Both the position numbers and the translations under genes were made by a program. The notes under the pieces are model-generated. The model had not been told where the DNA came from. It did not search any database and was given only the letters and a program-made list of their open reading frames with translations. A DNA stretch of 13,124 nucleotides from an uncultured archaeon. Lineage in GTDB: Archaea; Asgardarchaeota; Heimdallarchaeia; Heimdallarchaeales; Kariarchaeaceae. Below are positions 1 through 13,124 of the stretch, piece after piece. Where the stretch lies: NCBI GenBank assembly GCA_964645535.1, contig CAZYCQ010000077.1, positions 1 to 13,124 on the forward strand, given 5' to 3'. Numbering within the stretch: the first letter of the stretch is position 1; the number at the start of each line of letters is the position of its first letter.

Positions 1-83
1 AATTAAAAATAATAAATATTATAATCTTGTATGCTATGCAAAACTTGTCTCTTATAATATAATTGATAATTCGCTAAATTTAT

Positions 84-102
84 CGTAAAATTCATTATAT
101 AT
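84..102 (+). promoter_or_regulatory. Possible archaeal BRE/TATA promoter for the HAD gene
   Basis: CGTAAAA followed by TTATATAT (95-102), ~45 nt upstream of ATG146. The region is very AT-rich, so specificity is low. Confidence 0.3.
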
Positions 103-145
103 CTGGTAATTATCTAGAATAATGGTTAACTTCTATATTAGTTAA

Positions 146-826
146 ATGAATCATATGACACAATCGATTGCTGATTTTTTTCCGATATTGGGAATCATTT
201 TTGATATGGATGGTGTATTGGCTGATACCGAACCTCTTTCCTGTCTTGCATTTCGAAAGGCTATTGAAGAAGTTGTTGGTTTTGATATGGGTGAAGATTA
301 TCGTCCTATAATTGGTCTTTCGCTTCGTGATGCGGTTGAATTAATTTCTCAAAAATTTGGTCGTTCTATTTCTTCTGTTGAACTTCAAACCATTAGTGAA
401 CGAAAGGAGGAGATTTATTTTCAAATTGCAAAAGGGCGATTGGTTCGAACCGTTGGCTTGGACAACTTCCTTGAATGGCTGTCTCAATCCGATATCGGTT
501 TTGCTATAGCGTCTTCTGGATCCATCGATAAGATCCGTTTCACTCTCACAGAGTTAGATCTTATAGATTTCTTCCAGAACAGGTATTTTTCATCAAGCAT
601 GGTTCAAAAAGGAAAACCATTTCCTGATTTATTCAATTATGTTGCAAAAAAAATGGGGTGGCCTGCTGAAAAAGTTATTGTGATTGAGGATTCTCCTTTA
701 GGGATTCAGGCTGCAATTGCTGCCAACATGATTCCCATCGGTCTCACTTCTTCATTCTCCTTCAATATCCTCCAATCTGCGGGTGCACGTATGATTGTGC
801 AGAATTTTGTGGAATTACTCCCTTAA
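146..826 (+). CDS. HAD-superfamily phosphatase (subfamily IA, beta-phosphoglucomutase/CbbY-like)
   Basis: Motif I FDMDGVLADTE, motif II IASSG, motif III KGKPFPD, motif IV IEDSPLGIQAA. Start could be ATG146 or ATG155. Substrate cannot be determined from sequence. Confidence 0.93.
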   Translation: MNHMTQSIADFFPILGIIFDMDGVLADTEPLSCLAFRKAIEEVVGFDMGEDYRPIIGLSLRDAVELISQKFGRSISSVELQTISERKEEIYFQIAKGRLVRTVGLDNFLEWLSQSDIGFAIASSGSIDKIRFTLTELDLIDFFQNRYFSSSMVQKGKPFPDLFNYVAKKMGWPAEKVIVIEDSPLGIQAAIAANMIPIGLTSSFSFNILQSAGARMIVQNFVELLP

Positions 827-868
827 TTACTAAAAATTTATAATAACTTCACAAATTCAGTATTTTAT

Positions 869-893
869 GTAAAAAAATGCATATATTATATAA
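869..893 (+). promoter_or_regulatory. Possible TATA promoter for the cyclase gene
   Basis: GTAAAAAAA followed by TTATATAA (886-893), ~33 nt upstream of ATG926, in a 99-nt AT-rich spacer. Confidence 0.4.
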
Positions 894-925
894 CAATAAG
901 TCGCAACTTAGCAGGGATTACCATC

Positions 926-2446
926 ATGTATAATGAGTACCAAATTCAGGCCAATGATCTGGTAGCAAATTTTGGCGAGGGGACGATGCCCGGTGTAATC
1001 TATGATACTGCAATCGTTGGTTCCTTGAAAGATAACGTTGACTCTCCCTTGTTTCCTTATCAGGTTGAATATGTCTTGAAACGGCAATATGGAGATGGGT
1101 CTTGGGGTGCACCCAATCCGCTTCCATATGACCGACTGATGTCAACCGCAGCAGTGCTGTATATGATGGTGGAATTGAATATCCACAAAAAACCTTTTTT
1201 TGAACCTTTTTTTGAAAAAGGAGTTGGATGGTTGGAAGAGAATTATCGTACGGCCATGGAATCCAAATACCCTCGAACAGTGGGGTTTGAATTCATTTAC
1301 CCTTATTTGATTTCAACCATTCTTAGTGGAAGTTCTTCACTTTCTGATAAGGTGCGTTTTTCAACCCTCGACAAATTGGTCGAACAGAAACTGGAGATTT
1401 TTGGTGAAGGCATATATCGTGTTCATACCCCTTTGGTATTTTCTGCTGAAGGGATCGTCAGGGATATTTCCCATGCCAACATGATTTCATCTTTGCAGTC
1501 TGAAAATGGTTCGTTGGGGGCATCGCCCTCTGCAACTACGGTACTCCTCAAGTATCCGATCTCAAATACACGTGCCAAACGACAGGCATTCCAATATCTC
1601 AAGGAATCGATCCTTCCCGACCAATCTGTTGTTCATTTTAAAGACTATACTTACATGAATATTGTCTATTCCTTATATCCCTTGTTCAAGGCAGGCTTTC
1701 AAATTGGATCTGGGACTGTTTTTCTGACTAACCGTATTCTGAATGGATGGACTGATTATGGTCTTTCATTTGGGAAGGCCTTTAAGGTTCCTGATGCTGA
1801 CGATACTTCGGTTGCATTGGTTGATCTTCATTACATGGGACTGCCGAATTTGGATCGATATGCTGAGGCTCTTAAATATTATGAGGCGGAAGACCATTAC
1901 AAGACCTATCCTGGAGAACTGGGTCAATCAATGCTGAACAACCTTCATGTCCTTGACTACCTATTGACGACTGGGAAAGAGGAAAACATCGAGAAAGGGG
2001 CTAAAGTTCTTCGTTTCATTGAGGAGAAGTTGCGAGATAACCCACATCAGTTGGGGAAATATCATTCTTCGTTGGCATACCAAATGGGGAGCATGCTTCT
2101 GTCAATGTTTCCTCATCTCTCTGAACATGCCCATCCCTACGTTATTCGATTGGAAGTCCTGCTTCGGGATTTCATTGAAGCTCCTGAAACCCATTATCTG
2201 ACAGATGAGGAATTGGCAGCATCTATTTTCGGGTTGCTTCATGCCCATCATCACGGTGTGGACATAAACTGTGATTTGGTTCGCCGCGGGTTTGAAATTT
2301 TGCGGGTTCGCACCCATGGAGGAAAATTGCCGGATTATGCCCCTCTTTGGATGTCTAAAGTTGCCTATTCCCCGACGCACATTGTCAGATCCAATGTTTT
2401 GGCTGGCTTGATGTACTATGAAAGAATGAAGGATGTTTGTTTCTGA
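926..2446 (+). CDS. Class II terpene cyclase, beta-gamma didomain diterpene cyclase (copalyl/halimadienyl/kolavenyl diphosphate synthase family)
   Basis: Ordered family motifs: YDTA, QYGDGSWG (QW repeat), DRLMSTAA, VGFEFIYP, LVFSAEG, QSENGSLGASPSAT, catalytic DADD (nt 1793-1804, D290-D293), NLHVL, KYHSSLAY (cf. KWHxSxxY), EELA, PLWMSKVAYSP. At 506 aa it matches bacterial CPS/Rv3377c-type enzymes and is too short for SHC/OSC. Confidence 0.9.
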   Translation: MYNEYQIQANDLVANFGEGTMPGVIYDTAIVGSLKDNVDSPLFPYQVEYVLKRQYGDGSWGAPNPLPYDRLMSTAAVLYMMVELNIHKKPFFEPFFEKGVGWLEENYRTAMESKYPRTVGFEFIYPYLISTILSGSSSLSDKVRFSTLDKLVEQKLEIFGEGIYRVHTPLVFSAEGIVRDISHANMISSLQSENGSLGASPSATTVLLKYPISNTRAKRQAFQYLKESILPDQSVVHFKDYTYMNIVYSLYPLFKAGFQIGSGTVFLTNRILNGWTDYGLSFGKAFKVPDADDTSVALVDLHYMGLPNLDRYAEALKYYEAEDHYKTYPGELGQSMLNNLHVLDYLLTTGKEENIEKGAKVLRFIEEKLRDNPHQLGKYHSSLAYQMGSMLLSMFPHLSEHAHPYVIRLEVLLRDFIEAPETHYLTDEELAASIFGLLHAHHHGVDINCDLVRRGFEILRVRTHGGKLPDYAPLWMSKVAYSPTHIVRSNVLAGLMYYERMKDVCF

Positions 2447-2469
2447 ATGCATTATTGGAAAAACTGCAT

Positions 2470-2500
2470 GTGACGATATTTGGTGACGATACGTTTAAAA
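2470..2500 (+). promoter_or_regulatory. TATA box (TTTAAAA, 2494-2500) preceded by a tandem 9-bp direct repeat GTGACGATA
   Basis: TATA begins 30 nt upstream of GTG2524, which fits a leaderless archaeal transcript. Exact repeats lie at 2470-2478 and 2483-2491. Confidence 0.55.
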
Positions 2501-2523
2501 TCTACAACATCCGCTGAAAATCC

Positions 2524-3510
2524 GTGTCTATGTTGGATTTTTTCCTGAATGAGTTCTATGCGCCCTCAATTTTGATCTTGGCTGGGATTCACCTTCTGAT
2601 ATTGCTGATATCCGCAAAATTAGACTTTTCTGCATTGCGATCCCTTGCACTTTCCTCTTTTCCGATGATATTGATGACTCTTCTGTTTCTTCAGCGGGCT
2701 GTGGACGCTGGTGTGAATTGGTATGGGGAAATCATGCCTCTTTCTATTCTTGTAACCTTATTCATTACTGAGTTCATGTTTTTCTCTTCAATGCAGAGCT
2801 ATATTGCAACCTATTCGAAAACTGAGCTTTGGTTGTCCATTTTCTATGCGACCTTCTTGCTTAATTGGCTTATTATTTTCGTTGATCACACCCTGACCAT
2901 TGGCAGTCTTCAACCGGAAAACATACTCTTCGTCAGATTTGCGGGATCGACTATGCTGAATTTGGCTTTGGCAGAAGCCTTGGCACTGTATTTTATTGGA
3001 AAATACATGTTCTACCCCGATTATCCATATATGTCAATTTTTGAACCGATTCTCTTCATCGTTTATGGGGTGGTGATGGGATTGAATTGGGGTGGGCTTT
3101 CCAATGGTTCCTATTTTACTCCGGAAGCTTTTCATACCTACGGCTTTTTCTTCCCTGAACCCTTTTGGCTATTTGGAACAATCACCGGCATTTTTGTGGT
3201 GGTTCCTCAGTTCTTGATTGCCTATTTCGGGAGAAAATATTCTCTTGAGATCCTGGAGGACCGAACCTTGCTTTCCTCCTTGGATCCTTATCTTGTGCCA
3301 AGGTTACGGTGGATTGGTCGTGCAACATATATATTTGCCATTGGTGTCACTCTTTCCTTCTTCATTCTTGTGGGTTCATTCCAATTCAACGTGGAGTTTT
3401 TGGCGATTTTCAGTCCATGGATTGCTTCCCTTTTATTCATAATGGTTTCTGCCATCTTCTATATGGCTTTTCAATCTCCGGAAACCTTACGAAAAATCGT
3501 CTCCAAATAA
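2524..3510 (+). CDS. Integral membrane protein of unknown function, ~9 predicted TM helices
   Basis: Long ORF with ~9 hydrophobic stretches, ending in an amphipathic basic tail FYMAFQSPETLRKIVSK. GTG start (or ATG2530). No enzyme motif recognised. Confidence 0.8.
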   Translation: MSMLDFFLNEFYAPSILILAGIHLLILLISAKLDFSALRSLALSSFPMILMTLLFLQRAVDAGVNWYGEIMPLSILVTLFITEFMFFSSMQSYIATYSKTELWLSIFYATFLLNWLIIFVDHTLTIGSLQPENILFVRFAGSTMLNLALAEALALYFIGKYMFYPDYPYMSIFEPILFIVYGVVMGLNWGGLSNGSYFTPEAFHTYGFFFPEPFWLFGTITGIFVVVPQFLIAYFGRKYSLEILEDRTLLSSLDPYLVPRLRWIGRATYIFAIGVTLSFFILVGSFQFNVEFLAIFSPWIASLLFIMVSAIFYMAFQSPETLRKIVSK

Positions 3511-3561
3511 CTCTCGAAGACCAAAACATCTATATTTCTGTTAAAACATGAAGAAACTAAG

Positions 3562-5253
3562 TTGACTGATATCGAACGGTTTCACGCGTTGAAAAACGAG
3601 CTTGGGCGGTCTGGGGCTCGGCTGTCATATCGTGCAGACCGATCCCGGCGGATTGTGGAAATCAGTATCTCCAATTCTTTTGACTTGATTGATCTGACTC
3701 CTTTGACTGATTTCAAGGCCTTGAAAACCGTCATTCTTGACAACAATACGTTTACAAGACTTGACCTGTCTCCCCTGAAGGATCTGCCAATGCTTTCTCA
3801 CTTGGAGTTGGCTGAAAATGATGGTCTTGAAATGCTTGACCTATCTCCCCTGACTAACCTTCCATTTCTCCATCGTCTCATCATCAACCGTAATTCAATC
3901 AGGGTATTGAAGACCAAGCCTCTAGGTGACATGCACAGTCTTGTCCACCTTAATCTAAGAGAAGTAGGGGGTATCAACAACACCAATTTCTCGCGAAGAT
4001 GGTATATCTATGATTATTGGAACCGCAATCGATACTACCAGGACTGCGAAGCTAGGGGACTGGAACGCTATGCTCTTGACAGGGAGGATTGTCAAAGTAC
4101 TCTGCATACTCTCGATCTGCGTTTTTTGGAAAACCATCCTTCCCTTCGATACGTAGATCTCTCCTACAATCGTGGAACTCGAAAATATATTCTTCCAAGG
4201 AGACCACCTGCCGCACTGGAGTATATTGATCTGTCTGTGAATGAGCTCGGCAGCCTTGATTTCAGGACTCTTGCCACTCCTTACATGCACGAAATCATTG
4301 TAAAGGAAGGGGGATTGGATCGTGTTTCTTTGGAAATGGATTCCGATTTCAAAAGTCTCGGCAAACTCAACCTGTCCCATAATCGATTGGAAGAACTTGA
4401 TCTCTCCCCGCTCGAACCTCTCTACAACCTCCATACGTTGGATTTGTCCCGAAACCGACTGAAATCCATTGATCTCCGACCTCTTGAAGGAAAGCTTAAT
4501 CTGGTCTATCTTAGTCTTGAATCCAATGATTTGCGGCATGTTGATCTCTCTCCCCTGAAAAACCTTCCCAGACTACAGGTTCTCAGACTTGGCGACAATC
4601 TGCTTGAGACGATTGATCTCTCTCCGTTGGCCACTGTTCCCGAACTCAGGGTAATCCGGCTCACCCGCAACAGGTTGGTGGAAGTGGATATCGATCCACT
4701 TAGCTTCTGTCGTAAGTTGCAGCGGGTTCAGCTTGCCAGAAATCGTCTCCGGAGGCTCTCTTTGGAACCTCTTCGGGACATTGTCACCTTGGAGGAAATC
4801 AATTTGGACAGAAATGATTTCGAGGAACTGGATATCTCTGCAATTGAATCCATGCCGCACATTGATTTTATCGACTTACGAGATACCACGCGTCACACCA
4901 AAATTGATTTTACCCCTGTCTTAACATCTGAGGCGAGCTGGGTTCAATTCGATGAAGGCATCAATATCGAAATCGATCCTGAAAAGCTGAAGGACGCAGA
5001 TATCAAGAATTCCTCTTTGTTGAATGATCCAATTGTTGAAGATGCCATTGATTTCAAGAACAACTCGGACAAATTGGTTGAGGCAAAAAATCCATACATT
5101 GCCACTCGTGCGATTCAAGAAAATATGGATCTTGATGAGCTCTTGATTCTCCGTTTTATTGAGAACCGTCCTGAAGTTGCATCCATGCTTTCACGCCGGA
5201 TCAATGAATTGAAACGGATGCAGGAACAGGAAAAAAAGAAGAACAAATCATAG
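3562..5253 (+). CDS. Leucine-rich repeat protein (~16 repeats of ~24 aa, LxxLxLxxNxLxxLDLSPL) with an internal island and a helical C-terminal domain
   Basis: Repeats such as LGKLNLSHNRLEELDLSPLEPLYN, LHTLDLSRNRLKSIDLRPLEGKLN and LQVLRLGDNLLETIDLSPLATVPE. TTG start. No signal peptide or TM segment seen. Confidence 0.93.
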   Translation: MTDIERFHALKNELGRSGARLSYRADRSRRIVEISISNSFDLIDLTPLTDFKALKTVILDNNTFTRLDLSPLKDLPMLSHLELAENDGLEMLDLSPLTNLPFLHRLIINRNSIRVLKTKPLGDMHSLVHLNLREVGGINNTNFSRRWYIYDYWNRNRYYQDCEARGLERYALDREDCQSTLHTLDLRFLENHPSLRYVDLSYNRGTRKYILPRRPPAALEYIDLSVNELGSLDFRTLATPYMHEIIVKEGGLDRVSLEMDSDFKSLGKLNLSHNRLEELDLSPLEPLYNLHTLDLSRNRLKSIDLRPLEGKLNLVYLSLESNDLRHVDLSPLKNLPRLQVLRLGDNLLETIDLSPLATVPELRVIRLTRNRLVEVDIDPLSFCRKLQRVQLARNRLRRLSLEPLRDIVTLEEINLDRNDFEELDISAIESMPHIDFIDLRDTTRHTKIDFTPVLTSEASWVQFDEGINIEIDPEKLKDADIKNSSLLNDPIVEDAIDFKNNSDKLVEAKNPYIATRAIQENMDLDELLILRFIENRPEVASMLSRRINELKRMQEQEKKKNKS

Positions 5254-6477
5254 CTGTTTGAAAACCTCCTCTTTGATTTCAAGCAAGGTTTTGCTGATAT
5301 TGTGATCCAACAGGTTCCAATCGACATTGCCTAAAGGTAGACTGACAATCCATATTGTAACACCATATTTGTGGAATTTGAAGATCACTGGCTTGCTTGT
5401 TTCCTTCTCCACTCCCGGGTAGAACAGCACTCCGAACTTTGAGTTTTGGAACAGGGCATAGCTAAGGATTTGATAGAAATCGGCATGAACACGCAATTCC
5501 TTCTGGGACAGGTCTACAAACTTGTATTTCGCATCCCCAACCATAGTTATATTTCTTCTTTCCTCGGTGATGAGTATGTCTGGTCGGTATACAATTAATT
5601 TGGCATTCTTTGCGGTCACTCGTAATGAGACGTTGGATCTTACGGAAAATTCCCTTAAGTAGTCTGCAACAACTCTAAACACAAATGTTTCATATAGCTT
5701 GTTCATGTTCAGAATAAAGGTAGAAAAGACAACATTCCCGACCTGTTGCCCAATGGAATGTCCACTAGCGATCAGCAGACAAAGGGTCAGGATGGGTTGA
5801 TAATGATTGTCCTGCCTTTTCAGTCCTTCGATTGCATTTTCAATTTCTTGAATGGTGAAATCTCTTGATGTTACCTTTTTCAGTTTATGGTATTGCCTTA
5901 CAAATTGTTTTGAAAGGCTAGGATTCATTCCTCGGACAATTGAAATTGATTTGCGTATGGTAAATTTGAGGATCTGGTTCAGAATTTGATCTTCACTGAA
6001 ATCATCTGTTTCTGAAATGATCTTTATGGATCCTGAAATATTTTCTCTCAGGGTTTTGATCCTATCGATTTTCCCACGGACATTTGTTCCCTTGATGAGT
6101 TTCTGATGGTATCTCCTTCTGATCAATCTTGGAACGAACTCCTCAATGAGTTTGAGGAAATGATGAAAAACATACAATCCCTCTTCTTCAATTCGTTTCA
6201 GTTTGATTGTATGGGAATGAGACCAAAGCTTACTAGAGGAACGCGCAATCAGGTAAAATATGGAGATGTATGGAATTTTCGGCATGAGTCGGATTTTCAC
6301 TCTGCTTAGACTGATGAACCCTGCCATTGGTCCGACGCGAATTCGATATTTTGTTCCTCCCAATGGATGGAGTGAGATCTGTTTTGTTTGTTCCATCACC
6401 TTTCTCATGTACCTCAAATCCTTTTTTCCAAGATCCAGATCAATTTCTCCAAATTCTCTGACTCTAATTTCCTTCAT
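5248..6477 (-). CDS. mcrC: McrC-family modification-dependent restriction endonuclease subunit
   Basis: N-terminal MAGFISL...IRLMPKI, VRGKID, DFSEDQILNQILK, MNKLYETFV, PD-(D/E)xK core RPDILI...GDAKYK, ADFYQILSY, GVLFYP. Its ATG directly abuts the mcrB TGA, with GGTGA just upstream. Confidence 0.92.
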   Translation of the reverse strand: MKEIRVREFGEIDLDLGKKDLRYMRKVMEQTKQISLHPLGGTKYRIRVGPMAGFISLSRVKIRLMPKIPYISIFYLIARSSSKLWSHSHTIKLKRIEEEGLYVFHHFLKLIEEFVPRLIRRRYHQKLIKGTNVRGKIDRIKTLRENISGSIKIISETDDFSEDQILNQILKFTIRKSISIVRGMNPSLSKQFVRQYHKLKKVTSRDFTIQEIENAIEGLKRQDNHYQPILTLCLLIASGHSIGQQVGNVVFSTFILNMNKLYETFVFRVVADYLREFSVRSNVSLRVTAKNAKLIVYRPDILITEERRNITMVGDAKYKFVDLSQKELRVHADFYQILSYALFQNSKFGVLFYPGVEKETSKPVIFKFHKYGVTIWIVSLPLGNVDWNLLDHNISKTLLEIKEEVFKQL

Positions 6478-8016
6478 TCATTCACCCAAAAAATTCAGGA
6501 CAAGTCCTTCTCTGGAAACCTTATCTCCATTTTCTCTAAAGATCTCCATTCCCAAAATGTCATTGATGAATTCCCTGTCTTGGAAAAAGATGTCCTCTAA
6601 AAGGGGGATGATCTCATAATAGATCATGTCGCCGATGGTCTTTTCCTCCAAATCCTTGAGCATGAAATACGAATGGCCGATTCTGGCATCTGGCTCGACT
6701 TGTTCCATGATTTTCGAATTGATCCTATTGAATAGTTCAATCAATTTTTCAACAATTGGATTGTTCCCCATTCCCAAGTCATCAAAATGCTCTTGAATGA
6801 GAGAATCATCGGGTAGCACTTCAACAAACAGAAATCTCCTTCTGATTGCCAAGTCCATCTCTGCCAGAGATCGATCGGAAGTGTTCATTGTTCCTATGAT
6901 GTATAGATTGTTGGGAACCGCTATTTTCTTCCCATGAGTGATTTCCAGAGGTTCATTTCTGTACTCCAAGGAATATAGGAGTTCTCCGAAAACTTTTGGA
7001 AGATTGGCTCTGTTGATTTCATCAATTATTAGGCAATAGGATTTGTCGGGGTTCTTTTTTGCCATTTCCACAAGGTTGAGGAAATGTCCATTTCTGAATT
7101 CATAGTTAACCTTGCCATTGACTAATTTCGGAAATATTCCTCCAAAGAAGTCCTCATACCCGTAACTAGGATGAAACTGCACAAACTTTACTTGGTCGCA
7201 TTTTTCAGCAACCTTTCTTGCCAGAAAGGTCTTGCCAGTGCCTGGAACCCCATAATAGATCATCTGCTTTTTCTGTTGGAGAAGTTTCCAATGATCATTG
7301 ACAATGGGGTCTCTTTCTTCAATCATAGTGCCTTCTCTTTCCAGATCCTTCAAGAATGCATCAAAAGTGTAATTTTCATCCACTTCTTCACCTGGTTGTT
7401 GAAGTTTTCTTTTCAACCTTTCCAGTTCTTCGATTGCCTCGAGCAGGAAAGGAATCTCAATCTTTTGAATTTCACTTTCTTGGATGCTGATCCCCATAAA
7501 TCCTGGTGGTGTCGCTTTTACATTTGAACTGGCGGTTGGGTTCAAATTCCATTCAATCTCCAATTCCTCCTTTATCAAAAAGGGTTCTATAATGATCATG
7601 TGAAAACTCTTCTCCTTATTTTCAAGGAGGTATTTGTACAGGTTTTCCACTGAATAGACTGCATATCTGTGAATATATCGGGCAAGTTCAAGTATGCCTT
7701 CTCTTGTTTTAGGAATCCTGATATTCTCTACTTTGCGGATTTTCCCAATGACGTCAACCTTTGTCAATCCTTGATCCCCAAGATCTTCAAATATCCATTT
7801 TTCTTTTTCTCGTGTTCCCCAAACTTCATGGAGGTTTGTCTTGATCTGTCGTTTTGTTTCTCTCTTTGGAAATTTCGGGATAAGGGCAATAAACTCATGG
7901 TCGCTTTTGTATTCTCCTCCTCCGACAACGACACAAATCTTTCCCTTTTTCATGGAAATGTTTACGGATCCCCAAACAAGATAGGTGTCTTCAATAAATT
8001 CTGGTATCTCTCCCAT
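6478..8016 (-). CDS. mcrB: McrB-family AAA+ GTPase with an uncharacterised N-terminal domain
   Basis: Walker A GVPGTGKT, FVQFHPSYGYEDF, Walker B IIDEINRAN, VFGEL, McrB signature GTMNTSDRS (NxxD), AIRRRF, IGHSYF. Confidence 0.94.
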   Translation of the reverse strand: MGEIPEFIEDTYLVWGSVNISMKKGKICVVVGGGEYKSDHEFIALIPKFPKRETKRQIKTNLHEVWGTREKEKWIFEDLGDQGLTKVDVIGKIRKVENIRIPKTREGILELARYIHRYAVYSVENLYKYLLENKEKSFHMIIIEPFLIKEELEIEWNLNPTASSNVKATPPGFMGISIQESEIQKIEIPFLLEAIEELERLKRKLQQPGEEVDENYTFDAFLKDLEREGTMIEERDPIVNDHWKLLQQKKQMIYYGVPGTGKTFLARKVAEKCDQVKFVQFHPSYGYEDFFGGIFPKLVNGKVNYEFRNGHFLNLVEMAKKNPDKSYCLIIDEINRANLPKVFGELLYSLEYRNEPLEITHGKKIAVPNNLYIIGTMNTSDRSLAEMDLAIRRRFLFVEVLPDDSLIQEHFDDLGMGNNPIVEKLIELFNRINSKIMEQVEPDARIGHSYFMLKDLEEKTIGDMIYYEIIPLLEDIFFQDREFINDILGMEIFRENGDKVSREGLVLNFLGE

Positions 8017-8153
8017 CTGAGCGTTGTTGAAGCCTGGATATTTATCCTTTGTTCATAATTTTCCAGGAGCTGACCAACAAAATACAATTTCATTTGTTTT
8101 CTGGCTTGTTATATTATGTAGTTTCCTTGTAATGCAGGGAATTCGTTTTCCAT

Positions 8154-9083
8154 CTAGGTGTTGAAGGTAATTCCTAATGAACGGACCAGTTCCTTGTATC
8201 TGTTCCGGATGGTGACTTCAGTGACTGTTGCAGTCTCTGCAATTTCTCTCTGTGTCCTTTGGTCTCCTTCAAGGATCCCTGCAAGGTAAATTGCAGCAGC
8301 TGCTAGACCAACTGGATCTTTTCCAATGGTGATTCTGTTTCTCTTTGCCTTGTCCACAATGTCCCTTGCTGTCTTGACGACACGTCCACCCAATCGCAGT
8401 TCCGCTCCGAATCTTACTACATAGCTGGTAGGGTCGGTAAGTGGAATCTTGAGTCCAAGTTCATTGATCAGTAACCTGTAACACCTTCCGATATCCTTTT
8501 TGCTGGTTCGGGAATGCTTAGCGAATTCGTCAAGGGGTCTGGGCACTCTTCTTTGCCTTGCAGCAGCATAGGTTGCGGCGGCAATCATTGCTTCGATTGA
8601 CCTTCCTCTGATCAACCGTTGGTTGAGTGCTTTTCTGTAGATTACTGACGCTGTTTCCTTGACACTTTGTGGCAGACCCAATTGGCTGGCAATTCTATCT
8701 AGTTCCCGCATGGCTTGTGTAAGGTTTCTATCGGTGGCGGAATTGACCCTGGTTCTGGTCTGCCACTTCCTCAATCGATAAATCTGTGATCTCTGCTGAG
8801 GACTGAGTTTTCTTCCATATGCATCCCTGTCTTCAATCCCGATCTGTGTGGAAAGCCCTTTGTCATGCCGGGTGTAAGTGGTTTGTGCTCCCACCCTCGC
8901 TCTTTTGGCTCGTTCTTCGGAGGAATATGCCCTCCATTCTGGAGAATCATCTATGATGCTTTCCTCGATGACTGCTCCGCAATTCTTACAGATGACCTCA
9001 CCTCGGTGATGGTCATGGATAATGGATGTGCTCCCGCAATCGGGGCATCTTTCTTCGGTTTCTTGTTTGGCTGGTTTTGACAT
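8154..9083 (-). CDS. tfb: Archaeal transcription initiation factor IIB (TFB)
   Basis: Zn ribbon CPDC...CKNC, PEWRAY, DKGLST, RLRKWQ, two cyclin repeats (RGRS; GKDPVGLAAAAIY), TQREIA...VTEVTIRNRYKEL. Start moved to ATG9083 because GAGGTG (9096-9091) lies 7 nt upstream. Confidence 0.98.
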   Translation of the reverse strand: MSKPAKQETEERCPDCGSTSIIHDHHRGEVICKNCGAVIEESIIDDSPEWRAYSSEERAKRARVGAQTTYTRHDKGLSTQIGIEDRDAYGRKLSPQQRSQIYRLRKWQTRTRVNSATDRNLTQAMRELDRIASQLGLPQSVKETASVIYRKALNQRLIRGRSIEAMIAAATYAAARQRRVPRPLDEFAKHSRTSKKDIGRCYRLLINELGLKIPLTDPTSYVVRFGAELRLGGRVVKTARDIVDKAKRNRITIGKDPVGLAAAAIYLAGILEGDQRTQREIAETATVTEVTIRNRYKELVRSLGITFNT

Positions 9084-9158
9084 TCTGCTGCACCTCAAAA
9101 ATTTTGTCGGTTCCCCTTGACAAAAAACTTATATACAAATTACAATGCTCACTTTCCA

Positions 9159-9174
9159 TTTATAAATGTTTCGG
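9159..9174 (-). promoter_or_regulatory. Putative tfb promoter (BRE CCGAAA + TATA TTTATAAA)
   Basis: Minus strand reads CCGAAACATTTATAAA, a good archaeal BRE-TATA match ~75 nt upstream of the tfb ATG. Confidence 0.55.
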
Positions 9175-9345
9175 TACTGGTAGCAAAAACCTATTACTGG
9201 TTATGTCTTGTTCCCCAATATTCCTATATCTGTCATCTATTTTAAGGTTAACGGTAGCCTTTTAAGGTTTCGATTTCGTATTTTTCACCGCATCAAGGCA
9301 AGTTCGAGACGCCATCTTTATCAATCGCCGATTTTCGCATTACTT

Positions 9346-10578
9346 GTGCACCTGAACAGAGAAGAAGAGGCCATCCTTCAAGGAGAGCAGGGGGAAGCCT
9401 TGGCTACCGCGCTCTCACTATTGGTCGATGTCGGTGACTTTTATGAAGCCTCTCATTTGTTACCCATCGGATCTGCTCATATTTCGGGCGTTTCATATTT
9501 GACGGGTGGGGATGGGCTGATTGACCAGTTGGATTATTTTGTGGATCTGGGTGCTACTGTGCGCGTTTATTCCACGTTGAACCCATCCGGCATGGATCGT
9601 AACCATTGGCAGGATCATTACATTGACTTGGAATTTGCAACCAAACAGTTTCGTATCCTTGACAACTTCAAACGTTTGGGGGTCATAACCACACTCAGTT
9701 GTACACCCTATGATTTTGGACACATTCTGACGAAGGGTCAACATGTAGCTTGGGCCGAATCCTCTGCCATTACCTTCGCCAACTCGTTCTTTGGAGCTAG
9801 GACAAACAAGGAGGATGCCCTTTCTGTATTGGCTGCCGCCATCGTTGGCAAAACCCCCAATTATGGGTTCCATCTTTCAGAAAACCGAATTCCGAATGTT
9901 AGAGTCAAGGTGGAGGCCGCCATTCATGACTATTCCGATTATTCCGTCTTGGGAGAGGTTGTAGGCATGGCATTCAATCATCATCCTTTCCCATATGGTG
10001 CCATACCATTGTTTGAGGGCATTCGCAATCCTCGACCCCATCATCTTAAAGGTCTCGGAGCTGCCTTGGCATCGTTCGGAACGCAGTTGTTCCATGTCGA
10101 AGGTGTAACTCCGGAGGTCGAATTGTATGAAAATGTCTCCGATTTTGAGGATGAATTGGTGGTGGAACAATCTCAATTGGATGAAATCTATGAACACCTC
10201 AAGCCTGATTTCGATCCCAAAATTGCCGTAATAGGATGTCCCAATGCGAATTTGGAAGAGATCCGCGAAGTCGTCCAGGCTATTGGCAATCGAAGACTCA
10301 AAAATGGAAAGGAATTTTGGGTATTTACCAATCGTGCACAAAAAGGAATGGCTGAGGCCGTAGGACTTGTGGAAACGCTCGAAAAGGCAGGTGTAAAGAT
10401 CTTGGTTGATACTTGTCCTGAAGTGACCCCTTATGACAAGGATCGTTTTGATCGGATTTTGACCAATTCCATCAAGGCACAACATTATATATCTGCGCCT
10501 AGCCTCAACGGAATCCCCACATACCTGCTCCCATTAAGGAAGTGTGTGGATCTGCTTTTTGAGGAGGTTGATGGATGA
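9346..10578 (+). CDS. Aconitase X catalytic subunit; probable phosphomevalonate dehydratase large subunit (archaeal mevalonate pathway)
   Basis: Family N-terminus (M)HLNREEEAILQGEQG from GTG9346. Motifs HISGVSY, TLNP, SCTPY, AWAESSA, NSFFGARTN, GKTPNYGFH, GCP, DTC, TNSIKAQHY, with three Fe-S-ligand-type Cys. Followed by the swiveling-domain subunit. Confidence 0.88.
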   Translation: MHLNREEEAILQGEQGEALATALSLLVDVGDFYEASHLLPIGSAHISGVSYLTGGDGLIDQLDYFVDLGATVRVYSTLNPSGMDRNHWQDHYIDLEFATKQFRILDNFKRLGVITTLSCTPYDFGHILTKGQHVAWAESSAITFANSFFGARTNKEDALSVLAAAIVGKTPNYGFHLSENRIPNVRVKVEAAIHDYSDYSVLGEVVGMAFNHHPFPYGAIPLFEGIRNPRPHHLKGLGAALASFGTQLFHVEGVTPEVELYENVSDFEDELVVEQSQLDEIYEHLKPDFDPKIAVIGCPNANLEEIREVVQAIGNRRLKNGKEFWVFTNRAQKGMAEAVGLVETLEKAGVKILVDTCPEVTPYDKDRFDRILTNSIKAQHYISAPSLNGIPTYLLPLRKCVDLLFEEVDG

Positions 10579-10988
10579 AGCTCATTGGTAAGCCGCTAAG
10601 GTCCATGGGGGATATGGTTATTGAAGGAGAGGCAATTGTAACCTCTCAACCTATCACTCTATTGGGATTCGTTGATGCCACTACTGGAAAGATTGTGGAA
10701 GAAGATCATGAACTGTTTGGTCAAAGCATTACTGGGAAGATTTTTGTTTTTCCCAAGGGAGTGGGAAGTACAGTTGGTCCGTATGTCCTTCTTAATCTCA
10801 AAAAAAATGGCAAGGCACCCTTGGCTATCATCAATCGGGAATCTGATCAGGGGACGATCTCTGGGTGTTCCGTTGCAAAAATTCCAATGATTTATCGATT
10901 GGACAGGGATCCTGTTACATCTATTCGTACTGGAGACAGGGTCAAGATTGTTGTTGCACACGGGTCTGCCATTGTTGAAGTTATGTAG
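10575..10988 (+). CDS. Aconitase X swiveling-domain subunit (DUF126); probable phosphomevalonate dehydratase small subunit
   Basis: EGEAIV, GFVDATTGKI, HELFGQSITGKIFVFPKGVGSTVG (catalytic Ser motif), GKAPLAII, IPM. ATGA overlap with the upstream gene and an SD-like GGAGGT. Confidence 0.9.
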   Translation: MKLIGKPLRSMGDMVIEGEAIVTSQPITLLGFVDATTGKIVEEDHELFGQSITGKIFVFPKGVGSTVGPYVLLNLKKNGKAPLAIINRESDQGTISGCSVAKIPMIYRLDRDPVTSIRTGDRVKIVVAHGSAIVEVM

Positions 10989-11538
10989 TGGTTGATGGCT
11001 TGGTGACAAGGATATACCTGAGTAACTCCTCGAATGCTTGATTAATCCCCTCTCCCGTCATTGCAGAGGTTTCAAATGACTTGATCTCTGTATAGGTATC
11101 ATGGAAATTCTCCTTGATCCATCTGACCATTTTTTCCATATCTTCACGGGAAACTTTCCGTTCACTTTCCAAATCGATTTTGTTTCCAACAATGAAGAAA
11201 GGTACCATACTGATGGCTTGAGCTGCCCATTCTGCCCACATTTTGAGATTTTCTAGACTCGATGGGTTGGTTACATCAAAAATGGCTAGGATCCCCGCGG
11301 CTCCTCTCAGATAAACCTCTGCTCGAGGCACTCTATACGCCTCTCCAGCAAGATCCCAAATGACTGCCTTCCCTTCCCCTTCCTCCAAGTCAAATGATTT
11401 TACCGAAAAATCCGATCCTAGTGTCTTGATATGGCTAGTTTTGAAACCCAAGCCTAGATACCTTCTGCGAATGGATGTCTTGCCAACCCTGTCGCTTCCT
11501 ATCAAGACCAATTTTACCTGATATGTATCTCTGGACAT
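10981..11538 (-). CDS. Ras-superfamily (Rab-like) small GTPase
   Basis: KLVLIGSDRVGKTS (G1), TLGSDF (G2), WDLAGE (G3), GNKID (G4), ETSAMTG (G5), GINQAF. ATG11538 is preferred over TTG11571. No C-terminal Cys. Confidence 0.93.
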   Translation of the reverse strand: MSRDTYQVKLVLIGSDRVGKTSIRRRYLGLGFKTSHIKTLGSDFSVKSFDLEEGEGKAVIWDLAGEAYRVPRAEVYLRGAAGILAIFDVTNPSSLENLKMWAEWAAQAISMVPFFIVGNKIDLESERKVSREDMEKMVRWIKENFHDTYTEIKSFETSAMTGEGINQAFEELLRYILVTKPSTTT

Positions 11539-11614
11539 TATGATTGTCAATTCCTTTTTATTTTCACCCAAATTAAATCTTAACTTAATGAAGTAATGAT
11601 TGGCTGTTTTTCTT

Positions 11615-13123
11615 CTAAAATTTTGTCTTTCGTTTCAAAATTATCACTTTGGCTGCAATCATTGGTGCAAGCACTGCCAGCCAACCGATCGGACTTCCAT
11701 TTTCCGAGGATTTTTCACTTGTGCTTGGTGGTAACGGTTTTCCGGAGACTATATCTGTCCTGTTGCTTTCTCCGATTACATTGACTGCTGCCACCTTATA
11801 GTAGTAGTTGAATGCGGAAATGGTGTTTGTATCTGTAAACTCAGTTTCTTCAGTGCTTCCCCAAATGATGAAAATTCCATTCGGTGATGTGGAACGATAT
11901 ATGTTATACTTGATGATGGGTGTTCCTCCATCACTGAGGGGCTTTTCCCATTTCAGGGTAAGTTGGTTCACTCCCTGTTCCAATACCACATTCCGCGGTT
12001 CGGAGGGTGGGGTCAGCATGCCATAACTTGTATTGATATAGATGTCGTGAGACTTGAACCCCTCATTGGATGAATTGTCCGTAGCTGAGATCTGATAGTC
12101 ATAGATGGTGTTTTCTGCGGCATTGGTGTCTGTATAGGTGGTTTCATGGGTGGTTACAAGTGGGGTGCCGTTCCTGTACACTGTATAATGGCTTAGATCT
12201 TCCGCATCACTGGCATCCCATTGCAACTTTACATCGGCTCCATCAAGATTTCCCTTGACATGATAGATTCTTGCAGGGGGACGAAGATCCGCGAGTTCTG
12301 GATTGAGGTTGAACCAAGCATTGACCGGAAAATGGTCTGATGCTTCTTCAACCCCCGGAACTGTTGAGACGGTGGAATTGATGAGCATGTCGAAAAAGAA
12401 TTGATTGACAATAATGAAATCGATTCTCGACTGATAGAAATCATCAATGAAAGTATATCCCAAATCAAGTGGATTCAGTTCCCGATATACATCCACGAAT
12501 TCATGAAGTTGCGAGGCATGTGGATGTGAACTGTTGAGCATCATCTCTACAGGGCCATATCCCAAATTGTCGCCCGAATTCAGAACCTTGACATCAAAGG
12601 GATTGAAGGAGTTCAAATCTCCTGCATAAATGATTGGGACATCTCCCAATTGATCCATGTAATTCAGAATTCCCTCTGTATCCTGTTCCCGATTTTGCTG
12701 TTCTATCCCTGTTCCGGTGTCACAGCATTTTAAATGAGCTCCAAAAATATGGGTTACCAGTCCACTGATATTGACAACTGCATCCATGAAGGGATTATGG
12801 GCTTCCTTTGTCGATCCATCATCTAATGTCAGCGTTGCAACGGTTGTCCCATTGATGATGGGATATCTAGAAAATATTGTTTCTCCAGCGGTTCCTGAAG
12901 GATTGTCTGTAGTGGCCCAAACCTCATAGGGTTGTTCATCTGCAAAGTATTCGTTGAACTCTCGCTGTATTGACCGAAGTACCCCATCATCGGATCCATC
13001 CCATTTCCCGGTTTCCACTGCTACCAAGATGTCTGGGTTTTCCGCCTTGACAATGTCCTTCCATGCGGGGTTGGCACCTGTTTCACGAATGTTGTAGGTC
13101 ATCATCTTGAAGACCTCTGGCAC
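11615..13123 (-). CDS. Surface-anchored endonuclease/exonuclease/phosphatase (EEP) domain protein with two fibronectin type III domains; 5' end lies outside the window
   Basis: EEP motifs TYNI, PDILVAVE, FSRYPI, HLK, GDLN, SRIDFI, SDHFPV. FN3 patterns VKLQW...YTVYRNG...YQISA and PSEPRN...LKWEKP..DGG.PI..Y..Y...YKVAAVN..GES. S/T/P-rich linker, hydrophobic helix and basic tail KRKTKF. The frame is open to the window edge. Confidence 0.9.
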   Translation of the reverse strand: MPEVFKMMTYNIRETGANPAWKDIVKAENPDILVAVETGKWDGSDDGVLRSIQREFNEYFADEQPYEVWATTDNPSGTAGETIFSRYPIINGTTVATLTLDDGSTKEAHNPFMDAVVNISGLVTHIFGAHLKCCDTGTGIEQQNREQDTEGILNYMDQLGDVPIIYAGDLNSFNPFDVKVLNSGDNLGYGPVEMMLNSSHPHASQLHEFVDVYRELNPLDLGYTFIDDFYQSRIDFIIVNQFFFDMLINSTVSTVPGVEEASDHFPVNAWFNLNPELADLRPPARIYHVKGNLDGADVKLQWDASDAEDLSHYTVYRNGTPLVTTHETTYTDTNAAENTIYDYQISATDNSSNEGFKSHDIYINTSYGMLTPPSEPRNVVLEQGVNQLTLKWEKPLSDGGTPIIKYNIYRSTSPNGIFIIWGSTEETEFTDTNTISAFNYYYKVAAVNVIGESNRTDIVSGKPLPPSTSEKSSENGSPIGWLAVLAPMIAAKVIILKRKTKF

Positions 13124-13124
13124 C

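Follow-up and report, generated by a model that had tools for sequence, protein, structure and literature searches.

The closest described systems to the locus considered here come from Mycobacterium tuberculosis, Heimdall archaea, and Herpetosiphon aurantiacus. The 1-TbAd locus of M. tuberculosis comprises Rv3376 (HAD), Rv3377c (halimadienyl/tuberculosinyl diphosphate synthase; PDB 6VPT), and Rv3378c (tuberculosinyl adenosine transferase; 3WQK), and deletion of Rv3376 lowered 1-TbAd without abolishing it (PMC11476799). Two cyclases of Heimdall archaea convert GGPP to halimadienyl diphosphate in vitro (McShea, De Anda, Brocks, Welander, and Baker; bioRxiv 10.1101/2025.02.07.637177), and the same preprint noted an Rv3378c-like transferase in one genome; its main text contains no gene-neighbourhood analysis and does not describe the membrane protein, the GTPase/longin operon, or the HAD and LRR neighbours that are reported below. 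The O-methylkolavelool cluster of H. aurantiacus (Haur_2145/2146/2147), as outlined in the literature (Nakano et al. 2015), likewise combines a class II cyclase of the Rv3377c type and an Rv3378c-type enzyme outside the mycobacteria. By the same outline, it differs from the present locus in being bacterial, in its kolavenyl product, in having a methyltransferase as third gene, and in having no membrane partner.

We analysed a 13,124-nt stretch of an archaeal contig, hereafter the window, in which four open reading frames lie on the + strand between positions 146 and 5253. These encode a HAD-IA (beta-PGM-like) phosphatase (146-826; Pfam HAD_2, 1.3e-26), a 506-aa Rv3377c-like class II (beta-gamma) diterpene cyclase (926-2446), a membrane protein with nine TM helices in its AF2 model, termed TM9 (2524-3510), and an LRR protein with an aromatic/Cys island (3562-5253; Pfam LRR_8, 2.7e-29). 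An earlier, sequence-only reading had listed the same four co-directional genes and had placed the genome in the Archaea on account of its TFB; ORFs, Pfam, PDB phmmer, and AF2 bear out the former, while the match of TFB to NF001658 (8e-136) and the closest homologues, from Candidatus Heimdallarchaeota MAGs, bear out the latter. The intergenic gaps (99, 77, and 51 nt) are AT-rich and contain TATA-like runs; that reading had noted an apparent TATA box for each gene, and each of the four genes may have a separate promoter. Our preferred reading, to which we assign a probability of roughly 0.6, is that a cassette of the cyclase and TM9 genes is the functional unit of the region, and that a halimadane product and TM9 act jointly in membrane signalling or remodelling.

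The cyclase could be aligned over its full length with Rv3377c: residues 17-497 matched residues 14-495 of 6vpt_A (Rv3377c-type, 501 aa) at E = 2.8e-26 in a phmmer search against PDB. Copalyl-PP synthases of plants and bacteria ranked next, among which the ent-CPP synthase 5bp8 also matched at full length; a Pfam search returned no match. Its DxDD motif (D290-A-D292-D293) aligns with DCDTT of 6VPT, such that the mycobacterial enzyme has DxDTT in contrast to DxDD here. Across 28 cyclase homologues, D290, D292, and H341 were invariant, D293 was conserved, and the column of Y379, which aligns with W380, held Y, F, or W exclusively. The protein shares with the Heimdall cyclases of McShea et al. 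a beta-gamma class II architecture of ~500 aa, an origin in Heimdall-group MAGs, the DxD acid, the H341-type residue, and the aromatic residue at W380. Two QW-like motifs were also present; a squalene-hopene cyclase identity was rejected, given that the weak TIGR01507 match (E = 0.006) was due to the shared QW repeat alone.

Judged from these sequence features, the protein is a class II diterpene cyclase that should form a bicyclic diphosphate from GGPP, which agrees with the sequence-only reading. The soluble enzyme would use the D290-x-D-D293 acid, positioned by H341, to protonate the archaeal lipid precursor GGPP, and would release a bicyclic C20 diphosphate. This is most probably halimadienyl (tuberculosinyl) diphosphate, the compound that the two other Heimdall enzymes make in vitro. 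The four Asgard enzymes assayed in experiments were looked for by accession among cluster members, and none turned up. The window cyclase has 25% identity to the functional enzyme whose gene is probably the one on G079:C551. Class II cyclases of related kind can yield other bicyclic skeletons. The cyclase family and its halimadienyl-PP product have already been reported, and hence are not new.

We found the cyclase and TM9 genes as neighbours in four different gene arrangements, at cyclase identities down to 37-40% and TM9 identities of 24-31%. Specifically, type C, with the order HAD-cyclase-TM9-LRR, is that of the window, L001, L003/L041, and L042, the last being a contig that begins within the cyclase, so that the order seen is cyclase-TM9-LRR. 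Type A places the pair in a larger set, namely an Arf-like GTPase (ArfL), p151, TM9, p273, the Rv3378c-like gene, and the cyclase (L005, L007, and L045), with a shorter version of TM9, the Rv3378c-like gene, and the cyclase in L010. In type B (L044) the Rv3378c-like gene and cyclase precede a TM9 gene encoded on the other strand, and in type D (L092) the Rv3378c-like gene is followed by the cyclase and TM9. Overall, of 400 Asgard genomes, 10 had a TM9 match and nine had the cyclase; the two were adjacent in six of the seven genomes with a cyclase close to that of the window, while the seventh (G055) has a divergent cyclase and no TM9. Scans of metagenome and genome contigs with the TM9 profile exposed no further loci, and a search of the protein collection with it contributed nothing new beyond a shortened call of the TM9 gene in L010. 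Two other TM9 candidates were rejected, in that the gene 3′ of the cyclase on the short contig L090 is not TM9, and the cyclase homologue P0040 has an N-terminal extension with no match to TM9. The conserved unit is therefore the cyclase-TM9 pair.

It might be supposed that this adjacency is meaningless or that the pathway is decaying here, TM9 being part of an Arf-GTPase/longin module and the cyclase having come to lie in the same variable region by chance. Consistent with such an account, G044 has ArfL-p151-TM9-p273, with the cyclase not found, a cyclase occurs in G055 but no TM9, and the Rv3378c-like gene has been lost at the syntenic site in the window's genome. Furthermore, type A and type C loci alike carry an EEP-fn3 gene not far from the cyclase, a hint that some ancestral synteny survives. 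However, the pair has been kept through four rearrangements, loss of the GTPase genes, strand flips, and changed flanks, and is separated by a gap of only 15 nt in L003. Moreover, neither gene is disrupted, and the cyclase has conserved catalytic residues. We consider chance or decay to be a very improbable explanation.

The flanking genes behaved differently from the pair. The sequence-only reading had joined all four genes in one module, in which the HAD phosphatase strips the diphosphate to give a bicyclic diterpene alcohol that the membrane and LRR proteins then handle or sense. In its favour are the four-gene order with short gaps in the window, L001, and L003/L041 (and its last three genes in L042), an overlap of the called TM9 and LRR genes in L003, and the HAD phosphatase gene Rv3376 at the M. 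tuberculosis 1-TbAd locus (PMC11476799), which likewise lies beside the cyclase, the two HAD proteins being related at least at superfamily level. In addition, no Rv3378c-like gene exists here at the syntenic site, and therefore a different diphosphate-removing enzyme would be needed.

Against this, adjacency of HAD and LRR to the cyclase is confined to one genus, within which synteny extends over the entire region (TFB, AcnX, Ras, and EEP-fn3). The HAD protein (TIGR01509 above cutoff, with the N-terminal DxD nucleophile visible as a DMDG motif) had as its best PDB matches generic HAD-IA variant 3 sugar-phosphate phosphatases. Its gene has the cyclase as a neighbour in the window, L001, and L003 alone, and the flanks of the type A, B, and D loci yielded no HAD-IA gene. 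In G055, a distance of 7.5 kb separates the closest homologue (38-40% identity) from the LRR-TFB block that lacks the cassette. As for the LRR protein, the island recognised in the sequence-only reading proved real, at ~aa 134-180, and was invariant in all six orthologues compared; in G055 and G052, however, the orthologue with the same island adjoins TFB/AcnX with neither cyclase nor TM9. Finally, G053, with the same gene order as the window, retains an Rv3378c-like gene.

We thus do not uphold the four-gene module, which appears quite unlikely, nor the phosphatase as the downstream enzyme, given that relatives usually carry an Rv3378c-like transferase and that type A, B, and D cyclases have no HAD-IA gene nearby. 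The LRR gene is a backbone gene anchored to TFB rather than a conserved cyclase partner, and the HAD gene is a genus-level neighbour with an unproven, putative role in the pathway. Under the preferred cyclase-TM9 reading, the cassette sits, in the window's genus, between the HAD gene and the LRR-TFB-AcnX backbone.

The Rv3378c-like protein of the relatives matched PDB 3wqk at E = 2.2e-9, and its gene was present in G053, G054, G055, G045, G047, and G042. Relatives have this gene beside the cyclase, as does M. tuberculosis. Unlike the mycobacterial locus, the window's genome yielded no Rv3378c-like gene in searches with a single protein and profile A2 of its 89.4%-complete assembly. At the site corresponding to that of the transferase in G053, the two flanking genes are 207 bp apart in the window's genome (G000:C30) and the transferase is missing. 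Homologues of ArfL, p151, and p273 were also not found in this genome. The circuit read from relatives is therefore incomplete here, and the end product in the window's genome is uncertain; it could be halimadienol, formed via an unspecific phosphatase or the HAD phosphatase, or the diphosphate itself.

In sister lineages, an operon unites the Arf-like GTPase, p151, TM9, the Mon1/Ccz1-like longin protein p273, and the Rv3378c-like transferase, with the cyclase adjoining. In L005 and L007, the genes of p273 and the transferase overlap by 4 nt. ArfL matched Pfam Arf (2.4e-39), p151 is roadblock/longin-like, and the model of p273 contains two longin-like modules, the first of which matched Mon1-Ccz1, BLOC-3, and CPLANE with Z of 10-11.7 (Foldseek E = 1.6e-6). 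A p273-profile search across the phylum recovered true orthologues in G042 and G044 only, the rest being weak generic longin matches, so that a general 7TM-longin-GTPase module is not established.

TM9, likely starting at the ATG at 2530, had no Pfam or NCBIfam match at E up to 1, and no homologues outside Heimdall were found in searches of the protein collection and contigs; as far as its sequence indicates, it is a new Heimdall-restricted family. The AF2 model, of medium confidence (pLDDT 74.6, pTM 0.77), consists of two N-terminal helices, a 7TM GPCR-like core, and a helix-8-like tail, and the positive-inside rule gives an N-out/C-in orientation. In the model, a hairpin occupies an ECL2-like position and a short helix follows TM7. 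For residues 62-328, all 50 of the 50 best VIA-align matches were rhodopsins or 7TM receptors, many GPCR classes among them (Z 14.1-16.9; rmsd 3.4-5.0 over 213-259 aligned residues), a fold match that is a match of helical bundles at ~8% identity, with Z of ~14 also seen for unrelated helical proteins. Atlas matches comprised bacterial 7TM sensor domains and GPCRs (TM-scores 0.57-0.60), and Foldseek agreed.

On the basis of this model, TM9 has a 7TM receptor-like (GPCR-like) core. The seven-helix bundle and its orientation resemble those of 7TM receptor folds, including eukaryotic GPCRs, bacterial HisKA_7TM and GGDEF-linked modules, and 7TM proteins among the Asgard ESPs. TM9 differs from these in its low identity, in having no Pfam 7TM match, and in its two extra N-terminal helices. 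Unlike GPCRs, it is not accompanied by a heterotrimeric G protein, the neighbouring GTPase of relatives being Arf-like and accompanied by longin proteins; M. tuberculosis, for its part, has no equivalent of this 7TM-like conserved partner.

The only polar residues conserved in TM9 (K160, E174, D254, R260, K/R262, Q317, and R323) are confined to loops and helix ends on the cytoplasmic side, with none within the membrane. A lipophilic-ligand binder with a cytoplasmic partner surface therefore fits TM9 better than an enzyme does. A UbiA- or PAP2-type enzyme in particular was marked down, having neither a family match nor a conserved intramembrane acidic or basic motif. More broadly, TM9 could serve the pathway as a membrane enzyme or a transporter, whether by exporting or flipping a halimadane lipid or nucleoside or by attaching the halimadienyl group to an acceptor in the membrane. 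That TM9 stays beside the cyclase and the Rv3378c-like gene speaks equally for such a role, and M. tuberculosis releases 1-TbAd from the cell, so that an export step would be expected for such products. Bundles like those of 7TM proteins also occur in non-receptors, and microbial rhodopsins were among the VIA-align matches. Nonetheless, the membrane helices contain no conserved Asp-rich, His, or Arg/Lys motif, no Pfam or NCBIfam transporter or prenyltransferase family was matched, and the co-operonic GTPase and longins of relatives favour signalling or trafficking over catalysis. We regard an enzyme or transporter as rather unlikely. A complex prediction for the cyclase and TM9 (alignments A4 and A3; score 0.17, mark 0.32) counts neither way.

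In the preferred cyclase-TM9 reading, TM9 would be the membrane-side partner of the halimadane chemistry, binding a lipophilic ligand and, as the model suggests, offering its conserved cytoplasmic surface to partner proteins. The halimadane product may take the form of a diphosphate, an alcohol, or a nucleoside adduct. Of the handling or sensing role that the sequence-only reading gave to both the membrane and LRR proteins, the part of TM9 thus remains plausible, with its linkage to the cyclase and receptor-like modelled shape, and that of the LRR protein falls away. A more specific and rather doubtful version holds that TM9 is a prokaryotic 7TM receptor whose ligand, a halimadane diterpenoid or a terpene nucleoside, is made by the cell itself, and which in type A would signal via the Mon1/Ccz1-like longins to the Arf-like GTPase, the window's version being reduced to ligand synthase and receptor.

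The role of halimadanes in Heimdall archaea is a question raised by the preprint that reported their synthesis (bioRxiv 10.1101/2025.02.07.637177), for which the alternative proposed so far is an antacid function, such as 1-TbAd has in M. tuberculosis. With HAD and LRR removed from the candidate module, TM9, a rare and receptor-shaped protein that tracks the cyclase through several genome rearrangements, becomes a concrete candidate partner, and its linkage makes a role in terpenoid signalling or membrane trafficking directly testable. If the receptor reading were true, it would place a cascade of lipid ligand, 7TM protein, longin-GEF, and small GTPase in the archaeal lineage closest to eukaryotes.

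The window comprised the entire contig C77 (13,124 bp) from an assembly of 3.6 Mb with 89.4% completeness, and positions 146-5253 were filled by four ORFs running in the same direction. These ORFs and their family matches bore out the gene content proposed in the sequence-only reading. Specifically, a HAD-IA hydrolase (146-826, + strand; Pfam HAD_2, 1.3e-26), whose best NCBIfam matches were of the beta-phosphoglucomutase/YqaB type and fell well under equivalog cutoffs, was followed by a 506-aa class II cyclase (CYC; 926-2446, +) without a Pfam match, a hydrophobic 328-aa protein (TM9; 2524-3510, +) that matched neither Pfam nor NCBIfam, and a 563-aa LRR protein (3562-5253, +). The intervening gaps (99, 77, and 51 nt) were AT-rich with TATA-like runs, rendering plausible the earlier caution that each gene has its own promoter. 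Downstream of the LRR gene were McrC/McrB, TFB (NF001658, 8e-136), the AcnX large and small subunits, a Ras-family GTPase, and an EEP/fn3 protein.

The first match of the cyclase in a phmmer search against PDB sequences was 6vpt_A, a 501-aa cyclase aligned end to end (E 2.8e-26), which we take to be Rv3377c of M. tuberculosis; the aligned chain carries a DCDTT motif, which is consistent with this identity. Plant and bacterial copalyl diphosphate synthases were the next matches. When all 1.84 billion representatives were scanned with HMMER, 646 relatives emerged, only seven of them close (E < 1e-70), and the homologues with an organism name in their record came from Candidatus Heimdallarchaeota MAGs. 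D290-A-D292-D293 aligned to the catalytic motif and, among 28 cyclase homologues, H341 was invariant and Y379 occupied the W380 position, criteria that are those of McShea et al. (bioRxiv 10.1101/2025.02.07.637177). McShea, De Anda, Brocks, Welander, and Baker (same preprint) described 31 diterpenoid cyclases from Asgard archaea, the majority encoded by Heimdallarchaeia, and showed that two of these enzymes convert GGPP to halimadienyl diphosphate in vitro. The authors also noted one genome with an Rv3378c-like adenosyl transferase, and a 2026 PNAS review restates these findings. The enzyme class, its occurrence in Heimdall archaea, and its likely product are therefore already known, and the window cyclase is, judged by sequence, a new member of the described family with a predicted activity. 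Because this enzyme was only 25% identical to its match in another Asgard genome (G079:C551), which, judged by contig number, is probably one of the enzymes shown to be functional by McShea et al., we infer rather than assign a halimadienyl-type product.

Relatives with 59-89% cyclase identity retained the entire region HAD-CYC-TM9-LRR-TFB-AcnX-Ras-EEPfn3 (loci L001, L003/L041 of genome G053, and L042 of G054, the last a short contig spanning cyclase to TFB only), and such whole-region synteny within a genus is uninformative on function. The informative loci were those of more divergent cyclases (37-45% identity), which had neither HAD nor LRR genes, but did have a TM9 homologue (24-31% identity, E 1e-14 to 3e-40). 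Proximity of cyclase and TM9 was found in four arrangements. Apart from the HAD-CYC-TM9-LRR order of the window's genus (type C), these were type A, with an Arf-like GTPase (ArfL), a 151-aa protein (p151), TM9, a longin-fold protein (p273), an Rv3378c-like transferase (Rv3378L), and the cyclase (L005, L007/L008, L045/G042; incomplete in L046/G043, where the contig ends after TM9, and shortened to TM9-Rv3378L-CYC in L010/G047); type B, Rv3378L-CYC followed by TM9 on the opposite strand (L044/G045); and type D, Rv3378L, a 797-aa gene, and then CYC-TM9 (L092). Across 400 Asgard genomes, cyclase, TM9, and Rv3378c-like matches were present in 9, 10, and 8, respectively, nearly all from two families of one order. 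TM9 was located <3 kb from the cyclase in six of the seven genomes with a cyclase closely related to that of the window, the seventh (G055) having a divergent cyclase and no TM9. Further exceptions were G044, in which ArfL-p151-TM9-p273 was present and a cyclase was not found, and G043 and G052, in which TM9 sits on very short contigs. The comparison of cyclase neighbourhoods across Asgard MAGs that had been proposed as a check upheld the linkage to TM9 and not that to HAD and LRR.

The block in G055, a member of the same genus (10 contigs, 93% complete), read EEPfn3-AcnX-AcnXsw-LRR-TFB-Ras with no cyclase or TM9 there, while G052 had the order LRR-TFB-AcnXsw-AcnX. All six LRR orthologues, those of G055 and G052 among them, shared an invariant aromatic/Cys island, and the island is by its sequence conservation a trait of the LRR family and not of a cyclase-linked receptor. 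The best HAD homologue in G055 (38-40% identity) was 7.5 kb from the LRR-TFB block, and a HAD profile search around the type A, B, and D loci recovered no HAD-IA gene in their flanks. LRR and HAD are therefore read as backbone genes. One point of gene context favours the sequence-only reading, in which the HAD phosphatase may belong to the cyclase pathway: a HAD phosphatase gene, Rv3376, is likewise part of the M. tuberculosis 1-TbAd locus, and its deletion reduces 1-TbAd (PMC11476799). With the LRR gene occurring without the cassette in G055 and G052, the proposed single module of all four genes is not supported. Most simply, in part of the genus a cassette of CYC and TM9 sits between HAD and LRR genes that were already there.

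The McrC and McrB-like AAA_5 genes (5248-8016, -; McrC PF10117, 8.5e-33) separated LRR from TFB in the window's genome alone, the interval having no insert in L003 and L042 and an unrelated 455-aa gene in L001, and look like a defence-gene insertion into a conserved block. The window also encodes the large and small swivel subunits of AcnX (9208-10988, +; large subunit PF04412, 1.3e-123). In its archaeal heterodimeric form, AcnX serves the archaeal mevalonate pathway as phosphomevalonate dehydratase (PMC8184944, PMC10040528), so that an enzyme of isoprenoid-precursor synthesis is encoded within a few kb of the cyclase; as a backbone gene, it adjoins TFB also in genomes without the cassette. 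In the window's genus the secreted-type EEP (Exo_endo_phos)-fn3 gene (11615-13123, -) lay close to the cyclase, and it came directly after the cyclase in type A (L007:6372-9644; L045:6552-9527; 39-40% identity), a position that may be residual ancestral synteny.

Type A, B, and D loci encode, beside the cyclase, a 291-319-aa protein that matched Rv3378c structures (3wqk, E 2.2e-9) and retained the DGTRR motif. Among the cyclase relatives, P0038 (803 aa) and also P0055 (828 aa) naturally join an Rv3378c-like domain at the N-terminus (hhalign probability 98.5% against the archaeal Rv3378c-like profile) to a class II cyclase at the C-terminus, providing Rosetta-stone support for the cyclase-transferase pairing. 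In L052, the Rv3378c-like gene preceded one for a protein of 616 aa that carries a prenyltransferase alpha-alpha toroid domain. Within the window's genus, the gene was present in G053, G054, and G055 at sites unlinked to the cyclase and differing between genomes, and single-protein and profile searches did not find it in the window's own 89.4%-complete assembly. At the G053 site (L049:2828-5760) it accompanied an amidohydrolase and a PNPOx/CREG-like gene; these two flanking genes were just 207 bp apart in the window's genome (G000:C30:10261-12150) with no Rv3378c-like gene between them, and thus it is truly missing from that locus. It may be missing from the whole organism, as far as an 89%-complete assembly can show, and appears to be mobile within the genus, because its contexts differ again in G054 and G055.

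Homologues of TM9 were found in Heimdall only. Its AF2 model had nine TM helices (pLDDT 74.6, pTM 0.77), of which the last seven, together with a short terminal helix (residues 62-328), resembled 7TM receptors in three structure searches. Foldseek matches in the PDB were class A GPCRs (E ~1e-3, TM-score ~0.5), and those in the ESM Atlas were bacterial 7TM sensor domains (histidine kinases, GGDEF proteins), GPCRs, and one Asgard cluster. By VIA-align, each of the best 50 of 48,161 chains had a GPCR or rhodopsin fold (Z 14.1-16.9), a fold-level match only, since helical bundles can reach Z ~14 through arrangement alone. The positive-inside rule predicts an N-out/C-in topology, as in GPCRs, and a hairpin was located at an ECL2-like position. 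Across 13 homologues, no conserved charged residue lay within the helix cores, and the conserved polar residues (K160, E174, D254, R260, K/R262, Q317, R323) were all on the cytoplasmic face, a pattern that argues against a prenyl-diphosphate enzyme and fits a predicted conserved cytoplasmic docking surface.

The type A cluster of ArfL, p151, TM9, p273, Rv3378L, and CYC (L005:9537-13733, -; L007:152-6132, +; L045:285-6255, +) placed TM9 in a tight operon, with gaps of 16-30 nt in L005 and 25-73 nt in L007, and a 4-nt overlap of p273 and Rv3378L. ArfL was an Arf-family GTPase (Pfam Arf, 2.4e-39) with a ~130-aa N-terminal extension, p151 (151 aa) had roadblock/longin-like leads, and p273 was modelled as two longin-like modules, the first resembling Mon1-Ccz1, BLOC-3, and CPLANE subunits (Z 10-11.7; Foldseek E 1.6e-6). 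No ArfL, p151, or p273 genes were found in the window's genome. Proteins with an MCPsignal domain adjoined the cyclase or Rv3378c-like gene in three other Heimdall loci (L044:7045-8265, -; L052:519-2102, -; L043:11552-12757, -). The pairing of cyclase and TM9 and the 7TM-like fold of the latter appear to be unreported in the literature searched, as does the operon that TM9 shares with Arf-like, longin, and Rv3378c-like genes in sister lineages. By gene context, the halimadane pathway of Heimdall archaea is repeatedly encoded alongside signalling-type membrane and GTPase-regulatory proteins, and for this reason the 'make and sense' idea of the sequence-only reading is kept alive, with TM9, and not the LRR protein, as the candidate sensor.

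Follow-up and report, generated by a model that had tools for sequence, protein, structure and literature searches.

The open reading frame at positions 926-2446 of a Heimdallarchaeia contig raises two questions: whether an archaeon of the Kariarchaeaceae carries a working diterpene cyclase and, if it does, what the enzyme would make and where the product would go. The window, meaning the whole stretch of DNA analysed, is 13,124 nt long (contig CAZYCQ010000077.1 of the genome here called G000), and six of its features are considered below.

146..826, + strand: HAD-IA phosphatase (P0003), 99 nt upstream of the cyclase gene; HAD_2 match, E 1.3e-26
926..2446, + strand: predicted class II (beta-gamma) diterpene cyclase of the Rv3377c/MtHPS type (P0001), from the reading frame, phmmer, the structural model and an 89% identical ortholog
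1793..1804, + strand: codons for D290-A291-D292-D293, the DxDD general-acid motif, with D292 equivalent to MtHPS D295 (alignment of 42 relatives)
2366..2368, + strand: codon for Y481, aligned with the MtHPS catalytic base Y479 (KTLY479 pairs with KVAY481 in the phmmer alignment)
2524..3510, + strand: 9-TM membrane protein, "MEM" (P0002), 77 nt downstream of the cyclase gene; a conserved neighbour with no Pfam family
3562..5253, + strand: cytoplasmic leucine-rich-repeat (LRR) protein, 51 nt after MEM; LRR_8 match, E 2.7e-29

The cyclase gene, its family and its host

The reading frame is uninterrupted from its ATG start and encodes 506 aa. The original prediction, an archaeal class II diterpene cyclase related to CPS and Rv3377c, agrees with sequence, motifs and predicted fold. 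The top PDB match of P0001 in a phmmer search is 6vpt, the halimadienyl-PP synthase Rv3377c (MtHPS) of Mycobacterium tuberculosis (E 2.8e-26), in an alignment over the whole length (residues 17-497 against 14-495). Plant, fungal and bacterial copalyl-PP synthases follow, further E-values being 7e-18 for 9b99, 8e-16 for 3pya and 1.8e-9 for 5bp8. The AlphaFold2 model (pLDDT 93.2, pTM 0.93) has the two-domain beta-gamma alpha-barrel fold and superposes best on 6vpt (TM 0.80/0.84, rmsd 3.6 Å, Foldseek E 1e-19), with TM 0.76 to 5bp8 and 0.78 to 7xkx. MtHPS is the best match in both sequence and fold and resembles P0001 in its beta-gamma architecture and its length (501 versus 506 aa), whereas the two are only about 24% identical and differ in the acid motif (DCDT in MtHPS, the canonical DADD in P0001) and in a second motif (DKW versus GKY). 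The copalyl diphosphate synthases AtCPS (3pya), PtmT2 (5bp8) and PvCPS (9q3i) share the beta-gamma class II fold and the DxDD acid and use geranylgeranyl diphosphate (GGPP) as substrate, but P0001 lacks their alpha domain.

Scans against Pfam and NCBIfam gave no significant match to P0001, only sub-threshold squalene-hopene cyclase (SQHop_cyclase_C at 14 bits, with a threshold of 26.1; TIGR01507, 14.9 bits against 431). Its relatives are annotated “hypothetical protein” for this reason, and we therefore placed the family by PDB sequence search and fold. A squalene-hopene or oxidosqualene cyclase was rejected on these sub-threshold scores and on the folds of 1sqc and 1w6j, which rank far under the diterpene cyclases. 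We put at roughly 80% the probability that the product of this Kariarchaeaceae gene is a functional Rv3377c-type class II diterpene cyclase.

The contig is archaeal, and its lineage is Asgard. The window holds genes for TFIIB, Ras/Arf GTPases, LRR protein and a split AcnX; the same-genus relatives are Heimdallarchaeota MAGs; and the order HAD-cyclase-MEM-LRR...TFIIB-AcnX-Ras recurs in two further genomes of the genus as well as on a Logan contig of 205 kb. A bacterial origin of the gene, by chimeric assembly or contamination, might be suspected from the closest non-archaeal relatives of the cyclase, which are bacterial (Chloroflexota, Actinomycetota and Sorangium), and from the lower G+C at the left end of the window. 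That low G+C is, however, restricted to AT-rich intergenic spacers; among relatives more than 35% identical, every one with a record name or genome handle belongs to the Heimdallarchaeia; and the neighbours, TFIIB, AcnX and Ras included, recur in independent assemblies of other samples. We consider such an origin extremely improbable, and the chimeric bacterial left arm that had been named as the refuting scenario is excluded by the conserved gene order.

The Asgard cyclase family has already been published, so the cyclase itself is not new; the original prediction had allowed for this, citing halimadienyl-forming cyclases reported in some Asgard lineages. McShea, De Anda, Brocks, Welander and Baker catalogued 31 Asgard cyclases in a 2025 preprint and assayed four, two of which (OLS20947.1 and WAPZ01000551.1) turned GGPP into halimadienyl-PP and two of which gave no product (bioRxiv 10.1101/2025.02.07.637177). 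Both Rv3377c and the Asgard enzymes needed GroEL/ES and trigger factor as co-expressed chaperones. Their Table S1, from which the exact P0001 sequence is absent, includes JALTSK010000185.1 (our P0004), an 89% identical ortholog outside the assayed set, and two further same-genus entries, WAKA01000042.1 (68%) and JALUTL010000122.1 (59%). Its more distant entries include genomes also used here (JAJRQD, G045; JAJRWK, G042; JAOUKW, G047; JASBSB, G055). P0001 has in common with their set the DxD[D] motif, H341 and, where MtHPS has W380, an aromatic residue. With Asgard halimadienyl-PP synthases known and close orthologs tabulated, the cyclase alone adds little.

In our tree, P0001 groups with the WAKA, JAJRQD, JAJRWK, JAOUKW and JASBSB sequences (SH-aLRT 100), in a clade of 13 rows with SH-aLRT 100 and a long stem, outside which all the assayed enzymes lie. 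The tree leaves out the assayed LC2 enzyme, for which P0017 (517 aa) was considered and found not to be LC2; we infer a position of LC2 near the Loki CR_4 clade only from the published motif alignment (bioRxiv 10.1101/2025.02.07.637177). Counting against our main reading are the two inactive enzymes among the four assayed and the low identity of P0001 to assayed enzymes, about 22-28% (about 22-30% for the two active Asgard ones).

Active-site residues and the predicted product

Residue counts given here come from an alignment of 42 relatives, 11 of them from the clade of P0001. The complete beta-gamma motif series with an intact DADD, noted at the outset, is indeed found: DADD occupies residues 290-293 and is followed by T294, D290 and D292 are invariant, and D292, already singled out as the acid, is the middle Asp. 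Further family motifs are Y26-D27-T28-A29, Q54..D57-G58-S59-W60-G61, H341, K378, E428-E429 and W475..K478..Y481..P483. K378 and K478, presumably the lysines that bind the diphosphate in class II diterpene cyclases, are invariant across the 42 relatives.

For MtHPS, published work assigns roles to the acid D295 (the middle Asp), H341, the base Y479, Y328 and F171; Y479 sets the halimadienyl outcome, the single substitutions Y479F, Y328F and F171H each redirect the product, and W380 shields the C9 hydrogen (PMC9585517). P0001 is identical to MtHPS at all five of these positions, namely D292 (D295), F172 (F171), Y328, H341 and Y481 (Y479). Its H341 aligns with the activating His of MtHPS, which is of the bacterial type and hydrogen-bonds to the acid, and is His in 39 of the 42 relatives; Tyr is found at the Y481 position in 36 of the 42 and in all 11 of the clade. 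P0001 accordingly has the residue set of a halimadienyl-PP synthase, with the base Tyr Y481, the supporting Y328 and the non-His F172, whereas copalyl diphosphate synthases have, at the position of F172, the His of a His/Asn catalytic-base dyad (PMC9585517). The site of the (D/E)KW motif is G377-K378-Y379 in P0001. Its Lys is invariant and the acidic residue is absent across the clade; Tyr takes the W380 position in 16 of the 42 relatives and in 10 of the 11 clade members (Phe in the remaining one), while most relatives have DKW.

To our knowledge every archaeon makes GGPP for its lipids, and G000 has two trans-prenyl diphosphate (polyprenyl) synthase genes. P0001 would bind GGPP, and protonation of the terminal C14=C15 double bond by D292 would start a bicyclisation to the labda-13-en-8-yl cation. 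After hydride and methyl shifts, deprotonation at C6 by Y481 would yield halima-5,13-dienyl (tuberculosinyl) diphosphate, the compound made by Rv3377c and by the two active Asgard enzymes. That the product is some bicyclic C20 diphosphate we consider highly likely; that it is the halima-5,13-dienyl compound is, judged from the residues, somewhat favoured.

An active class II cyclase that turns GGPP into another bicyclic diphosphate, of the labda-7,13- or 8,13-dienyl, copalyl or clerodane/kolavenyl type, is a less probable alternative. Rv3378c-like genes adjoin cyclases of the same clade, which speaks against it, since mycobacterial Rv3378c uses halimadienyl-PP. In its favour, the residue that in MtHPS shields C9-H is Tyr in nearly the whole clade, and the Tyr hydroxyl in GKY could act as an alternative base and alter the product; position 172 is F, H or Y within the clade, a variation that hints at product diversity; and single changes at the Y479, Y328 and F171 positions suffice to redirect MtHPS, while the assayed Asgard enzymes all fall outside the clade. 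Y481, Y328 and F172 are nonetheless the same in P0001 as in MtHPS, and an Asgard halimadienyl-PP maker tolerates Y, F and N at the equivalents of F171, Y328 and H341 while keeping W380 and Y479.

Class II chemistry requires just a terminal isoprene double bond, so the substrate might be something other than free GGPP, such as the geranylgeranyl chains of an unsaturated archaeal lipid precursor (GGGP/DGGGP) or a diphosphate of C25 or C15 length; a substrate bound to the membrane would be presented by the 9-TM neighbour. The sole constant neighbour of the cyclase being a membrane protein would fit this, as would the two prenyl synthases of the genome, whose products could be of various chain lengths. 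The invariance of the two presumed diphosphate-binding lysines, the size and fold of P0001, closer to C20 than to C15 or C30 enzymes, and the acceptance of GGPP by related Asgard enzymes (bioRxiv 10.1101/2025.02.07.637177) make it improbable. Yet less probable, in our judgement, is a P0001 that is catalytically dead or repurposed, e.g. as a lipid-binding protein. Half of the four Asgard homologs assayed in vitro were inactive (bioRxiv 10.1101/2025.02.07.637177) and the mycobacterial-type downstream enzyme is missing from G000, but all catalytic residues are intact in a full-length reading frame without stops, and the motifs are kept in orthologs at 89, 82, 68 and 59% identity, which fits purifying selection; the 82% ortholog comes from a Logan relative (DRR684994).

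The missing transferase and the fate of the diphosphate

In M. tuberculosis, Rv3377c is paired with Rv3378c. A homolog of the latter (PDB 3wqk, E 2.3e-9) adjoins the cyclase gene in G042, G045, G047 and JGI L006, whose cyclases belong to the clade of P0001 at 38-40% identity, and these neighbours repeat the mycobacterial pair. G053, G054 and G055 have the transferase gene unlinked to the cyclase. G000, by contrast, has none that a profile and three single-protein queries could find down to tblastn E 10 in an assembly 89.4% complete, and on its contig C30 the site syntenic to that of the G053 transferase is cleanly empty, with the flanking genes ending 13 nt apart. McShea et al. mention a transferase homolog in S146_22 only. 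The genomes with a transferase gene beside the cyclase support a nucleoside-lipid product in several Kariarchaeaceae-type genomes beyond that one, and the absence of the relatives' follow-on transferase from G000 is new here.

Lacking an Rv3378c-type transferase, G000 cannot take the product along the mycobacterial path to a halimadienyl nucleoside. A halimadienyl diphosphate would then most likely be stripped of its diphosphate, and the resulting free alcohol would partition into the membrane; the product could also be handed to, sensed by or exported via the conserved 9-TM neighbour. We infer all these downstream events. A candidate enzyme for the diphosphate removal is the HAD phosphatase encoded next to the cyclase, which could dephosphorylate the cyclase product, although it belongs to a generic beta-phosphoglucomutase/sugar-phosphatase/diphosphatase group. 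A precedent is found in the HAD-class II drimenol synthases (AsDMS; 9m7d, 9mhs), in which a HAD phosphatase is likewise tied to a class II cyclase, an arrangement in which no class I enzyme would be needed to take off the diphosphate. AsDMS is a fusion, however, whereas the genes are separate in G000, and P0001 matches the AsDMS fold weakly (E about 1e-3). The HAD gene adjoins the cyclase in G000, L002 and G053 only. We did not adopt a role for it as a dedicated class I stand-in, given that linkage is confined to one genus and that G053 has both the HAD and the transferase. This species, with the cyclase and MEM and no transferase, offers a natural test for a role of the free or dephosphorylated halimane in its own right.

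The conserved 9-TM neighbour

In each of the six species genomes with both genes, no more than 2 kb separates MEM from the cyclase, and MEM tracks the cyclase across four different gene arrangements. MEM is restricted to Heimdallarchaeia, its wider distribution being based on 400-genome scans, and a word-indexed protein search, with the single sequence and with a profile, retrieved just four to five close relatives. Pfam gave nothing meaningful for any of the 11 family members (DUF4407 and EccD, E above 0.007). Invariant residues in the family alignment are P72, W115, G141, G182, P211, P228, D254 and P255. A UbiA-type prenyltransferase was considered and rejected: MEM has no Asp-rich motifs, and its single conserved acidic residue, D254, is in a loop.

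The MEM model, from an alignment of just 11 sequences, has pLDDT 85.8 and pTM 0.85. Two helices come first, and residues 64-328, with the last seven helices, form a 7TM bundle whose modelled arrangement is GPCR-like. This bundle has a hairpin on the extracellular side and a third inner loop that is basic, and it ends in an amphipathic helix (helix 8). A VIA-align search with the bundle returned GPCRs for 49 of the top 50 entries, the other being a designed soluble GPCR-like fold. The best Z is 16.4 (rmsd 3.8 Å, 222 of 234 residues aligned), to be read against the Z of about 14 that helical bundles typically reach by arrangement alone. Foldseek comparisons with GPCRs gave E about 1e-3 and TM about 0.5, and MEM has no sequence similarity to GPCRs. 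McShea et al. do not mention a conserved 9-TM neighbour; this companion of the cyclase, GPCR-like in its model, is new here.

The predicted complex of cyclase and MEM scored 0.15 against a mark of 0.32, and we used this neither for nor against an interaction. Orthologs of the LRR gene that are 89% (L002), 77% (G053) and 66% (G054) identical directly follow MEM. Within the genus the LRR gene thus stands in one string with MEM and the cyclase, while more distant relatives lack it at their cyclase loci.

In the family-f4 relatives (G042, G043, G044 and JGI L006), MEM belongs to a constant gene module together with longin-like proteins and an Arf-family GTPase that is faintly similar to G-alpha. 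A speculative reading, to which we give rather little credence, is that MEM serves the halimane product specifically, as its receptor, flippase or scaffold, so that a cyclic diterpenoid would be coupled to 7TM and small-GTPase signalling or trafficking, with G000 as a rewired version that has lost the transferase and gained the HAD and LRR genes. If this were true, MEM and the small-GTPase module would represent an archaeal forerunner of lipid-sensing 7TM/G-protein systems.

The cyclase gene and its contig

The gene at 926-2446 does encode a class II diterpene cyclase of the Rv3377c type, and its host is a Kariarchaeaceae-type Heimdallarchaeon; the original prediction of such an enzyme with an intact DADD motif is borne out by the ORF, the motif, the PDB match and the structural model.

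Genes of the window (coordinates, strand, description)
146-826, +, HAD phosphatase
926-2446, +, class II diterpene cyclase (P0001), uninterrupted ORF of 506 aa with ATG start
2524-3510, +, membrane protein of about nine TM helices (9-TM protein), no Pfam family; ORF 77 nt downstream of the cyclase
3562-5253, +, LRR protein, after the 9-TM gene
5248-8016, -, McrBC: McrC and McrB (AAA_5) restriction genes
8154-9098, -, TFIIB
9208-10988, +, split AcnX pair: large subunit (456 aa) and small "swivel" subunit (137 aa)
10981-11571, -, Ras-family GTPase

The DADD motif occupies residues 290-293 (nt 1793-1804, within V-P-D-A-D-D-T-S-V). When P0001 was aligned with 41 relatives from a search of 1.84 billion protein representatives, D290 and D292 proved invariant, as did Y26, D27, G61, T74, E175, E331, K378, S382 and K478; for H341, W475, P483 and the stretch D57-G58-S59-W60, conservation is 90% or higher. 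A Pfam/NCBIfam scan of P0001 gave nothing significant (SQHop_cyclase_C, 14 bits with a cut-off of 26.1; TIGR01507, 14.9 with a cut-off of 431), which explains why its database relatives are labelled "hypothetical protein". The best PDB sequence match is to M. tuberculosis Rv3377c over its full length (6vpt, E 2.8e-26, residues 17-497 against 14-495), followed by plant, fungal and bacterial labdadienyl/copalyl-PP synthases, with squalene-hopene cyclase only at E 0.01. The AlphaFold2 model built on the 42-sequence alignment is confident (pLDDT 93.2, pTM 0.93) and likewise matches 6vpt best (TM 0.80/0.84, rmsd 3.6 A, E 1e-19); PtmT2, Tpn2 and plant beta-gamma domains rank behind it. The substrate is very probably GGPP, whose supply is plausible since the genome encodes two trans-prenyl diphosphate synthases.

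The window is a complete contig (C77) of a 3.62-Mb assembly (176 contigs, 89.4% complete). The original prediction had allowed that its left arm might be a chimeric bacterial segment; this is excluded, because the order HAD, cyclase, 9-TM, LRR, then TFIIB, AcnX and Ras is found again in three other assemblies, namely a 205-kb Logan contig from an unrelated run (L002, cyclase 82% identical) and the same-genus genomes G053 (68%) and G054 (59%). The lower G+C at the left end reflects AT-rich intergenic DNA there. The McrC/McrB genes are an insertion that varies between genomes: their place is taken in L002 by an unrelated 455-aa gene, and G053 and G054 pass directly from LRR to TFIIB. Within the genus, conservation is higher for the LRR protein (89/77/66%) than for the cyclase (82/68/59%) or the 9-TM protein (66/50/32%); the LRR protein lacks both signal peptide and TM segments, and it ends in a charged tail. 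The AcnX pair is syntenic within the genus (L002, G053). We take two-subunit AcnX to act in archaea as phosphomevalonate dehydratase in the modified mevalonate pathway; in that case a gene for isoprenoid precursors sits 6.7 kb from the cyclase.

Family membership and likely product

The statement in the original prediction that halimadienyl-forming cyclases had been reported from Asgard lineages, so that the family might not be new, proved correct. McShea et al. (bioRxiv 10.1101/2025.02.07.637177) list 64 archaeal cyclases, 31 of them Asgard, nearly all from Heimdallarchaeia (Hodarchaeales, Kariarchaeaceae); purified OLS20947.1 (LC2) and WAPZ01000551.1 (S146_22) converted GGPP to halimadienyl-PP, and no product was obtained with WAPZ01000470.1 or the Lokiarchaeal OLS12628.1. 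One string in their motif figure, G-L-S-F-G-K-A-F-K-V-P-D-A-D-D-T-S-V-A-L-V-D-L-H-Y-M-G, is identical to P0001; its source is JALTSK010000185.1 (from Brothers volcano; "not tested" in their table), whose printed sequence is our database match P0004, 89% identical to P0001. The same-genus and same-family relatives that we found independently are all in that table (WAKA01000042.1, JALUTL010000122.1, JAJRQD010000059.1, JAJRWK010000064.1, JAOUKW010000326.1 and JASBSB010000004.1). P0001 is thus a further member of a family already described and partly characterised, and the novelty of the cyclase itself is low.

Cyclase matches at E 1e-10 or better occur in 9 of 400 Asgard species genomes, six of which, including the present one, belong to its own family (f1). 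P0001 was placed by maximum likelihood among 46 sequences (quick IQ-TREE search with a midpoint root; branch support by SH-aLRT only). It falls in a 13-member clade (SH-aLRT 100) whose stem is long, at 1.28 changes per column, and whose identifiable members are all Heimdallarchaeia. The tree included three assayed Asgard enzymes (Loki CR_4 and two S146_22 proteins; LC2 was left out), none of which lies inside this clade: Loki CR_4 is in the neighbouring clade and the S146_22 proteins form long unresolved branches. LC2 would also be placed in the neighbouring clade, judging by its motif likeness to Loki CR_4 in McShea et al. P0001 is 22-28% identical to the assayed Asgard proteins and about 24% to Rv3377c.

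Mutagenesis of Rv3377c, the halimadienyl-PP synthase MtHPS, has assigned roles to the acid D295, its activator H341, the base Y479, which removes the C6 proton of the halimenyl cation (Y479F gives labda-8,13-dienyl-PP), the steric helper Y328, position F171, where His leads to copalyl-PP, and W380 of the (D/E)KW motif, which shields C9-H (PMC9585517). By HMMER and family alignments, D292, H341, Y481, Y328 and F172 of P0001 are all identical to their MtHPS counterparts, whereas G377-K378-Y379 replaces D-K-W; Tyr at the W380-equivalent position is found in 10 of 11 sequences of the P0001 clade and 16 of 42 in the family alignment. The active S146_22 enzyme keeps W380 and Y479 and has Y in place of F171, F in place of Y328 and N in place of H341. 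Since that enzyme makes halimadienyl-PP despite three changed positions, and P0001 is identical at these residues, the signature favours halimadienyl-PP as the P0001 product, at a probability that we hold near 60% because of the GKY change and because no clade member has been assayed. The residue matching F171 varies within the clade (F, H or Y; alignments A3/A4), and by analogy with the MtHPS substitution its His-bearing members (e.g. in G042 and G055) might make a product other than that of P0001.

The 9-TM neighbour

Among 400 Asgard genomes, only 9 have a homolog of the 9-TM protein, and each of these belongs to family f1 or f4. All six species genomes holding both genes have them within 2 kb on one contig, as do the JGI metagenome locus L006 and Logan contig L002; the genomes are kin, so that these represent about four independent arrangements, not nine. 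The 9-TM gene is adjacent to the cyclase on the same strand in the present genome, L002, G053 and G054, convergent with it in G045, and upstream of it with one intervening gene in G047 and two in G042 and L006; conservation across these genomes does not extend to the other neighbours. Exceptions are G055, where a divergent cyclase occurs without a 9-TM gene; G043 and G052, in which a contig end adjoins the 9-TM gene; and G044, which has no cyclase and carries the 9-TM gene inside its GTPase module, on a contig extending about 3.9 kb past it. This conserved partner is absent from the text of McShea et al. and is worth carrying forward.

In f4 the 9-TM gene belongs to a fixed string comprising an Arf-family GTPase that is extended by 130 aa at its N-terminus (Arf E 2e-39, with a faint match to G-alpha), a 151-aa protein, the 9-TM protein and a longin-like protein (Intu_longin_1, E 6e-4).

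Loci of the f4 string
L027 (G042:C266), 285-6255
L006, 7977-13733
L105 (G044:C229), 904-4044

An Rv3378c-like gene and the cyclase follow this string in G042 and L006, not in G044, and none of the three f4 partners was detectable near the cyclase in the present genome.

The 9-TM model (11-sequence alignment) is confident, with pLDDT 85.8 and pTM 0.85, and has seven helices plus a short terminal helix at residues 64-328. In a structural search against representatives, 49 of the top 50 matches are GPCRs and the remaining one a designed GPCR-like fold. The best, adhesion receptor ADGRL3, has Z 16.4 over 222 of 234 residues (rmsd 3.8 A), but the arrangement of a helical bundle is enough in itself for Z about 14; we therefore regard a "GPCR-like fold" as a lead, with which Foldseek agrees weakly (E about 1e-3, TM about 0.5). 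The Lys/Arg distribution suggests an outer N-terminus and an inner C-terminus, on which topology a beta-hairpin would lie in the outer loop equivalent to GPCR loop 2, and the basic inner loop with invariant D254-P255 would occupy the loop 3 position. Nearly no polar residues are conserved in the alignment, which argues for a receptor, carrier or scaffold and not an enzyme.

Transferase homologs and the HAD phosphatase

The gene adjoining the cyclase in G042, G045, G047 and L006 encodes an Rv3378c homolog (tuberculosinyl-adenosine transferase; PDB 3wqk, E 2.3e-9) that shares the D-G-T-R-R motif, so that the mycobacterial pairing is repeated. Searched with a profile built from these homologs, 7 of 400 Asgard genomes gave strong matches, including the three other members of the present genus, in which the gene is unlinked to the cyclase and lies in a different place in each.

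Rv3378c-like genes in the genus
L055 (G053:C82), 4042-4971
L056 (G054:C214), 3108-4031
L057 (G055:C4), 8200-9102

The present genome yielded none by profile, three single-protein queries or tblastn to E 10. At the site equivalent to that in G053 the absence is real, since the two genes that flank it there have orthologs here (85% and 65% identical) whose ends are 13 nt apart on contig C30; absence from the whole genome is likely, with the caveat that the assembly is 89.4% complete, and implies for this species an end product other than the nucleoside lipid proposed for S146_22. At a different site in each of three species and missing in the fourth, the gene behaves as would an accessory gene that is mobile or often lost. 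The wider occurrence of Rv3378c-like genes beside Heimdallarchaeial cyclases, also absent from the text of McShea et al., is likewise worth carrying forward, as is the absence of this transferase from the present species.

The HAD phosphatase 99 nt upstream of the cyclase, of the generic beta-phosphoglucomutase/sugar-phosphatase/diphosphatase group, accompanies the cyclase only within this genus. It is not merely a substitute for the transferase, since G053 carries both.

In a same-class Asgard genome (L058, G078:C390, 2008-4948), an Rv3378c-like gene (profile E 2e-92) directly follows one for a 616-aa protein with a weak alpha-alpha-toroid prenyltransferase match; the two are probably one more cyclase-transferase pair, a divergent one not picked up by the P0001 query. 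At L036 (G079:C551 = WAPZ01000551.1, 2042-3352), a gene 18 nt after the active S146_22 cyclase encodes a membrane protein of 436 aa that matches UbiA prenyltransferases below threshold (E 4e-7) and could be a different downstream enzyme for halimadienyl-PP.
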